IMG/VR virus record: IMGVR_UViG_3300017700_000723
Span: 466-64,465 of that record
Reading direction: 5' to 3' (one strand)
Length of the DNA: 64,000 nt
Origin: a virus
Lineage: Duplodnaviria; Caudoviricetes
The position numbers and the translations under genes were made by a program. The notes beneath the pieces are model-generated. The model was not told the DNA's origin. It did no database searches and saw nothing but the letters and a program-made list of their open reading frames with translations. Below, piece after piece: positions 1 through 64,000 of this stretch (positions are counted from its first letter, which is position 1; each line of letters begins with the position of its first letter).

Positions 1-95
1 GTTTGTACACTGGAACAGGTGGACATGGCTAGCGGACGGTAAACGCCTAAGATTGCCCGTATTAGGCCGGAATTAGCCATCAGGGGGCCTTCTCG

Positions 96-124
96 TTTAC
101 AACGCTGGGAATAGGGGGTACTCT
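96..124 (+). promoter_or_regulatory. sigma70-like early promoter
   Basis: TTTACA(96-101)-N17-TACTCT(119-124) in an AT-richer intergenic stretch upstream of the first ORF. Confidence 0.55.
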
Positions 125-169
125 ATATCCATCAACGACGGGACATGATGTCCTACAGGAGAGACCGAG

Positions 170-451
170 ATGACCGACAGCTTCGAAGACCAAGCACAGA
201 AGAAGTTCCGCGCGATCCTCGACGTCGAGGCCAACTGGTCCCCCTACCGCCAGATGATCCGCAACGTGATGGTGCCCTATGCGACGAGGGCCTTCACGAA
301 GGAAGATATCGAGGGCATCAGCCGCATCGTCGACGGCCTGCCGTCGGACGGCGACCTGACCGACGCTCTCCAGTTCTTCGTGAACAAGCGCGTCCTGCGC
401 CGCCGCAAGGACCGTCGGGTTGGCAAGACTTACTTCGAGGTGATCCTGTGA
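170..451 (+). CDS. hypothetical early protein (93 aa)
   Basis: ATG after AGGAGA RBS; phage-like codon usage; stop overlaps next GTG start. Confidence 0.7.
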   Translation: MTDSFEDQAQKKFRAILDVEANWSPYRQMIRNVMVPYATRAFTKEDIEGISRIVDGLPSDGDLTDALQFFVNKRVLRRRKDRRVGKTYFEVIL

Positions 452-669
452 ACATCGAAGCCTTCATCGCCGCGCAGCTGGCCAAGCCAATGACCCACAA
501 GGTCGTCGTGACCTACCGCGACGGCGAGGTCTACGTCTTCGAGACGAGGAGCCTAGCTCAGGCTCAGAACCACGCGGTGCTGTTCCAGCGTCGCGTCGGC
601 AAGGTCCTCCTCGAGCGCGGCACAAACCGAGAGAAGATCGTCACCAGCGTGGAGGTTCTGCCGCTATGA
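448..669 (+). CDS. hypothetical protein (73 aa)
   Basis: GTG start overlapping upstream TGA; 3' part of track ORF 145..669. Confidence 0.65.
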   Translation: MNIEAFIAAQLAKPMTHKVVVTYRDGEVYVFETRSLAQAQNHAVLFQRRVGKVLLERGTNREKIVTSVEVLPL

Positions 670-821
670 GCACTTGCTTCGAACGGATGAGCGCCGAGGC
701 CCTCAACCTCTGGTACCAACAGAACGTGGGCTATCGTCCGCAGGAGGACGATCCCAATATGACCGACGATGAACTCCGAGCGCTGTGCAAGGAGATGGAT
801 GAGGAGATTAGACGTGGCTGA
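666..821 (+). CDS. hypothetical protein (51 aa, MSTCFERMSAEALNLWYQQNVGY...)
   Basis: read manually; ATGA overlap with previous gene, below track length cutoff. Confidence 0.6.
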   Translation: MSTCFERMSAEALNLWYQQNVGYRPQEDDPNMTDDELRALCKEMDEEIRRG

Positions 822-1167
822 CTTCATGCAGTACATCAAACCCGAGCTGGCCCCAGCGGTCAAGGCCCGACAGGACCTCGAGCGCCGGATCACGGACGAG
901 GTCGTCAAGGCCCTCATCGGCCGCGACTTCGTCATCCGCGTTTACGACGGCGAGGACTGGGCGTGCAAGCGGACGACCGACCCGGAGCTGATCCAGCGCA
1001 GCATCATGGCGACGGACGAGGACTACCTGATCCTCTTCAAGGCGAACGAGAAGGAGCGCTTCGGCTTCGTCTACCTCGTCTACGGCAACAGCGGCCACGA
1101 CGTCGTCAGCGACTTCTCGGACGTGCTGGGGCCGATCATCGACCCGATCATCGCGAAGTACAACTGA
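814..1167 (+). CDS. hypothetical protein
   Basis: GTG start after GAGGAG; track ORF 769..1167. Confidence 0.7.
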   Translation: MADFMQYIKPELAPAVKARQDLERRITDEVVKALIGRDFVIRVYDGEDWACKRTTDPELIQRSIMATDEDYLILFKANEKERFGFVYLVYGNSGHDVVSDFSDVLGPIIDPIIAKYN

Positions 1168-1192
1168 ACCGTCATCGCGCTGCGCAAACAGA

Positions 1193-1220
1193 GAAGGCCC
1201 GGGAGCGACCCCGGGCCTTC
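1193..1220. terminator. bidirectional intrinsic terminator
   Basis: GAAGGCCCGGG...CCCGGGCCTTC hairpin between convergent genes. Confidence 0.65.
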
Positions 1221-1255
1221 GACTTCATGGTTCCTAAGTTTTGTTTCGTCTGCGC

Positions 1256-1465
1256 CTAGGCGAACGCAGCTTCCCGGCTGACAGGGCGCTCACGGACAGT
1301 ACGTCCGTCGGCCCTCATCTTCGACGCGTAGTGCCGAACGGACGCCGGCGATGTCTCGCTGTCGAACTCGTCGCGGGCCATTTTCGCGATCTCCGCGTAT
1401 GGCCTCTTGGTCCGGGCCAGGAGGCCCTCGACGTAGCCGTGGACGGTCTTCTTGCGCTGGGACAT
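1256..1465 (-). CDS. small HTH-like DNA-binding protein (paralog family, see findings)
   Basis: RPYAEIAKMARDEFDSETSPASVRHYASKMRADG motif shared with three other ORFs; AGGAG RBS. Confidence 0.65.
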   Translation of the reverse strand: MSQRKKTVHGYVEGLLARTKRPYAEIAKMARDEFDSETSPASVRHYASKMRADGRTVRERPVSREAAFA

Positions 1466-1604
1466 GTTGTCACTCCTACAGTTGGGCGGTCAATCACCCC
1501 GCCCTTTGGTGCACCAGAACGTCATTCATTACACGTTCCGACGGCGGGGTAATGTTCAGAGCTGACCACCTGTTCCCCGTCGTTCGTACCCTCAATATAG
1601 ATCG

Positions 1605-1633
1605 AGGGGGAGGCCAAGTCAATGGCCTCCCCC
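1605..1633. terminator. GC-rich hairpin, likely terminator of the late operon
   Basis: AGGGGGAGGCCA-loop-TGGCCTCCCCCT just downstream of 1687..3171. Confidence 0.55.
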
Positions 1634-1686
1634 TGTCAACGCAGGAATACGACTAGCGGTATTTGTGCGCGCCCGCTGCGGTGCGG

Positions 1687-3171
1687 TCAGCCGCGCCAGC
1701 GACCCTTCCACATCGTGATTATGGTCCGCATGCCGTTGGGGTAGGTGACGATGTGGCTGTGCGACCAGGTCGAGGGGCCCTTGTTGTACCACATGTCCAG
1801 CTTGCCCGAGACGCCAGCCTGGTAGGCGCCGTTGAAGATGCCGGCAGCGTGCTTGTCCGCCGTGTTGGTGCGTCGGCCCATCTTCGAGAAGCCACGCAGC
1901 GAGCCCTTGGCGCCGTTGACGCCGAGGTGGCCGTGCATCCCACACTCGATGGCATTGCGGCCGAGCGCGTCCTTGCAGAGCAGGTAGCTCTCGTCCTCCC
2001 GCAGGAACTGGATCGACCTCGGAGAGCCGTGGCGGTGCAGGAGCCACTCGATCGGCAGGAACTTGGTGTTGCCCAGGGCGGCCTGGCGGAACCACTCCAG
2101 GTTGCCCTCGTGCCAGAGGATCAGGTTCGCGGCGTCGCGGTCGACGACGCAGTCCATCGACTGTAGCCAGCGCTCGAAGGCGTCGTCGTGGTTCGACTTG
2201 ACGGCGATCGACCGGCACCACGGCCTGTCCGCCTTCTTGAGGAAGTCGGATGTGATGTCCGCCTCCCTCTCGATCCGGTCAATGCCCATGACCATGCGCT
2301 CGAACATCCGGTGCGGGTTCTTGCGCTCGTGGTGGTTGCGGGCGTACATGTCGAAGACGTCGTGGAAGAACTGGTGCTTGGGCTGGAGGGTGTCGAGCAT
2401 GCCGCCGTCGCCCCAGCACTGATCGGAGACGACCGGGTCCATCTTGTAGGCGTGGATGTCTCCCCACGTGATCGCCTCGACGGGGTTGTGGGTCGTCACC
2501 ACTCCGCCCTGTACGCGCACATCCAGGTCGTGGATCACTCCCTGCTCGTCGGCCTGCACCTGGCGGGCGAAGAAGCTGCCGTCCTCACTGATCTCCACGA
2601 GCAGGCCGCCGTAGCAGTGGTGTGGCTCGGCCGTCTGGCCGATCTTCTTCTGGAGGTAGTTGCGCTTGGTCACGGTGCCCGTGGTGTACATGAGCTTCGT
2701 GCCCTCGAACTTGCCGGAGGCGACGGACGTGAGCTGCATCTTGGCGTGGGGGTAGACGGCGGAGGCTCGGCCCGTGTGGAGCTCGAGGCCCGAGAGCGGG
2801 TTGACCGCCGTGGGCAGGATGTTCATGCCGGCGCAGAAGATCAGGGACTTGCCCAGCTGCACCTGCTCGATGACCAGGTAGGGCTCGACCTCCTTGGCCC
2901 AGAACACGTGCTCGTAGTCGCTGGCCTTCTCGGAGCCGGGCTTGACCTCACCGGTCTGCGCCCAGTACTTCTTTATGTAGGTGTACGGGCTGACTATCAG
3001 CTTGGCGTCGTAATGAACGCAGAGGGCCTGGATGTTATCCCAGGCCGCTCGAAAGACTTCCGTGTTGTTCTGTGCCGAGGTGAGGAAGAAGCGCTGTACT
3101 CCCTTGGACGCCTCGGTGACCTTGGTCGGCTTGGTCTGCCGGACGCGTCCGCTCTGCTTCACTGCTGCCAT
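1687..3171 (-). CDS. calcineurin-like metallophosphoesterase
   Basis: motifs WGDIH, HDVFD, SNHD, HGH in metallophosphoesterase order. Confidence 0.75.
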   Translation of the reverse strand: MAAVKQSGRVRQTKPTKVTEASKGVQRFFLTSAQNNTEVFRAAWDNIQALCVHYDAKLIVSPYTYIKKYWAQTGEVKPGSEKASDYEHVFWAKEVEPYLVIEQVQLGKSLIFCAGMNILPTAVNPLSGLELHTGRASAVYPHAKMQLTSVASGKFEGTKLMYTTGTVTKRNYLQKKIGQTAEPHHCYGGLLVEISEDGSFFARQVQADEQGVIHDLDVRVQGGVVTTHNPVEAITWGDIHAYKMDPVVSDQCWGDGGMLDTLQPKHQFFHDVFDMYARNHHERKNPHRMFERMVMGIDRIEREADITSDFLKKADRPWCRSIAVKSNHDDAFERWLQSMDCVVDRDAANLILWHEGNLEWFRQAALGNTKFLPIEWLLHRHGSPRSIQFLREDESYLLCKDALGRNAIECGMHGHLGVNGAKGSLRGFSKMGRRTNTADKHAAGIFNGAYQAGVSGKLDMWYNKGPSTWSHSHIVTYPNGMRTIITMWKGRWRG

Positions 3172-3174
3172 TGC

Positions 3175-3489
3175 TCACCCTGTTATGTGCTTGATCCACC
3201 AGTCCTTGGTGCCCAGGACGAGAAGGCCCAGGCCGCCAACGACGAACCACTTGACAAAGGCATTCATCCCGGTCTGCGCGATCGTCTCGGTGTTCGTACG
3301 CCAACGACGCATGAACGCCAAGTCGGCCTGAAACTCCGGGTCGTCCATCAGCGCGCTGATGGAGCGCAGGCGCTGAAAGTCAGCCTGAGCCTTGATCGGG
3401 TTCGATGTATCGACGCCGAGGCGCTGGAGCACGCCCTCGACTGCCCTTTGAGCGATTACCTCTACCTCGTCGCAGCTCTCACCGGCCAT
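3175..3489 (-). CDS. membrane protein, lysis region
   Basis: 104 aa with C-terminal hydrophobic segment; lies downstream of the endolysin. Confidence 0.65.
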   Translation of the reverse strand: MAGESCDEVEVIAQRAVEGVLQRLGVDTSNPIKAQADFQRLRSISALMDDPEFQADLAFMRRWRTNTETIAQTGMNAFVKWFVVGGLGLLVLGTKDWWIKHITG

Positions 3490-3492
3490 GGC

Positions 3493-3921
3493 TCACCTCT
3501 TCCCGAACGCGCGAGCGAGAGCGCCAACGGCCGCGGTTGCTGGAGCGGCGATGAAGAAGGACTTGATGATGTCGAGGAACACGTCCTTGAAGTCTGGCGG
3601 CACCGCGATCCTCCACGACCCGATCACGTGGCCGAACCAGGGAAGGCCGTCCAGAAGCGCGGCCCACCATACGACGCCGGCGGGAAACGCAAACATGAAC
3701 AGGCCGAAGATGACCTGCTTCTCGGTCTGCCGCTCGGCCTTGATCTGGTTCGTCCGCTCGACAGACTGGAGATAGGCCATCCCGAGGTTCGCGCCGGTCT
3801 GGTTGTCGATCGTCTGGGCGTCCGTCTTGTTCTTGGCGACGGCGGTCACGCCCTCGATCAGCTTGCCGACGTTGCCGCCACCGAACAGCTTGAGGAGGCC
3901 CATGCCTATGGAGAACAGCAT
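3493..3921 (-). CDS. holin-like membrane protein
   Basis: 142 aa with several hydrophobic helices; lysis cassette position. Confidence 0.6.
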   Translation of the reverse strand: MLFSIGMGLLKLFGGGNVGKLIEGVTAVAKNKTDAQTIDNQTGANLGMAYLQSVERTNQIKAERQTEKQVIFGLFMFAFPAGVVWWAALLDGLPWFGHVIGSWRIAVPPDFKDVFLDIIKSFFIAAPATAAVGALARAFGKR

Positions 3922-3922
3922 G

Positions 3923-4207
3923 TCAGGCCTCCCCTTCCGGCACGTCGACGTCGCCCTTGATCGACGACGCCGGCTTTGGCGGGCTCTTGGTCACGTATCG
4001 CAGGCCGGCGAACGTGAGCGGCAGGATGACAACGGAGAGCAGCTCGGCCGCGTCCTCGCCGAAGAAGTAGACGAGGATCGGCCGCAGGTTGATTACCTGG
4101 AGGTACTCGGCCAGGCCGACGAGCACCACGGCCGCGGCCGTGATGTAGGTCTTGAGGCCCTCGAGCGCCGCGTAGGCCCGCTTGATGACGCGCGTGATGA
4201 ACTCCAT
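3923..4207 (-). CDS. holin-like protein (94 aa)
   Basis: MEFITRV... two TM segments; start overlaps endolysin stop (TAATG). Confidence 0.65.
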   Translation of the reverse strand: MEFITRVIKRAYAALEGLKTYITAAAVVLVGLAEYLQVINLRPILVYFFGEDAAELLSVVILPLTFAGLRYVTKSPPKPASSIKGDVDVPEGEA

Positions 4208-5211
4208 TACAAGACCTCCCGACCGAGCATCCGGTTCACGCGGGCAGCGAGCTCGTGCCTGTACCGGAAGACAATGTATATGCCGCCAGCAAGGACCAGG
4301 ACACCCGCGGAGATGGCCAAAAACGTAGCAACCTTGGCGCCGAACGCCGCCCAGGCCGCTCCGCTCGCTGCGGTTCCCGCCGCGACAACCTTGCCGGTCG
4401 TCTTGGCCTTCTTCTTGACCGCGACGTCGCGGATGATCGCGTTCCTGGTCGCCGGGCCCACCACGCCGTCCTTGGTGAGGTTCGGATGTGCGCCCTGGAA
4501 CTGCTTGACGGCGTCCTCGGTCATCTCGTCGAAGGTCCCGTACAGGATGTGCTTCGACTTGTCGAGTAGGCCCAGGTCGACCAGCCACAGCTGGAGCTCC
4601 TTGACCTCGGGCCCGACGTCGTGGAGGCCGAGCATGCCCGGACCAGGAGGGGTGACAGGAACTCCCGGGCCGAGCGAGCCAGGCGCGGGAAGCTTCTTGC
4701 CGGTCGGACGGCCGTTCTCGCCGATCTCGACGGGGCCGGACGACCCCTCAGGACCATAGTCCTGGTTGCTAATCATCATCCACTCGCGGTTGCGTCGGCG
4801 GGTCAGGCCCGCGAGGACGTTGCCGCCGGCCTTGTTCCAGGCCATGATGCTGGAGTGTACCGTGCCGAGGTCGCCGCGCAGCAGCGCCGTCGGCCAGGAG
4901 GCCTTGGCGATGGCCCCCGTGTTGTAGTGGAACGACGACCCAGCGTCGAACGCGCCCTGACTGACGCTGCCCAGTCGCTTGTTGACGGCGGGCTCGTAGC
5001 CGACGCGGATGCTCTCGATCAGGAGGCTCTCAGCCTGCTCTGGACTGATCGCAAGGCCCTTGCCGATCTTCCCGATCTTGGCGACGGCGTTGGCGTCGTA
5101 GTTCGTGTTGCCGTACCCGATGGTCCAGACGCCAACGCTGTCCTGGTAGGCGCGCAGCGCCCGGCCCTCGAAACTCCTGATGACGTTCAGGCCCTTCTCG
5201 CTAGTCTGCAT
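4207..5211 (-). CDS. endolysin: GH24 lysozyme + peptidoglycan-binding domain + C-terminal TM segments
   Basis: FEGRALRAYQDSVGVWTIGYG (E-x8-D-x5-T); PG-binding pattern DGVVGPAT; start trimmed to MQTSEKG. Confidence 0.9.
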   Translation of the reverse strand: MQTSEKGLNVIRSFEGRALRAYQDSVGVWTIGYGNTNYDANAVAKIGKIGKGLAISPEQAESLLIESIRVGYEPAVNKRLGSVSQGAFDAGSSFHYNTGAIAKASWPTALLRGDLGTVHSSIMAWNKAGGNVLAGLTRRRNREWMMISNQDYGPEGSSGPVEIGENGRPTGKKLPAPGSLGPGVPVTPPGPGMLGLHDVGPEVKELQLWLVDLGLLDKSKHILYGTFDEMTEDAVKQFQGAHPNLTKDGVVGPATRNAIIRDVAVKKKAKTTGKVVAAGTAASGAAWAAFGAKVATFLAISAGVLVLAGGIYIVFRYRHELAARVNRMLGREVL

Positions 5212-5221
5212 TGTAGTCTCC

Positions 5222-6187
5222 CTAGGTGATGACACAGATGACTGGGCGCTTGTCCGACGTCGGGTCCGTCCCGATGGCGACGGCGCGCAGCACTTCAACG
5301 AACATTCCCGAGATGCGGGCGCTCGGTGCGCCATTGTGTAGGACCTCGGCCGCCTCCTTCGTGACGCGGGCACTCGGGGCGCCATCGTGCAGGACCTCGG
5401 CCGCCTCCTTCGTGACGCGAGCGACCGAGGCTGGCGCTGTGCCTGTCTCCGTGAACGCGAGCGTGACGGCCTGCCAGAACTTGCGCGTGCTGGCTGCTGG
5501 CTCCTGAGCTACCGCGGCCTGGGTCGAGGTGACGGTCTTGTACTGCGCGAACAGGTTGCCGATCGCGTACTGCCGCGTCGACGCTACGTTCGCGACACCG
5601 GTGTAGCCAGTGTTGGCGGAGAGCACGGCTGGCTGGGCGTCACCGTCCTGGGCGCTGTCGACGAAGATCGACAGAAGCAGCGTGTTCGCGTCGCCCGTGG
5701 TCAGGTTGACCGAGGGCTGGTCCAGAGCGGTGTCGCTGTCGCTGTTGTAGTAACTGACAGCCGCTGTGGCGTCGAGCTCGCCGTCGAACGGCGCCGTGTA
5801 GTTCCCTATGCCAGCGACCGCGAAGCCGATGCAGCTGATCTGGTTCGCGAAGCCCGCCGACATGGTCGTGGACCAGGCTAGGTTCGTCACCTGCGCAAAG
5901 GCCGGCGCTACGAACATCTGCAGGTGCCAGTTCGTGATCGGGAACGAGCCGCCGACGTTGTACTCGATCAGCTCGTCGAACACCTCCGTGAAGGTCAGCC
6001 CCGTGGCGGTCACGCCGCTGATGCGGGTTACGTTCGTGGCCGTGTCCGTGCGCGCCGTGGCGAAGATCAGGACGACGGTCTGGCCCTCGCCGTTCGTGCT
6101 GATCGTGCCGGCCTGGCTGTTTGATATGCCAGCGCCAGAGAAGTTCTGGCCCCCGCCGGAGTGGATACTGTTGATCGAGACGGTCAT
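5222..6187 (-). CDS. tail fibre/receptor-binding-associated protein
   Basis: 321 aa, Thr/Ala-rich beta-type sequence at end of tail module. Confidence 0.6.
   Translation of the reverse strand: MTVSINSIHSGGGQNFSGAGISNSQAGTISTNGEGQTVVLIFATARTDTATNVTRISGVTATGLTFTEVFDELIEYNVGGSFPITNWHLQMFVAPAFAQVTNLAWSTTMSAGFANQISCIGFAVAGIGNYTAPFDGELDATAAVSYYNSDSDTALDQPSVNLTTGDANTLLLSIFVDSAQDGDAQPAVLSANTGYTGVANVASTRQYAIGNLFAQYKTVTSTQAAVAQEPAASTRKFWQAVTLAFTETGTAPASVARVTKEAAEVLHDGAPSARVTKEAAEVLHNGAPSARISGMFVEVLRAVAIGTDPTSDKRPVICVIT
5315..5416. repeat. 2 x 51-nt in-frame tandem repeat (ARVTKEAAEVLH[D/N]GAPS)
   Basis: direct repeat at 5315-5365 and 5366-5416. Confidence 0.9.
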
Positions 6188-6200
6188 GTGCCCAAGTGCT

Positions 6201-7211
6201 CTATGCTACGAGTTCGTATCCCAGCTGCATGCCGTTGACCTCTGCGCCTGTCCACGCCGCGGCGGTGTCCGGGTTGGTCTCGTAGATTTGTTCGAACAGC
6301 TGATATGAGGCGCCGAGGTTTCGGGTGGTGCCGTTCGCTGTGGTTGCCCCGCTCTTCAAGTTGGTACGTGCAGTCCGTGTGGCGGCGTTGTCCTTGCGGG
6401 CGACGAGGATCGGAACAACGGCCTTGACACTGGCCGGTGTGCTCGACAGGTTGGCCATGTCGAAGAGGTCCTTCTGCGCGGCCGTCGACGAGGAGTTGTA
6501 GGTCGTGTCGTCGTCCATAGTCGCGTCGTCGACGTTCGCATAGTTGTCCGCGCCAGTCGAGCGCGTCCAGTCCTTGGTCGCCGTGTCGGCGGTCGGGACC
6601 AGTGTCTCGATGCGCATCTCCCCGAGCTTCGTCGCCGCGTCGGTTATATACATGTCGTCGTACTGCGCCGTGGCGGTCCAGCCCTCGCTGTTGAAGGTGT
6701 ACGCGTCAATCGACGAGGCGCCCGTGTTGGTGGACCCGAGGTTCGCCACCAGAGCCCCGTTGCAGTAAACGTTCACTGACCCGCCGGAGCCGGTCGCGCG
6801 CACGAGCTCGAACTCGATGTAGGCCCAAGTGTTGGCAACAATGACGCCCGCCGCACTCTCACAAATCTTGTTCGTCGTGAAGTCGGTGCGTCCGAAGATC
6901 AGCTTGCCAGCATTGTCCGCGCCGAGCTTGCAGACGACCGTACCGGCGCCACCTCCATTGTAAAGGGAGATGATGGACTTACCGGTCGACGCGTTCGCCA
7001 GGTTGGAGACTAGGAAGGCAAACCCGAATGAGAGATTGTTGTACGAGCCGCCGAGAGCTCGGATCAGGCTGGCGGCGTTGAAGTCTCCGCGCCAGCACTG
7101 CCCGCTGAAGCGCCCGGTCTGCAGCGAGGCAGTCGGGACGTTGTAGCCCCGGCGCTGCATCTGCGTCGTGCTGGCGTAGAGGTCAAAGCCTTCTGTGAAG
7201 ATGATAGCCAT
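6201..7211 (-). CDS. virion structural protein (lectin/LamG-like tail protein)
   Basis: 336 aa; DGF-type N-terminus and WAYIEF/YDDMY beta-sandwich pattern; tail module. Confidence 0.6.
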   Translation of the reverse strand: MAIIFTEGFDLYASTTQMQRRGYNVPTASLQTGRFSGQCWRGDFNAASLIRALGGSYNNLSFGFAFLVSNLANASTGKSIISLYNGGGAGTVVCKLGADNAGKLIFGRTDFTTNKICESAAGVIVANTWAYIEFELVRATGSGGSVNVYCNGALVANLGSTNTGASSIDAYTFNSEGWTATAQYDDMYITDAATKLGEMRIETLVPTADTATKDWTRSTGADNYANVDDATMDDDTTYNSSSTAAQKDLFDMANLSSTPASVKAVVPILVARKDNAATRTARTNLKSGATTANGTTRNLGASYQLFEQIYETNPDTAAAWTGAEVNGMQLGYELVA

Positions 7212-7224
7212 TACATTATACCCC

Positions 7225-7935
7225 TTAACGAGTGCCGAGGAAGTCGAGTGAGACGTCGGCCAGCGTCGCGTCCTGTGGGCTCGGAGCCTCGATGGTGAAG
7301 ATGTCGTTCACGGCGAAGGTCACCGCACTCGCGAAGGTCGGCGCGCCGACCGTTCCCGCCGCCGACCAGACAATCGTCCCGATCGACGAGCCGTTCTTCT
7401 TGAGGGTGAACGTGGCTGTGCCTGTGGCGGCGACGCGGGCGTTGAAGATCGAGCCGGTCAGCGATATCGGCAGCGTGAACTCGCGCGTGGCGTTGAACCG
7501 GAGCATGACCGCGCCGGCCGTCGGCAGACCCGGCAGGAAGATGTGCAGGTCGTGTGGCAGGAAGGCAGAGCCAATGGTGCTGATCTGCTCCAGGCCGTCC
7601 GTGGTGCCGTCGGTGTAGAAGAACAGCTGCGAGCCGACCGGGAGCAGGATCGAGGTCGCGCCCCTCACGATGTTGATGGCGTTGGCCCCGCTGTTCTGGA
7701 TGTACGTCCAGCGCTTGATGGCAGGCAGCGTGAGGGTCTTGCTCACACCGACGGGGGTCAGCTTGAACTTGAACGCGCTGCGGTACTGGACGTCCGTGAG
7801 CGACACGCTGTTGGTGCAGTCCACCGTGAGGAGCTCGGTGATAGCCGCGTCCATCGCGCCGATGCCGTCGTTGTGGGTGACCTCAGGGTTCGCCTGGCCG
7901 CCCGTCTGCAGTGGCGCGTTAAGATTAGTTGACAT
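7225..7935 (-). CDS. tail-associated protein (DUF2793-like N-terminus)
   Basis: begins LNAPLQTGGQANPEVTHND; follows the central tail protein. Confidence 0.55.
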   Translation of the reverse strand: MSTNLNAPLQTGGQANPEVTHNDGIGAMDAAITELLTVDCTNSVSLTDVQYRSAFKFKLTPVGVSKTLTLPAIKRWTYIQNSGANAINIVRGATSILLPVGSQLFFYTDGTTDGLEQISTIGSAFLPHDLHIFLPGLPTAGAVMLRFNATREFTLPISLTGSIFNARVAATGTATFTLKKNGSSIGTIVWSAAGTVGAPTFASAVTFAVNDIFTIEAPSPQDATLADVSLDFLGTR

Positions 7936-10900
7936 CGACAGTCTCCTCGCCTGGGAAGCCCCGACCGAGCTCGCCCATCTGGTACACCCTGAACTTGATC
8001 GAGGTCACCGGCGGCGTGAAGCCGTCGGTGGTCTGGTTCGCCGAGCTGTAGTTCCACGTGGGCGAAGTCAGGCCGGTGACGGTCCGCACGACGGTGGAGC
8101 CGGACAGGATTTCCAGCTCGTACGCCTCGCTTGTCTCGGACAGGATCGTTGGGTTTGTAACATATTCCGTATTCAAGCGATCCCTTCGAACCCAGCTCAG
8201 GTCCACGGAACTGCTGGCGCCAGGAGCTGCCGCCAGCGAACACGGGCTGAAGGGATATAGCTCGTAGCCCTTGATAGTGTTCGCCTGCTCGACCGGGTCG
8301 CGGGTGCTCGGCACGCCGATCGCGCGGTAGGTGAACACGTCGCCCACCTTGGCGACGTCCGCGGCCTGCGGCCTGAGGGCGCTGTTGAAGCTGGCCGCTC
8401 CGCTCGCCACGAGCAGCACCACGTCGGACGGGTTGTGCGTGACGAAGGCGTCCGTGCCCCTCTGCGCGCGGATAAGGCCGGTGACGCGCACCACCTTATC
8501 GCTGAGCCAGGTAACATCCCGGAAGTAGACGTACTCCCAGTGACCAGGTCGACCGATGGCCAGGCAGTTGACGCCCGCCACGAAGTCGTAGTAGCTGGCG
8601 CTCGCGACGTCTGATACCGCGATGGTCTTGCTCACGATGTCTATGCTGTCCTCGACGGTCCGGTAGTAGGGGGCGACAGCCGTCGGCATGGACGCGAACG
8701 TGCCCCACTTCACGTCCTGGCTCGTCGTGAAGACGTTGATGTACTCGTCGAGCTCCTTGTAGCTCAGCAGCGCGGACTGGAAGCCGGTGCGGTAGGCCCG
8801 CACGCCGTCCATGAGGCTGATTGCCCCAGCTATGGTGCCCTGCGCCGGGTCGAGGACGGGAGTGTCCAACACCACCGGGATCGCGTCGCTGCTGGTGGCC
8901 ACGTCCTGCGGCAGCGACGACCCGACGTCGCTACCGCTCACGGGGATGTCGGTGCGGAAGAGGTAGTTCGCCGCCGTGTAGCTCGTGGAGAAGTCGCCGT
9001 TGAAGGTGCACTCGTCCAGCTTGACGGTATAGGCGTACGGCGCGATCGTGACGGTGACGATGTCGGTCGGCTCCAGGAGCAGGAACGACTGCGGCAGGCG
9101 AAAGTTCTGCATAACCACGTTGTCGCCAGCGCGGATCGCAGTCTTGGAGGCGCGAGCGTACGCCTCGCTCGTGCTCATCACGAACGGGAGGTCGTAGACC
9201 ACAGTGTTGACGCTGCTCACCAGCTCGTCACCGCGGTTGTCCGGGGTGTAGACCTGTGAGAGCGGCGAGTACGTCTGCTCGAGCGCGTAGTAGTTGATCT
9301 GGGCAGCGAGCTGCCCCATGCCCTCCGGCAGGATCATGGTTACGAGCGCGTCGTCCGGAGTGAGCTGGTTCTCCGAGACGTGCGCCAGGTCGGCTAGCGT
9401 GATGTCTGCGACTGGGACAGGGGGCTCCTCTCCGCCGGTAAGGGTGGCGGCCCCGAACGATACGTTGGTCGCCGTCTCCGTGGTGACGATGGAGTTGCCC
9501 GCCGTACCTGACAGGTTGGACCTGATGTCGATCTTGCGGAACCCGTACAGCGTGGCGCTGTCGATGTTCTGCTCCACGCTCACCTTGGTGTGCGCGGTGG
9601 TGCCGGCGAAGAAGCCGTCGACGCTGTCCGCCAGGCCGATGTCTCCCTTGATCGCGGCGAACAGGTTCTTCTCGGTCTTCTCTACCGCATCCAACGTCGC
9701 GACGTTCGTGTCAACCCCGATCTTCACGTCGAACGGCGCCGAGGGCGTGTTCTTGAAGCGGTAGACGAACGTGCCGATGGTGACGGTCTGCGCGTCGGTC
9801 GGCAGGCCGGTGAAGGTGAGCTGGCCCGTGGCGACCAGGGGATTGTTCGAGTTGCGCTCGAACTTCAGGGTGCCGCCCGAGTTGAAGTACGTGAAGTCGT
9901 ACACCGCGGCGATGTCGTTGAACAGCTGCGACACGGAGTACGGCTTCGTGATGACGACACCCGGCACCTGGTCCGTGAGCTTGGTGTCGATGGTGACGTT
10001 GGACAGGCTGAAGCCCGCGGCCGTCGCGAGGTAGCCCAGCGTGGCGCTCAGGGAGCCGATCGTGCCGTTGATGCCGCTCCACACCTGCTTGAAGCGCATG
10101 CCCTGGCCCGCGAAGGTCTGCAGCGGCAGCTCGTCGGCGCCGTAGGTGCCGTGGAAGAAGAGCACTCCGGCCTGGCTGTCCCAGATGTGCTCGCCAGAGT
10201 TGGTAAGGCCAGCGCCGATAGCGGTCACGGTGCCGTCCTTGATGTTGAACATGCCATTGCCGGCCATGACGGCCGTGCCCGCGCTCAGCTCCGAGTTGAC
10301 GAGCGTGTTCTTCTCCCAAGCGTCTGAGACCATGTTGGCCGGCTTGTGATCGTACAGGGGACCTCCCACCCTCGGGAAGATGCCTCGCCAGCCAGGAGCC
10401 TCGCTGAAGTCCGGAGAGCCGTAGTCCACGGACAGCCGGGTGTATGTGGTTATGCCGGTGTCGCCATTGTCGTCCCTGATGCAGATGTGGCCCTCGGCGT
10501 CAACGAAGGCCGAGACAAGGCTCAGCGTCGGGTGGACGCCGTCGTAGATGCGCTGCCGACCGAGTATCTTGGCGACGCCCGCGGTGATGTTGACGTAGAC
10601 GATCTCGACGGTGGGCGCGCCGCCGCCGAGGAAAACCCACCTCGTGGTGATGAGGAAGGCGACGTCCTGGTAGGACAGGTGCTCGTCGACCGCCCTCTCC
10701 CAAATCTTAAACGGGCAGATAGCCGGGAACTGGCCCGGGGACTGATAGAAGGACTCAAACGGCACGGAGGTCGGCATCGTGCCGTCCTTGCCGACCTTCA
10801 TGGCCATGGCGAAGCCGCCCTGTATGGCAGCGAACAGCACGGGCTGTATGTCGTTGGCGCTCACCACGTAGTCGACGGCGCCGTGGTGGAGGCTCGAGCA

Positions 10901-11998
10901 CTTCACCATCGGCTCGTCCTCGTCCGGGGGGCCGCCGTCGGCCGACGCCGGGCCGATGGCCCCCTCCAGCGAGTTCGAGATGACGACGCCGGTCTCCGAC
11001 AGGGAGCACGCCATGCGGTTGGACCTGGCGGTGTAGATGATACCGTTGAGCCTGTCCCACGTGCAGAAGTTATCGGTCGCGCCGATGGTGTCGCCGCCGT
11101 CCGCGATGACGTACTGCGAGAGCTGTGTGGCCGTGTCCATGTCGTAGAAGTTCACGGTCGAAGGGGCCGAGCTCAGGCGGGGATTGACAGTGCAGATCAG
11201 GCGCCGGTCGAAGTCCGACATCTTCACCTGGCCGAAGAACGGTATGGGGTACGACCCAGCGATCATCCGGAAGTTGTGGAGCTCCGAGGTCGTGATGGAG
11301 CCGTCGGCCAGCTCCACCGACACGGCCGGGAATACCGGAGCGGGCGTCACCCTCGCCAGGGTGCCCTGGGCGACGATGAGGTCAGAGATGACCATGTACA
11401 TGAGGCCGCGGTACGACGGAGCCAGCGAGCCCTTGTCGGCCAGTATCTCCGGGTCCGGTATCTGGTCCTCGTTCCCGTCGTGGAAGCGGAATACCAGCTT
11501 GGACTCGTTGTAGTTCGGGAAAACCATCGTCCCGTCGCCGACGGCGCCGCTCTGCACCACCCAGACGCCGGACGCGTTCCGAGCTCCAGCGGGGATGTAG
11601 CGCTCGTCCACCGAGCTGAAGACCACGGGCGAGCCGGTGCCGTTGTCCCACACCAACACGCCGTCGATCCAGATGCGCCTGACGAGCGGGGCGGAGTCGT
11701 TCGGGTTCAGACGGTAGCCGAGGGCGACGGCGAACGACTGCCTCACGTTCCAGGCGATGGCCGTGCTCACGGCCGAGCCGTCGGCGTGCGGGATGTACGA
11801 CGGCACCTCCTCCGTCCGGCGCTGCGGGCCAGCCCAGAGCACCGCGCCGTTCAGTCGGCGGAAGCCGGCGGACAGCGGTATGGGTGAGCCCCACACAGAA
11901 CCGCGGTAGTCCACCCCCTTCGGGCCAGACTGCGGGTTCGATATCATCACGCCGTAGCCAGGCATGGAATACCAGCCTTGCCCGTAAGAGATGGCCAT
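7925..11998 (-). CDS. central tail/host-specificity protein (phage-tail_3, GTA megatron-like)
   Basis: 1357 aa; N-terminal YAVALG...RRIWIDG and PSYRGLMYMV, C-terminal LSWVRRDR motifs; follows DUF2163. Confidence 0.8.
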   Translation of the reverse strand: MAISYGQGWYSMPGYGVMISNPQSGPKGVDYRGSVWGSPIPLSAGFRRLNGAVLWAGPQRRTEEVPSYIPHADGSAVSTAIAWNVRQSFAVALGYRLNPNDSAPLVRRIWIDGVLVWDNGTGSPVVFSSVDERYIPAGARNASGVWVVQSGAVGDGTMVFPNYNESKLVFRFHDGNEDQIPDPEILADKGSLAPSYRGLMYMVISDLIVAQGTLARVTPAPVFPAVSVELADGSITTSELHNFRMIAGSYPIPFFGQVKMSDFDRRLICTVNPRLSSAPSTVNFYDMDTATQLSQYVIADGGDTIGATDNFCTWDRLNGIIYTARSNRMACSLSETGVVISNSLEGAIGPASADGGPPDEDEPMVKCSSLHHGAVDYVVSANDIQPVLFAAIQGGFAMAMKVGKDGTMPTSVPFESFYQSPGQFPAICPFKIWERAVDEHLSYQDVAFLITTRWVFLGGGAPTVEIVYVNITAGVAKILGRQRIYDGVHPTLSLVSAFVDAEGHICIRDDNGDTGITTYTRLSVDYGSPDFSEAPGWRGIFPRVGGPLYDHKPANMVSDAWEKNTLVNSELSAGTAVMAGNGMFNIKDGTVTAIGAGLTNSGEHIWDSQAGVLFFHGTYGADELPLQTFAGQGMRFKQVWSGINGTIGSLSATLGYLATAAGFSLSNVTIDTKLTDQVPGVVITKPYSVSQLFNDIAAVYDFTYFNSGGTLKFERNSNNPLVATGQLTFTGLPTDAQTVTIGTFVYRFKNTPSAPFDVKIGVDTNVATLDAVEKTEKNLFAAIKGDIGLADSVDGFFAGTTAHTKVSVEQNIDSATLYGFRKIDIRSNLSGTAGNSIVTTETATNVSFGAATLTGGEEPPVPVADITLADLAHVSENQLTPDDALVTMILPEGMGQLAAQINYYALEQTYSPLSQVYTPDNRGDELVSSVNTVVYDLPFVMSTSEAYARASKTAIRAGDNVVMQNFRLPQSFLLLEPTDIVTVTIAPYAYTVKLDECTFNGDFSTSYTAANYLFRTDIPVSGSDVGSSLPQDVATSSDAIPVVLDTPVLDPAQGTIAGAISLMDGVRAYRTGFQSALLSYKELDEYINVFTTSQDVKWGTFASMPTAVAPYYRTVEDSIDIVSKTIAVSDVASASYYDFVAGVNCLAIGRPGHWEYVYFRDVTWLSDKVVRVTGLIRAQRGTDAFVTHNPSDVVLLVASGAASFNSALRPQAADVAKVGDVFTYRAIGVPSTRDPVEQANTIKGYELYPFSPCSLAAAPGASSSVDLSWVRRDRLNTEYVTNPTILSETSEAYELEILSGSTVVRTVTGLTSPTWNYSSANQTTDGFTPPVTSIKFRVYQMGELGRGFPGEETVDVN

Positions 11999-11999
11999 T

Positions 12000-12914
12000 T
12001 TACTTCACCACCCAACCGCCCGAGGCGGCTCCAAACCAGTTCATCAGTGTCAGATCGCTCGTCGCGCCGGCAACCTCAGGCACGTCCGGCTCCGCCCTCA
12101 TATTCGCGAGGTTGTTGAACTTGGCGATACAGGTCGCGCGGAGCTTGTCGCAGCCGGGGAACACCTCGCCCGTGTCTCCGACCTGGATCGGATGGAACGG
12201 CGGGGAGGTGAGGAACAGGCTCGTGGTCGGCTGGTCGTTGGACGCGACCTGCGAGGTCTTGCCCGCGTTGTCCCCGGTGAGCCACTTGACGTACCCGAGT
12301 GCCCAGTGGCCAGGGGCCTGGGTCAGCTCGGACGCGACTAGAGACCCGCCGCTCACACTGTCCACCGTGAAGGCGATCTTGAGAGCGTCGATGTCAATCT
12401 TGCAGCGGGCGTCGCCGAGGTTGGCGCGGCAAGTCTGCGAGTACTTCTCGTTGCCGATGGTTGCGCCACTGACCGCGCTGTCCGCCGGCTGCACCTCGAT
12501 CTGGGCCATCTTTTGGTCAGACAGGGTGATCGTGCCGAAGATGCCCTTGAACATGTTCACGACGCCATAGGCCGGGAACTCGTAGTCGACAACCATGATC
12601 TCGCTTACCGCGCCGTCATACAGTCGCGCGCGCAGATCGCCCTCGCCGAAGCCAGCGTCGTCCATGACGATGGACATGGTCACGCTCTGCTGGTTCGCGA
12701 ACGAGCTGGAGGTGAAGATCGCCGAGGAGGTGAACGTGATGTCAGACCGGTAGACCTGCGGGCTCACGTCGGGCGCCACCTGGATCGTGACAGGCCTGAC
12801 CGCGTCCGTGAAGCGTAGGACCGTGCCATCGTCCCGGGTCACGCGCCAGAGCCGAGCGAGAGTGGTGCTCTCGCCCGCTATCCTGGCCTGGAGCTGGGCG
12901 GAGGCAGCGCGCAT
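12000..12914 (-). CDS. tail hub protein, DUF2163/BR0599 family
   Basis: LWRVTRDDGTVLRFTD and PGCDKLRATCIAKFNNLANMRAEP motifs; start trimmed to MRAASAQ. Confidence 0.85.
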   Translation of the reverse strand: MRAASAQLQARIAGESTTLARLWRVTRDDGTVLRFTDAVRPVTIQVAPDVSPQVYRSDITFTSSAIFTSSSFANQQSVTMSIVMDDAGFGEGDLRARLYDGAVSEIMVVDYEFPAYGVVNMFKGIFGTITLSDQKMAQIEVQPADSAVSGATIGNEKYSQTCRANLGDARCKIDIDALKIAFTVDSVSGGSLVASELTQAPGHWALGYVKWLTGDNAGKTSQVASNDQPTTSLFLTSPPFHPIQVGDTGEVFPGCDKLRATCIAKFNNLANMRAEPDVPEVAGATSDLTLMNWFGAASGGWVVK

Positions 12915-13510
12915 TATTCTCGAACCTCTAGCACTGGAAGCGAGCCGATGGAACCAGCAATGTCGGTATCGAGCTGGAGACTGAACTTGTCGACGCCGAA
13001 GCGGACGCACATGTCGAACTCGCCGGAGGCGGTAACCAGCGCGCCGTTGACGGGCGGGGCACCGGAGAGGGTGTACACCCCGAGGCCGTTGTGCGTGGCC
13101 CCACGGACCACGCCGTCCACCTTCCAGACGATGCCGCTGGTGATCGGACGGGTGATGCGCCTATAATATGGGGACGGCCCGCTGCTCTCATAGGTCTTTA
13201 TGAGCTGGAACTGCAGGTTGACGTCGTTGCCGACGCCCTGGGTCTCGTCGACCAGGTCATAGTCGGACCAGTCCTTGAAGCGGAACGTGTGGGCCATGCC
13301 CCGGCGGGCGAAGAAGAACGACCTCACCGCAGCGAAGTCGTCCTTGTCCTGGACGCCGTAGGAGAGCTCCCACTCGTGCCTCGCCTCGCTCCAGTCGGCG
13401 TTGCGCTGCTCGGAGCCGTTGGCCAGGTCGATGACGGTGGTGTGGAAGAGCGGACCACCGGTCGCGCCCTTCTCTACCTCCTCCGGGAGCCTGACGTCGT
13501 GGAAGGTCAT
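12914..13510 (-). CDS. distal tail protein, DUF2460 (TIGR02217) family
   Basis: FHDVRLP...GGP.F.T...LANGSEQRNADW...FRFKDWSD signature. Confidence 0.9.
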   Translation of the reverse strand: MTFHDVRLPEEVEKGATGGPLFHTTVIDLANGSEQRNADWSEARHEWELSYGVQDKDDFAAVRSFFFARRGMAHTFRFKDWSDYDLVDETQGVGNDVNLQFQLIKTYESSGPSPYYRRITRPITSGIVWKVDGVVRGATHNGLGVYTLSGAPPVNGALVTASGEFDMCVRFGVDKFSLQLDTDIAGSIGSLPVLEVRE

Positions 13511-13513
13511 CCC

Positions 13514-15946
13514 TTAAACTCCTGCAAGCTTGGACTTCAGAGCCAGGTAGGTCTGGTTCTTACTGCGGTTGAAGCTGTTGGCGTCCGGCGTCTGCACGTT
13601 CATGTTGACCACGACGGTCTTGTTCTGACCACTCGCGCCACCGTTGCTGGACAGTCGTCGCCTGCGCTGCGCCGGCGTCTCAACCGTGACGCTCTCGTTG
13701 GGCGAGGCCATGAACTGTACGAGCTGGCTGTCCGGGCCGCCGTTGCCGCCGACGTCGAACGAGCCGCCGCGCCTGAAGGTTGGGAGACCCTGCCCCGCCA
13801 TGTAGGTGTTCAGGAAGGGGTAAGCCTGGGTCCAAGTCTTCGCGACCTCGGGCTTCAGGCTCGCGAGCGTCTTGTACAGCCGGTCGATCGCACCGGGCCC
13901 GAGGCCCGTGCCGTAGAAGAACTCGACGTCGTTGATCGCCCTGATGACAGCGTCCGCCTGCTCCTGGCTTCCGCCCATCGTCTTGGAGGACTGACGGACG
14001 CTCGCCTGGTCCGCATAGTAGAACGTGGTGATCGTCGCGTCGGCGCTGCTGCTCCCGCCGCCACCTCCACCGCCAGAGGACGCGGCTGCGCTGGCCACGT
14101 CGCCGAAGCTGCCAGCGAGGCTCTCGAGGCTGCTCTCCGCCGCCGCCGCGCCGGACTGGATGTTGCTGAACAGCCGGCCGGTCTGCGCGTCCGCTGCACC
14201 TGAATACTTGATGATGTTGCCCATGGCGTCGCGTGTCGTGAACTCGAGCTGCTTGAGGGCCTCTCGGTTCGCGTCCACGGCCGCACGGTTCTCGTCGAAG
14301 CGGCGCTTGCCCTCCGCGATCACACGGTTAGCCCGCTCCTGCGCGCGCACGAGGTTCTCGAAGGGCGGGATGGCGTCCGCCGTCACGCGGCCGAGCTGGG
14401 TCATGCCGTCGGCGGCGAACTTCACGCTCTTGCCGATGCCGTCTGCGCTAGCCGCGACCTGGTCACCGGCGCTCTTGAAGGTGTCGCCGAAGTTCTTGGC
14501 CTCCAGGCCCGCCTCCTTCGTGACGTTGCTGGCGTCCTTCATGTTCTTGATGAGCGTCTCGCCGAAGCTGCCGAGCGACAGCGAGGCTCCCTGCAGCGAC
14601 GGGATGAACATCGCCACGAGGTCCACGACCGCCTTCACCGCGTTGAAGATGGCGGTGAAGACGGCCACGATGGTCTGGCCGATCACGGTGAAGATGGGGC
14701 CGAGCACGGTTCCGACCCACGAGGCGAGCTGCTTCAGCAGGTCCCACATGGTGGTGACGATGCCCACCACCGCGCCCCACGCCGTGATGGAGCCATCCGA
14801 GGTCAGCTTGACGGCGTCGCCGAAGAGGTACAGCGCCGCCACCGCCGCGCCTATGACGGTGATGATGATCGTGAACGGATTGGCGGCAATGACGGCCCAG
14901 AGGGCGACGAACGCTGCGCGGACAGCAGCGAGTGGGCCCTGGATCAGTATCAAGGCCTTCTGGTACAGGCTGAGCTGCAGCCCCGCGTAGCCGAGGACCA
15001 CGTTCGCCGCGGCGATGCGCGCCGTCACGGCGGCGATGCCAGCGGAGAACGCCGTCCACCCGGCCTGCACCGCCATGGCGGTGTAGAACGCCACCACGGC
15101 GGCTGTCGCCAGGCCCAGTATCTTCGTGAACGTGATGAAGTTGTTCGCGACGAACAGGATGGCCTGCGCGACCTTGCCACTGACGCCGCTCGCCTGGTCG
15201 AAGACGCCGACGAACTGCAGCAGCTGGTTCTTCATCACCTGGATGGCGCTGCCGACTGTCGGCGTGATGGTGGCGAACTGCTTCGCGATCTCTGGGGCCT
15301 GCTTGTTGAGCGCGTCGAGGACCAGCTTCGCGCTGAGCTGCCCCTCCTCGCCCATCTTGCGGAGGCCAGCGGTCGTGGTGCCGAGGCCCTTCGCGATCGC
15401 CTGGCCGAGCGCGGGGAGGTTCTCGAGGACCGACCTGAGCTCGTCGCCCTGGAACCGGTTGGACGCGAGGCCCTGCGAGAACTGCAGCAGGCCCGCGCTC
15501 GCCTCCGTCGCGGACGCGCCCGAGATGGCGATCAGCTGGTTGATGGTCTCGATGTTCGGGATGAGGGACTTCTGCTCGATGCCGAGCGAGCCGGCGTTCT
15601 GCGCCAGCTTGGTGTAGAGGTTGGCGGTCTCCTCGAAGGAGGAGCGGGTCCGGTTGGCGCTGTCGAAGAGGGCCTTCTCGGTGTTGACGAGGTCCTGGCC
15701 GGAGGTGGAGACCAGCTTCAGGCGGTTCACGATGCCCGTGAAGGTGTCGGTCAGCCTGACGTACTCGGCCACAACGCCAGCGATACCGAGGGCGGCGAGC
15801 GTCGTCTTGAGGAAGCCGAGGGAGGAGTTCAGCCCGTCGACGGGCTTCTGCGCGGCCTCGGCGCTGCCGCCGATGTCCTGGAGGCCCTTGCTGGCCTCCT
15901 TGTCGCCGGTCTTGGAGACTACGATCTCGATGCGTTCAGTCGTCAC
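13514..15946 (-). CDS. tape measure protein
   Basis: 810 aa, Ala-rich; tape_meas core (SNRFQGDELRSVLENLP); follows chaperone/neck genes. Confidence 0.9.
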   Translation of the reverse strand: MTTERIEIVVSKTGDKEASKGLQDIGGSAEAAQKPVDGLNSSLGFLKTTLAALGIAGVVAEYVRLTDTFTGIVNRLKLVSTSGQDLVNTEKALFDSANRTRSSFEETANLYTKLAQNAGSLGIEQKSLIPNIETINQLIAISGASATEASAGLLQFSQGLASNRFQGDELRSVLENLPALGQAIAKGLGTTTAGLRKMGEEGQLSAKLVLDALNKQAPEIAKQFATITPTVGSAIQVMKNQLLQFVGVFDQASGVSGKVAQAILFVANNFITFTKILGLATAAVVAFYTAMAVQAGWTAFSAGIAAVTARIAAANVVLGYAGLQLSLYQKALILIQGPLAAVRAAFVALWAVIAANPFTIIITVIGAAVAALYLFGDAVKLTSDGSITAWGAVVGIVTTMWDLLKQLASWVGTVLGPIFTVIGQTIVAVFTAIFNAVKAVVDLVAMFIPSLQGASLSLGSFGETLIKNMKDASNVTKEAGLEAKNFGDTFKSAGDQVAASADGIGKSVKFAADGMTQLGRVTADAIPPFENLVRAQERANRVIAEGKRRFDENRAAVDANREALKQLEFTTRDAMGNIIKYSGAADAQTGRLFSNIQSGAAAAESSLESLAGSFGDVASAAASSGGGGGGGSSSADATITTFYYADQASVRQSSKTMGGSQEQADAVIRAINDVEFFYGTGLGPGAIDRLYKTLASLKPEVAKTWTQAYPFLNTYMAGQGLPTFRRGGSFDVGGNGGPDSQLVQFMASPNESVTVETPAQRRRRLSSNGGASGQNKTVVVNMNVQTPDANSFNRSKNQTYLALKSKLAGV

Positions 15947-16345
15947 CTAAGCCCCCTTCAGCGCCCTGATCTTCGCGGCCGCGACGAGGCCGATCTGAAC
16001 GGCCTGCTCCACGAAGCCAGCGGGAGCCTGCGCGGATGAGCCGTCGTTGAGGCTGCCAATGTAGTCCAGATTGTTGGTGATGTAAATCACGCCGGTCCTG
16101 TCGCCCTCGATGACCGCCCTGGCCTGGGTCAGCGCAGAGTTGAAGTCGACGCTCTCGTACGTCTTGAAGTCCGAGCTGCCGGACGACGCCCGCCAGTTCG
16201 CTCGGGCGCGTCCGGTGTCGACCGGAGTGGCGAGGACCACAGCCTGGTCGACGACGAGCGCGGTGGCGCGGTGCCCCGCGCCGACGTTCTCGGTGACGAG
16301 CGCCCCGATCTTCTTCATCCTCTTATTGAACTGGGCGGGCGTCAT
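15947..16345 (-). CDS. HK97 gp10-like tail completion/neck protein
   Basis: TPVDTGRARANW and QAPAGFV motifs. Confidence 0.8.
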   Translation of the reverse strand: MTPAQFNKRMKKIGALVTENVGAGHRATALVVDQAVVLATPVDTGRARANWRASSGSSDFKTYESVDFNSALTQARAVIEGDRTGVIYITNNLDYIGSLNDGSSAQAPAGFVEQAVQIGLVAAAKIRALKGA

Positions 16346-17122
16346 GCTTCCTCTTCGGCGCGATCGGCGTGGCGTTCCTCTGCCTGGACGGCTTCTTCTG
16401 CTTCTCCTGCATCCACTTCAGGTACGTTATGTCCAGCTTGGTGACCAGGGTGTGGACGTCTAGGTGCTCCTCGCGGTCGATCTCGTTTGCCTCGCACCAC
16501 TTCTGGACCGCCGTCCAGGGTATCTTGTGCCCTACCTGGTAGCGGTCGTCACACAGGTCCCAGAACGCCTTCATGTACATCTCGAGGCCTGGGTTGACCT
16601 CTGGGGGAGGCTCCAGGAGGCGCGGTGGGATGGCCCGTCCGGACCGCACCGCCTGGACGACGATGCGGTCCCTTATGGGTGACGTCTCGAGGGCCTCGAG
16701 AAGGCACCGGATCAGTTTCCCTCTGCGGCCTCGAGGTTCTCCTTGCGGAAGTTGCCGGTCTTCTGGGCCTGAGCCTGGAGCTCCTGGAACAGGTTGGGGA
16801 GCTCGGTGAGCAGCGTCTTCGCCGCCTCCTTGGAGAACTCGATCGGCTTGCCCTCGCGGTCGCCGACGTCCTTCCAGTCGAGGACGATGGTGTCCACGAA
16901 GATGTCGATCACCATCTGGTCGGCGATCTCCTTCGGCATGGTCTCGTTGCTGATGGCGGCCTGGAACGGCTTGAACCGCTTCATGGCCTCCTTCGAGAAC
17001 GCCTGGTTGCCCCCGCCGGCCCGCGCGATCTTGAACTTGAAGGGGCCGATCGGTATCCACACGCCGTTGGCCTCGGCCTCGGCGCTGCTCTCGAACAGTG
17101 CGTATGCGCTTGCGATAGTCAT
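16323..17122 (-). CDS. tail assembly chaperone long form via -1 frameshift
   Basis: slippery GGGAAAC at 16715-16721; -1 frame is open to 16323 (GKLIRCLLEAL...). Confidence 0.8.
16712..17122 (-). CDS. tail assembly chaperone (short form)
   Basis: 136 aa directly downstream of major tail protein. Confidence 0.85.
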   Translation of the reverse strand: MTIASAYALFESSAEAEANGVWIPIGPFKFKIARAGGGNQAFSKEAMKRFKPFQAAISNETMPKEIADQMVIDIFVDTIVLDWKDVGDREGKPIEFSKEAAKTLLTELPNLFQELQAQAQKTGNFRKENLEAAEGN

Positions 17123-17141
17123 ATAGTCCTCTTGAGGTTAT

Positions 17142-17169
17142 GGGCCGAGGCGTCTCCGCCCCGGCCCAA
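17142..17169 (-). terminator. hairpin after major tail gene
   Basis: TGGGCCG...CGGCCCA inverted repeat. Confidence 0.4.
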
Positions 17170-17191
17170 GGTTCCGACCCCTCGTAGTTCC

Positions 17192-19093
17192 TTAGGCTGC
17201 CAGCGTCGGCAGGTAGTCCCAGAACTGGATCATCATCGTGTGGTTCAGGTCCGGGTCCAGCTTGGCGGCGGTCGCCGCGTCAGCGGTGATGGGGATCATG
17301 ATCGCCTCGTCCTGCTGGACGTCCGCGAGCGCGTTGCCCAGGGAGACCAGCGGGAGGTCGATCGTGATGCCCTTGTTCGCCTGGGCGAAGGTGATGTCGA
17401 GCGTCACGTCCGCGTTGTCGCGCACGGTCTGGATCGCCGCGACGTCCGCGAAGTAGGCGTTCAGCTCGGCCGACACCTCGAAGGTGCCCGCCGTGTTGTC
17501 GAAGGCGCCCAGGAAGCCGATCGCCTTGTTCGCCGACACGTTGTTGTTGATCGACAGCGTCATGTCCATGACGAAGGCGAACAGGTCGGTCGGCGCCTCG
17601 TTCGCGGGGTCGACCTCGGCGAGCGAGATGCGCGCCACGTGCGACGTCGAGTTGAAGGCGTCCGCGTCGACCAGGACAGGCCGCGTACCGGACTTGAAGC
17701 CCTGCACGCCCGTCCGGGTCTCGTGGTCACGGGACATGAAGCTCACGGTGGCGACGACCTTCTCGGCCTGCTGCACGCTGAGCTCGAACTCGTTGGGGAT
17801 CGAGCCGGTCAGGTACTCGGACTGTATCTGCGTCGGCTGGGTCGTGTCTGGGGCGCCGAGCGAGCGCTCCAGCTGGTACGAGCGGCGCACGACGAGCGAG
17901 CCGGTCTCGTTCTTCACGATCCGCGACATGACGACCCGGATGTCCTTGCCGGTACCGGCATCGGTCACCATGGCCAGGGTGCTCTTGTCGAACGTGAGCG
18001 AGGAGTTCGCGATCTCGCGCACACGCTTGAGCCCGTTGTTCGCGGCCGTCGCGAACGACTGGTTCGTGCCGTCGTCGCCGAGGCAGACGAACTCGCCGGC
18101 CACGAGGCCGAACTCGAGGAAGGAGTGACCCGCGCCCGAGGCCAGCGTCGCGCCGGTCCAAGAGGCGTTCGCGCAGACCTCGGCCGTCGTGATGGCGTTG
18201 CCGGTCACGCCCGCGATGATCGCGGTGGCGGTCAGGGTCGTGGCGTCGTTCACCGCCGTGACGTCCGGGTTGGCGGTAGTGGACGTCGCGTAGTCGACGC
18301 CGGGCACGCCGAGGCCGTTGCGGTTGATCGCGTTCCGCAGGTTGACCAGGGTCAGCTCGGTCGAGGCCCCGATCTTCACGTTGCCGTCCACGTCGGTCAG
18401 CGTGGTCTGGAGGGTGTAGACCTTGCCGTCGATGGTGACGGTCTCGCCGTTCGAGAACGTGCCGGTCGTGGTGAAGACGCTCGACGCGGCCACGACGCCG
18501 GAGATGTTCAGCTTCGGCAGCGCGCCGGAGGCGTCGATGGAGGCGACGCCGGTCCCGAACACGTGTCCGACGCGGGAGATGACGCCGTTGGTGGCGCCCT
18601 CCTCGTCGACGAGGGCGGTGTCGGTGACGGCGACGCTCGTGCCGGTGGGCGTGCCGGTGACGACCTTCAGGCCGTTGTTGGCCGCGTTGAGGTAGCCCTT
18701 CGCGAAGAGCAGGTTCCCGGCGAAGTAGCCCGCGCCGCCGGACGTCGGCTGGTAGTCATTGCCGGTGCCGTCGACTGAGGAGACGGAGAGCTCCACCTTC
18801 GTCCGCGCGGCGGCGAACAGGAAGCCCTGCATCAGCTCCTGGAGGTTGTCCTGGGTGACGTCGATCTCGAAGCCGCCCGACGCCTCGAGGTCGGTCACGA
18901 CGCCCTTCTTGCGCTGACGGCTCGAGTTGATGGGGTTGCGCGCGACGGTGGTGATCTCGCCGCCGAAGTCGTCGTAGCTGTTTGGGTCGTACTGGACCCA
19001 GACCGGCGTGGCGGGGAGGACGCCGATGGTGTCCTCCTTCGCGATGCGCAGCTCGGTCTGGTTGCTGTCGATCTTGAGTACGTTCGTCGCCAT
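17192..19093 (-). CDS. major tail tube protein with inserted domain
   Basis: 633 aa; PNSYDDFGGEITTVARNPIN.SRQRKKG tube signature of YuA-like phages. Confidence 0.9.
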   Translation of the reverse strand: MATNVLKIDSNQTELRIAKEDTIGVLPATPVWVQYDPNSYDDFGGEITTVARNPINSSRQRKKGVVTDLEASGGFEIDVTQDNLQELMQGFLFAAARTKVELSVSSVDGTGNDYQPTSGGAGYFAGNLLFAKGYLNAANNGLKVVTGTPTGTSVAVTDTALVDEEGATNGVISRVGHVFGTGVASIDASGALPKLNISGVVAASSVFTTTGTFSNGETVTIDGKVYTLQTTLTDVDGNVKIGASTELTLVNLRNAINRNGLGVPGVDYATSTTANPDVTAVNDATTLTATAIIAGVTGNAITTAEVCANASWTGATLASGAGHSFLEFGLVAGEFVCLGDDGTNQSFATAANNGLKRVREIANSSLTFDKSTLAMVTDAGTGKDIRVVMSRIVKNETGSLVVRRSYQLERSLGAPDTTQPTQIQSEYLTGSIPNEFELSVQQAEKVVATVSFMSRDHETRTGVQGFKSGTRPVLVDADAFNSTSHVARISLAEVDPANEAPTDLFAFVMDMTLSINNNVSANKAIGFLGAFDNTAGTFEVSAELNAYFADVAAIQTVRDNADVTLDITFAQANKGITIDLPLVSLGNALADVQQDEAIMIPITADAATAAKLDPDLNHTMMIQFWDYLPTLAA

Positions 19094-19103
19094 GGGAGGC
19101 TCC

Positions 19104-19535
19104 TTACCTGCGTTCTGTGAATTCGAAGTTCGCCGTCACGTTGGTCTGCTGGAAGCCGCCGGTCTTGCCTACGCTCTTGACCGCCGTCCGCCTGAACCAC
19201 ACGCCGTTCGGCGTGGAGACCCCTTCGAAGGCATTTCGGGCGACAGTACCCAGCGTGTCAGCCAGTGTAAACCCGTCTCCGAAGGGCGTCATGACCTGGA
19301 CGATCACGACGCCTGCCCTCATAAACCTGCGCGACCCAACACTTCCTAGCGTCATCTGATCGCCGTCGGTGAACTTGATGAAGGCCCTCAGGTGCGCGTC
19401 CCTCGCGCCCTTCTCAGCCTTCTCCACGTCCTCCCAGAATATGTCGACGTCGGGGTTGGACGCGTTGTACGCGTCCACCGTCGCCTTGAGGGCGTTGCTG
19501 ATCTCGTCCCTTGCCTGTGCGAGCGTTAGGCTCAT
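19104..19535 (-). CDS. tail terminator protein
   Basis: 143 aa; GVVIVQVMTP.GDG and GVWFR motifs; position before tube gene. Confidence 0.75.
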   Translation of the reverse strand: MSLTLAQARDEISNALKATVDAYNASNPDVDIFWEDVEKAEKGARDAHLRAFIKFTDGDQMTLGSVGSRRFMRAGVVIVQVMTPFGDGFTLADTLGTVARNAFEGVSTPNGVWFRRTAVKSVGKTGGFQQTNVTANFEFTERR

Positions 19536-19915
19536 CCCTGTCGCAGCCTCAGCGTGTACAGCATCTTCGTGTCCCCGGGCTCGATCGGCGACACGTCAGA
19601 GGCTCCGTACCAAACCCCGGAGACCTGACAGCGCGTGGCTCGGTCGATGTCCACCCCGGACATCTCGGCGTCCTGTCCAGCGATTAGCAGCTTGATGTCC
19701 GTCACCTTGATCCGCTCGCCGTCGAGCTCGTCCTTCTCGAACGTGGAGGTGAGACCCTTCGGCGTCTTGGTGGTCACGGCCGCTCCGCCCGGACCGCGCC
19801 ACGGCTTGTTGGCATCGGCGGTCGTGAGCGGAGTGAACTCCAGCGTCACGGTCTTGCCATACTTGGCGATGAGCGCGACGGCCTTGGCGGCGAGTGGTGC
19901 GTAGTTGTAGCTCAC
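19532..19915 (-). CDS. head closure/connector protein
   Basis: GTG start (MSYNYAPLAAKA...) overlapping upstream TGA. Confidence 0.75.
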   Translation of the reverse strand: MSYNYAPLAAKAVALIAKYGKTVTLEFTPLTTADANKPWRGPGGAAVTTKTPKGLTSTFEKDELDGERIKVTDIKLLIAGQDAEMSGVDIDRATRCQVSGVWYGASDVSPIEPGDTKMLYTLRLRQG

Positions 19916-20514
19916 GCCCGGATAGCCTTCCTCTGGTTCGACGAGCCGTCGAGGAGGTACTCGATGAGCATGTCGGCCGCCGGTATCTCGGGCAGCAGGC
20001 AGCCGTCCGTGGTCTGCGTGCCGCTGCCGTAGCCGCCGTAGCTCTCGCCGTACTTCTTGCTGTCCGTGATCGGACCGACGGTGACAGAGGTCTCGAGGAC
20101 CTCGCCAGTCGGCTGACGCTCGCCACCCACGATCGGGAGCGGGGCGTCGGAGACGAGCTGACCGTTCGCCGCGGCCCGCAGCGCGTACTCCGCGCAGGCC
20201 TTCTTCAGCGGGACGGGGATGCCCACGATGTCCACGCCGTAGTCGTCGGTGATGTTCGTGCGCGGCCACTCCGTCGGCTGGCCGGTCGTGGCCGAGAGCA
20301 GCGGCTGGCCCGCGAAGCGGTGCCGCCACCGCGTGTCGATGTAGTCGGTCGCTACCACGATGGCCACCTGGAGCTGGGGGTCCGTGTAGATCGGGGAGAC
20401 CGACAGGTCCTTGCCCCTGTCGAGGAAGTACTGGCGCATGAACGCCGTGGTGATGTAGGCGTTCGCGTCTACCGTGGTCGCAGTGTCGTTCTGGACGTTG
20501 AAGGCTGCGGGCAT
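19912..20514 (-). CDS. head-tail adaptor (DnaT-like domain family)
   Basis: ANAYIT...ATDYID...WPR...KKACAEYAL pattern. Confidence 0.8.
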   Translation of the reverse strand: MPAAFNVQNDTATTVDANAYITTAFMRQYFLDRGKDLSVSPIYTDPQLQVAIVVATDYIDTRWRHRFAGQPLLSATTGQPTEWPRTNITDDYGVDIVGIPVPLKKACAEYALRAAANGQLVSDAPLPIVGGERQPTGEVLETSVTVGPITDSKKYGESYGGYGSGTQTTDGCLLPEIPAADMLIEYLLDGSSNQRKAIRA

Positions 20515-20861
20515 CAGGTCACCGTGAGCGTGAATAGGTGGCTCGCGTCGCCCTTGACGGCGTTCGCGACGTCTACCGACACCACCTTGGGGGTGCCAGC
20601 CGTGAGTGTCACGCCGGACTTCAGCTCTAGGTTCAGGCCGTCGAGCTGGAAGTCCGACGCGTCGGCCCCCGAGAGCGAGAGCACGCTCACGCCCTCTCGG
20701 TTGTCCAGCACGGTCACGCCCGACATGAAGCGCGCTGAGGCCGTGGAGGCCGTTTCCGATATCGAGGCGGAGCGCGGCGTGACGAACACGACTGTGCGGG
20801 CGTTCTGCAGCCTGCGCCGTCGCCTCGAGTAGTAGAACGCCGCCTGACGCGCCGCCGTCAT
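20514..20861 (-). CDS. small Ig/cadherin-like virion protein
   Basis: LSLSGADASDFQLDG and FTLTVT resemble cadherin-like repeats; Arg-rich N-terminus. Confidence 0.5.
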   Translation of the reverse strand: MTAARQAAFYYSRRRRRLQNARTVVFVTPRSASISETASTASARFMSGVTVLDNREGVSVLSLSGADASDFQLDGLNLELKSGVTLTAGTPKVVSVDVANAVKGDASHLFTLTVT

Positions 20862-20865
20862 GGCC

Positions 20866-21498
20866 TCAGCCCGCCATCAGGGGGATTGACTTCCGGCCGT
20901 GGCCGTGTCCCGTGCGGCGGGCCATGGACTGGTCCAGCGGGGACTTCGGCGCGGCCATCTGCACGACCTGGCTCGACCGCGCCTCGCGCTTCCGCGCCTC
21001 GCTGGCCAGCCAGTGCTGTATCGCCTCGGCCGAGTTCATGGGCGGGTACTTCGCGTCCCGTGCGCGGATGGCCCGGTCGGCCACAGCGACCAGCTCATCC
21101 CGCCTCAGCTTGGCCTTCGCCACGGCCGCGTCGTGGTCCTCGAGGGCCTGCTTGGCGCTCAGGACCGCCGCCTCGAGCTCCTCCTTGCCACCGCCCTGAT
21201 CCTCTCCGTCGAGTGGGCCAGGCGCACCGAGCGGATCAACGCCCGCAAGGTCCGGAGCGTTCTGCAGATTGAGCACGGCGACCTTCGCCTTGACGTCGGC
21301 CTGGACGATCGCATCGGCCGCAACCTCCCGGGTGAACCCGTTGGCGTGCTCGTTGAGGTCCTCGCGGGTGATCGTGTCGTCGAGCAGTGTGTCCTGGACA
21401 GCCTGCAGGGCAGGGGCGCCCTCCTCGGTCCAGTGGGCATCCGCCTTCGGGTCCAGCGCCGCCAGACCGTCGATGAGTTCCTGCTTCGTGATCTTCAC
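20866..21498 (-). CDS. virion structural/head-associated protein
   Basis: begins with LDPKADAHWTEEGAP, ends SPLDQSMARR; YuA-like post-capsid gene. Confidence 0.7.
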   Translation of the reverse strand: MKITKQELIDGLAALDPKADAHWTEEGAPALQAVQDTLLDDTITREDLNEHANGFTREVAADAIVQADVKAKVAVLNLQNAPDLAGVDPLGAPGPLDGEDQGGGKEELEAAVLSAKQALEDHDAAVAKAKLRRDELVAVADRAIRARDAKYPPMNSAEAIQHWLASEARKREARSSQVVQMAAPKSPLDQSMARRTGHGHGRKSIPLMAG

Positions 21499-21573
21499 AT
21501 GTCTCTCCTGGGTTCAGACCCCGCATGGGGCTGACCACAGGGCTGGAGCGACCCAGCCCTGGACGTCAGCCTC

Positions 21574-22131
21574 TTAGTCGCCGAGGATTTCGAAGTTCAT
21601 CTCGAACTCGCCGCTGATCTTCAGGCCACAGCCCGAAGCAGCTGCGATGTCGTGGTCTGCGTCGTCGATCAGGATGTTCAGGTAGATGTCCTGCACACCC
21701 GCGGTCGCGTCGACGATGCCGAGGTTCGTGGTGCCGACGGCCTTCGCGGTCGTCGAGACACCCGCGACAGCCTGGGTCGTCGCGGTCGTCGGGACGATGT
21801 TCTGCTCGGTCGTGGCCAGGGTGGCGCCGGAGGCCGCGGCCACCGTGCCGACGCCAACGTCACCGTCGAACGCGGCGAAGATGCCGGTCGTGGTGCCGTT
21901 GCCGCCCTTCGTCTCCAGCTTGAGGCCGGTGATGAGGCCAGCCTTAACCTCGAGCAGCGCTGCGGGCAGCGAGAACATCTTGAGGGCGATGCGCCCGTCG
22001 ACGCCCGTGTCGTCGACCGCGGCGACGAAGTAGTCGGAGAACTTGACCTTGACGGAGCGGCGCTTGCCGTAGCCCGTCTCGAAGACCTGTGCGCCCGCAG
22101 ACGCGAGCATTGCAGTGGTTACGCTTCCCAT
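21574..22131 (-). CDS. virion structural protein (head decoration candidate)
   Basis: 185 aa, AGAGGA RBS, head module. Confidence 0.7.
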   Translation of the reverse strand: MGSVTTAMLASAGAQVFETGYGKRRSVKVKFSDYFVAAVDDTGVDGRIALKMFSLPAALLEVKAGLITGLKLETKGGNGTTTGIFAAFDGDVGVGTVAAASGATLATTEQNIVPTTATTQAVAGVSTTAKAVGTTNLGIVDATAGVQDIYLNILIDDADHDIAAASGCGLKISGEFEMNFEILGD

Positions 22132-22183
22132 TCGAGTTGTCCTCTAGATGCTGGGTCGTTTTCCTGGGTCCGCCAGGCCGGTT

Positions 22184-22471
22184 TTAGATAACGACGAAAC
22201 GCCAGCCCACGGGTAGCCAGCCAGCAAAATTGGCCCCAGCCGTGGGATGGATGTTGATATTGCCCTGAACCGAACCGCCCTCGAAGACGACAAGCTTCTG
22301 AGTGGGGTTGCCGCTGACGGAGAACTCCCCGAAGGCCGGGTCGATCGTCAGGAACGCGAGACCAACAGAGCCATCGCCTGGAGGAGCTCCAGCAGCGAAC
22401 GTGAACTCGTCGCTGCCGTTCTTTCCAGTGGCCTCGTATGAAGCCAGCTCAACACATCCGATCTTGTTCAT
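22184..22471 (-). CDS. hypothetical structural-region protein (95 aa)
   Basis: MNKIGCVEL...; ATGA overlap with upstream stop. Confidence 0.6.
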   Translation of the reverse strand: MNKIGCVELASYEATGKNGSDEFTFAAGAPPGDGSVGLAFLTIDPAFGEFSVSGNPTQKLVVFEGGSVQGNINIHPTAGANFAGWLPVGWRFVVI

Positions 22472-23049
22472 GCCAGGTTGTCCTTGTCGGTCGCCCGCTC
22501 GATCTCGTCCGCGGTGTTCCTCTTGAGCGAGCGCTTGGCGTCGAAGGCGGACGCCGCCGCGCCGCCCGCGAAGTTGGCCCCGGCCCACGAGGCGCCGGTC
22601 ACGTTCGTCGACGCGGCCAGCGAGTTGCCGCCCACCCCAGCGGTCTTGGCCCGCACGATCATGTCCGTGCCGACCGGAGGCGCGGTGGCGATCGTGCCGA
22701 GCGTCTCGACAGTCGGGTGGTCCGTCATCTGGAGCGCGTAGTCGCTGCCCGGGGCGCCGCCGTTCTCGGGGCTGTTGATCGAGTAGAAGAGGTTGATGAC
22801 CGAGTCCGCGGCGGTCGCGCCGATGTGCACGTTGCCGTCGACGCCCGTGAGCGTGGTCTGGAAGGTGTAGACCTTGCCGTCGATGGTGACCGTCTGCCCG
22901 TTCGTCGGGTTCGTCGGCATGCTCAGCGTGTTCGTCGCCTTGACCGCGCCCTCGGAGAGCCGCGTGTTCTGCGTGGAGATGAACGCCTTCAGCTTGTTCG
23001 AGTGCCGGATCGTCTTGTCGGAGTGGCGGCGGTGGCGAGCGTATACCAT
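22468..23049 (-). CDS. post-capsid protein carrying the shared virion domain
   Basis: TVTIDGKVYTFQTTLT..DGNV.IGA motif shared with major tail protein. Confidence 0.75.
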   Translation of the reverse strand: MVYARHRRHSDKTIRHSNKLKAFISTQNTRLSEGAVKATNTLSMPTNPTNGQTVTIDGKVYTFQTTLTGVDGNVHIGATAADSVINLFYSINSPENGGAPGSDYALQMTDHPTVETLGTIATAPPVGTDMIVRAKTAGVGGNSLAASTNVTGASWAGANFAGGAAASAFDAKRSLKRNTADEIERATDKDNLA

Positions 23050-23084
23050 GGCGGCTTGTTCCCTTTTTATGTCTTCCTAGCCGA

Positions 23085-23114
23085 AAGGGCCGGAGCTGTC
23101 GCCAGCCCGGCCCG
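23085..23114 (-). terminator. terminator after major capsid gene
   Basis: GGGCCGG...CCGGCCC hairpin followed by a short T run on minus strand. Confidence 0.55.
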
Positions 23115-23138
23115 TCCGTCAATTCACTCTGTCGGCGA

Positions 23139-24191
23139 TCAGCTCTCGCGGGTGATGAGCCGCGCGACCTTGATCTGCTTGCGCTCCGGGTAGGCGCGCT
23201 TCCAGCTGGCCGCGTTCGCCAGGTTGTTGGTCGTCGACGCGTTCGACGGGCCGCCCTTCGCGGGGGTGCCCTCGTAGCGGTGGCCGACCGGGTGGATCAT
23301 CCACTCGACGCGGGAGTACAGGGTCTCCTGTCCAGCGCCGTTGCCGGCCGCCTCCTTGCGCTCGACCGCGGTCGGCACCTCGGGGGAGCCGACGCCGAGG
23401 CGGAACGCGCCCGGTCCGAGCAGCCACGTGTGGTAGATGCCCGAGGCGGTCTGAGCGGCGCCGCGACCAGCGGGGTTCGGCATGCCGTCGTCGACGACGA
23501 CGCGCCGGCCGAGGAACACGGGGATGTTCACCTTGCCGTCGCTGTCCGGGATGAAGTCGATCAGGTTGTTCTTCTGCATCCGGGCGTAGACGATGGAGTG
23601 GACGGCCACGGCGGTGACGCCAGCAGCGCCGTCGCCGAGGGTGGTGCACGCGTCGATGAAGGCCTCGGCCGAGAAGTCGGTCGTGCCCGCGACGTAGGAG
23701 GCGCCGGAGATGTCGACCGTCAGGTCGTTCTGCACGTGCTCGCTGGCCGAGGGCGCGGCGGCGTTGTCCGCGAACATGCCCTGCGTGGTGGCGATGAACG
23801 CCGCCTGCAGTCGGCCGGTCCAGTAGGACGCGACCAGGTTGCCGATCGCCTGCATCGGGTCGGCGCCCGAGAGGGCGGAGACCAGCTTCATCGAGGACCA
23901 GGACTTGTTGCGGGAGAGGCGGACGCCGATCTCCTCGAGCGCGGCGATCTTCGAGGGCGCGCTGTCGTCGGTGTCGTCGTCGTTCGACACGTTCTCCTCG
24001 TCGCCGTGGTCCAGGTCGTTCCAGGACGGGACGTGGAAGGTGAGGCCCGCTCCGGCCAGGAGGCCGTCGAGCTGCGCGTCTCGGGCGAGGACGCCGGACT
24101 GCACGAGCGCGGACTTCTCCTCGGTGCGGGTCTGCGCGTAGGGGGTGAAGATTTCAGGGACGATGACGTCGCTGATCTTGGTGACGGCCAT
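23139..24191 (-). CDS. major capsid protein
   Basis: TKISDVIVPEIF N-terminus and W.R.YPERKQI C-terminus of coat-protein family; follows scaffold. Confidence 0.92.
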   Translation of the reverse strand: MAVTKISDVIVPEIFTPYAQTRTEEKSALVQSGVLARDAQLDGLLAGAGLTFHVPSWNDLDHGDEENVSNDDDTDDSAPSKIAALEEIGVRLSRNKSWSSMKLVSALSGADPMQAIGNLVASYWTGRLQAAFIATTQGMFADNAAAPSASEHVQNDLTVDISGASYVAGTTDFSAEAFIDACTTLGDGAAGVTAVAVHSIVYARMQKNNLIDFIPDSDGKVNIPVFLGRRVVVDDGMPNPAGRGAAQTASGIYHTWLLGPGAFRLGVGSPEVPTAVERKEAAGNGAGQETLYSRVEWMIHPVGHRYEGTPAKGGPSNASTTNNLANAASWKRAYPERKQIKVARLITRES

Positions 24192-24427
24192 GTTGGCGTT
24201 CTCCGTGGGAGGTTGGATGACTATCCGCTGTCTCAGCCGTTCAGGCCTCGGTCGGGTCCGGCGTCACGCCTCCCACCCGGTGCTGGCCCGTCCGCTGCTA
24301 CCCCACATGGGGAGCGGACGCGCGCGCAGGACCATCGCGTTGGTAGACCAGTACACCGAGAAGTCGCCGCCGTGAACCAGCATGGGCCAGCGGATGACCG
24401 CCGGCCCACGCCGTGACGCTCGAGGGG

Positions 24428-25279
24428 TCAGGCCGCCTTGGGCTGGGGCCCACCGACCGTCGTGCCGGCCTGGCGCGCCATCTGCTGGGCCTTCTCGGCG
24501 CCGTGCTCCTTGAGGTAGGCGCCCTGCTGGGTCATGTTCCAGCTCTTGGCGCTCCACGGGTTGCCGCCGGCCGGCATGTTCTTGCCGGAGCCGTTCGCGC
24601 CGCCGCCCTCGCTCGTCGGCCACCAGTGAGGACGCTTGTCCTGCATGTCGGTGAGCCAGGCCTTCGGGTCCAGGCCTGGGGTGAGGCCCTCGATGCCGTC
24701 GCGGGTCACGACGCGCCCGGCCTCGTCCAGCTCGAACACCGAGCGGCCGTTGAGCAGCACGTCCTCGAGCGCGGGGGCGATCACCTTGAGGTCGGTGGCG
24801 ACCGCGCGCAGCTGGCCCTCGATCTTGCCGGTCTTCTTCTCGGTGGTGAGGCTCTCGTTCGCCGTGGTGAGCTCGGTGACCTTCGTCTTGAGGGTGTCGC
24901 GCTCGCGCTCGACAGGGGCGAGGGCGCGCTTCACGCGGGTCTCGACGATGCGGTCGATCGCGTCCTGGTCGACCTTGCCCTCCTTGCCGCCGGCCGCGAC
25001 CTTGGCCTCCAGCTCGTCGATGCTGTCCAGCTTCTCCACGACCTGCTCGGGCGTCATGCCCTCGGGGATCACGGACTGGATGGCGGCGAGCGCGTCCTTC
25101 GTCTTCTTGTGGTCGCGGCGCTCGTTCACCAGGGAGTTCTGGACGCGGGTGACGTCCTCCTGGCTCTTCAGGCCGTCCACGCCGGTCAGGCGGAACTCGC
25201 CCTCGACCTCCTCGTAGAGCTTCTCGTACCCTGCCGGTATCTCCTCGGCGGTCTTGTAGCTGAGCTTGATCTTCGCCAT
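24428..25279 (-). CDS. capsid scaffolding protein
   Basis: coiled-coil, acidic/basic; HWW...GGGA.GS...NPW motif. Confidence 0.8.
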   Translation of the reverse strand: MAKIKLSYKTAEEIPAGYEKLYEEVEGEFRLTGVDGLKSQEDVTRVQNSLVNERRDHKKTKDALAAIQSVIPEGMTPEQVVEKLDSIDELEAKVAAGGKEGKVDQDAIDRIVETRVKRALAPVERERDTLKTKVTELTTANESLTTEKKTGKIEGQLRAVATDLKVIAPALEDVLLNGRSVFELDEAGRVVTRDGIEGLTPGLDPKAWLTDMQDKRPHWWPTSEGGGANGSGKNMPAGGNPWSAKSWNMTQQGAYLKEHGAEKAQQMARQAGTTVGGPQPKAA

Positions 25280-25340
25280 TGTCTCACTTCTCCATTGACG
25301 TCGGGAGGATCACCCTGCCGACGATGCGGGCATCACGCCC

Positions 25341-25547
25341 TCATTCCGGTACCTCTGTGCCAGCCTCGCGGACCCGCTTCAGGCTGTCCCTGCAGAACCT
25401 CACGAAGTCGGCGAGCTCCATCTGCACGGAGGCGCTCTGCCCGAACTCGTCGACGACCGACACGTAGGCGCGGCCGTGCTCGTGGTGCGCGGCCAGGTAG
25501 TTCGGCGCGTCGGTCCTCGCGATCAGGCTCGTCTCCACGTTCCTCAT
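25341..25547 (-). CDS. hypothetical protein (68 aa)
   Basis: fills gap between head morphogenesis and scaffold genes. Confidence 0.55.
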   Translation of the reverse strand: MRNVETSLIARTDAPNYLAAHHEHGRAYVSVVDEFGQSASVQMELADFVRFCRDSLKRVREAGTEVPE

Positions 25548-25548
25548 G

Positions 25549-26754
25549 TCACTCCACCCTGTACTTGGACGGGTCGAGGCCCGCCTTCCTGAACGCCGAG
25601 GCGTAGCTGTCAGCCAGCTCCGACAGCGACAGCTCCGTGCCGTTCCTGTGGACGTACTTCGTCAGGTCCTTGAGGCCCCCGCTGCGGAACAGCTTGGCCT
25701 TGGTGACGCCGAGGACCTCGTCCTGGAACGAGGCCGACTGCCTGGAGAGGAAGTCCTGGTAGGTCGTGTGGGCAGGGACCGTGCCGACCAGCTCACGCAC
25801 CCGCTTCCGGGCGTAGTCGTCGAAGTCGCCCTTGCTGCCGCGCGGCAGGTCCGACCGCCTCCTGGCGTCGAGGCCGTTCAGGTCCGAGTACTCGGTCACG
25901 AGCTGCCTCTCGGTCGTTGGCTTCATCGGCCTGTCGCCGAGCGCGGTGGCCGAGAGCACGGCGACGCGGATGGACCTGCAGCCGAAGTGCTGTGGCGGGA
26001 ACTTGCCCTCGCCGACCGGGTACAGCTTGCCGTCCAGCGACCTGCAGATCGGCGAGGTCCTGCTGTCCAGCGTCGCGGTGTAGACCTCGCCGCCGATCAC
26101 GTCCGCGTTCTGCCTGAACGTGAGGTCGCGGGCCTGGTTGCTGTAGCTGTTGACCGCCGTGCGGACCAGTGAGGCGATGTTGTTCCTGGTGATGTTCGTC
26201 GCGCCGTCGAGGCCGTCCTGGGCCTGGCTGCCGACGACGCGCCTGACGATGTCGTCCACGCTGTCGCCCCGGGTGAGGCCGACGCGCACCGCGTCCATGA
26301 CCTTGCGGGTGTCCGCCTCGGCGACGCCCTCGAACCAGCTCTCCAGGGTCCTGCCCTCGAATGCTCCCCTGGTGACCAGCGCCTCGAGTGTCGAGGTCGC
26401 CGGCAGCGCCAGGTCGAGCTCGACCGGGCTGCTGACGTCGAGCGTGCGCGCGGAGAACTCCGCCTCGTGCCTGACGAGGTCCTGCATGCTGTCCGAGAGG
26501 TTGGACGTGACCTTGTCCATGGCCGCTCCGCGGATCGCCCGGACGGCGTCCTCCAGGAACTCGAGCCTCCTCAGCCCGGCCGACGTCTCCACGGTGGCGC
26601 CCTTCCTCAGCGCCTCGCGGATGTCGGCCACGATGGAGGCCTCGGTCCGGTCGAGTATCCCAAGCGCCTCCCGCGTCAGGCCGACGCCGAGCCTCTGCAG
26701 GTTGACCTGGTGCCGGATCAGCGCGTCGCGCAGGCTCTCGTTCGAGGTGGCCAT
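25549..26754 (-). CDS. minor head morphogenesis protein (Mu gpF/SPP1 gp7 family)
   Basis: ATLDSRTSPICRSLDG and PPQHFGCRS motifs. Confidence 0.9.
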   Translation of the reverse strand: MATSNESLRDALIRHQVNLQRLGVGLTREALGILDRTEASIVADIREALRKGATVETSAGLRRLEFLEDAVRAIRGAAMDKVTSNLSDSMQDLVRHEAEFSARTLDVSSPVELDLALPATSTLEALVTRGAFEGRTLESWFEGVAEADTRKVMDAVRVGLTRGDSVDDIVRRVVGSQAQDGLDGATNITRNNIASLVRTAVNSYSNQARDLTFRQNADVIGGEVYTATLDSRTSPICRSLDGKLYPVGEGKFPPQHFGCRSIRVAVLSATALGDRPMKPTTERQLVTEYSDLNGLDARRRSDLPRGSKGDFDDYARKRVRELVGTVPAHTTYQDFLSRQSASFQDEVLGVTKAKLFRSGGLKDLTKYVHRNGTELSLSELADSYASAFRKAGLDPSKYRVE

Positions 26755-26757
26755 GTG

Positions 26758-27063
26758 TCAGAAGCCCACGTAGGGGGTGAAGTACGGGTGGCCGTAGCCC
26801 CAGCGCCACGGCAGCGGAAGCCATGGCGCTCCGCCGACCCGGACGCCGAGCCACATCAGCGCGGCCATGACCGGGAAGCCGCGGTCCATCACTCCCCTCG
26901 CGAGGGCGAGGTCGGCCGCGACGCGCTGCTCGGCGGTGCCGCCACGCCAGTAGGCCCTGTCGTGCTCGACGCACAGGTCCTGCCACGGCGGGTCGCGCCG
27001 GAGGACCAGGCGCCAGAGCCAGGTCATCCCGCCGGAGCATCCGTCTGTCGTGAAGGGCTTCAC
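26758..27063 (-). CDS. small phospholipase A2-like protein
   Basis: TDGCSGG...C.EHD.AY..GG...R..AD motif. Confidence 0.55.
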   Translation of the reverse strand: MKPFTTDGCSGGMTWLWRLVLRRDPPWQDLCVEHDRAYWRGGTAEQRVAADLALARGVMDRGFPVMAALMWLGVRVGGAPWLPLPWRWGYGHPYFTPYVGF

Positions 27064-28730
27064 TGCTGGCTTCCCTGTCCGTTGCCGTTGGCCTGGGCGA
27101 CCTTCTTAGCCCCCGGCTTCTTGCCCCCGGGACCAGCGTCTTCCTCCTCGGGAGGCAGCTTGCCGGGAGCACCGCGCTTCTGCGCGGGCTCGGTGAGCGG
27201 CTTGCCCGTGGTCGGGTGGAGCATGGGCTCACCGGTCTTCGGGTCGAGCACGGGGACGTTCGGCGCGCCGAGCAGCGGCGCCTCGTCCTCGATCTTGTCC
27301 ATCTCCTCCTCGTAGGTGAGGGTGGTCATGTCGTTCTGCACGAGCAGGGCGTGGATGCTCTCCCAGCTCAGCGGCAGGCCCTGGTTCTTGGCGGTGGCGA
27401 ACTGCACGAGGTCCTGTCCGGTGAGTACCTGGTCGGCGAACTCGGTGTTGGGCGTCACCTCGACCTCCTCGGGGTTGAGACCCAGCCAGGTGGCGGAGTG
27501 CTTGAGCGCCATCTCGAGGCCCTCGGCGCCGGTCTTCGTGATCGACAGCAGCGTGGTCGTCCTCGCCGCTACGCGGACCTTGAGGGCCTGGCCCGAGGCG
27601 TCCGAGCCGGCGTCGAAGTCGAGCAGCTTGGTGCCGCGCTCGTTCGCCATCTGGAGCAGCTTGTCGATGGCCTTCTCCTGCGCGTCCAGGCCCTCGGCCC
27701 CGACGCCGATGTACTTCGCGTCGGCCCCCGGCCTCGCGGGCAGGTCGATGATCGCCCCCGCGCCGGTCCGCAGCTTCTTGGCGTCGTCCTCGGCGCCGAT
27801 GATGACGAGCGTGTCCTGGCCCTGCATGAAGAGGTTCTGGCGGTAGTCCGCGTCCGCCCTGTACAGCGCGATGGCGATGTTGGCCAGGCCGAGCAGAGGC
27901 GGGGCCTCGGGGTCGGGGACGAGGTCGTTCGCGTTCACGAACACGAAGGGCACGACGTCCATGGTCTTGCCGCCGATGCTCGGCGCCTTGAAGTCGGACT
28001 CCGCGGGCTCGGTCCTGCCGTCGCGCAGCAGCGCCGCCAGGTAGCCGGGCTTCGCGGGCTCGACGCCCGCCACGAGCTGCGCCGGGTCGCTCATGAGCAG
28101 CCTGGTCTTCTCGACGAACTTCCAGTTGAAGGTGTTCTCGCGCTCCCAGGAGCTCTCGTCCAGGGCGACCAGCTCGATCCTCCGCTCGCCCTGCTCCGAG
28201 ACGCCGGTGTCCCAGTTGATGATGGACCTGGCCGCGTAGGTGGCGATGAACGGCATGGCCTCGGCGACCGTCTTGCCAGTCGGCACCTCGACGAGGAGGC
28301 CGATGCGCGCGTTCAGCAGCTGCTGCTCGTTGATCTTGCGCAGGAGGCTGCACGCGTCCTCGCCGTCGGGAGTGATGCGCTTTATCATCGGCTCCATGCG
28401 CTTGGGCACCTTGATGATGGCGTCCTTGCGGTGCATGACGCCGATCATGGACTGCACCGCCTCCTTGACCACGTCGTGGAAGATGGCGCGCTTCTTGTAG
28501 GCGAGGTAGTCGACGTAGCCCTGGTCCGTGGAGTTGACCATGCCGTCCGCCCGCTGCCCCGCCGTGGCGGGCAGGTAGGTCGTGCCGCGGTCCTTGACGC
28601 GCCGCTCGCCGGCGTACGTGTCCTCCATGAGGACCCAGTCCTCGAGGCGCTCCCTGTAGAGCGGGTGGGTCTCGAAGCCCACACTCCTGTCCTTGAGGCT
28701 CAGTCCGCTCTGGTCCTGGTTCGTCGCCAT
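27060..28730 (-). CDS. portal protein (DUF4055 family)
   Basis: 556 aa downstream of terL; YLP...Y..Y..RA and PPLL.LA...I..Y...AD motifs. Confidence 0.9.
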   Translation of the reverse strand: MATNQDQSGLSLKDRSVGFETHPLYRERLEDWVLMEDTYAGERRVKDRGTTYLPATAGQRADGMVNSTDQGYVDYLAYKKRAIFHDVVKEAVQSMIGVMHRKDAIIKVPKRMEPMIKRITPDGEDACSLLRKINEQQLLNARIGLLVEVPTGKTVAEAMPFIATYAARSIINWDTGVSEQGERRIELVALDESSWERENTFNWKFVEKTRLLMSDPAQLVAGVEPAKPGYLAALLRDGRTEPAESDFKAPSIGGKTMDVVPFVFVNANDLVPDPEAPPLLGLANIAIALYRADADYRQNLFMQGQDTLVIIGAEDDAKKLRTGAGAIIDLPARPGADAKYIGVGAEGLDAQEKAIDKLLQMANERGTKLLDFDAGSDASGQALKVRVAARTTTLLSITKTGAEGLEMALKHSATWLGLNPEEVEVTPNTEFADQVLTGQDLVQFATAKNQGLPLSWESIHALLVQNDMTTLTYEEEMDKIEDEAPLLGAPNVPVLDPKTGEPMLHPTTGKPLTEPAQKRGAPGKLPPEEEDAGPGGKKPGAKKVAQANGNGQGSQQ

Positions 28731-28731
28731 G

Positions 28732-30324
28732 CTATCCTCCCGTCCCGTGTGATGTGCGCTGGCCGGCGATCTTGCGGGCCTGCCTCAGCCTGTATCGAAC
28801 GTCGTCGCCGACGTGGTCCTCGCTCTCGGTGTCCACGTCGTCCATGTCCTTCTCGTCGCGGGGCAGGACCGGCACCGTGCGCAGGAACTGCCTGCAGGTG
28901 TTGAAGACGAACAGGCCGGGCTTCTCGCGTATCTTCTTCCGCACCATGACCACCCTGCCGTCGGGCAGGGTGACCTTCTCCTTGGCCGGCAGGACGTTGC
29001 CGAGCCACTCGCGGAGCTGCTGCCAGCCCTGCTTCCTGGAGCCGGGGCCCTTCTCCGTCTCGACGAAGGTCAGGCCCTTGTACCTGACGCCGTCGATGGT
29101 GACCCACTTGGCCAGGTCGTCCGCGACCGAGGTCTCGGTGCCGTTGCTCGTGTTGAACATCTGGCTGTCGCCGGGACCGGCCTTGACCCTGGAGCCCTCG
29201 GCGGTACGCCAGCCGCGCTTGATCTCGTACTCCACGCCCAGCCTGGATATCTCGGTGTTGAGCGCGCGGGTACCCTCGTTGGGCTTCCCGGTCCAGGTGT
29301 ACACCTCGCCGACGCGGAACAGGTCGCCCCGCACCGTGCTGCGCCGCCTGCCGTCCGCGTCGAAGTAGTCCTCGCCGTTGCTCTGCGCCCAGTAGCCGAT
29401 CGAGGACGGCTTGCTCGAGCCCCAGTCCATGGACCTGTCGATCCGCCACTCGGCCGGTATCTCGAACGGCTTGACGACGCAGTGGTCCTTGACCTCGAAC
29501 CAGACGTCGTCGATCATGCCGCCGGCCACGATGTCCCACGAGCCGTCCATCCACGCGGCCAGCTCCGCGGGGTTCCTGGCCGCGGCCCTGATCCTGTCCT
29601 TGTAGGTCGGGTCGGCGGAGAGCAGGATGACGTTCTCGTCCAGGTGGCCGTGGATGGCCACTCGAGCGGGCATGCCCTCCTCCTGGACCACCGGCCCGAC
29701 GATGCGGCCGGGCGGGACGGGGAGGTTGTAGCGCAGCTTGACCCAGTTGTGGCCCGGGCCGTACGGGTTCGCCGTCGCGCGGACCTTCCTAGGCATCCCC
29801 CTGCGTGTCGAGCGGGAGCAGCTGAACATGGACTTGAAGCAGCCGTCGTCCGGGTAGGTGCAGAGCTCCTCCCAGCATATCCACGGGTAGGCGTGTCCGT
29901 GGAACTTCCAGTAGTCGCTCGGCTTGGCGAACTGGCGGAAGAGCAGGCGCTCGCCGCCGGGGAAGACCCACTGGCTCATGCTCTCGTTGTAGCGGGCCGA
30001 GGGCATGTACTGCTTGAACCAGCGCAGCGACTTCTGGATGACGTCCTGCAGCTCGGGGTACGTCCGCCTGAACAGCACGCCGGCCCAGTCCGAGCCCCAG
30101 CCGACGCCGACGTCCTGGCAGAAGTCCATGAGCGCGGCGTCCGTCTTGCCGGGTCCGCGCGTCCCCTCGTACAGCACCTCCTCGATGGGGCAGCGGAGGA
30201 ACCACTGCTGCGAGCCGGGCTGCGGCGCCCATATCGCGGACTGCTCGCCCACCGTGGGGATGAGTATGCCCGCGTCGTTCCGCTCGTAGGCCAGGCCGTC
30301 GATGAGGGACTCAGCCGGCTGCAT
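28732..30324 (-). CDS. terL: terminase large subunit
   Basis: Walker A GTRGPGKT, WEEL Walker B, ATANP, C-terminal nuclease with EDHVGDDVRY. Confidence 0.93.
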   Translation of the reverse strand: MQPAESLIDGLAYERNDAGILIPTVGEQSAIWAPQPGSQQWFLRCPIEEVLYEGTRGPGKTDAALMDFCQDVGVGWGSDWAGVLFRRTYPELQDVIQKSLRWFKQYMPSARYNESMSQWVFPGGERLLFRQFAKPSDYWKFHGHAYPWICWEELCTYPDDGCFKSMFSCSRSTRRGMPRKVRATANPYGPGHNWVKLRYNLPVPPGRIVGPVVQEEGMPARVAIHGHLDENVILLSADPTYKDRIRAAARNPAELAAWMDGSWDIVAGGMIDDVWFEVKDHCVVKPFEIPAEWRIDRSMDWGSSKPSSIGYWAQSNGEDYFDADGRRRSTVRGDLFRVGEVYTWTGKPNEGTRALNTEISRLGVEYEIKRGWRTAEGSRVKAGPGDSQMFNTSNGTETSVADDLAKWVTIDGVRYKGLTFVETEKGPGSRKQGWQQLREWLGNVLPAKEKVTLPDGRVVMVRKKIREKPGLFVFNTCRQFLRTVPVLPRDEKDMDDVDTESEDHVGDDVRYRLRQARKIAGQRTSHGTGG

Positions 30325-30949
30325 CTGGGTCCGGCTTCTTGACGTGGACGACCTCCGTGCCCGCCTCCTTGATGAAGTCGGCCACGCTGGCCGACTTGGC
30401 CGGGAAGAAGATCGGCCTGCCGCCGGAGGTGATGTCCACCTCGCTCTTCGGCTTGTAGTTCGGGTTGCGCTTCTCGTGGAAGAACTTCAGCGAGCCGGTG
30501 TCGACGCGCTCGATCGTGAGCGGGATCGGCTCGCCGGTCAGCGGGTCCTTCTTCGGCGGGTAGTAGATGGTGCCGGTGATTGGGTCGAGGAGCGGGTCCT
30601 GCGTGGTGTCCTGCTCGTAGCAGAGGCGGCCCTGGTAGACGATCGGGTCGCGGTAGCCCATGCTCATCTCGATCAGCTTCGCCTCGGCGTGCGTGTCGAG
30701 CCATCCGCGCCAGGCGTCCTCCACCGCGGCGTGGAAGCTCCTGTCGGGCTCCAGGCCGAGCGGGTCGCGCATCAGGAAGCGCTCGTCCTTCGGGTTCGCC
30801 CGGGAGGCGTTGCGCCACTTGATCGAGGTGTCGGTCGTGACGCCGACCGCCGCGGAGGCCATGTCGTGACGGCCGGTCCTGGCGATGATCGTGACGTACT
30901 TCTCGAGCGCCTCCTGGCAGAGGCGCTGGTTCGAGGGTGCCTTGCTCAT
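30311..30949 (-). CDS. terS: terminase small subunit
   Basis: MSKAPSNQ... helical protein directly upstream of terL. Confidence 0.7.
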   Translation of the reverse strand: MSKAPSNQRLCQEALEKYVTIIARTGRHDMASAAVGVTTDTSIKWRNASRANPKDERFLMRDPLGLEPDRSFHAAVEDAWRGWLDTHAEAKLIEMSMGYRDPIVYQGRLCYEQDTTQDPLLDPITGTIYYPPKKDPLTGEPIPLTIERVDTGSLKFFHEKRNPNYKPKSEVDITSGGRPIFFPAKSASVADFIKEAGTEVVHVKKPDPDAAG

Positions 30950-31178
30950 GCCGGCCCTTCGTCCTTGTGTCTGTGTCGGTCGCGGCCTCAGCACAGCAGG
31001 GCCGGACAGACTGTGTGCCACGACGCGGGCTCCGGCGTAACCCCCTGACTGTTGGAAGCTGAGAGGCCGGAGGTCCGCCGCCTGGAGCGAGGTCCCTCGC
31101 ATGCACGCGCACGAGGCTCGACGGGCGGCATGACACGACGACCAGGCCAGAGGCTCCACCGAGCCTTCAACGCTGGCT

Positions 31179-31418
31179 GCATCGGATATCTGATGCAAGT
31201 TTATCTGATGCGATGCGGAGAAAGCTCAGTGTTATCAGCGAGATAGACCTACTTGCATCGCTGCATCAGATAAATCATCATATAACACACATACGCATGC
31301 ACACACGCCACACACATACCGAACTCAGCAGGTATCTGATGCGCGATGCGGACAGGCCTAAGTGCCTTGATCCGGATAGAGAAAAGCCGCTTCAGATCGT
31401 GAAGCGGCTATCTGAAGC
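31179..31418. repeat. array of TATCTGA(T/A)GC-like repeats in both orientations; candidate pac/cos site or origin
   Basis: copies at 31187, 31202, 31263(rc), 31333, 31409 and near-copies at 31179(rc), 31389(rc). Confidence 0.7.
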
Positions 31419-31446
31419 GGCGGGTCGGTCGGGTCTTCCGGGCCTG

Positions 31447-33741
31447 TCACGCCAACGGATCGTCCTGGCTGTCAGCCTCGCCGACCACGTCGTCGTTGAA
31501 GTCTTCGACCGCCGATAGCGGGGCGGACGTCAGCTGCTTCATGTACCGCTCGATCCTGGCCTTCGGCTCCATCTGCGAGTAGAGCTCGCCGCGCCGGGTC
31601 GCCCAGAGCCTCTTGCTCGTCGCCGTCCCCGGGACGCGGTGCGCGCCGAGGTTCGTCGCCTTGGCCTCGTCGCGGAGGAAGGTCGGGATCAGCTTGTGCA
31701 GGCCGTTCATCCGCTGGAGCCGCTGCGGCAGGTGCTGCTCGACGTCGGACACGCAGACCAGGTCCATGTTGAACGGCGGGTTGCGGTCCTCGAGGTTCTC
31801 CGCGAGCCAGCGCTCCAGCTCGGGCAGGCCCTCGCGGCGCATCAGGTCGTGGGCCTTGGTGTGCGGCGCGCGGCCGAGGCCCCACATCAGGTCGACGGGC
31901 CGGACCAGGAGCTGGGCCAGGACGGCGGCGGGGCCGTCGCCGTCGAGGAAGCGCCACAGCCTGTCCCAGTACGAGGTCGGAGTGCCGAGGCCCCGGGCGA
32001 GCGTCCGGAAGACCATGTAGCGCCTGTCGCTGTTCTCGAGCCTCAGGGCGTCCAGGTGGTTCGTGAAGGCCATGAACGCGGCCTTGTTCGCCGCCGTGAG
32101 CAGGTCCTTGCCCTTCAGCTCGACGGTGATCGTGTCCTGGGTGATGAGCGCCTTCATCCTGTTGGCGAGCGTGCGCTTGTCGTCGCCCATCAGCTCCTCT
32201 ACGACGGCGAGCCTGGTCTTCAGCACCCAGCTGTTGAACCGGTTGCCGACGTCCTCGGTGCGCAGGAAGGTCGTGTTCCTCTCGTCTACCAGCTTCGACA
32301 TCAGCACGCCGAGCCACGACTTGCCGCAGCCCTGCTCGCCCTGCATGAGGAACATGAAGTTCGGCTTGAGCCCCTCGTTCTGCAGGACCCACGCCATCCA
32401 GTCGAGCGCGGCGGCGCGCTCCTCGTCGTCGGGCAGCAGCCGGAGCATGTGCTCTTCGAACGGCCCCGTGTCGCCGGCCTTGGGCTCGATCGCCGGCTTG
32501 ACCCACGTGTTGTAGAGAGGGCCCGCGAACTCCGGCTTGCCCGGGAGGAACGCGAGCGTCTCGAACTTGGGGAGCATGCCGTTGCTCGACAGTATCTGGC
32601 CCGCGATCTTGCCCTTCTCGCCGAGGTAGCCGAACAGGCTGTCGAAGCTCTTCTCGTTGACGATGAACTTGTCGGAGCGGCGCATGAATATCTGCTGCTG
32701 CGCGATCCACACCCAGTTGTCGCGGAAGCTGACGTCCTCGAGGCTACTCCCAGAAGGCCTTGTCTGTCCGACGTTCTTGGCTGCGTCGCTCAGGACTGCC
32801 AAAGGGCGCGCGCCCCTGCTCGCGAACTCCTCTATGCTCGGCGGCTCGCCCGCCCTGCCCCATCCGCTCGGCCCGCCGAAGTGGGCCTCGGCGCTGTCCC
32901 CTCCGGGCGCGACGACCCCGGCGTAGGCCCACGCGTTCTTGGCGAAGGTGTCGCACTCCTCGTCCGTCCACGGCGGGTCGCAGCGCGGCGAGTAGTACTC
33001 CTTGAGCAGCTCGGCGATCTTGTCCTGGCTCACGCCCTTCTCGCGGAGCTCGCAGGCCACGCGGAACGTGAGGTTGTTGCCGCCCTCCCCCGCGATCGCG
33101 GGCTTGCTGTCGACCTCGAGCCACCTGACGGCCCAGGACACGGCCGCCTCGGTGTCGAGCTCCGCGACCTCGATGTCCGAGCGCTGCACGCGCTCCTCCT
33201 TGCGCTCGCCGGCCTTGTCGGCGATCCACTGCGGCAGGGGCTTGACCTTGGTCGTCGTCGACCAGGAGTACTCGCCCTGATCGGTCGTCGATCCCGGGGC
33301 CAGGACGTAGCCTCCCATCCCGCCCGCTCCACGGGTGTCGACGCCGTCTGCGAGCCGGTCGACCGTGTTGGCGACCCGGCCCTTGAAGTACAGGTGGAAG
33401 CCGCCGCTCGGCGTCCTCGCCGTCAGCGTCTCGGGGCAGGCGCCGTGGTCCAGCTCCAGCTCCTGCCAGCGCTTCGAGCCCTGCTTGTCCGGCTTGCCCT
33501 TGACCTTGGCCTTCTTGTTGTCGAGGTCGACGACGGCGAGCCCCGACTGCCCGACCGCGACGCCGATGTTGGCGTCAGGCGTCCTCTGCCACCAGCGTGC
33601 GACGACGGCTGGGTCGTCGCTGGCCTCGCTGCCCCACTTCACCAGTGGCCTGTCCTTCGTCCCCGGCTGGATCGGGAACACCTTCCAGCCCCAGCCGGCG
33701 TACTTCGCCGCGAGCTGGGCCTTCGTTGGGTTGTCGGTCAT
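31447..33741 (-). CDS. bifunctional Prim-Pol primase with C-terminal SF3/D5-like helicase
   Basis: ANIGVAVG...VVDLD...TPSGGFHLYF Prim-Pol motifs; Walker A GEQGCGKS. Confidence 0.92.
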   Translation of the reverse strand: MTDNPTKAQLAAKYAGWGWKVFPIQPGTKDRPLVKWGSEASDDPAVVARWWQRTPDANIGVAVGQSGLAVVDLDNKKAKVKGKPDKQGSKRWQELELDHGACPETLTARTPSGGFHLYFKGRVANTVDRLADGVDTRGAGGMGGYVLAPGSTTDQGEYSWSTTTKVKPLPQWIADKAGERKEERVQRSDIEVAELDTEAAVSWAVRWLEVDSKPAIAGEGGNNLTFRVACELREKGVSQDKIAELLKEYYSPRCDPPWTDEECDTFAKNAWAYAGVVAPGGDSAEAHFGGPSGWGRAGEPPSIEEFASRGARPLAVLSDAAKNVGQTRPSGSSLEDVSFRDNWVWIAQQQIFMRRSDKFIVNEKSFDSLFGYLGEKGKIAGQILSSNGMLPKFETLAFLPGKPEFAGPLYNTWVKPAIEPKAGDTGPFEEHMLRLLPDDEERAAALDWMAWVLQNEGLKPNFMFLMQGEQGCGKSWLGVLMSKLVDERNTTFLRTEDVGNRFNSWVLKTRLAVVEELMGDDKRTLANRMKALITQDTITVELKGKDLLTAANKAAFMAFTNHLDALRLENSDRRYMVFRTLARGLGTPTSYWDRLWRFLDGDGPAAVLAQLLVRPVDLMWGLGRAPHTKAHDLMRREGLPELERWLAENLEDRNPPFNMDLVCVSDVEQHLPQRLQRMNGLHKLIPTFLRDEAKATNLGAHRVPGTATSKRLWATRRGELYSQMEPKARIERYMKQLTSAPLSAVEDFNDDVVGEADSQDDPLA

Positions 33742-33837
33742 CCTACCTCCGCTGGCAATCTGGCCGACACAGATAGCACGAGGAGGCGCCCGCGAACAAC
33801 CGTCGCGTCGCCTCCTAGGGTCGGATGGTGGACTGGG

Positions 33838-34017
33838 TCAGAACTCGATGAAGCGCCCGACCGACCGCGTGGCCGTGAGCGAGACCTCGTAGTCCGTCCC
33901 GAACTTGCGGCGGATGACGGCACACTTGATCTTCGCGAGCTCCTCGGAGGTCTCGGGGATAGCGATGCGGCAGTAGTGGTGGCCGTTGTAGCTCACGTTC
34001 AGCTCGAACTTATCCAT
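33838..34017 (-). CDS. hypothetical protein (59 aa, MDKFELNVSYNG...)
   Basis: read manually; GAGGAGAG RBS. Confidence 0.55.
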   Translation of the reverse strand: MDKFELNVSYNGHHYCRIAIPETSEELAKIKCAVIRRKFGTDYEVSLTATRSVGRFIEF

Positions 34018-34192
34018 TGCAGCTCTCCTCGGTCCCCGGCACGATCCAGACGGACGCGGACGGATGTTGCGGCTCGCTATATTGGGAGAACAGGCTCGCG
34101 GCCTCGGCCACCCCGTTCTTCCATTGGGTGTTCCCGACGTCTACAGCGTAGGGCTTCGGGGCCAGACAGGTGTGCTTGTAGATGACTAACAT
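34010..34192 (-). CDS. hypothetical protein (60 aa)
   Basis: 3' part of track ORF 34010..34390. Confidence 0.5.
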   Translation of the reverse strand: MLVIYKHTCLAPKPYAVDVGNTQWKNGVAEAASLFSQYSEPQHPSASVWIVPGTEESCNG

Positions 34193-34356
34193 GGGGTGAC
34201 GTCTCCTTGCTCGATAAGGTGCTTGGCGAACTCCGGGCTGACCAGCAGCTCGGTCTCTTCGAAGTAGGAAACGCCGCGGACTGTCCGGCCCTTGACGGTC
34301 TTGACCGGGACCACTTCGCCGCGGTCGATCATGTCCTGCTGCCTTTTGATCCGCAT
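34186..34356 (-). CDS. hypothetical protein (56 aa)
   Basis: CAGGAGAG RBS before MRIKRQQ. Confidence 0.55.
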   Translation of the reverse strand: MRIKRQQDMIDRGEVVPVKTVKGRTVRGVSYFEETELLVSPEFAKHLIEQGDVTPC

Positions 34357-34444
34357 CTGTCTCTCCTGCTTCAGTGTGAGGCGCCGGCATCTTGCAGGCT
34401 TGAGGCCCGAGGGCGTCGTCGGCGTTGTTACCAGCGCCTCACGT

Positions 34445-34477
34445 TTCCCAGTATACACCGTCGTACTGGGAAGTAAA
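34445..34477 (-). promoter_or_regulatory. leftward promoter overlapping an inverted repeat
   Basis: TTTACT-N16-TATACT on minus strand within TTCCCAGTA...TACTGGGAA; divergence point of the two arms. Confidence 0.55.
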
Positions 34478-34595
34478 GTCTATAAGGGGAAGATGGCTAA
34501 TGCGGGGCTAACGACGGCGGGTCGAGGGGCCACTGGAACTGCCCCTCTATGGCACAAGGGCCCACTGACTGAACCCTGAACCGGAGAGACCCATC

Positions 34596-35054
34596 ATGCT
34601 CGAGAAGCTCCTCGCGCTCATCGAACGGATCGCAGACGCCCTCGAGGTGATCGCTGCTGCGAAGTCCGGCAACGACGCGCCGCGCACCGAGACCACGAAG
34701 ACGACCGCCACCACGACGTCGACCGAGACCAAGCCCGCCGACGACAAGGCGGCGAAGGCCGCGAAGGCCAAGGCCGAGAAGGAGGCCAAGGCGAAGGCCG
34801 AGAAGGAGGCCAAGGACAAGGCCGCTGCGGCCTCGGACCCGCTCGACCCGCTCGGCGGCGACGCGCCGGCCAAGCGCGAGTACACCGAGAAGGACACCCG
34901 TAAGATCCTCTCCGACCTGATCGACAAGAACGGCCGCGACGCCGCGTTCAAGGTCCTGAAGGAGAAGGGCGGCGGGGCCAAGGCCTTCACCGACCTCAAG
35001 CCCCAGTACTATGAGGACGTCTTCGTCGAGTGCCAGGAGCAGCTCGCCGATTAA
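34596..35054 (+). CDS. conserved phage protein, Ala/Lys-rich linker and small C-terminal helical domain
   Basis: AKAEKEAK repeats; first gene of replication arm. Confidence 0.75.
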   Translation: MLEKLLALIERIADALEVIAAAKSGNDAPRTETTKTTATTTSTETKPADDKAAKAAKAKAEKEAKAKAEKEAKDKAAAASDPLDPLGGDAPAKREYTEKDTRKILSDLIDKNGRDAAFKVLKEKGGGAKAFTDLKPQYYEDVFVECQEQLAD

Positions 35055-35173
35055 GCAGCAGGCAGGGCCGTCGGCCTCGTTAGCCGACGGTCAGGTGGGC
35101 GGGTTCTGGACGGGGTTGCTAGTCCATATTGGCCCGCCCGCCACCCCTTTCATCCAACGACCAGGAGGTTCCA

Positions 35174-35644
35174 TTGGACCTGAAGAACGAGAGTGGGCCC
35201 TACGGGCTCGAGCACCAGATCGACAAGGCCGCCGTGCTGGCGGACGCGCTCATCGCGCAGGAGGTGGCGCTCCAGGACGCCATGTGGGGCAAGGGCAACG
35301 AGCGGGCCGACGCCACGAAGGGCCAGATGCTCAAGGCTGCGCAGGCACAGCTCTCCCTCGTCGAGTTGACGGCGATGGCGGACTACGACCTCGACACCGC
35401 GATCCGCATCGCGCAGGGCGCCTTCTACCCCCAGGACTGGAGCGGCTTCCGCCACTACGGCTCGAACGTGTCCAACCTCGTCGTCGCGGTCGCGTACCTG
35501 CGCAACGAGATCAAGCGCCGCATCGTGAACGGCGAGGACACCCTCCGCACCAGCCGGCCGAAGTCCCAGCCCTACAGCCCCGACACTGGGCTCCCCTCGT
35601 TCACGACGGCGGACGCTGACTGGGTGGAGAAGATGGCGCGCTGA
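35174..35644 (+). CDS. hypothetical protein, possibly all-alpha NTP-pyrophosphatase-like
   Basis: TTG start after CAGGAGG; E..Q...WG and NL...VA.L..EI.R pattern. Confidence 0.55.
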   Translation: MDLKNESGPYGLEHQIDKAAVLADALIAQEVALQDAMWGKGNERADATKGQMLKAAQAQLSLVELTAMADYDLDTAIRIAQGAFYPQDWSGFRHYGSNVSNLVVAVAYLRNEIKRRIVNGEDTLRTSRPKSQPYSPDTGLPSFTTADADWVEKMAR

Positions 35645-35681
35645 GCGCCATCACTTCATCGAAATCGCAGGAGGTTCCACG

Positions 35682-35930
35682 ATGCCATCGACCACGGACG
35701 AGCGCCGTGCCCTGATCGTCAAGTGGTTCGGCGACATCGACTGCGCCGGGCCCGAGGACGTGCTCGAGAGCCAGGGCTTCACGGTCGGCGAGGACTGGGT
35801 GATCCGCAAGCCCACGCCGTCGCACACGATGACCTTCGAGCAGTACGAGCTCGTCGCGTTCCTGATCCAGGAGTGGGACTACGGATGGGAGAGGGGCCCG
35901 GTCGACGCGAAGCAGAGGGTCCGGTCGTGA
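35682..35930 (+). CDS. hypothetical protein
   Basis: AGGAGG RBS, ATG. Confidence 0.7.
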   Translation: MPSTTDERRALIVKWFGDIDCAGPEDVLESQGFTVGEDWVIRKPTPSHTMTFEQYELVAFLIQEWDYGWERGPVDAKQRVRS

Positions 35931-36172
35931 AGGACTTCGCGTGCGAGAGCTCTGAGTTCAACGGCCCGAAGTGCCGGGTCCAGTGTGCGCGCTGCAAGCC
36001 ACAGACCGCGACGATCCAGCTCAAGTGGAGCGACGAGAAGAACTGGCGGGACATCCGCGACGTGCCGCTCGACCGCGTCGAGGCCACCCTCGAGCAGTTC
36101 CGCCGCGAGGACACCCGCACCACGGCACACTACAAACATTCCTTCCACGGCGAGTATAGGGTGAAGCCATGA
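35927..36172 (+). CDS. hypothetical protein with Cys cluster
   Basis: GTGA overlap; C..C..C pattern. Confidence 0.55.
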   Translation: MKDFACESSEFNGPKCRVQCARCKPQTATIQLKWSDEKNWRDIRDVPLDRVEATLEQFRREDTRTTAHYKHSFHGEYRVKP

Positions 36173-36690
36173 GGTGCGAGGTCGGGGTCCACACTGGCCG
36201 CATCGTCCTGAAGTTCGCGCAGGACGACTACGACGCCATCCGCCGCCACTGCCCCGCGGCGATCGGCCATCGGTCCTGGTTCCTCATGGAGAGGGACGGC
36301 GGGATCGTGATGGAGCGCAGCCAGTATGGCGTCACGCCACACAGGACGGCGCGACAGCCGACGACCGTGCAACTGCACGCCGACTGCGAGACCATCGTGC
36401 GCTGCCACTCCCACCACCGCGAGGTCCAGTTCCCCTCGAGGGGCAAGGTCTTCGTGTCCATGCCGCCGCACCACTTATGGCCGTGGATGCAGGACGTCAG
36501 CTCCCGTCTCAAGCACATCACCCCGGACAAGTGGCGTTGGCACCTGGTCCAGGAGCTGAACGCCAGGGTCAAGAGTGCGACGCTCGCGCACGTCGACTTC
36601 GACGTCAAGGGCCTGCCGGAGTGGGCCAACAGGATGCTATCGGCGAACGAGCGCCTGAGCCTGATGAGGAACGAGGAGCTCGTGAGATGA
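36169..36690 (+). CDS. hypothetical protein
   Basis: ATGA overlaps at both ends. Confidence 0.65.
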   Translation: MRCEVGVHTGRIVLKFAQDDYDAIRRHCPAAIGHRSWFLMERDGGIVMERSQYGVTPHRTARQPTTVQLHADCETIVRCHSHHREVQFPSRGKVFVSMPPHHLWPWMQDVSSRLKHITPDKWRWHLVQELNARVKSATLAHVDFDVKGLPEWANRMLSANERLSLMRNEELVR

Positions 36691-36956
36691 CGACGGTGAC
36701 CAAGACCGAGAGGGACGTGCTGCAGCTCCTGCACGAGAGCCGGGAGACCCTATATACGAAGTACAACATCGCCGTCACCCTCAACGTGACGCGCACGGTC
36801 GCGGCCCGAGCGGTCAGGTCCCTGGTCCGCCGCGGCTTCGCCGAGGTGCAGCCCGCGTTCAACGACGACGGCCAGCTCGTCGGCAGCGGCTACCACATCA
36901 CCACGCTCGGCGGGGAGCAGCCGTGGCTGACGTTCGAGATCGCGGAGGAGGCATGA
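36687..36956 (+). CDS. winged-HTH-like protein
   Basis: IAVTLNVTRTVAARAVRSLVRRGFAE HTH pattern. Confidence 0.6.
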   Translation: MTTVTKTERDVLQLLHESRETLYTKYNIAVTLNVTRTVAARAVRSLVRRGFAEVQPAFNDDGQLVGSGYHITTLGGEQPWLTFEIAEEA

Positions 36957-37423
36957 CGACGACGGCGCTGGACTACATCGAGAAGACGGCGGGCACAGTT
37001 AAGCTGACCGAGGTCAGCGGCGAGAGGTACGCCGACGAGGTCAACCGGCTGAACGGCCTGTTCCCGGACGACTTCGTGGCGCTCAAGCCGCGGCACCTCA
37101 AGGAGGGCTTCTGGTGGCTCGCGCACGACGGCCTGCAGCTCGTGGGCTTTGCGGGCATGGTGCCGTTCCACCCGTTCCCGCGCGTCGGCTACCTCAAGCG
37201 CGCGGCCGTCATCCCCGCGTATCGCGGCCGCGGCCTGCAGCAGCAGATGATGAATGAGAGGGTGTCGAGGGCCAAGTCGTCGACCGACTGGACACACTTT
37301 GTGACTGAGACACACATGGAGAACGTGGCGTCGTCGAACAACATGATACGGGCGGGCTTCCGCATGGTGACGCCCGAGCGTCCGTGGGCCGAGGAGACCC
37401 TGTTCTGGGTCAAGGAGATTTAG
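36953..37423 (+). CDS. GNAT-family acetyltransferase
   Basis: YLKRAAVIPAYRGRGLQ motif A; SSNNMIRAGF motif B. Confidence 0.85.
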   Translation: MTTTALDYIEKTAGTVKLTEVSGERYADEVNRLNGLFPDDFVALKPRHLKEGFWWLAHDGLQLVGFAGMVPFHPFPRVGYLKRAAVIPAYRGRGLQQQMMNERVSRAKSSTDWTHFVTETHMENVASSNNMIRAGFRMVTPERPWAEETLFWVKEI

Positions 37424-37618
37424 ATGAGCTGGCTCTTCTGGCTTGAACTGTACCTGCTGCTCGGCGCGCTGAGCTGCGTGGTGGGCGAGCAGACCAACCG
37501 CCGCAGGGGCTGGAAGCATTTCACCTGGGACGAGGTGGCGTTCATCATGCTGCTTTGGTGGGCGATCTGGGCCGTCGCTTTCTGGGAAGAGTTCAAGAAG
37601 GGTCGCAAGCATGGCTAG
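37424..37618 (+). CDS. small membrane protein
   Basis: two hydrophobic segments. Confidence 0.55.
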   Translation: MSWLFWLELYLLLGALSCVVGEQTNRRRGWKHFTWDEVAFIMLLWWAIWAVAFWEEFKKGRKHG

Positions 37619-37967
37619 GAAGGCGAAGGTCACACGCACGTCGAAGCCCCGCGGCTATCGACCCCCGTACAAGCTCGTCGAGATCATCTGGGACGACGCG
37701 TCCTCGAACTCCGAGACGTGGGTCGCCGTGAAGGACATCACGGAGCCCGAGCAGGTCATCACGGTCGGCTTCCTGGTGAAGGAGACCGACAAGTTCGTGT
37801 CCGTCGCCACGTCGGTATCGAACGAGGACCTGGACGAGGACGTCGTCGGCAACACCATGACCATCCCCCTGGGGATGATCGTCAGCCGGCGCGACATCGT
37901 CGCCAAGACCGCAATCAAGAAGAAGCCCCGCGCCAAGAAGGTCGAGGAGGTGAAGGATGCCGCGTGA
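37611..37967 (+). CDS. conserved phage hypothetical protein
   Basis: V.I.W.DA...W...TVGFL...IP.GMI pattern. Confidence 0.7.
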   Translation: MARKAKVTRTSKPRGYRPPYKLVEIIWDDASSNSETWVAVKDITEPEQVITVGFLVKETDKFVSVATSVSNEDLDEDVVGNTMTIPLGMIVSRRDIVAKTAIKKKPRAKKVEEVKDAA

Positions 37968-38163
37968 GCCCCGCAGAGGAACACACTGGGAGACCCAGGA
38001 CCTGCTCGTCACGGTGATCCGCAACCAGATCGACATCATGGATGCGCAGCGTATGATACTCAACTCCATCGGCGTGCCCGCCAGTTACGAGATACACGAC
38101 GCGCTGCGGGGCAGGATCGTCAAGTCCAACCAACAGATCGAGGGGAGCTCGAGACAGCTATGA
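37957..38163 (+). CDS. hypothetical protein
   Basis: operon-contiguous ORF. Confidence 0.55.
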   Translation: MPREPRRGTHWETQDLLVTVIRNQIDIMDAQRMILNSIGVPASYEIHDALRGRIVKSNQQIEGSSRQL

Positions 38164-38783
38164 CTGCATTTCCTCCGAGCAACATCGCCTTCAAGGCGAC
38201 GCGCGCCCTTATCCGCTCGATCGTCGAGGACACACTCAACGGCAATCGCCCTGGCCACCTGTGGTCCGTGCAGGGTTTCGGCATGCTGCGGACCTACCTC
38301 GATGAGGCCAAGGTCTGGCGCCTGAACCTCTGGCATTCCGCGATGGCCGTGCCAGACGTGTCCACTATCCACGACCACCCGTGGGACTTCACGTCCCTGG
38401 TCGTCGCCGGTACCTTCACGAACATCCGCTACCGTCGGACCTTCGACAGCGACCCCGGGGGCCTGGATTACCAGCACATGCGGATCAAGACCGGCGAGGG
38501 CGGAGGACCGGCTGGGTACGCCGAGACCACCCGCCTCGTCGACTATCCCGCGGAGGTCTATCGGGCAGGCATGATCTACCGCCAGCATGCGGAGGAGGTG
38601 CATGAGAGCCGCTACGCCGACGGCACGATCACCATCAACGAGCGCGTACGACGGCCCGACCCGGACCACGCCAATGTCTTCTGGCGGACGGGGAACTGGG
38701 TGGACGCCGAGCCGCGGCAAGCCACGCTGCACGAGATCAGGCTCGCGCTCGTCGACGCTCTGGTGGTGATCGATGCCGAGTGA
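38160..38783 (+). CDS. cupin-fold protein
   Basis: IHDHPWDFTSLVVAG cupin motif 1 plus distal His. Confidence 0.6.
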   Translation: MTAFPPSNIAFKATRALIRSIVEDTLNGNRPGHLWSVQGFGMLRTYLDEAKVWRLNLWHSAMAVPDVSTIHDHPWDFTSLVVAGTFTNIRYRRTFDSDPGGLDYQHMRIKTGEGGGPAGYAETTRLVDYPAEVYRAGMIYRQHAEEVHESRYADGTITINERVRRPDPDHANVFWRTGNWVDAEPRQATLHEIRLALVDALVVIDAE

Positions 38784-39054
38784 CGTCCCGTTCACGCTCT
38801 CGCTCATTCCCGGCTTCGTCGGCCGTCCGCACATAACTGTGTGGGCACGTCCGTTGCTTCGCGGGGCTATTCGCGACACAGTCAAGCGCTCCGGCTGCGA
38901 GCTGGAGGAGGGCTTCAGCTGGTGGAACCGCAAGATGGTGATCCTCGGCACGGTGGAGCAGATCAACGAGTTCATCCGTGTGGCGTGGGAGAACGACGAC
39001 CTGCGGAAGAGCCTGAAGGTATTCTCGGAGGGCTACGATGACGACCAACACTGA
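38773..39054 (+). CDS. hypothetical protein
   Basis: operon-contiguous ORF. Confidence 0.55.
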   Translation: MPSDVPFTLSLIPGFVGRPHITVWARPLLRGAIRDTVKRSGCELEEGFSWWNRKMVILGTVEQINEFIRVAWENDDLRKSLKVFSEGYDDDQH

Positions 39055-39229
39055 GGAGGGTGTGCTTGTCCGACGGTACCAGTTCCAGATTGACGGCCGC
39101 GGCTTCGGCGCTCGTGTTCACACTGAGTGGGCCCTTGCTGCGAACGACGCTGTGGCAGCGGGCTATGGCTTCTGGGCCTCAGCCACGGAGGTCAAGCTCG
39201 ACGAACAAGCCAGTATCGCGGAGTGGTGA
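39038..39229 (+). CDS. hypothetical protein
   Basis: GGAGG RBS. Confidence 0.5.
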   Translation: MTTNTEEGVLVRRYQFQIDGRGFGARVHTEWALAANDAVAAGYGFWASATEVKLDEQASIAEW

Positions 39230-39471
39230 TGGCCCGGACCGTATCCGTTGGACTGTCCCGTCTCTTCCGGCTCATCGAGCTCGAGCCAGGGAGGCTGCGG
39301 ATCGAGCAGGCGGTCAAGGACCCGCTCACTAAGAAGTGGAACTGGAAGCCGCTGGCCTTCGCAACCGAGTGGGGCGAGGCGCACGGCGCGCTGCACCAGA
39401 TGCAGGCAGACTTCATGGACAAGATGATCGAACGCCGGGGGAGCTTCAATGCCTCACGTTATCTTTCGTAA
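39229..39471 (+). CDS. hypothetical protein
   Basis: TGATG overlap, MARTVSV... Confidence 0.55.
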   Translation: MARTVSVGLSRLFRLIELEPGRLRIEQAVKDPLTKKWNWKPLAFATEWGEAHGALHQMQADFMDKMIERRGSFNASRYLS

Positions 39472-39808
39472 CTACAGGCGCCACCTCGAGCGGCAGCAGC
39501 GGCTCAGACAAAGCTGGGCGACGTTCTGGTTCTACGTCGCCCTCGGTGTCATCATGCTCTGCCTGGTTGGGACCGCGAAGGCGGACGTGCCGTGGTACTG
39601 CAAGGCACTGTTGAAGTACGAACGCAGCTGCGAGGGCGTCAAAGCCGCGTCCCGGGTGATGGGACAGGCGAGGTCCGAGAAGCTGGCCCGACGGTGCGGC
39701 GCGAGCGACGCGGAGATAGAGCAGGCGAGGGCCTGTCTCAGGGAAGGTAGCAATGGCCGAACAGAACCACGACAAGACGCGCCAGAACCTAAAGCGCCTG
39801 GCGGTTGA
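39449..39808 (+). CDS. membrane-anchored Cys-containing protein
   Basis: TM segment followed by four Cys. Confidence 0.5.
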   Translation: MPHVIFRNYRRHLERQQRLRQSWATFWFYVALGVIMLCLVGTAKADVPWYCKALLKYERSCEGVKAASRVMGQARSEKLARRCGASDAEIEQARACLREGSNGRTEPRQDAPEPKAPGG

Positions 39809-39995
39809 CCTCCAGAAGCGGTTGATCCACGCACAGAGCCAAGTGGTCTATCATCGCCGGGAGCTGGACGAAGAGACCCATAGGGTCCACGTGCTGAACA
39901 CGCAGTACGAACAGGTCCTCCTGGCCGAGGGCGTCCTGCGCACCCTGGACGAGAGCGGCATCACACTCAAGCCGAAGGTCACAGCCAGTGCCTGA
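39753..39995 (+). CDS. coiled-coil hypothetical protein
   Basis: heptad-like sequence; RBS GGAAGG. Confidence 0.55.
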   Translation: MAEQNHDKTRQNLKRLAVDLQKRLIHAQSQVVYHRRELDEETHRVHVLNTQYEQVLLAEGVLRTLDESGITLKPKVTASA

Positions 39996-40168
39996 CGATG
40001 TCAACGGCATGGTGCCCACAAACGACACTATCTCCTGCATCGGCCTTTCCGAGCTGATCGGCCTGCCCGTCCGCAAGCCACACAAGGCCATACAGGTCTG
40101 CGAGGGCGAGTGGCGTCCCATGAAGTCGCTCAGCCAGCGCTGCGTCGGCTATCGATTTTGGAGGCACA

Positions 40169-40393
40169 GTGACCACGACAAGTGACCTCGGCCAAGTCGA
40201 GTGGAAGTGGAAGGGCGCCAACGGCCAGGACAACACCTACACTGGCCGCCTGCTCCAGTTCGTCGTCATGCGCGAGATGCCAGACAACCAGCGACCCGAG
40301 TATTCCTACGACGTCCTGTACGCCGTTGTCCGCCAGGACGACGGCACCTTCATCACCATTCACCCCGACAACCTGAGGCACCGCAGTGGCTAA
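40169..40393 (+). CDS. hypothetical protein (SH3-like beta pattern)
   Basis: GGAGG RBS, GTG start. Confidence 0.55.
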   Translation: MTTTSDLGQVEWKWKGANGQDNTYTGRLLQFVVMREMPDNQRPEYSYDVLYAVVRQDDGTFITIHPDNLRHRSG

Positions 40394-40586
40394 CTGGTTC
40401 TACCTCGCAGGCTCGCTGTGCTTCGTCGCCGGCACACTCTGGAACATCTATCATGGCTAGGGTCTTCCCCGTTATCATGATCGCGATGTCGGCCTGCGCG
40501 AGTGCAGTGTACCTGTACGACGGCGACTTCCGCCGGACAATCTACTGGGCTGCAGCCGCGGTCCTGACAGCATCGGTGACATTCTG

Positions 40587-41960
40587 ATGGCCAAGCACGC
40601 TCGTCTCTCCGCCTCCGGCTCGAAGCAGTGGATCAACTGTCCCGGCAGCATTCGCCGCGAGGAGGACTACCCTGAGGGTACGTCGTCCATCTTCGCGCAG
40701 CAGGGGACTGGGGCTCACGCCCTGTCCGACTGGTGCCTCACGACCGGCAAGGACGCCGAGGACTACGTCGGCGGTCGCGTGTGGGTGCACGAGGAGAAGG
40801 AGACGAAGCTCGTCCCGCCCTCCGTCAAGGAGCAGGGCAAGCTCGAGGAGCGCCTCGCACGGGAGGGCTACACCCGCTTCGACGTCGTCGACGGCGAGGG
40901 CAACGGCGAGCTGACCGAGATCAAGTGCTGGGCCGTGATGATGTTCGTCAACTGCTGCCGCCAGGAGTGGCAGAAGTCGGCCGACATGTCCGCCGTGTTC
41001 GGCGAGGAGCCCCTGCCGTTCGAGACCGAGCGCTACATGGACGGCAGCTGGCTGCACCCGCTCATGGGCGGCACGGCCGACTGGCACATGCTCGCCATGG
41101 ACAACTGGATCAAGCTGAAGGACCTCAAGTATGGGGCGGGCGTGTCCGTCGAGGTCGAGGACAACACGCAGCAGATGATCTACGCCGTGCTGATCCTGCA
41201 CGAGCACCCCGAGGCCGACGGCGTGGACATGGAGATCGTCCAGCCGCGTCTCGCCCACAAGGACGGCCCGATCCGTCCGGCACGCTACACGAGGCAGCAG
41301 CTGCTCGACTTCCAGGCCGAGCTCGTCGACCTGGCCAACGAGACGCAGAAGCACAACGCGCCGATCAACGCGGGCGACTGGTGCCTCTGGTGCCGCGCCA
41401 AGGTCGGCTGCAAGGAGTTCCGGGAGAGGACGCAGGACCTGGCGCGCATGGACTTCGACGACCCGCCGGAGATCATACAGGCGCCGACCGACCTCGAGCA
41501 GCTGGCCAAGCTCGCCGCGTGGATGCCGATGCTCGACGCGCTGAACAAGGCCGTCGACGGTGCGATCGGCCGGGAGCTCCACCAGGGACGCCGGGTCGGC
41601 GGCTTCAAGCTCGTGCGCGGCAGGACCTACAGGCGCTACGGACACGCCGAGGACCACCCCGAAGGTCTCTGGTCGCAGGGTGATCCCATCGAGGAGGCCG
41701 AGATCGTCGGACTCCTGAAGGAGGAGGCGCTCCTGACCGAGGACATGATGTACCATCCGCCGCAGCCGGCCAAGCTGCTCACCCTGCCGCAGATGGAGAA
41801 GCTGGGCAAGGACGCCAAGGTGGTGCTGAAGAAGATCACGTACAAGCCGGAGGGGCCGCTGGTTGTAGCCCCAGAGAGCGACCCGCGCGAGGAGGTCAAG
41901 ATCGACCCGGCCGCGGCCTTCCCGAGCGACGATGACGACGCGATGGAGATACCAGGATGA
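40587..41960 (+). CDS. Cas4-like exonuclease, DUF2800 family
   Basis: HARLSASGSKQWINCPGS; GTAD...DLKYGAG; GDWCLWCRAKVGC. Confidence 0.9.
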   Translation: MAKHARLSASGSKQWINCPGSIRREEDYPEGTSSIFAQQGTGAHALSDWCLTTGKDAEDYVGGRVWVHEEKETKLVPPSVKEQGKLEERLAREGYTRFDVVDGEGNGELTEIKCWAVMMFVNCCRQEWQKSADMSAVFGEEPLPFETERYMDGSWLHPLMGGTADWHMLAMDNWIKLKDLKYGAGVSVEVEDNTQQMIYAVLILHEHPEADGVDMEIVQPRLAHKDGPIRPARYTRQQLLDFQAELVDLANETQKHNAPINAGDWCLWCRAKVGCKEFRERTQDLARMDFDDPPEIIQAPTDLEQLAKLAAWMPMLDALNKAVDGAIGRELHQGRRVGGFKLVRGRTYRRYGHAEDHPEGLWSQGDPIEEAEIVGLLKEEALLTEDMMYHPPQPAKLLTLPQMEKLGKDAKVVLKKITYKPEGPLVVAPESDPREEVKIDPAAAFPSDDDDAMEIPG

Positions 41961-42349
41961 GGCTGCTACTCGCTATAGGGCTCGGGCTGGGCATCCTGAT
42001 CGGCCTCCACGTGCCCGCCCGTCCGCACGACGCGCACCACCCGGAGCACAACGACTGGTACATGTCGCTGATGCGGCCCGACAATCCGTCGATGTCCTGC
42101 TGTGGCCTGGCCGACGCCTACTGGGCGGACGAGGTCAAGGTCGTGAACGGCGAGGCCTACGTCAAGATACAGGACGAGCGCGACGACGAGATGCTCGGCC
42201 GCCCGCACATACCGAGCGGGACCTGGGTCCACGTGCCGAGCCAGAAGCTGAAGCACGACAAGGGCAACCCGACGGGCCACGGTGTGATCTTCATCGGGCA
42301 CGGTGACCTCTCGAATGTCTATTGCTACGTGCAGGGAACAGGAATATGA
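41957..42349 (+). CDS. secreted protein of a Rhizobiales-type family
   Basis: signal peptide; WY..L..PD....SCCG.AD and C-terminal YCYV.G.G pattern. Confidence 0.6.
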   Translation: MRLLLAIGLGLGILIGLHVPARPHDAHHPEHNDWYMSLMRPDNPSMSCCGLADAYWADEVKVVNGEAYVKIQDERDDEMLGRPHIPSGTWVHVPSQKLKHDKGNPTGHGVIFIGHGDLSNVYCYVQGTGI

Positions 42350-42606
42350 GCAGAGGACCCGGACTGACCGGCGACAGCAACTTCGAGAGCTCGGTCGAGT
42401 TCTACCGCAAGGGCGACGGCTATCGCACGATCGCCTACGGCAAGACCCGCGAGCGCATCCTGGCCGAGATACAAGCTGCCCACGGCACCAGGACGGACTG
42501 GGAGGACGACTGGGTGGTCTCGCCGACCAGGTCAGTCGCGATGGGCCTAGGGCACCAGTGGGCGAGGGTGCCTCGCAGGTATGACGAATACGGCGAGAAG
42601 GCGTAA
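42346..42606 (+). CDS. hypothetical protein
   Basis: ATGA overlap; 3' part of track ORF 42322..42606. Confidence 0.55.
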   Translation: MSRGPGLTGDSNFESSVEFYRKGDGYRTIAYGKTRERILAEIQAAHGTRTDWEDDWVVSPTRSVAMGLGHQWARVPRRYDEYGEKA

Positions 42607-42651
42607 GGTCCGCTCGCCTCAGCAAGAGGTGTTAAACAGTGGAGGCCCACA

Positions 42652-43242
42652 GTGGCTGAACGTAAGGCAGTGTTTACCCCGCCGTTCCGGGTGTCGTTCC
42701 CGAACGTGTATCGCCCCTCGAGCTACCAGGGCGGCGAGCCGAAGTACTCCCTCGTCATGTTGTTCTACCCGGCCGACTTCAACGAGAAGCACAAGCTCGC
42801 TTGGAAGGACGTCGGCCGTATCGCCAACGAGGCGGCGATGGAGAAGTTCAAGAAGCCCCTCAAGGAGCTCCCGGACAACTTCCGCAAGCCCTTCCGCAAG
42901 GGCGAGGAGAAGGCGCACCTCGACGGCTACGGCCCCGGCTGCATCTTCTTCAGTGCGTCCTCCAAGCAGGCCCCTGGCGTGATCGACCGCAACAAGGCGG
43001 TCGTCCTCGAGCAGGACCTGTACCCAGGCTGCTGGGCCCGTGCGTCGATCAGCGCCTTCGCCTACGAGAACAAGGGCAAGGGCGTCGCGTTCGGCCTGCA
43101 CAACATCCAGAAGCTGGGCGAGGGCGAGAACTTCAGCGGGCGCCTCGCGGCCGAGGAGGACTTCGGCGACAACGTCGACGACGTCTTCCCGGATGCCGGT
43201 GGAGGCAGTGCGCCGATGGACGACGACGACCCGATGGCGTGA
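42652..43242 (+). CDS. single-stranded DNA-binding protein, DUF2815 (Enc34-like)
   Basis: RVSFPNVY..., YPGCWARAS, GVAFGLHNIQKLGEGE, acidic C-tail. Confidence 0.9.
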   Translation: MAERKAVFTPPFRVSFPNVYRPSSYQGGEPKYSLVMLFYPADFNEKHKLAWKDVGRIANEAAMEKFKKPLKELPDNFRKPFRKGEEKAHLDGYGPGCIFFSASSKQAPGVIDRNKAVVLEQDLYPGCWARASISAFAYENKGKGVAFGLHNIQKLGEGENFSGRLAAEEDFGDNVDDVFPDAGGGSAPMDDDDPMA

Positions 43243-43275
43243 CCCGACCCCTCGTCATTTCGGACGTCTAGTGTG

Positions 43276-43305
43276 AGGCCCCAGTGAAAGCTGGGGCCTT
43301 TCACT
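43276..43305 (+). terminator. terminator after SSB
   Basis: AGGCCCCAG-TGAAAG-CTGGGGCCT followed by TTCACTT. Confidence 0.65.
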
Positions 43306-43440
43306 TATTGGAGTACGCTGAGGGGCAAGCGAGGCATAAGGACCGAACGTTTCCATCAGGTGCGTGAGCGTCGGGAGCTCGTCTAGGATCGGCCGGTGGC
43401 TCGATGGAACACTGGCCGGTTGCATTTCAAGGGAGTCGTC

Positions 43441-43938
43441 ATGCTGCGCTGCCACGAGGGAAAATGCTCGCTGTGCCGTCGCCACACTTGCATCTGCGAA
43501 TGCGAGGAGCTGCGCGAGATGAGCTGCGCCGAGAAGGCGGAGCACCACGAGCTCTGCAACGATGGCCACTGGTTCAAGGTCGTGCCGTTCGAGTTTCGCA
43601 ACGGGATCAACGGCGGCACGTCCTACTCGATCGTCAAGTGCAAGACCATGGCGACGTCCAAGGACAAGGACAACGCCGAGGAGATCGTCCGTCGGCTGAA
43701 CCTGGCGCGTAAGGCCGAGCGCGACAACAACAGGCTCGTCGCGGAGAACAGGCGGCTCCAGTCGACCTTCCGAGGACGGCACTCCAGCGAGGATGTGCGA
43801 CAGGCCGTCATCGACGAGTTCGCTGTTCTCCCGCATTGTCGCTGGTCATCGCATCGCAAGCAGATCGTCGACTTCGGCAGGGCGGTGCTACGCCGCCTCA
43901 AGGTGGCCGACGATCAATCCATCGGCGGTGAAAGCTGA
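43441..43938 (+). CDS. hypothetical protein with Cys/His-rich N-terminus
   Basis: GGGAG RBS; multiple Cys suggesting Zn binding. Confidence 0.6.
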   Translation: MLRCHEGKCSLCRRHTCICECEELREMSCAEKAEHHELCNDGHWFKVVPFEFRNGINGGTSYSIVKCKTMATSKDKDNAEEIVRRLNLARKAERDNNRLVAENRRLQSTFRGRHSSEDVRQAVIDEFAVLPHCRWSSHRKQIVDFGRAVLRRLKVADDQSIGGES

Positions 43939-44300
43939 TGGAGGACAACGACTTCATCTTCCGCAACCACCCACGAAGCAAGGAGACCACCATGGATACC
44001 GTAGGCAACAAGACCGAAGACAACCTGATCCCGGCGAGCGGGACCGAGATGCGCGTGGCCGACGTCGCGGCCTTCTGCGTCATCGGGCCGTCAGTCAGCA
44101 ACAGCTTCGGCCGCACCTGGAAGAAGACCCAGGCCGAGGCCGCCAAGCACGCGCGGAAGCTCATCAACCAGTCCGTCGACGGCAAGGGCAACCCGACGAC
44201 GCGCAAGCTGTTCGTCGTCCAGGTCGTCGAGGTCATCGAGGTCCCGGGTCCGACGCTCATCAGCCGCAAGATCGAGGAGGACGACACCTCGGGGGAGTAG
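43938..44300 (+). CDS. hypothetical protein
   Basis: TGATG overlap. Confidence 0.6.
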   Translation: MEDNDFIFRNHPRSKETTMDTVGNKTEDNLIPASGTEMRVADVAAFCVIGPSVSNSFGRTWKKTQAEAAKHARKLINQSVDGKGNPTTRKLFVVQVVEVIEVPGPTLISRKIEEDDTSGE

Positions 44301-44833
44301 TCTCGCTCGACATCGAGACCTACGCCTCCGGTGGCAGTGTCACTGGAGGTGGCCTCGATTACGGGCGCGGACCCACTGATTGGGCTGCTGGCACTCTGAT
44401 CTGCGATCACGAGGGCAACAAGCGGTTCATCTCTCCACCGGCTAGGATCAGCTGGCCAACGCTCAAGCGTCCCGAGAAGGTGGACGGCAAGGTGGAGCTC
44501 CACTTCAAGGTGGATAAGACCGACCTCGTCTCTGATAAGTGGCACGGCCTCAATCTCGACTACGCGGAGATCGAGAAGCGGTGCCTCGCCCACATGTCGG
44601 AGGACGCCAGGCGGTCGCTCATCGAGGCCTCGTGGCCGGCGAGGGAGTCCTTCATCTTCAACACGAGCGCGAGGAGGATGGGCAAGACCGTCGGCTACGG
44701 CGTCTCCGATCACTACGACGACCTCCGTCGATACTTCAAGGCCTCCAACCTTCCAAGGTGGAGGGACCTCGATGCCCATATCGAGGACAGCCTCAAGAAG
44801 AAGCGCGACCCACTAGACGAGACCAAGGCCTGA
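44297..44833 (+). pseudogene. ORF with PolA-like motif fragments, start codon uncertain
   Basis: SLDIETY, LDYAEIEKRCLAHMSED, RRMGKTVGYG in a ~178-codon frame. Confidence 0.45.
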
Positions 44834-44869
44834 ACGCTGGTATACGCTGCCCCTTTGGGCGGCGTATTC

Positions 44870-45265
44870 ACATCTCGCGACTGTTCGATGCTCGAACATA
44901 GCAGTTCAGGACCCGGGGGCAGTACCCGGCGCCTCCACCACGGATGCACGCTCGTCGGTGCTCATACGGCAGTTAGTTCGGCTGCTGTGCTAAGAGCAGG
45001 TCCTCCGACTGGACCCACTCGCCGACGGAGATGGCCCGAGCTAGCAGGGCACATTGGCGTGCATCCTTGATGGGGGCGAAACAGGATCGACTGGCTGTGA
45101 CAGGGAGAGAGTAGGTCGCCGGAGTGGCTCGCGTCATAGGGCCATGAACTAGATGCCAACGACAACACCCCGGCTCAGGACTTCCGCGTCGCGGCCTGAA
45201 TGAGCTAAGACGATGGGCTACTAGGGACCCTGCCTCGTGTCAGAATTGGGTCCCGCTCATTCCAA
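44870..45265 (+). ncRNA. ssrA: circularly permuted two-piece tmRNA (alphaproteobacterial type)
   Basis: T arm CCGGG-GGCAGTA-CCCGG and CGCCTCCACCA (ends 44940); IVS; GGGGGCGAAACAGGATCGAC at 45072 giving G3:U70; tag ANDNTPAQDFRVAA at 45155-45199; outer ends approximate. Confidence 0.92.
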
Positions 45266-45277
45266 CCGGAGGGCCGC

Positions 45278-45394
45278 ATGGCCGAGACCTGCATCCAACT
45301 CGCAATCGCGTTCACGATCGCCTGCGCTGGCGTTTCCATGGTGCTCTACACCCTGTCGCATCTCGTGGCCGCTGCCGTCAAGGTCACGTCCTGA
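45278..45394 (+). CDS. small membrane protein (38 aa)
   Basis: GGAGG RBS; single TM helix. Confidence 0.5.
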   Translation: MAETCIQLAIAFTIACAGVSMVLYTLSHLVAAAVKVTS

Positions 45395-45426
45395 GCGATC
45401 GACTTTAGACCGTCAGGACCGATGAG

Positions 45427-45450
45427 GGGGAGGCCAGCGATGGTCTCCCC
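45427..45450 (+). terminator. hairpin terminator downstream of tmRNA unit
   Basis: GGGGAGGCCA-GCGA-TGGTCTCCCC followed by TTAGTCTTT. Confidence 0.55.
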
Positions 45451-45489
45451 TTAGTCTTTCGTTAGCACCCCGGCCGGTACTGTCCGGCC

Positions 45490-45654
45490 ATGAGCAACAT
45501 CCACGAAGACATAGTGCTGGAAATGGCCAGGCTGGAGCGCGAGCTCAGGGCCAAGGTCGCCCGTAAGCTCGCCGAGAGGCAGCTCGGCCTCCTCTGGATC
45601 GACCTGGTCGACGAACGCGAGCCCCTCGAGGGCGACAGGACCCGAGCGGCCTGA
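45490..45654 (+). CDS. hypothetical protein (54 aa)
   Basis: read manually, MSNIHEDIVLEMARLE... Confidence 0.45.
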   Translation: MSNIHEDIVLEMARLERELRAKVARKLAERQLGLLWIDLVDEREPLEGDRTRAA

Positions 45655-45668
45655 CGCATACTCGAGGG

Positions 45669-46097
45669 ATGACAATCAGCATCCCACTGCACCAAGACCC
45701 CCGCCACTCGCTCAGCCTGATGGCGAACCTGCCGGCGACGTTCAAGCGTCAGCTGCGGGAGCGAGCCCAGCTCGCCTTCACGATGGTGAACCTCGCCGAC
45801 ATGGCGGGGCGGAAGAGCCGCTCCCTGACTTATCCGAAGGATGCTGTCTTCGGCGGCTTCACGACCAGGTTCGTCCAGTCGCGCATCCACGCGGCCTACC
45901 CGAAGACCGAGACGCCTCCCGAGCTGACCGACAAGCAGAAGGACCGGCTCGAGGAGAATGAGCGGTACAGGGATGCGGTGCTGTCCCAGGTCTCACTCAC
46001 CAACTATGAGCAGAACCAGTACATGCTCGCCCGACGTCGGAACAAGGGCGTTGACCCCCGGAGCTTCATCGGATGTCGCGCGTACCTACGGGGCTGA
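45669..46097 (+). CDS. hypothetical protein
   Basis: GAGGG RBS; phage-like codon usage. Confidence 0.6.
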   Translation: MTISIPLHQDPRHSLSLMANLPATFKRQLRERAQLAFTMVNLADMAGRKSRSLTYPKDAVFGGFTTRFVQSRIHAAYPKTETPPELTDKQKDRLEENERYRDAVLSQVSLTNYEQNQYMLARRRNKGVDPRSFIGCRAYLRG

Positions 46098-46220
46098 AGC
46101 ACGACCTAGCGACCCTGGCCGGGCCGCTGACTATCCTGTTCATCCTGTCTCCGCCGGCCGCGGTGCTCATCAGCGTCGTCGTGGCCATGTCACTGGCCGA
46201 CAGCTACTGGAGTGGAATGT

Positions 46221-46478
46221 ATGACGACGGCGGACACGGCCCCGAACGCGAACGTGAAGGCGGTCCTCAAGGCCTACATCGAGAGGATCGAGAGCGTCAA
46301 CGAGGATATCAAGACCCTCAATGACGAAAAGCGGGACATCTTCGCCGAGGCGAAGGGCAACGGCTTCGACGTCAAGGTGATGAAGCGCGTCATCCAGCTC
46401 CGCCGCCAGGACGCCAACGAGCGGGCCGAGAGCGACACGATCCTCGATACCTACCTGCGAGCATTGGACATGGTGTGA
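46221..46478 (+). CDS. gapR: GapR/DUF2312 nucleoid-associated protein homolog
   Basis: LKAYIERIE.....K....DI.AEAKGNGFDVKVMKRVIQLR.....ER.E....LD.Y..AL signature. Confidence 0.9.
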   Translation: MTTADTAPNANVKAVLKAYIERIESVNEDIKTLNDEKRDIFAEAKGNGFDVKVMKRVIQLRRQDANERAESDTILDTYLRALDMV

Positions 46479-48793
46479 CGTCCTCGGCCCAACGTACAGT
46501 CCTCCACGTCGACAAGGCCACGATCGACTTCGAGAGCCGCTCGCTGCGGGACATCGGGGTCGGCGCCTTCGTGTACTCCCGCTGCCCCACCACCCAGGTC
46601 TACTGCCTCGCCTACAAGATCAACGACGGCCCGACTAAGCTGTGGCACCGCGGCCACCCCAAGGTCGGCATCAAGCAGTCCCCGTTCCCGCAAGACCTCG
46701 CGGACCACATCCTGAAGGGCGGGCTCGTCGAGGCGCACAACGCCGGCTTCGAGTACAACATGTGGAACGCCTGCTTCCGCAGCGAGTTCCCGGAGTTCCC
46801 CATACTCGGCCTCGAGCAGCTGCGGTGCTCCGCCGCCAAGGCCGCTCAGTTCGCCCTGCCGCGCTCCCTCGAGGGAGCATGCGACGCCCTACGCACGCCG
46901 ATCCGCAAGAACATGGACGGCAAGAAGGTGATGCTCCGGGTCTCGAAGCTGCCGCCGAAGTACAAGGCCAAGGACATCGCCTCGCTCCTGGCGCAGGTCG
47001 AGCTCGGCACCCTGGACGTCAACGACATCCCGTGGAACGAGGACCCGAACGACCTCCGCACGACGTGGGCCTACTGCTGCGACGACGTCGACGCCGAGCA
47101 CAGCCTGTCCGGGTCTCTGCGCGAGATGCGCCCCCGCGAGCTCGAGATGTGGCAGATGGACCAGCGGATGAACCTCCGCGGCATCACCTGCGACGTCGCC
47201 GGGGCCAGGGTGGCGATCGACATGGCGACGGAGGAGGCTGACCGCCTGAACGGCCGGCTCAGGGAGATCACGGGCGGCGCGGTGCCGAAGGGCTCGTCCC
47301 GCATCAAGCTGAGGAGGTGGGCGAACGACAACGACTTCGCCATCCAGAACACGCAGGCGGACCACATCAAGGAGATGCTGGTCAACAACAAGGAGCGGCT
47401 GCTCTCGACCGAGACCGGGAAGCTGGTCTACGAGGCGATGGAGATATGCGTCGACGTCAACCAGACCTCGACGACGAAGTACGCCCAGATGCTCGACATG
47501 GTCTGGACCGACGACCGCATCCGCGACCTCATGATGTACTACGGCGCCGCCAGGACGGGGCGGTGGGCCGGCAAGGGCGTCCAGCCGCACAACTTCCTCC
47601 GCGGCTTCTCGAAGGACATGCAGTTCGCGTGGGACCAGATACTGAAGCAGGACCCGGTCCGGCTGCAGATACTGTTCGGCTCGACGATGAAGGCGCTGGC
47701 CAAGGCGACGCGCGGAGCGCTGATCGCCGCCCCCGGCAAGGACCTGATGGTGGCGGACTACGCTGCGATCGAGGCGCGCGTCCTGCCGTGGCTGGCGGAC
47801 GATCAGGACGCCCTGGACATCTTCCGGAGCGGTCAGGACGTCTACCTCAAGATGGCCGGCGACATCTACAGGAACGACCCGGAGCAGCAGGAGTTCATCT
47901 CCTACATCGACCGCCTGGCGCGGGACCCGACGAACAAGGCGCTCATCGAGGAGATCAAGACGAAGTGGCCGGTGCTCCGCCAGATGGGCAAGAAGGCGAT
48001 CCTGGGCCTCGGCTTCCAGATGGGCGCGGAGAAGTTCGACGACGAGTGCGCGGCGGAGGACCCGCCGATCAACATGCCGCGCTCCTTCTTCTACAAGGTG
48101 GTGAAGACATACCGCGAGGTCTCGTTCCCCAAGATCGCCAGCTTCTGGGACGACCTCAACGAGGCCGCCGTGTGGGCTATCCAGAACAAGGGCAAGAAGG
48201 TGCAGTGCCGGATGGTGGCCTACAAGTTCGTGGGCGAGTTCCTGCACTGCCAGCTGCCATCCGGCCGCCTGCTGTCCTACCACTTCCCGACCGTCTCCAT
48301 ATCGCGGAACGTGACCTGGTCGGCGACGTCCAAGCAGGGCAAGGAGGCGACGATCCGCGTCCGGGTCAAGCCGAACGAGCCCATGCCGTCGGTCTACGAG
48401 CGGGCGAAGATCAGCGCCAGGATGGCGGAGAAGACGATCGACAACCCGAGCGAGTACGAGATACAGGACAAGCCGTCGATCTTCTTCACGGGCGTCGACC
48501 AGAAGACGAAGCAGTACGTCCGCATGGTGACCTACGGCGGATCGCTGGCTGAGAACGTGACCCAGGCGACGGCCCGGGACCTCATGGGCGAGGCGATGCT
48601 GCGCTGCGACGCCTCGGGCCTGTACGAGATGCTCCTGTCGGTCCACGACGAACTCATCGCCGAGTGCGACGAAGACAAGGGCGACGTGCGGGAGTTCGAG
48701 CAGATGATGGCTGCGCTACCTGATTGGGTGTCGAACGACAATCTGGTCCCGGTCGCGGCCGAGGGCTGGCGGGGCAAGAGGTATCGCAAGTGA
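46475..48793 (+). CDS. polA: DNA polymerase, family A with 3'-5' exonuclease
   Basis: DFES exo I, AHNAGFE, RTGRW, motif A DYAAIEARVL, motif B RQMGKKAILGLGF, motif C VHDEL. Confidence 0.95.
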   Translation: MTSSAQRTVLHVDKATIDFESRSLRDIGVGAFVYSRCPTTQVYCLAYKINDGPTKLWHRGHPKVGIKQSPFPQDLADHILKGGLVEAHNAGFEYNMWNACFRSEFPEFPILGLEQLRCSAAKAAQFALPRSLEGACDALRTPIRKNMDGKKVMLRVSKLPPKYKAKDIASLLAQVELGTLDVNDIPWNEDPNDLRTTWAYCCDDVDAEHSLSGSLREMRPRELEMWQMDQRMNLRGITCDVAGARVAIDMATEEADRLNGRLREITGGAVPKGSSRIKLRRWANDNDFAIQNTQADHIKEMLVNNKERLLSTETGKLVYEAMEICVDVNQTSTTKYAQMLDMVWTDDRIRDLMMYYGAARTGRWAGKGVQPHNFLRGFSKDMQFAWDQILKQDPVRLQILFGSTMKALAKATRGALIAAPGKDLMVADYAAIEARVLPWLADDQDALDIFRSGQDVYLKMAGDIYRNDPEQQEFISYIDRLARDPTNKALIEEIKTKWPVLRQMGKKAILGLGFQMGAEKFDDECAAEDPPINMPRSFFYKVVKTYREVSFPKIASFWDDLNEAAVWAIQNKGKKVQCRMVAYKFVGEFLHCQLPSGRLLSYHFPTVSISRNVTWSATSKQGKEATIRVRVKPNEPMPSVYERAKISARMAEKTIDNPSEYEIQDKPSIFFTGVDQKTKQYVRMVTYGGSLAENVTQATARDLMGEAMLRCDASGLYEMLLSVHDELIAECDEDKGDVREFEQMMAALPDWVSNDNLVPVAAEGWRGKRYRK

Positions 48794-48960
48794 AGAAGCG
48801 CGAGGGCGACAACGCCAAGGCGAAGTGGGCCAGGAAGGCCCGTGACGCCTTCAAGCAGATCAGGGACCTCTGCGCCAGCTACTACAAGGAACCGAAGCCG
48901 AACACGCAGACGCTGATCCAGGATATCTGGCGCACGGCCAACTTCGCGGAGATCGACTGA
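48790..48960 (+). CDS. hypothetical protein (56 aa)
   Basis: GTGA overlap with polA stop; 3' part of track ORF 48724..48960. Confidence 0.5.
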   Translation: MKKREGDNAKAKWARKARDAFKQIRDLCASYYKEPKPNTQTLIQDIWRTANFAEID

Positions 48961-49430
48961 TGGTGAAGTTCCTCACCTACTACGGCGAGATGCTCCTCGC
49001 GCCCGTCCTGGGCCTCGTGCTCCTGACTGGCAACCTGTTCCCGTGGGACGAGGTGCCGGGGTTGGTGCTGGGCGGCATCGTGTCGTGGACGCTGGCCGAG
49101 TACGCCGTTCATCGTTGGGTCCTGCACGACCTCGCGCCGACGCAGCATCGTCTCCACCACGCCAGGCCGAACGACCCGATCGAGCACATCTTCTGGGGCA
49201 TCTGGCTCTGCTTCGCCGTCGTCTACCTACTCGCGGGAGGAGCGTTCACCTGCGGGGTCCTCCTGGCATATGCCTGGTACCTCTACGTCCACCACTGCGC
49301 CCACTTCCGTCCGGGCTGGCTGCCCTACTTACTGGTCAAGCATCACGAGGGGCACCACATCTACGCGACCCGCAACTTCGGGGTGAGCACGACCCTCTGG
49401 GACCATGTCTTCGGGAGCAAGCTGCGATGA
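48960..49430 (+). CDS. fatty acid hydroxylase/sterol desaturase family membrane enzyme
   Basis: EY.VHRWVLH, H..HH, H...H, HH..HH and NFGVSTTLWDHVFGS His boxes. Confidence 0.85.
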   Translation: MVKFLTYYGEMLLAPVLGLVLLTGNLFPWDEVPGLVLGGIVSWTLAEYAVHRWVLHDLAPTQHRLHHARPNDPIEHIFWGIWLCFAVVYLLAGGAFTCGVLLAYAWYLYVHHCAHFRPGWLPYLLVKHHEGHHIYATRNFGVSTTLWDHVFGSKLR

Positions 49431-50191
49431 CTGAGGAGCGCATCGGCTCCACGGACCCGGCGACCAACCCCTGGCTCGAGACCTACACCGGTCGGAAGTT
49501 CTGGGCGGCGGACCCGCGGATGGAGGACGTCACGATCTTCGACATCGCCCACTCGCTGGGCTACAAGTGTCGGTACAATGGGCATACGGCGAAGTTCTAC
49601 AGCGTCGCCGAGCACTGCGTGACGCTGGCCCTGAAGGCCAGACAGGAGGGCCTCCCCGTCGCCACGCAGTTCCAGATGCTCATGCACGACGGCTCCGAGA
49701 CCTACCTGCCGGACGTGCCGCGGCCGATTAAGCACCTCTTCCCCGAGCTCGTCGCGATGGAGAAGCTCAACGACCGGGTGATCCGGGACTGGGCCGGGCT
49801 CTCGCACGACGTGCCGCCGATCGTCAAGGAGTGGGACGCGAGGATCATCACGGACGAGCGGCGCCAGGTCCTGCTGCCGTCTGGCCACGCCTGGTCCTCG
49901 GACAGCCTCGAGCCGCTCGGTGTCCAGCTGCACGGCTACGAGCCCTACGAGGCTCAGATGCGGTTCCTCCAGGTCTACCAGCACATCTCCGCGGAGCACC
50001 ACGGCCGCCCGATGCTGTTCGCCTATGACCCCGGGGAGTTCGCGGCGCACAACAGGGACCTCACGACCTACCAGCCGCCCGACATCCGGATGCTGGACCT
50101 CCGTGGCGGCTGCGCCATGTACGCGAACGAGAACGGCTTCCTGCGCTTCTGGCATGGCGACTTTGAGCTCCTCATCAACTCCCGCGCCTGA
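49427..50191 (+). CDS. HD-domain deoxynucleotide phosphohydrolase (YfbR-like)
   Basis: DIAHSL...CRYNGH...YSVAEH...LMHDGSETYL.D. Confidence 0.85.
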   Translation: MTEERIGSTDPATNPWLETYTGRKFWAADPRMEDVTIFDIAHSLGYKCRYNGHTAKFYSVAEHCVTLALKARQEGLPVATQFQMLMHDGSETYLPDVPRPIKHLFPELVAMEKLNDRVIRDWAGLSHDVPPIVKEWDARIITDERRQVLLPSGHAWSSDSLEPLGVQLHGYEPYEAQMRFLQVYQHISAEHHGRPMLFAYDPGEFAAHNRDLTTYQPPDIRMLDLRGGCAMYANENGFLRFWHGDFELLINSRA

Positions 50192-51656
50192 GCTCTGGAA
50201 GCACCAGAGCGACGAGATAGAGGACCACTGGTTCGACAGGGCCAGGGCCCTGCTCTGGAGCATGCGGACCGGCAAGACGCGCACGATCATCAAGACGGCG
50301 GACCGCCTTCACAGACACGGAGACCTCCTTGGCGTACTCATCCTCGCCCCCAACGGCGTCCACACGAACTGGATCACACGCGAGCTCCCGAAGTGGGCGC
50401 CTCGGGACGGCGTTGCTATGTCATGGGACAGCAACAAGAGCCGCGAGAGGAGAGCTCCTTTCCTCTCCTCCGTCACCCGACTACTCGAACCTCGCGGCCT
50501 CGGAGATGGAATACGATGGCTTTCCGTCAATGACGAGGCGCTTCTCAACCCACGATGCCAAGAGCTGATCCAACAGTTCAGGCTGCTGTGCGAGAACCGC
50601 ATCCTCGCCGTCGCCGACGAGAGCACCATGTTCAGGCGCGCGTCGGCCGAGAGGACCAGGATCGCCAGGGGCCTGTGCCACAAGCTGTGGTGGCGACGCA
50701 TCCTCGAGGGCACGGCCCTGCTCAACTCCCCGCTGCACGCCTTCTCGCAGTACGAGCTGCTGCAGAAGTGCGCGCTCGGCTACGAGAACTGGGGCGACTT
50801 CAAGGACCGCTACGCCGTCTACGTGCGCGAGCGGGAGAGGTACACGAACCGCTCCTACCTGAAGCTGGCACGCTACCAGAACCTCGACGAGCTGCGCGAG
50901 CGCATGTCCGCCTGGTCCTCCGTCGTGATGCGCGAGGACTGCAACGACATGCCCGAGCTGCTGCGCTACCCGGTCGAGGTGGCGATGAGCGAGAAGCAGA
51001 TCGTGGCCTACAAGCAGATGGCCAAGGAGATGATGCTCGACCTGGACGACGGCACTGACGACTTCGTCGAGGCTCTGAACGGCGGGTCGAAGATGATTAA
51101 GCTGCACCAGATCGTGGGCGGCTTCGTCAACGACAGGAACGGCGAGGTGCGCTCCATCGACGACAACCCGCCGATCCTGGACGCGATGGAGCGCGAGGTG
51201 ACCGGCCACGGCGGCAAGTCGATCATCTGGTGCCGGTTCAAGGAGGACATCCGTCGCGTCGTCGCCAGGCTGGAGGGACTTGGTCGCGGCGTCGTACAGT
51301 ACCACGGCGACGTCGGGAAGTCGCAGCGCGAGGAGGCGATCGACCGCTTCCAGCGAGACCCGCTCATAACGGACTTCGTGGGCCAGCCGCAGGCAGGCGC
51401 CCGAGGGCTCGATCTTTCCGCGGCGGACCTCGTGCTGTGGTACTCGGTCGTCCCGGACGCGATCATCACGGAGCAGGGCAACGAGCGTGGGACCCAGATG
51501 GCCGGCAAGGCGGTCAACATCGCGACCCTCACGACCAGCAACACAGTCCACGACCTCATCGTCATGTCCAACGAGGACAAGGTGGCGACGGCGGACCGGG
51601 TCGGAGGCAGGGGCCTGCGGGACCTCCTGCGGGCTCAGGTCCAGGCGCTCAGTTGA
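50154..51656 (+). CDS. SNF2-like superfamily 2 helicase
   Basis: LWKHQ, MRTGKT, VADES, LEGT, helicase-C ARGLDL; start approximate. Confidence 0.88.
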   Translation: MATLSSSSTPAPELWKHQSDEIEDHWFDRARALLWSMRTGKTRTIIKTADRLHRHGDLLGVLILAPNGVHTNWITRELPKWAPRDGVAMSWDSNKSRERRAPFLSSVTRLLEPRGLGDGIRWLSVNDEALLNPRCQELIQQFRLLCENRILAVADESTMFRRASAERTRIARGLCHKLWWRRILEGTALLNSPLHAFSQYELLQKCALGYENWGDFKDRYAVYVRERERYTNRSYLKLARYQNLDELRERMSAWSSVVMREDCNDMPELLRYPVEVAMSEKQIVAYKQMAKEMMLDLDDGTDDFVEALNGGSKMIKLHQIVGGFVNDRNGEVRSIDDNPPILDAMEREVTGHGGKSIIWCRFKEDIRRVVARLEGLGRGVVQYHGDVGKSQREEAIDRFQRDPLITDFVGQPQAGARGLDLSAADLVLWYSVVPDAIITEQGNERGTQMAGKAVNIATLTTSNTVHDLIVMSNEDKVATADRVGGRGLRDLLRAQVQALS

Positions 51657-51737
51657 GGGTTCCAGGCTGGGGCTCCCTCCACGTATAAAATACGGGATAC
51701 AAGGCAAAAGGGGTCCACACCCAAGAGGAAGAGAGCA

Positions 51738-51992
51738 ATGGCCACGAAGGCGAAGAAGACGAAGAAGGCGGCTGCGGACAAGCCGGCGAAGAAGCCAGGC
51801 GTCGGCGACGTCGCCATCGAGGCGCTCCGCGCCGGCAAGAGCAACGAGGAAGTCCTCGCGCTCGTGCAGAAGAAGTTCCCGAACGCCAGCGTGAGCACGA
51901 GCTCGATCGCTTGGTACCGGAACAAGCTGCGCAGCGACGGCGAGAAGGTCCCGACTGCCCGCGAGATCAAGGCCAAGGCCAAGAAGAAGTAG
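51738..51992 (+). CDS. basic HTH-like DNA-binding protein (paralog family)
   Basis: KKFPNASVSTSSIAWYRNKLRSDG motif; Lys-rich termini. Confidence 0.7.
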   Translation: MATKAKKTKKAAADKPAKKPGVGDVAIEALRAGKSNEEVLALVQKKFPNASVSTSSIAWYRNKLRSDGEKVPTAREIKAKAKKK

Positions 51993-52084
51993 GTTTACCA
52001 GTTGGTAGCTATATTGGGGTTCGCCTGTTCGCGAACCCCTTATTCTATTGTAGGATCGTAGGGTTGAAACCCTAGGAGGCTACA

Positions 52085-52300
52085 TTGGATAAGCAGTTAT
52101 ACTGGTCCGGCGTCGTGCCGCCGATCGACGACTTCGGCAAGCCCATCGTGGACGTGTTCTACGACGCCAAGACGCGGATGGGACCGTGGGCATACCTCGC
52201 CCCGCAGTCGTTCAAACTCTACGGGGTCGGAACTGGTACCGGCCTCGGGCAGAAATACGCCAAGATGGCCGACGGCCGCTGGCTGAAGACGGAGGGCTGA
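52085..52300 (+). CDS. conserved phage hypothetical protein
   Basis: TTG start after AGGAGG; FYDAKTRMGPWA...G.G.G.GQKY motif. Confidence 0.65.
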   Translation: MDKQLYWSGVVPPIDDFGKPIVDVFYDAKTRMGPWAYLAPQSFKLYGVGTGTGLGQKYAKMADGRWLKTEG

Positions 52301-52303
52301 GAC

Positions 52304-52549
52304 ATGGCACGAACCGCATGGGAGATCATGACGGCTCAGGGCGGCGGCAGTGTTCGCCGCTGGTCTACCCCGGGACTGGACCAACTCGGAGCTCGTGCTC
52401 CCAGTGAGGGCAAGGGCTTCAAGGGCCCTCGTCGGAAGAAGTCAGTCGCCAAGCCGGCGCGAAAGCCGTACACCTACGCAGACCATCGAGAGCGGCAGGA
52501 CATGGACCTGCTCGACGAGATCAACAACGCAACAGGAGTGGAACTATGA
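52304..52549 (+). CDS. hypothetical protein
   Basis: GGAGG RBS. Confidence 0.55.
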   Translation: MARTAWEIMTAQGGGSVRRWSTPGLDQLGARAPSEGKGFKGPRRKKSVAKPARKPYTYADHRERQDMDLLDEINNATGVEL

Positions 52550-53610
52550 TCGAGGGAATGCAGTACGTCAGAGCCTACTACACTGGGATGTCCATCGTCC
52601 ACCCGAACTCGCTGCTCCGGTACGAGATCAAAGAACCGCCCTGCGGAGGCGAGATGGGCGCGCTGGTCCTCGAGCCCAACGATCAGGGCAAGCGGAAGAA
52701 GACGCAGATGCTCACGCTGTTCTGTCCGTTCACGCTGGCCGCTCATCAGATCAGCTCGATGGCCGGCGAGATCAGCGAGGTCAAGACCGTGCGGAAGGAG
52801 ACGAGGATCGAGGGCATGAAGGAGCCCAAGGTCGACATGGTCCCGACGGTCGTGATGAAGCCGACGCAGGAGCTGACCGACGAGAAGGTCGAGCGCCTGG
52901 CGGGCAAGATCGTCGACAACTGGAAGATGCGCTGCCGCCTCAACATGCCGTTCGACCTCGACGTCGCAGCGCTGGTACTGACGAAGATGGGCAAGCCCAT
53001 ACCCGAGGATCGCCCGACCGTCCGGCTGGACGCGACCGGCGAGGTCAAGAAGTCCGGCAAGGAGGCTGGTCCCGAGCTCATCAAGGCCGTCAGCCCGGAC
53101 AGCAAGCCGGGCCGCGTGCTCAAGTGGTTCATGGCGCAGCGCCGGTCGATCACCGAGGGGATGGCGGAGTTCGGGTCGACCAGGTCCTCCCTCCAGTCCA
53201 GTCTCTACGGCCTTTGGAGCAATAATGGCATCGGGTACGTCCTCGCGGCTGATATGGTGGACATCATCCTACCCGCCGGATGCGACGACCCATTCGCAGA
53301 GCCCGCCAAGAAGGGCCAGAAGCAGGAGCCAGCAGTGACCGAGAAGAAGACCCGCGGCAAGCCCATGCAGGACGAGCTCCTCATCACCGCGCTCCCCGAG
53401 AAGGGAAAGCGCCGCGAGGTAGCGCTGGCCTCGTACAAGGGCTTCGTCTCCATCGCCGACATCGCCAAGCAGCTCGACTGCTCCGAGGGATCGGTCAAGT
53501 CGCACCTCAACGACCTCCACATCAAGCACGGCTTCGGCTTCGAGATCGCTTCGGACCCCATCGACGGTGACAAGGCCAAGCTGCTGGTGCCGAAGGGGTG
53601 GAAGCCATGA
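52546..53610 (+). CDS. hypothetical protein with HTH-like elements
   Basis: 354 aa; C-terminal SIADIAKQLDCSEGSVKSHL HTH pattern. Confidence 0.7.
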   Translation: MIEGMQYVRAYYTGMSIVHPNSLLRYEIKEPPCGGEMGALVLEPNDQGKRKKTQMLTLFCPFTLAAHQISSMAGEISEVKTVRKETRIEGMKEPKVDMVPTVVMKPTQELTDEKVERLAGKIVDNWKMRCRLNMPFDLDVAALVLTKMGKPIPEDRPTVRLDATGEVKKSGKEAGPELIKAVSPDSKPGRVLKWFMAQRRSITEGMAEFGSTRSSLQSSLYGLWSNNGIGYVLAADMVDIILPAGCDDPFAEPAKKGQKQEPAVTEKKTRGKPMQDELLITALPEKGKRREVALASYKGFVSIADIAKQLDCSEGSVKSHLNDLHIKHGFGFEIASDPIDGDKAKLLVPKGWKP

Positions 53611-53789
53611 GCAGCTTCATCGTGCATGTGGACGGCAAGCCTGTGCGGATAGACGAGTTGATGCTGCCGGATGAGAAGAAGCCCGCTCCTCGATACAGCG
53701 TCGAGGAGCTCATCGACCTGGCCACGACGCCGGGCCTCGGCAAGACAGTCGCCGAGCTCGACCCGTTCCGTGGAGGGCTGCTGACGTGA
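53607..53789 (+). CDS. hypothetical protein
   Basis: ATGA overlap. Confidence 0.5.
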   Translation: MSSFIVHVDGKPVRIDELMLPDEKKPAPRYSVEELIDLATTPGLGKTVAELDPFRGGLLT

Positions 53790-53965
53790 CCCACGTCGCC
53801 AGGATGGACCACAACTACTTCGAGCAGCTGCGTCGTGCTGGAGAGATGCAGCAGAAGATGCACGAGCGCCTACTGGCACTCGGGTTCGTGTGGGACGGGA
53901 TGGACGGCTACTCGACCGACGACCCGGCCCTGTGGGAGCAGCACAAAAAGGAGATCGGGCTATGA
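53786..53965 (+). CDS. hypothetical protein (59 aa)
   Basis: read manually; GTGA and ATGA overlaps at both ends. Confidence 0.55.
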   Translation: MTHVARMDHNYFEQLRRAGEMQQKMHERLLALGFVWDGMDGYSTDDPALWEQHKKEIGL

Positions 53966-54348
53966 GCCAGCGAGGAAGGGAGGCGCGGGAGTATGTCGAG
54001 CGGTGCCTCGAGGAGTTCAAAGTCCCGCGGCCGTACGCGTTCGGCGTCACGGGCGGCTGCCACCAGGACGTCCGGTTCACCTACCTCGGCCGAGCCTGCC
54101 GGTACGTCTTCCCCGGCTCACCGAGCGACAGGCGCGCGCTCAAGAACTCGCGCACGGAGCTCAGGAAAGTCCTGCGCTCCACCGAGGGGAAAGCTCTTCC
54201 AGCAGGACCTCAGGGCGGACCCGTTCTGGATGCTGGTTGCGTGCTGCCTCGTCAACTTAACTACGTGGGAGGTAGCACGGGTCGCCTTCGCGAAGCTGAG
54301 GACGCGTTACGCCGATGCAAGTGGCCTCGCCACAGCAAGGCCGTCTAG
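53962..54348 (+). CDS. hypothetical protein (HicA-like N-terminal half)
   Basis: AAGGAG RBS; GCH..V.F......V.P.SPSD.RAL.N pattern; C-terminal third looks non-coding and overlaps glycosylase. Confidence 0.55.
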   Translation: MSQRGREAREYVERCLEEFKVPRPYAFGVTGGCHQDVRFTYLGRACRYVFPGSPSDRRALKNSRTELRKVLRSTEGKALPAGPQGGPVLDAGCVLPRQLNYVGGSTGRLREAEDALRRCKWPRHSKAV

Positions 54349-54736
54349 GCTCGTCCCGACGCTCAGGCCTCTCGGCCTCTCCAACATCAGGTCTGCTCGT
54401 TTGGTCGCGATGGCCAAGGCTTGGACCACGCAAGTCCCCCTCACTGCCTCGGACGTCCTAAGGCTACCTGGATGCGGCAAGTACGCGTCTGACAGCTGGG
54501 CGATCTTCATCGACGGCAGGACCGACGTGTACCCGACCGACGGCAAGTTGACGTGGTACATGGAGAGGGCTCATGCTCGAGAAGCAGCTGGCGATGGTGG
54601 AGCGGTTCCACCAGACGGTGACGGGTCTGCCGATACCGCAGTATCCTACGCGCCTGAGCCCGGAGCGCAAGGCGAAGGGCCTCGAGGCCCTGCGCGAGGA
54701 GGTAAACGAGTTCGAGGATGCCGCCAACGCGGCTGA
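54188..54736 (+). CDS. HhH-GPD DNA glycosylase, MBD4-like (5' end uncertain; first ATG 54230)
   Basis: DPFWMLVACCLVN, LRPLGL..IR, HhH LPGCGKYASDS, PTDGKL catalytic Asp as in MBD4 PEDHKL. Confidence 0.8.
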   Translation, partial: GKLFQQDLRADPFWMLVACCLVNLTTWEVARVAFAKLRTRYADASGLATARPSRLVPTLRPLGLSNIRSARLVAMAKAWTTQVPLTASDVLRLPGCGKYASDSWAIFIDGRTDVYPTDGKLTWYMERAHAREAAGDGGAVPPDGDGSADTAVSYAPEPGAQGEGPRGPARGGKRVRGCRQRG

Positions 54737-55589
54737 CGAGGCCGACGCCCTGGTGGACCTGATCTACTTCGCCTACGGACGCCTCCTCGAGATGGGCATA
54801 CGACCAGGTCCAGCCTTCCAGCTCGTGCACGACGCCAACATGAAGAAGGTCGGTGGGACCAACAAGCGCGGCAGCCTGTACGAGGCGGCCAAGCCCGATG
54901 AGTGGCGCGCTCCCGACTGGGACTGGCTCTTCATGACCGAGATCGAAGGCCGCGGGCAGTACGTCGGCCTGAAGCGCCGGGACACGACGCTCATCCAGCC
55001 AAAGCATAACCCCTACGACGGCGCCTCCCTGCCGAAGAGGAAGGTCCTCCTGCTCGGCTACGGACGGCACGGCAAGGACACCGTCGCCGAGATGCTCAGG
55101 GACCACTACGGGCTCTCCTTCACGTCGAGCAGTCTGTTCTGCGCCGAGAAGGTGATGATGCCGGCGTTCCTGCGCGCGCGTCAGGAGTGGCTCTCTACAC
55201 CGCTCGGCCCCGAGACGGGCAAGACCTCAATCCCAATGCTCTACGACAGCGTCGAGGCGTGCTTCAACGACCGGCACAACCATCGCAAGTTCTGGTTCGA
55301 TGAGATCGAGCGGTTCAACACGCCGGACAAGGCCTCGTTGGGCAAGGCTATCTTCGCCGAGCACGACATCTACTGTGGCCTGCGCAGCAAGCGGGAGTTC
55401 GCCGCCGTCAAGAACTCCGGGCTGTACGACGTCTGCATCTGGGTCGACCGATCTGACCACGTCCCGCCGGAGGACAAGTCGTCCTGCACGGTCGAGCCGT
55501 GGATGGCGGACTACGTCCTCGACAACAACGGGACACTTGAGGAGCTGCGGTTCAACCTGGACCAGCTCATGACCTCACTGGAGAAGTGA
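54573..55589 (+). CDS. fusion of MazG/DR2231-like NTP pyrophosphatase and deoxynucleoside monophosphate kinase
   Basis: EEVNEF...DALVDLIY...VHDANMKK N-terminal; P-loop GYGRHGKDTVA C-terminal. Confidence 0.85.
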   Translation: MLEKQLAMVERFHQTVTGLPIPQYPTRLSPERKAKGLEALREEVNEFEDAANAADEADALVDLIYFAYGRLLEMGIRPGPAFQLVHDANMKKVGGTNKRGSLYEAAKPDEWRAPDWDWLFMTEIEGRGQYVGLKRRDTTLIQPKHNPYDGASLPKRKVLLLGYGRHGKDTVAEMLRDHYGLSFTSSSLFCAEKVMMPAFLRARQEWLSTPLGPETGKTSIPMLYDSVEACFNDRHNHRKFWFDEIERFNTPDKASLGKAIFAEHDIYCGLRSKREFAAVKNSGLYDVCIWVDRSDHVPPEDKSSCTVEPWMADYVLDNNGTLEELRFNLDQLMTSLEK

Positions 55590-55590
55590 A

Positions 55591-56427
55591 TTGCAGAACT
55601 TCAACACAGCCTACCACGATCTGCTGGGCGACCTCGTCTCCAGTCCGTTCTCCGAGGTGAACGAGCGGACCGGCGTCGAGATCAAGATGATCCCTGGCGG
55701 CTACTCGTTCAAGATCGACCTGTCTGACCAGACGCTGCCTGTCACAGGCTCCCGCAAGTTGTTCCCGCATGTGGCCGCGGCGGAGATCGCGTGGTTCATC
55801 CGCGGGGACCAGGACACAGTGTTCCTCAACCAGCACGGCGTGAAGATTTGGGACAAGTTCGTCGAGGCGGACGGTAAGACGGTCGAGGCGGCGTACGGCT
55901 ATCGGTGGCGCTACGCCTTCGACCGTGACCAGCTCTGGTGTGCGATCGAGGCGTTGCGGAAGAACAGCACGGACCGCCGTATCTGGGTACAGGCCTGGGA
56001 CCCCCGCGTAGACGGCCTCGGCGCCGCCGGCCAGAAGAACGTGCCCTGTCCCGTCGGCTTCACCCTGTCGCTGGTCGACGGCCTCCTCCACAGCTCCCTG
56101 TTCATCCGCAGCTCGGACGTGTTCGTCGGCCTGCCGTACGACGTCATGGGCCACGCGATGCTCATGGCGGTCGTCGCTGCGTCGGTCGGAGCCATGGGCC
56201 TCGGCTCGATGCACGTCACGCTGGCCCACGCGCACCTATACAAGTCGCACTACGACATGGTGGACGCCGCCCTGTCGCAGACGATGTACCCGCAGGGGCC
56301 GAAGCTCTACGCCTGGACGCGGGACGACGTCCTCCGCGACCCGGACGGTTTCGTCTGGACGTACCGCAAGGCCGCGCAGGACGTCGCGTGGCCATCCTAC
56401 TCACCCAAGCCGGAGTTGATCCTTTGA
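55591..56427 (+). CDS. thymidylate synthase homolog, predicted dCMP methylase/hydroxymethylase
   Basis: TS fold motifs (EIAWFI.G, IWD, catalytic PC, RSSD, HLY) with Asp184 at the TS Asn177 position. Confidence 0.88.
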   Translation: MQNFNTAYHDLLGDLVSSPFSEVNERTGVEIKMIPGGYSFKIDLSDQTLPVTGSRKLFPHVAAAEIAWFIRGDQDTVFLNQHGVKIWDKFVEADGKTVEAAYGYRWRYAFDRDQLWCAIEALRKNSTDRRIWVQAWDPRVDGLGAAGQKNVPCPVGFTLSLVDGLLHSSLFIRSSDVFVGLPYDVMGHAMLMAVVAASVGAMGLGSMHVTLAHAHLYKSHYDMVDAALSQTMYPQGPKLYAWTRDDVLRDPDGFVWTYRKAAQDVAWPSYSPKPELIL

Positions 56428-56828
56428 AGCTTATGCCTGCACCCCCGCCCGAGAAGCCCGGCGATGACCCCGCCGTCCACCCGTTCGTCAACGCGTTCGC
56501 CAACATCGGCGCGATCATGGGCCGCGACCTCGGCGTCGTCGCCCTGCGGTCGATCGAGGCCCAGAGGGGCGGTACGAGCGCTGTCCTGTTCTGGTCCGCG
56601 GAGGACTGCCCCGAGGCGATCAAGGCGAAGGTCCCCGCCGAGATGACGGTCGGACTGTACGCCGTGATGATCGTGCCGCCCAAGGCGTCCGTCCCTGGCT
56701 TCCTGTTCACGGACGCCGACGTTCAGGCGGCGAAGGTCAACCTCGTCGACGGCTCCATCCTGGTGGCCTTCGTGCGGAAGTCGACCGAGGACAGCGAGCG
56801 CATCGCGGACCAGTTCAACGCAGGCTGA
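56424..56828 (+). CDS. hypothetical protein
   Basis: TTG start overlapping TS-homolog stop. Confidence 0.55.
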   Translation: MKLMPAPPPEKPGDDPAVHPFVNAFANIGAIMGRDLGVVALRSIEAQRGGTSAVLFWSAEDCPEAIKAKVPAEMTVGLYAVMIVPPKASVPGFLFTDADVQAAKVNLVDGSILVAFVRKSTEDSERIADQFNAG

Positions 56829-57076
56829 TGCCGCGCGTCCTCAACAAGTACCGCGACGTCATACCCCCGGGCGCAGTCTACTGCGGCCGGGGTTCACCTT
56901 ATGGCAACCCCTTCCCGATCGCAGGGAACATGACCAGGAAAAAGGCGATAGAGAGGTTCCGCTGCGAGGTTCTGCCGTCGCTAGACTGCGAGCCGTTGCG
57001 GGGAAAGGACCTAGTATGCTTCTGCAAGCCGAAGCCCTGCCACGTGGACCTGGTCCTGGAGAAGGCCAACCGCTAG
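56828..57076 (+). CDS. DUF4326 family protein
   Basis: YCGRGSPYGNPF...LRGKDLVCFCKPKPCH signature. Confidence 0.88.
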   Translation: MPRVLNKYRDVIPPGAVYCGRGSPYGNPFPIAGNMTRKKAIERFRCEVLPSLDCEPLRGKDLVCFCKPKPCHVDLVLEKANR

Positions 57077-57435
57077 ACCCCTGGGAGATGCACGCTTATG
57101 TCTTCACGTACCACGGCGATGACCCGCGTCCGTTCTTCGAAAGGACCTTCCCGGCCAGCTGCCTCGCCCAGGCCCAAGACTGGATCGGCCGCCAAAGGCA
57201 CCGAGGCTTCATCTGCGTCGACTGCCTCCCCCGCTTCTATTACCGCTAAGTTCAAGCCGAAGGACCGGGTCGAGACGACGCCCGCCTTCTCAGAGCTGTT
57301 CGACGGCGGTGCCCACTGGACCGGCACGGTCCTGAGCGCGAAGTCGTTCGACAAGTTCGTACAGTACATGGTGCAGACGGAGCAGGCTGGTCTCTGTCGC
57401 ATCGGCGAGAAGTGGCTCAAGAAGGAGACCAAGCG

Positions 57436-57936
57436 ATGAGACTGCTGATGGCGGTGAGCAAGGACGGCTACGTGGCCCGGCGGAAGGACGACGACATGTC
57501 CTGGACCGGGCCCTTCGACAAGGCGGTGTTTCGCCTGCTCAGCCACGTGGGCGGTGAGCTGGGGTGCGGATCGAGGACGTACGACCTGCTCCCACACAGG
57601 CTCAAGGGCCGCAACATCCACCGGCTCAGCCAGCAACCCGTGCCGCCGCAGGCCGCCACACCCGCCTCGCCACTCGTGCAGAACCTGTCCTGGTTCGCCG
57701 AAACGTACACGGGCGGCTGGCTCATCGGCGGTCTGCACATCGCGGTCAACGCCCTGCAGATGGACCTCGTCGACGAGGCGTTCATCTGCCAGTCCGACCG
57801 CAGCTGCTTCCCGGGCGACGACGGCGAGCTCTGCACCCTCGGGCTGCTCATCAACGACCGTGGGACGGACTGGGAGCGGACCGACGAGATAAAGGTCGGC
57901 GACACGACCGTCAACGTATGGAAGCGCCGACGATGA
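57436..57936 (+). CDS. dihydrofolate reductase-like protein
   Basis: LMAVSKDGYVA, MSWTGPFDKAVFR, GSRTY, LKGRN, WLIGG DHFR-like motifs. Confidence 0.75.
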   Translation: MRLLMAVSKDGYVARRKDDDMSWTGPFDKAVFRLLSHVGGELGCGSRTYDLLPHRLKGRNIHRLSQQPVPPQAATPASPLVQNLSWFAETYTGGWLIGGLHIAVNALQMDLVDEAFICQSDRSCFPGDDGELCTLGLLINDRGTDWERTDEIKVGDTTVNVWKRRR

Positions 57937-58133
57937 GCAAGATCGATCTGGAAGCCTGTGCGACCGTGTGGGACTTCGACGCCCACTTCACCGACGCCGA
58001 CATCCCGATGATAAAGCGGTGTCTCGAGGCGATGCCGCTCTTCGTCTCGCCGACAGTGGCCCGCTACGCCAAGCTCAAGGGCTTCGTCGAGGGCGTCCAC
58101 TTCCACGTGCAGAAGAGGATAGCGACATGTTGA
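57933..58133 (+). CDS. hypothetical protein
   Basis: ATGA overlap; 3' part of track ORF 57564..58133. Confidence 0.5.
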   Translation: MSKIDLEACATVWDFDAHFTDADIPMIKRCLEAMPLFVSPTVARYAKLKGFVEGVHFHVQKRIATC

Positions 58134-58603
58134 GGGGCGACAGCAAAGTCAGCGAGACGGACCTGTGGAACTGGCTCGCGAAGGCGAAGGACGAGCTCGA
58201 CAGGGACCTGCACATCCGCCGGATCGAGAACCTGGTCGGCGTGGGCGACCCCGACGTCCAGGGCTGCTACCTCGGCGGCTACTTCGACATAGAGCTCAAG
58301 ACCGCGGCTCGACCGGCCAGGCCGTCCACGCAGATACTGAACCCCAACGACGAGTACATCCGGCCGGAGCAGAAGGTCTGGCACCGCCTCCGGTGGCTGG
58401 CCGGCGGGAACAACTTCTTCCTGCTGCAGGTCGGGAGCGGAGCGGACGGCGCGATGATGTACCTGCTGCCCGGGACGCTGTGGAGGACCATCGAGGGCCG
58501 AACCGAGGAGGAGCTGCACAACTTCTCTGTGGTCGACCCGCGCCGCTCGCTGCCGTCTGAGATCATCCGGCGGGCGACGTCCTATCGTTCCACCCTCGGT
58601 TAG
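58127..58603 (+). CDS. PD-(D/E)xK Holliday junction resolvase/VRR-NUC-like nuclease
   Basis: RIEN.VGVGDPDV...DIELK...RPEQ.VW motifs. Confidence 0.8.
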   Translation: MLRGDSKVSETDLWNWLAKAKDELDRDLHIRRIENLVGVGDPDVQGCYLGGYFDIELKTAARPARPSTQILNPNDEYIRPEQKVWHRLRWLAGGNNFFLLQVGSGADGAMMYLLPGTLWRTIEGRTEEELHNFSVVDPRRSLPSEIIRRATSYRSTLG

Positions 58604-58666
58604 CATTCGCGGGAGTACGGACGGCGGGGCCTCGCAGTAGGCTCCTCTCAACTGAGGGTCGAACAC

Positions 58667-59077
58667 ATGGACTTGGAAGCGCTGTGCGGGCTCACTATCG
58701 TCCAGCTGATCGAGGAGCACAACCGGCTCGCCGGCGACCAGGCTCCCCAGCTGAAGAAGTGGCCCAGCGAGGACAAGAAGGGCCTCGCCGAGAAGATCAT
58801 GGAGCTCAAGGACGCCGAGCGCCGCCGCCGATCGGCGCGAACGATCAAGAGCGCGGCGTACGAGTGGCTCCTCAAGACCGACTACGAGGACCACAGCAAG
58901 CGTCCGGTCGGCTTCTCCTACGATCACATCCTGGGCAAGCTGAAGGACGAGTTCCCCGAGAGCTCCACGACGGACAAGTGTCTCCGCTGGTATCAGGTCC
59001 AGCTCAACCTGGACGGCGCGATCCTACCGTGGCGACCCCGCCGCGCACCTAAGAGGAAGAAGGCCGATGCTGCGTAA
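58667..59077 (+). CDS. HTH-like DNA-binding protein (paralog family)
   Basis: KRPVGFSYDHIL...EFP...T..CLRWY shared with 62492..63034. Confidence 0.7.
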   Translation: MDLEALCGLTIVQLIEEHNRLAGDQAPQLKKWPSEDKKGLAEKIMELKDAERRRRSARTIKSAAYEWLLKTDYEDHSKRPVGFSYDHILGKLKDEFPESSTTDKCLRWYQVQLNLDGAILPWRPRRAPKRKKADAA

Positions 59078-59183
59078 GATCATCTCACTGGAGTTCGGCC
59101 AGATGGACCGCGGCGAGGCTGTCGCCGTCCTCATCATACTCGCGATAGGCGTCACGGTCTACCTGATGGCGACAAAGCTATGA
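59067..59183 (+). CDS. small membrane protein (38 aa)
   Basis: read manually; one TM helix. Confidence 0.45.
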   Translation: MLRKIISLEFGQMDRGEAVAVLIILAIGVTVYLMATKL

Positions 59184-59449
59184 GCGACGAGAAGATAGTC
59201 GAGCTGAAGACCCGGCCGAAGCACGTGCAGGAGACTGTCGTCGCCAGGCTCGAGGACGCGCTCAAGATGGCGAAGGACGGCAGGCTGAAGTCGGTCGCCA
59301 TCGCCGCCGTCGGCAGCGACGACTCCGTGTGGACCTCCTGGTCCGAGACTGACAACTTCGCCATGATGCTGGGCGCGGTCTCCAGGCTGTCCTACAGGAT
59401 CAACGAGACCCAGGAAGTAACTCTGGTAAGAGAGGGCGACGAGCCGTGA
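59180..59449 (+). CDS. hypothetical protein
   Basis: ATGA overlap. Confidence 0.65.
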   Translation: MSDEKIVELKTRPKHVQETVVARLEDALKMAKDGRLKSVAIAAVGSDDSVWTSWSETDNFAMMLGAVSRLSYRINETQEVTLVREGDEP

Positions 59450-59769
59450 AGCAGATCAGGACGAGGATCGCGGGGTTCAACAACTACGACGGGGCGCCGC
59501 AGGCCCTCATGGGCATGCGCCCACAGACCAGGCTCGTGCTGAAGCCCGAACCCACGAACGCGTTCGACAAGAACGCCATCGAGATATTCACCACCTCCGG
59601 CCTGAAGCTGGGTTACATCCCGAGGGTGGACAACGAGCTGGTGCTGTCCAGGCTGAACGACAAGGGCGCGCGCGTTCAGTGCTTCAAGACGTCAGACACG
59701 TTCAACTCCATCGTGCTCCGGTACGACGTGCCCGAGATCGATGACGACAGAGGAGACCCCCTAGCATGA
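59446..59769 (+). CDS. HIRAN domain protein
   Basis: IAG, L.LKPEPTNAFDKNAI, KLGYIPR signature. Confidence 0.85.
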   Translation: MKQIRTRIAGFNNYDGAPQALMGMRPQTRLVLKPEPTNAFDKNAIEIFTTSGLKLGYIPRVDNELVLSRLNDKGARVQCFKTSDTFNSIVLRYDVPEIDDDRGDPLA

Positions 59770-60290
59770 GTAAACCGACAGCGGAACCACTGCGCCTCTT
59801 CGTGCGAGGCTTCCTCCGTGACCATCTCGGCCTAAGCCAGATCATGGCCGACGCCGCCTCGGCCGTCTTCATCAAGCGCTGGCTGGCACGGGACACGACG
59901 ACCGAGCAGCGCTACCAGCGCGAGGACGCCCACACCCTGGCCGCCGCTTTCGACCGCCGCGTGCTGGCTGACAGCCAGCCGCAGCTGACCGACCGCGAGA
60001 AGGCGATGATCGAGAAGCAGCTGCGCAAGGAACCGCCGCCGGCTGGTCTCACGTTCCCCGATAGGGCGGTCTTCCCGGACGTGGTGCTGGTGTTCGACGA
60101 CAGTGCGCTGGCAAAGATGTCCGGTCGGCCCGAGACGCGCCACACGCCTGGTTTTAAGCCGCAGCCTGGACCTCAAGCCGAAATGTGGAACTCGACTGCC
60201 CACGTGAACCGTGGCGATGGCCCTCGGGACGGCGGCGTGCCGGGCATCAGGCCGGACCCGACCGCCCGGAACTACTCGGCCGGACGCTGA
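59766..60290 (+). CDS. hypothetical protein
   Basis: last gene of the plus-strand arm. Confidence 0.55.
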   Translation: MSKPTAEPLRLFVRGFLRDHLGLSQIMADAASAVFIKRWLARDTTTEQRYQREDAHTLAAAFDRRVLADSQPQLTDREKAMIEKQLRKEPPPAGLTFPDRAVFPDVVLVFDDSALAKMSGRPETRHTPGFKPQPGPQAEMWNSTAHVNRGDGPRDGGVPGIRPDPTARNYSAGR

Positions 60291-60317
60291 ACCGGCTCGG
60301 ATAACGGCTCCTGAACA

Positions 60318-60363
60318 AGGCCCGGAGACCTGGCTTGCGCCATGGCTTCCGGGCCTTCGTTTC
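60318..60363. terminator. bidirectional terminator between convergent arms
   Basis: AAGGCCCGGA...TCCGGGCCTT followed by CGTTTC. Confidence 0.6.
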
Positions 60364-60622
60364 AGGTGTAGGAGCGGTCCCGGCAGATGCCAGCATGAAC
60401 CAGCGCGTTCTCGACCAGCTCCTGGGCGTCACCGAGCTCGGTGGCGACGAACGTGCCGTCGCATCTCCTGGCCGCGTCCACGACGGAGTTCCAGGTCCAC
60501 AGTATGCTGCCGCTCCTGGCGCGGCTCAGGACCGCGAGGACGATCCCGCCATCGGTCCTGAGCAGGTAGTTGTTCTGCATCGGCAGCGCCATCCGCTGCC
60601 AGTCTCGCATCGGCCTCGTCAT
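60362..60622 (-). CDS. hypothetical early protein
   Basis: ATGA-type overlap with upstream gene. Confidence 0.55.
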   Translation of the reverse strand: MTRPMRDWQRMALPMQNNYLLRTDGGIVLAVLSRARSGSILWTWNSVVDAARRCDGTFVATELGDAQELVENALVHAGICRDRSYT

Positions 60623-61101
60623 CCGTACATCCCGGGGAACTCGACCGTCACGTTCGCCGCCTCCTCGAGCTCGTTGGCGAGCTCCTCCGCCTCACTGCTG
60701 AGGTCGTCCGCCATCTTGGCGTCTACGGTGCTCTCGTCGCCCTTCAGCACCTCCTCGAAGTCGGTCTCGTTCAGCACGCCGATGGCGTCCTGGAGCAGGG
60801 ACTGAGCGTTGGACAGTCGGATGTCGCGGGAGGTGCCGCGGCGCTTGTCCTTGTTCACCAGCTCGGTGGAGTTGACCTCCAAGTTGCCGATGACGTCGTC
60901 CGGGTCATCGGGCTGCTGAAGCTGCTCCAGCTCGTCGGCCGTGGCGGCGGCGGTCTCGCACTTGGACATGTGGCCCATGCCGCCGTTCTCCATGTTGTCG
61001 GCGGTCTCGCGCATCTCAGTCGCCAGCTCCTCGATCGCTGCGAAGGCGTCCTGGATCGCGCCCGTGACTGTCGTCTTGATCGGCTTAGGCTTGTACGCCA
61101 T
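60619..61101 (-). CDS. acidic hypothetical early protein
   Basis: 160 aa, GGAGA RBS. Confidence 0.7.
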   Translation of the reverse strand: MAYKPKPIKTTVTGAIQDAFAAIEELATEMRETADNMENGGMGHMSKCETAAATADELEQLQQPDDPDDVIGNLEVNSTELVNKDKRRGTSRDIRLSNAQSLLQDAIGVLNETDFEEVLKGDESTVDAKMADDLSSEAEELANELEEAANVTVEFPGMYG

Positions 61102-61318
61102 CTCGGGTCTCCGGCTGTTGAATTACGATGAGGGGCTCGTGGTGGCCGAAGCGGAGGACCACCGGCTTACCGGCCTCGAGCTGGCTGAAGAGGTCCTCCA
61201 GCATCTGGCGGTAGTGCTCGTGCATCCCCTTGTGGTAGACCTTGGCCTCCAGTATCTCGCGCTGGCTGTCCTTCTCGTGCATCTCCGTCGACGTGGGGAC
61301 GAATAGCTGCTTTGCCAT
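61085..61318 (-). CDS. hypothetical early protein
   Basis: AGGAGA RBS. Confidence 0.6.
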   Translation of the reverse strand: MAKQLFVPTSTEMHEKDSQREILEAKVYHKGMHEHYRQMLEDLFSQLEAGKPVVLRFGHHEPLIVIQQPETRDGVQA

Positions 61319-61434
61319 CAGGCTTCTCCTTCTTCCTCCGGCAGAGCGCCGGGAAGTTGTGGCGGTGGAAGGCCTCCGCCGCGTAGGACCGGAAGGTCTT
61401 GCCGCAGCGGCAGCCGAACTGTTCGGACCAGTGC

Positions 61435-61782
61435 CTACGCACTGTAGTGGTCCTCGGGGATGTTGCGGAAGTAGGTCCGCGACTGCTGGAAGTTCAGCTT
61501 GGTGCCCATCTGGGCGATCTTCTCGGCCTTGATCTTCCGCGCCTTGTCGTACAGGCGGTGAGACGGGTCGGGCAGGGTGCAGATGCCGACATAGACGGCG
61601 TACCGGCTGCCGTCCTCGACGCAGACAGCCAGCAGCGACGACTGGGTCGTGCCCTTGCGGTCTATGTCGGGGTACCCAACGTGGTAGGTGCCGGAGACCT
61701 TGCGCCCTTCGGCGGGAGGTGTGTTCGTTGCTGGCAGGGGCACAGAGTACGCTGCTCTGCTGGCGACTGTTCCTCGTGTCAT
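61435..61782 (-). CDS. hypothetical early protein
   Basis: operon-contiguous ORF. Confidence 0.6.
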   Translation of the reverse strand: MTRGTVASRAAYSVPLPATNTPPAEGRKVSGTYHVGYPDIDRKGTTQSSLLAVCVEDGSRYAVYVGICTLPDPSHRLYDKARKIKAEKIAQMGTKLNFQQSRTYFRNIPEDHYSA

Positions 61783-62036
61783 GGTTTCGCTCCGTGCAAA
61801 ATTCCGAGCTGCTCGGTGAGCAGGCGGTAGACGACGGTGGCCTCGGCCGGCGTGAGCGAGACCGGGTCGCCCTCGGGCCCGCTCTCCATGCCGGCCTTCA
61901 ACTTGTCGAGTGCGCTGGCCATCGAGGTGACGAGCGCGTTCATCTGCTCGGTCCGGACGGCCGACCTGGACGGCGGACCTCCCTGGCTGACTGCCCGGAA
62001 GCCGTGGCCGTCGCCGTGTATGTCTCTACTGTTCAT
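61779..62036 (-). CDS. hypothetical early protein
   Basis: GGAGG RBS. Confidence 0.6.
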   Translation of the reverse strand: MNSRDIHGDGHGFRAVSQGGPPSRSAVRTEQMNALVTSMASALDKLKAGMESGPEGDPVSLTPAEATVVYRLLTEQLGILHGAKP

Positions 62037-62136
62037 GGCGGTTCCTCCAACGTCGACGCAGGGCGTCGAACACGATGGTGACGAAGGCCCAGGCGAGGGC
62101 CAGTAAGCTGGAGCGCTGCTCTGTCATCTCGCCGAC

Positions 62137-62388
62137 CTACTTCGAGGCGTCGAAGCAGGAGCGGCAGTTGCGGCCCCAGTTCGGGTTGTCGTTGAACTCG
62201 ACAGCCAGCGAGCCGTCCATCCGGGTCGGGACGTTCACGATGCGTGGGCCCCTGTCGAGCAGCCAGTGCGACGGGAACTGCGTGACGCCGAACAGGTGGA
62301 CGCGAGGGCGTCGGTAGTCGGCGGAGGCAGGGGTGGCGATTGCCAGCAGTGTGGCGACGATCAATACGTGTTTCATGTGGCCCTCCAT
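62137..62388 (-). CDS. small exported protein
   Basis: signal peptide MKHVLIVATLLAIATPASA. Confidence 0.55.
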   Translation of the reverse strand: MEGHMKHVLIVATLLAIATPASADYRRPRVHLFGVTQFPSHWLLDRGPRIVNVPTRMDGSLAVEFNDNPNWGRNCRSCFDASK

Positions 62389-62411
62389 GGACCGTTTGTG
62401 GCTCGGGTCAG

Positions 62412-62441
62412 AGGCCCCTCCCGCTCTTCACGGGAGGGGCT
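62412..62441 (-). terminator. terminator after 62492..63034
   Basis: GCCCCTCCCG...CGGGAGGGGC hairpin. Confidence 0.55.
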
Positions 62442-62491
62442 TGTCGGCGCGTCCTCCGAGGGCTATCACGCCTCGGCGACCACGCCGCAGC

Positions 62492-63034
62492 TCAGGCGGC
62501 TGCGGCCTCAGGCTTCGCCTTCGGTCGCACCGGCATCTGCACCTTCTCGGCGCCGGTCCGCTTGTTCATCTTCGTTGCGTACCAGCGGAGGCAGTTGAGC
62601 GACGTCTCGGCGCTGGGGAACTTCTCGGCGACCTTGGCGAGGATGTCCGAGTACGGCAGGCCCATCGGGCGCTTCGTCTCCGGGTCGGTGCCCCTGGTCT
62701 TGAGCAGCAGCTCCTCGCAGAACCGGCGGATCGCGCCGCGGTCGGTCTCGCCCTTCGCCTTGGACTTCGCCTTGGCCTTCTTCTTGGACTTGGTCGGCGC
62801 GGCGACGACGGTCTCGTCGGCGTCGACCGGACGGCCGGACTGGGCGGCGAGCTCGCCCTGCGACGCCTCGTCGAACGTGTGGGTGCTGACGAAGAACAGG
62901 TCGGGCTTCAGCTTCAGGACGGCGGCGACCAGCTCAGTCACCTTCCGCTTCCACTTGGTGATCGGGGCTTTGCCGCTGTGCTCGTTGTAGAGAGCGACGA
63001 GTTCGGAGGTCTTCATGCCGTTGAGGTCGATCAT
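62492..63034 (-). CDS. HTH-like DNA-binding protein (paralog family)
   Basis: KRPMGLPYSDILAKVAEKFPSAETSLNCLRWY; AAGGAG RBS. Confidence 0.75.
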   Translation of the reverse strand: MIDLNGMKTSELVALYNEHSGKAPITKWKRKVTELVAAVLKLKPDLFFVSTHTFDEASQGELAAQSGRPVDADETVVAAPTKSKKKAKAKSKAKGETDRGAIRRFCEELLLKTRGTDPETKRPMGLPYSDILAKVAEKFPSAETSLNCLRWYATKMNKRTGAEKVQMPVRPKAKPEAAAA

Positions 63035-63105
63035 TGGGTAGCTCCTTGTGATAGAACCGCGAGATTGTCGCGGGGTTGGGTTTAAGGGAACAGGGGGTGG
63101 TCCAA

Positions 63106-63372
63106 TTACTGGTGAGGCATTAACTCGATTATCTCGAACTCCTCGGAGCCGCCGTCCAGCTCCAGCGTGTGGGTGTCGCCGACGTGGACGAGGCCGGGGA
63201 ACCTGTGCTCGTCGCCGTCGTTCGGGTCAATGTACCCGTTCCACAGCTCCAGCGCGTGGGCTTCGACCTCCTGAAGGGCGACCTCCTTGGAGGGGTACCA
63301 CTTCTTGAAGGTGTCCGCCGTCGTCTCGTCGTCGTCGATGCGGGATGTGCACAGCACCATGAAGACTTTCAT
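63106..63372 (-). CDS. hypothetical early protein
   Basis: AGGAG RBS. Confidence 0.6.
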   Translation of the reverse strand: MKVFMVLCTSRIDDDETTADTFKKWYPSKEVALQEVEAHALELWNGYIDPNDGDEHRFPGLVHVGDTHTLELDGGSEEFEIIELMPHQ

Positions 63373-63480
63373 TTCGCGCTCCTGATCGCTTTGACCACGT
63401 CGTTGCCGTTGGGCTTCGTCGCCGGATGGGGCGGCAGAGCCGATTTGAAGCTGGGCAGTATCCTGAGGGAGAAGGCCATC

Positions 63481-63981
63481 TCACTGCGCCTTGTAGATCG
63501 CGGCCGCGTCGTTGAGCGACAGCGAGTTGAGGATGGACTTCACCTCGGGTTTCGAGGCGATGTGGGCGATGACGCGCTGCTGTTCGGCCTCGCCCTTCGC
63601 TTTGATGCCGTACAGTTTGCCGTCCGTCTTGAGGAACATCACCTTGGCGGCGAGGTCGCGCTTCACGGTCTTCGCGAGGTCGTCGTCCCACACTTGACCG
63701 TGGCAGATGTATTCCAGCGTCTGCTTGAAGCTGCCCTCCATACCGTGTCCGTAGGGGACTTCCGGGAAGGTCTCGCCGATCTGCTTGTTAAGCAGCTCCA
63801 GCCGACCGTAGAGCTCGTTGCCAGTCACACCCTTCGGAGGATGCTCCATGTCGCAGCCGCCGTGGCCGTGGTTCGAGACGTGGCAGAACAGCACGTCGTC
63901 CACGTAGACGTCCGCAGTGTAGGCCGGTGTCTCTTCCGAGAGGCTTTTGAGCAGCTTGATCTTCCTGAGTTCGATCTTCAT
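63481..63981 (-). CDS. hypothetical early protein
   Basis: GGAGA RBS; ETPAYTADVYVD...N.GHGG motif. Confidence 0.7.
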   Translation of the reverse strand: MKIELRKIKLLKSLSEETPAYTADVYVDDVLFCHVSNHGHGGCDMEHPPKGVTGNELYGRLELLNKQIGETFPEVPYGHGMEGSFKQTLEYICHGQVWDDDLAKTVKRDLAAKVMFLKTDGKLYGIKAKGEAEQQRVIAHIASKPEVKSILNSLSLNDAAAIYKAQ

Positions 63982-64000
63982 GACAGTGTCTCCGTTGTTC

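What the first reader, a model, noticed from the sequence alone, without database searches (positions are those of the whole stretch)
56041..56142. Thymidylate synthase homolog has Asp at the dUMP/dCMP specificity position
RSSDVFVGLPYD has Asp184 (codon 56140-56142) where ThyA has Asn177 (RSCDVFLGLPFN). Asp at this position is the established determinant of dCMP use, as in T4 dCMP hydroxymethylase. The His after the catalytic Cys (C153) is also replaced by Pro. This differs from the 5hmU pathway typical of YuA/M6.
Basis: partly seen in the sequence, partly recalled or inferred. Interest (0 to 1): 0.75.

Follow-up and report, generated by a model that had tools for sequence, protein, structure and literature searches.

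The report
Xp12-type dCMP methylase in a phage

Summary
ORF 55591-56427 (+, 278 aa) is a thymidylate synthase family protein (PF00303, E 1e-44). It has Cys153, Pro154 in place of ThyA His147, and Asp184 (GAC, 56140-56142) in place of ThyA Asn177. These are not chance changes: C153, P154 and D184 are invariant in 70 of 70 relatives.

The reading "uses dCMP" is supported, but the T4 hydroxymethylase comparison is not the best fit. The protein is about 50% identical to the homolog of Xanthomonas phage Xp12, which was shown experimentally to make 5-methyl-dCMP. It groups with the Xp12/PaMx74 enzymes and lies far from T4 gp42. It has Asn, not Asp/Glu, three residues before the Cys, keeps Asp at ThyA D169, and keeps a C-terminal tail. 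It sits in the Xp12-type gene cluster: MazG-like pyrophosphatase, TS homolog, DHFR. The most likely function is therefore dCMP 5-methyltransferase, giving 5mC DNA.

N177D and position 147 are already published markers of cytosine-modifying TS homologs, so this is a new member of a known kind.

Two local differences from Xp12 stand out. The genome has no dCMP/5mdCTP deaminase, and the MazG domain is fused to a dNMP kinase. No enzyme activity or DNA modification was measured here.

The parts
55591..56427 (+). Thymidylate-synthase-family gene, 278 aa, TTG start; predicted dCMP 5-methyltransferase (5-methyl-dCMP synthase)
   Evidence: PF00303 E 1e-44. phrog_160 E 8e-61. 50.5% identity to Xp12 TS over 97% of its length. 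AF2 model pLDDT 96.5, TM 0.75-0.81 to solved ThyA structures.
56038..56052 (+). Active-site stretch N150-V151-P152-C153-P154. It holds the catalytic Cys, Pro at ThyA H147, and Asn at -3 from the Cys (ThyA L143 position).
   Evidence: N150 is present in 69 of 70 relatives; P152, C153 and P154 in 70 of 70. Xp12 has the same NVPCP. T4 gp42 (SDFMC) and M6-like WP2 (KDLPC) have Asp at -3.
56107..56142 (+). R173-S174-S175-D176 ... Y183-D184: nucleotide-binding strand with Asp176 (ThyA D169, kept) and Asp184 (ThyA N177, the pyrimidine-specificity position)
   Evidence: All of these residues are invariant in 70 of 70 relatives.
54573..55589 (+). Upstream gene, 338 aa: MazG-like (PRA-PH) nucleotide pyrophosphohydrolase fused to a dNMP kinase domain. 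Predicted to degrade dCTP and to phosphorylate 5-methyl-dCMP (inferred).
   Evidence: PF01503 E 2.8e-12 on residues 10-89. phrog_38514 E 5e-107 over the full length; phrog_139 dNMP kinase E 8.6e-15 on residues 234-335. Full-length match in RcRudolph and L013; in Xp12, PaMx74 and ZQG1 only the first ~135 residues match.
57412..57936 (+). Dihydrofolate reductase-like gene, 174 aa. It would recycle the dihydrofolate that a methylase produces but a hydroxymethylase does not.
   Evidence: phrog_13578 DHFR E 5.5e-39. Pfam DHFR_1 only E 0.008, below the cut-off. 37-42% identity to the DHFR genes of Xp12, PaMx74, Donnerlittchen and RcRudolph at the same position.
56433..56828 (+). Conserved unknown gene (131 aa from the ATG; a TTG at 56424 overlaps the TS stop as TTGA). 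It sits where relatives carry the deaminase. It is not a deaminase.
   Evidence: No Pfam or PHROG hit. No HxE/PCxxC zinc motif. Homologs lie directly downstream of the TS gene in L013, L015, L016 and L017 at 35-61% identity. The atlas search gave nothing usable.
56828..57076 (+). DUF4326 gene, 82 aa, between the TS homolog and DHFR
   Evidence: PF14216 E 8.7e-17; phrog_464.
54170..54736 (+). HhH-GPD (endonuclease III-like) gene upstream of the MazG fusion; part of the conserved Xp12-type module
   Evidence: Weak Pfam HhH-GPD hit, E 0.0011. 51% identity to the Xp12 gene and 55% to the Donnerlittchen 'endonuclease III' gene at the same position.

Best explanation
The gene encodes an Xp12-type deoxycytidylate 5-methyltransferase, a member of the thymidylate synthase superfamily. 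Cys153 attacks C6 of dCMP. Asp184 hydrogen-bonds N3 and the 4-amino group of cytosine and so selects dCMP over dUMP. The methylene of CH2-THF is transferred to C5 and reduced by hydride from the folate, giving 5-methyl-dCMP and dihydrofolate. The neighbouring DHFR-like enzyme recycles the dihydrofolate. The upstream fusion protein probably removes dCTP through its MazG domain and phosphorylates 5-methyl-dCMP through its dNMP kinase domain. Host NDP kinase and the phage family A polymerase would then put 5mC into phage DNA in place of C, protecting it from restriction. What is shown here: family membership, the active-site residues, clade membership and gene-cluster synteny. What is inferred: substrate, product, the roles of the neighbours and the modification state of the DNA.
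For: - **Family and fold.** PF00303 matches at E 1e-44, and the AF2 model has TM 0.75-0.81 to ThyA structures.
- **Specificity residues.** Asp184 sits at ThyA N177 and Pro154 at H147, both invariant in 70 of 70 relatives. N177D switches TS to dCMP, and positions 177 and 147 are the top two residues associated with cytosine-modified phage DNA (PMC8670742).
- **Closest cultured relatives.** These are Xp12 (50.5%), PaMx74, ZQG1, Donnerlittchen and RcRudolph. The Xp12 homolog was shown by LC-MS to make 5mdC, and PaMx74 replaces C with 5mC (bioRxiv 10.1101/2024.12.05.627091).
- **Shared active site.** At 11 of the 12 positions listed within 6 A of C5 (PMC13326640) the window matches Xp12. The twelfth is Ile versus Leu at Q165. 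This mapping counts residues back from the catalytic Cys and agrees with HMMER.
- **Product markers.** The L143 position is Asn, not the Asp/Glu of hydroxymethylases. D169 is Asp, not the Asn of 5-hydroxy-dCMP synthases.
- **C-terminal tail.** A tail is present, whereas T4 gp42 ends before it. Its absence is said to leave the T4 folate site open (PMC5175136).
- **Tree.** The window groups inside the Asp-177 family with Xp12/PaMx74, far from T4 gp42 and M6-like WP2.
- **Synteny.** The order polA, helicase, phrog_11422, HhH-GPD, MazG, TS, DHFR, phrog_2165, HIRAN is as in Xp12, PaMx74, ZQG1 and Donnerlittchen.
Against: - No activity or DNA composition was measured.
- Identity to the verified Xp12 enzyme is only about 50%, and the window lies in a sister sub-clade (27 rows, SH-aLRT 86) with no characterised member.
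- The L143 rule is a published correlation, not a proven determinant. The clade has a 3-4 residue insertion just before the Pro-Cys, so MAFFT and HMMER map L143 differently.
- Unlike every cultured relative examined, the genome has no dCMP/5mdCTP deaminase, no ThyX and no second ThyA. The dTTP supply of the Xp12 scheme is therefore missing, and the pathway may differ in this lineage.
- The DHFR assignment rests on PHROG and on similarity to relatives; Pfam is below its cut-off.
Confidence: 0.8

Rival explanations
1. It is a T4-type dCMP hydroxymethylase. The exocyclic methylene intermediate is hydrated instead of reduced, giving 5-hydroxymethyl-dCMP and 5hmC DNA. This is the analogue the first reader named.
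For: It shares Asp at the N177 position and loss of His147 with T4 gp42. Asn at the L143 position is polar and isosteric with the Asp of hydroxymethylases, so water access is not excluded.
Against: - The residue at -3 from the Cys is not acidic; it is Asn in 69 of 70 relatives, the same as in Xp12, which makes 5mdC.
- A C-terminal tail is present, unlike in gp42.
- A DHFR gene is conserved beside it, though a hydroxymethylase produces THF, not DHF.
- In the tree it is very distant from gp42.
- Foldseek's top 50 matches are all true thymidylate synthases.
Confidence: 0.07
2. It is a dual-substrate methylase. In this deaminase-less lineage the same enzyme methylates both dCMP (to 5mdCMP) and dUMP (to dTMP), so it also serves as the phage's thymidylate synthase.
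For: The complete genome has no PF00383 deaminase, no ThyX and only one PF00303 gene. All cultured relatives examined carry a deaminase next to the TS, and that deaminase is proposed to make dTTP from 5mdCTP. From my own recollection of the mutagenesis papers cited, which I did not read here, N229D/N177D mutants of ordinary TS keep some dUMP activity.
Against: Nothing in the sequence separates the window's active site from Xp12's. The host dTTP pool is a simpler source. The near relative L017 has both the unknown downstream gene and a deaminase, so loss of the deaminase need not have changed the TS.
Confidence: 0.1
3. It is an ordinary thymidylate synthase (dUMP to dTMP), as the relatives are annotated in GenBank and JGI.
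For: Database names for all relatives are 'thymidylate synthase'. The fold and most catalytic residues are those of ThyA.
Against: Asn177, which is invariant in real ThyA and excludes dCMP, is Asp in 70 of 70 relatives, and His147 is Pro. The Xp12 homolog makes 5mdC. The database names are automatic annotation.
Confidence: 0.03

Closest known systems
Xanthomonas phage Xp12 thymidylate synthase homolog (QNN97214.1), the dCMP methyltransferase behind Xp12's complete C-to-5mC replacement
   Same: 50.5% identity over 97% of the length. It shares the NVPCP and RSSD..GLPYD motifs. The gene order MazG, TS, DHFR, phrog_2165, HIRAN is the same, with an HhH-GPD gene upstream.
   Different: - The window lies in a different sub-clade.
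- The window lacks the adjacent deaminase and has an unknown 131-aa gene plus DUF4326 there instead.
- The window's MazG protein carries a dNMP kinase domain that Xp12's lacks.
- The Q165 position is Ile in the window and Leu in Xp12.
Pseudomonas phage PaMx74/PaMx28 ThyA homologs (Pamexvirus)
   Same: 46.6-48.3% identity, the same signature residues and the same cluster. PaMx74 is reported to replace C with 5mC.
   Different: These phages have the deaminase and no kinase fusion. They have a longer insertion after the W80 region.
T4 gp42 dCMP hydroxymethylase (PDB 1B5E)
   Same: TS superfamily, catalytic Cys, Asp at the N177 position, His147 lost, dCMP substrate.
   Different: gp42 has Asp at -3 from the Cys and no C-terminal tail. 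Its product is hydroxymethyl and it needs no DHFR. It lies on a very long, saturated branch away from the window's enzyme.
E. coli ThyA N177D and L. casei TS N229D mutants
   Same: A single Asn-to-Asp change at this position converts TS into a dCMP methylase (papers cited in PMC8670742). The window carries the natural equivalent.
   Different: The natural enzyme also has H147P, C168S, Q165I, W83F and F176Y and an insertion before the Pro-Cys. It is only 27% identical to E. coli ThyA.
M6/YuA-type TS homolog (represented by Pseudomonas phage WP2 gp30, phrog_5131), a dUMP hydroxymethylase feeding 5hmU-derived hypermodification
   Same: A TS-superfamily enzyme in a related siphovirus group. The window's TerL is about 53% identical to that of ~61-kb P. 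aeruginosa phages (PC1, Lydia, S218); I did not check whether these are YuA-like.
   Different: WP2 has Asn at 177 and Asp at -3, plus a long C-terminal extension, and matches only residues 53-180 of the window's protein at 33%.

Membership tests
Thymidylate synthase superfamily (Pfam PF00303) | Profile match above the curated cut-off, and the TS fold | tested here: met
   153 bits against a cut-off of 24.3. AF2 model pLDDT 96.5, TM 0.75-0.81 to ThyA structures.
Thymidylate synthase superfamily (Pfam PF00303) | Catalytic Pro-Cys, the phosphate-binding Arg residues (R21, R126, R127, R166), S167, E58, Y94, D169, H207, Y209 | tested here: met
   All are present in the window (R26, R129, R130, R173, S174, E65, Y102, D176, H215, Y217, C153) and are invariant in the 70 relatives.
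Canonical ThyA (dUMP to dTMP) | Asn at position 177 and His at 147 | tested here: not met
   Asp184 and Pro154.
Xp12-type dCMP 5-methyltransferase | Asp at the ThyA N177 position | tested here: met
   D184, GAC at 56140-56142; present in 70 of 70 relatives.
Xp12-type dCMP 5-methyltransferase | Non-acidic residue at the L143 position (-3 from the Cys), as in the verified Xp12 enzyme | tested here: met
   N150, identical to Xp12's NVPCP and present in 69 of 70 relatives. The mapping follows adjacency to the Cys and the HMMER alignment; MAFFT places the nearby gap differently.
Xp12-type dCMP 5-methyltransferase | Groups with experimentally characterised members in a tree | tested here: met
   It lies inside the Asp-177 family with Xp12 and PaMx74, but in a sister sub-clade without characterised members.
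Xp12-type dCMP 5-methyltransferase | Gene cluster with a MazG-like pyrophosphatase and DHFR | tested here: met
Xp12-type dCMP 5-methyltransferase | Adjacent dCMP-family (5mdCTP) deaminase, as in Xp12 and PaMx74 | tested here: not met
   No PF00383 match at E <= 1 in the complete 64.5-kb record. The gene at that position is unrelated to deaminases. This is an accessory of the pathway, not a feature of the enzyme.
Xp12-type dCMP 5-methyltransferase | Product is 5-methyl-dCMP with dihydrofolate; virion DNA carries 5mC in place of C | not testable with these tools
   This needs an enzyme assay or nucleoside LC-MS.
T4-type dCMP hydroxymethylase | Asp/Glu at the L143 position and absence of the TS C-terminal segment | tested here: not met
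   The window has Asn150 and a C-terminal tail (WPSYSPKPELIL). T4 gp42 has SDFMC and ends earlier.
5-hydroxy-dCMP synthase (RB69/DLP3 type) | Asn at the ThyA D169 position | tested here: not met
   D176 is kept, in 70 of 70 relatives.

The most novel reading that the evidence does not exclude
In this sub-clade, which has no deaminase, a MazG-dNMP kinase fusion and a conserved unknown gene translationally coupled to the TS homolog, the pathway may differ from Xp12's. The Asp-184 enzyme could serve both dCMP and dUMP, or the unknown 131-aa partner could alter its product or supply thymidylate by an undescribed route.
Probability: 0.1. Interest if true: 0.55.

Novelty: new member of a known kind. 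Interest (0 to 1): 0.25.

Why it matters
It lets one predict, from sequence alone, that an uncultured 64-kb phage from a metagenome carries 5-methylcytosine in place of cytosine. That affects restriction sensitivity, sequencing and cloning behaviour, and host-defence evasion. It also corrects the routine "thymidylate synthase" label. The principle itself, Asp at the N177 position marking dCMP-modifying enzymes, is already published and in use for mining. The added value is therefore a correct annotation, plus the note that one lineage runs the pathway without the usual deaminase and with a pyrophosphatase-kinase fusion.

Tried and rejected
- **Second route to thymidylate, or post-replicative cytosine chemistry.** I searched the complete record for PF00383 deaminase, ThyX (PF02511), Tet_JBP (PF12851) and C5 DNA methylase (PF00145). 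None matched at E <= 1.
- **Is the 131-aa gene after the TS a degenerate deaminase?** No. It has no similarity to five phage deaminases, no zinc motif, no Pfam or PHROG hit, and only sub-threshold atlas hits.
- **SIOphi thyA as a dUMP hydroxymethylase reference.** I fetched it and dropped it, because it is a Bastillevirinae phage with no evidence of 5hmU.
- **MAFFT mapping of ThyA L143.** It was misleading because of a 3-4 residue insertion before the Pro-Cys. I used adjacency to the Cys and the HMMER alignment instead.
- **Steps not taken.** I did not use sequencing-run or read tools, because short-read contigs cannot show 5mC. I did not run a complex prediction, because I make no binding claim.

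Full report
**What is there.** The window is nearly all (bases 466-64465) of a 64,465-base IMG/VR virus record with direct terminal repeats. ORF 55591-56427 on the + strand starts at TTG, with GGAGAA 6 nt upstream, one base after the stop of the preceding gene. It encodes 278 aa. It matches Pfam Thymidylat_synt at E 1e-44 and phrog_160 at E 8e-61. An AlphaFold2 model built on 70 relatives has mean pLDDT 96.5. Its best Foldseek matches are all true thymidylate synthases, with TM 0.75-0.81.

**Checking the observation.** The DNA reads TGT (Cys153) at 56047-56049, CCC (Pro154) at 56050-56052 and GAC (Asp184) at 56140-56142. HMMER against M. tuberculosis ThyA and MAFFT with E. coli ThyA both put C153 on C146, P154 on H147 and D184 on N177. 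In an alignment of 70 relatives from public genomes and metagenomes, C153, P154, D176 and D184 are invariant.

**What it is related to.** The closest cultured relatives, all at 45-51% identity over the full length, are the "thymidylate synthases" of these phages:
- Xanthomonas phage Xp12
- Pseudomonas phages ZQG1, PaMx28, PaMx74 and AAT-1
- Janthinobacterium phage Donnerlittchen
- Stenotrophomonas phages DLP4 and AXL1
- Rhodobacter phage RcRudolph
- the Roseobacter RDJL phages

Xp12 is the classic phage in which 5-methylcytosine replaces all cytosine. Its TS homolog was shown by LC-MS to produce 5mdC when expressed with T4 gp1, and PaMx74 is also reported to replace C with 5mC (bioRxiv 10.1101/2024.12.05.627091). 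Metagenomic relatives reach 81% identity.

In a maximum-likelihood tree, the window's enzyme sits in a 27-row sub-clade. That sub-clade belongs to the same Asp-177 family as the Xp12/PaMx74 sub-clade. E. coli ThyA, a T2-like Td, T4 gp42 and an M6-like TS (phage WP2) lie outside on long branches.

**Methyl or hydroxymethyl.** Published diagnostic positions (PMC13326640; PMC8670742) are as follows:

| ThyA position | Residue and meaning | Window |
|---|---|---|
| N177 | Asp: uses dCMP | Asp184 |
| H147 | changed in cytosine-modifying enzymes | Pro154 |
| L143 | bulky hydrophobic in methylases; Asp/Glu in hydroxymethylases | Asn150 |
| D169 | Asn in 5-hydroxy-dCMP synthases | Asp176 |

Counting back from the catalytic Cys, which agrees with the HMMER alignment, the window has N150-V-P-C153. 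That is identical to Xp12 and present in 69 of 70 relatives. T4 gp42 has D-F-M-C and M6-like WP2 has D-L-P-C. Asp176 is kept at the D169 position.

Of the 12 residues listed within 6 A of C5, the window matches Xp12 at 11. The twelfth is Ile versus Leu, and both are common in the clade. The enzyme keeps a C-terminal tail, which T4 gp42 lacks. In T4 that absence is said to leave the folate site open (PMC5175136). These points favour reductive methylation.

One caveat applies. The clade has a 3-4 residue insertion before the Pro-Cys, so MAFFT maps L143 differently. In addition, the L143 rule is a correlation, not a proven determinant.

**Context.** The surrounding genes keep the order seen in Xp12, PaMx74, ZQG1 and Donnerlittchen: family A polymerase, helicase, phrog_11422 protein, HhH-GPD protein, MazG-like pyrophosphohydrolase, TS homolog, DHFR, phrog_2165 protein, HIRAN protein.

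The DHFR-like gene (57412-57936) matches phrog_13578 at E 5.5e-39 and is 37-42% identical to the relatives' DHFRs. Pfam is below its cut-off. A DHFR beside the enzyme fits a methylase, which makes dihydrofolate, better than a hydroxymethylase, which does not.

**How this phage differs from Xp12.**
- The complete record has no dCMP-family deaminase at E <= 1, no ThyX and no second ThyA. Every cultured relative I examined has a deaminase right after the TS gene. That deaminase is proposed to make dTTP from 5mdCTP.
- The deaminase's place is taken by a conserved unknown gene (56433-56828), whose alternative TTG start overlaps the TS stop, followed by a DUF4326 gene. The unknown gene recurs directly downstream of the TS in relatives L013, L015, L016 and L017. 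L017 also has a deaminase elsewhere, and the unknown gene is unrelated to deaminases.
- The MazG-like protein (54573-55589) is fused to a dNMP kinase domain (phrog_139, E 8.6e-15). RcRudolph and the metagenomic relative L013 match it over its full length; Xp12, PaMx74 and ZQG1 match only its first ~135 residues.
- No Tet/JBP dioxygenase or C5 DNA methylase was found, so nothing points to further processing of 5mC.

**Most likely mechanism.** The MazG domain lowers the dCTP pool and yields dCMP. The TS homolog methylates dCMP, with Asp184 reading the cytosine face and folate supplying carbon and hydride. DHFR recycles the folate. The fused kinase and host NDP kinase raise 5mdCMP to the triphosphate, and the phage polymerase incorporates it. 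Only family membership, residues, clade and synteny are shown here. Substrate, product and DNA state are inferred. I put this at 0.8.

The rivals are a T4-like hydroxymethylase (0.07), a dual dCMP/dUMP methylase that compensates for the missing deaminase (0.10) and an ordinary ThyA (0.03).

**Novelty.** The N177D determinant dates from 1992 mutagenesis. Positions 177 and 147 were singled out by MetaGPA in 2021. The 2024 preprint mined IMG/VR for exactly this signature. This is therefore a new member of a known kind.

Xp12, ZQG1 and Donnerlittchen are classified in Mesyanzhinovviridae. The window's TerL is 58% identical to that of Roseobacter phage RDJL3 and about 53% to those of ~61-kb P. aeruginosa phages whose taxonomy I did not check. 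The nucleotide-metabolism module, however, is of the Xp12 type, where 5mC is the expected outcome.

The scan's own earlier notes on this window reach the same pathway reading.

Noticed in passing
window 54573-55589 (+): The MazG-like pyrophosphohydrolase is fused to a T4 gp1-like dNMP kinase domain (phrog_139, E 8.6e-15). RcRudolph and the metagenomic relative L013 match the protein over its full length. Xp12, PaMx74 and ZQG1 match only its first ~135 residues.
   Followed up: partly
window 56424/56433-56828 (+); L013:6840-7193, L015:4861-5313, L016:4837-5250, L017:4910-5392: A conserved protein family of unknown function lies immediately downstream of, and apparently translationally coupled to, the Asp-177 TS homolog in this sub-clade. 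It has no Pfam or PHROG hit, is not a deaminase, and has a poor structure model in the atlas (pLDDT 0.56).
   Followed up: partly
whole record (G000): No dCMP-family deaminase, ThyX or second ThyA is present in a complete genome predicted to replace C with 5mC. All cultured relatives examined have a deaminase next to the TS gene. The source of dTTP is therefore open: the host pool, or a dual-substrate enzyme.
   Followed up: partly
window 53993-54736 (+): The HhH-GPD (endonuclease III-like) ORF is homologous to Xp12 QNN97216.1 and to the Donnerlittchen 'endonuclease III'. Homology ends near 54565-54667, but the frame stays open to 54736. It therefore overlaps the start of the MazG gene (54573) by about 160 nt.
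   Followed up: no
window 56828-57076 (+): A DUF4326 gene sits between the TS homolog and DHFR. It has no counterpart at E <= 1e-3 in the seven relatives' loci compared. One paper (PMC9503650) proposes that the domain is a rhodanese-phosphatase-like enzyme acting on ADP-ribose derivatives.
   Followed up: no
window 44845-45290 (+): ARAGORN calls a permuted tmRNA gene with tag peptide ANDNTPAQDFRVAA in this phage genome.
   Followed up: no
window 28735-30324 (-): The best large-terminase match is Roseobacter phage RDJL3 (58%), followed by ~61-kb P. aeruginosa phages PC1, Lydia and S218 (about 53%). Together with the permuted tmRNA and the RcRudolph-like fusion, this hints at an alphaproteobacterial host. 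The host is not established.
   Followed up: no
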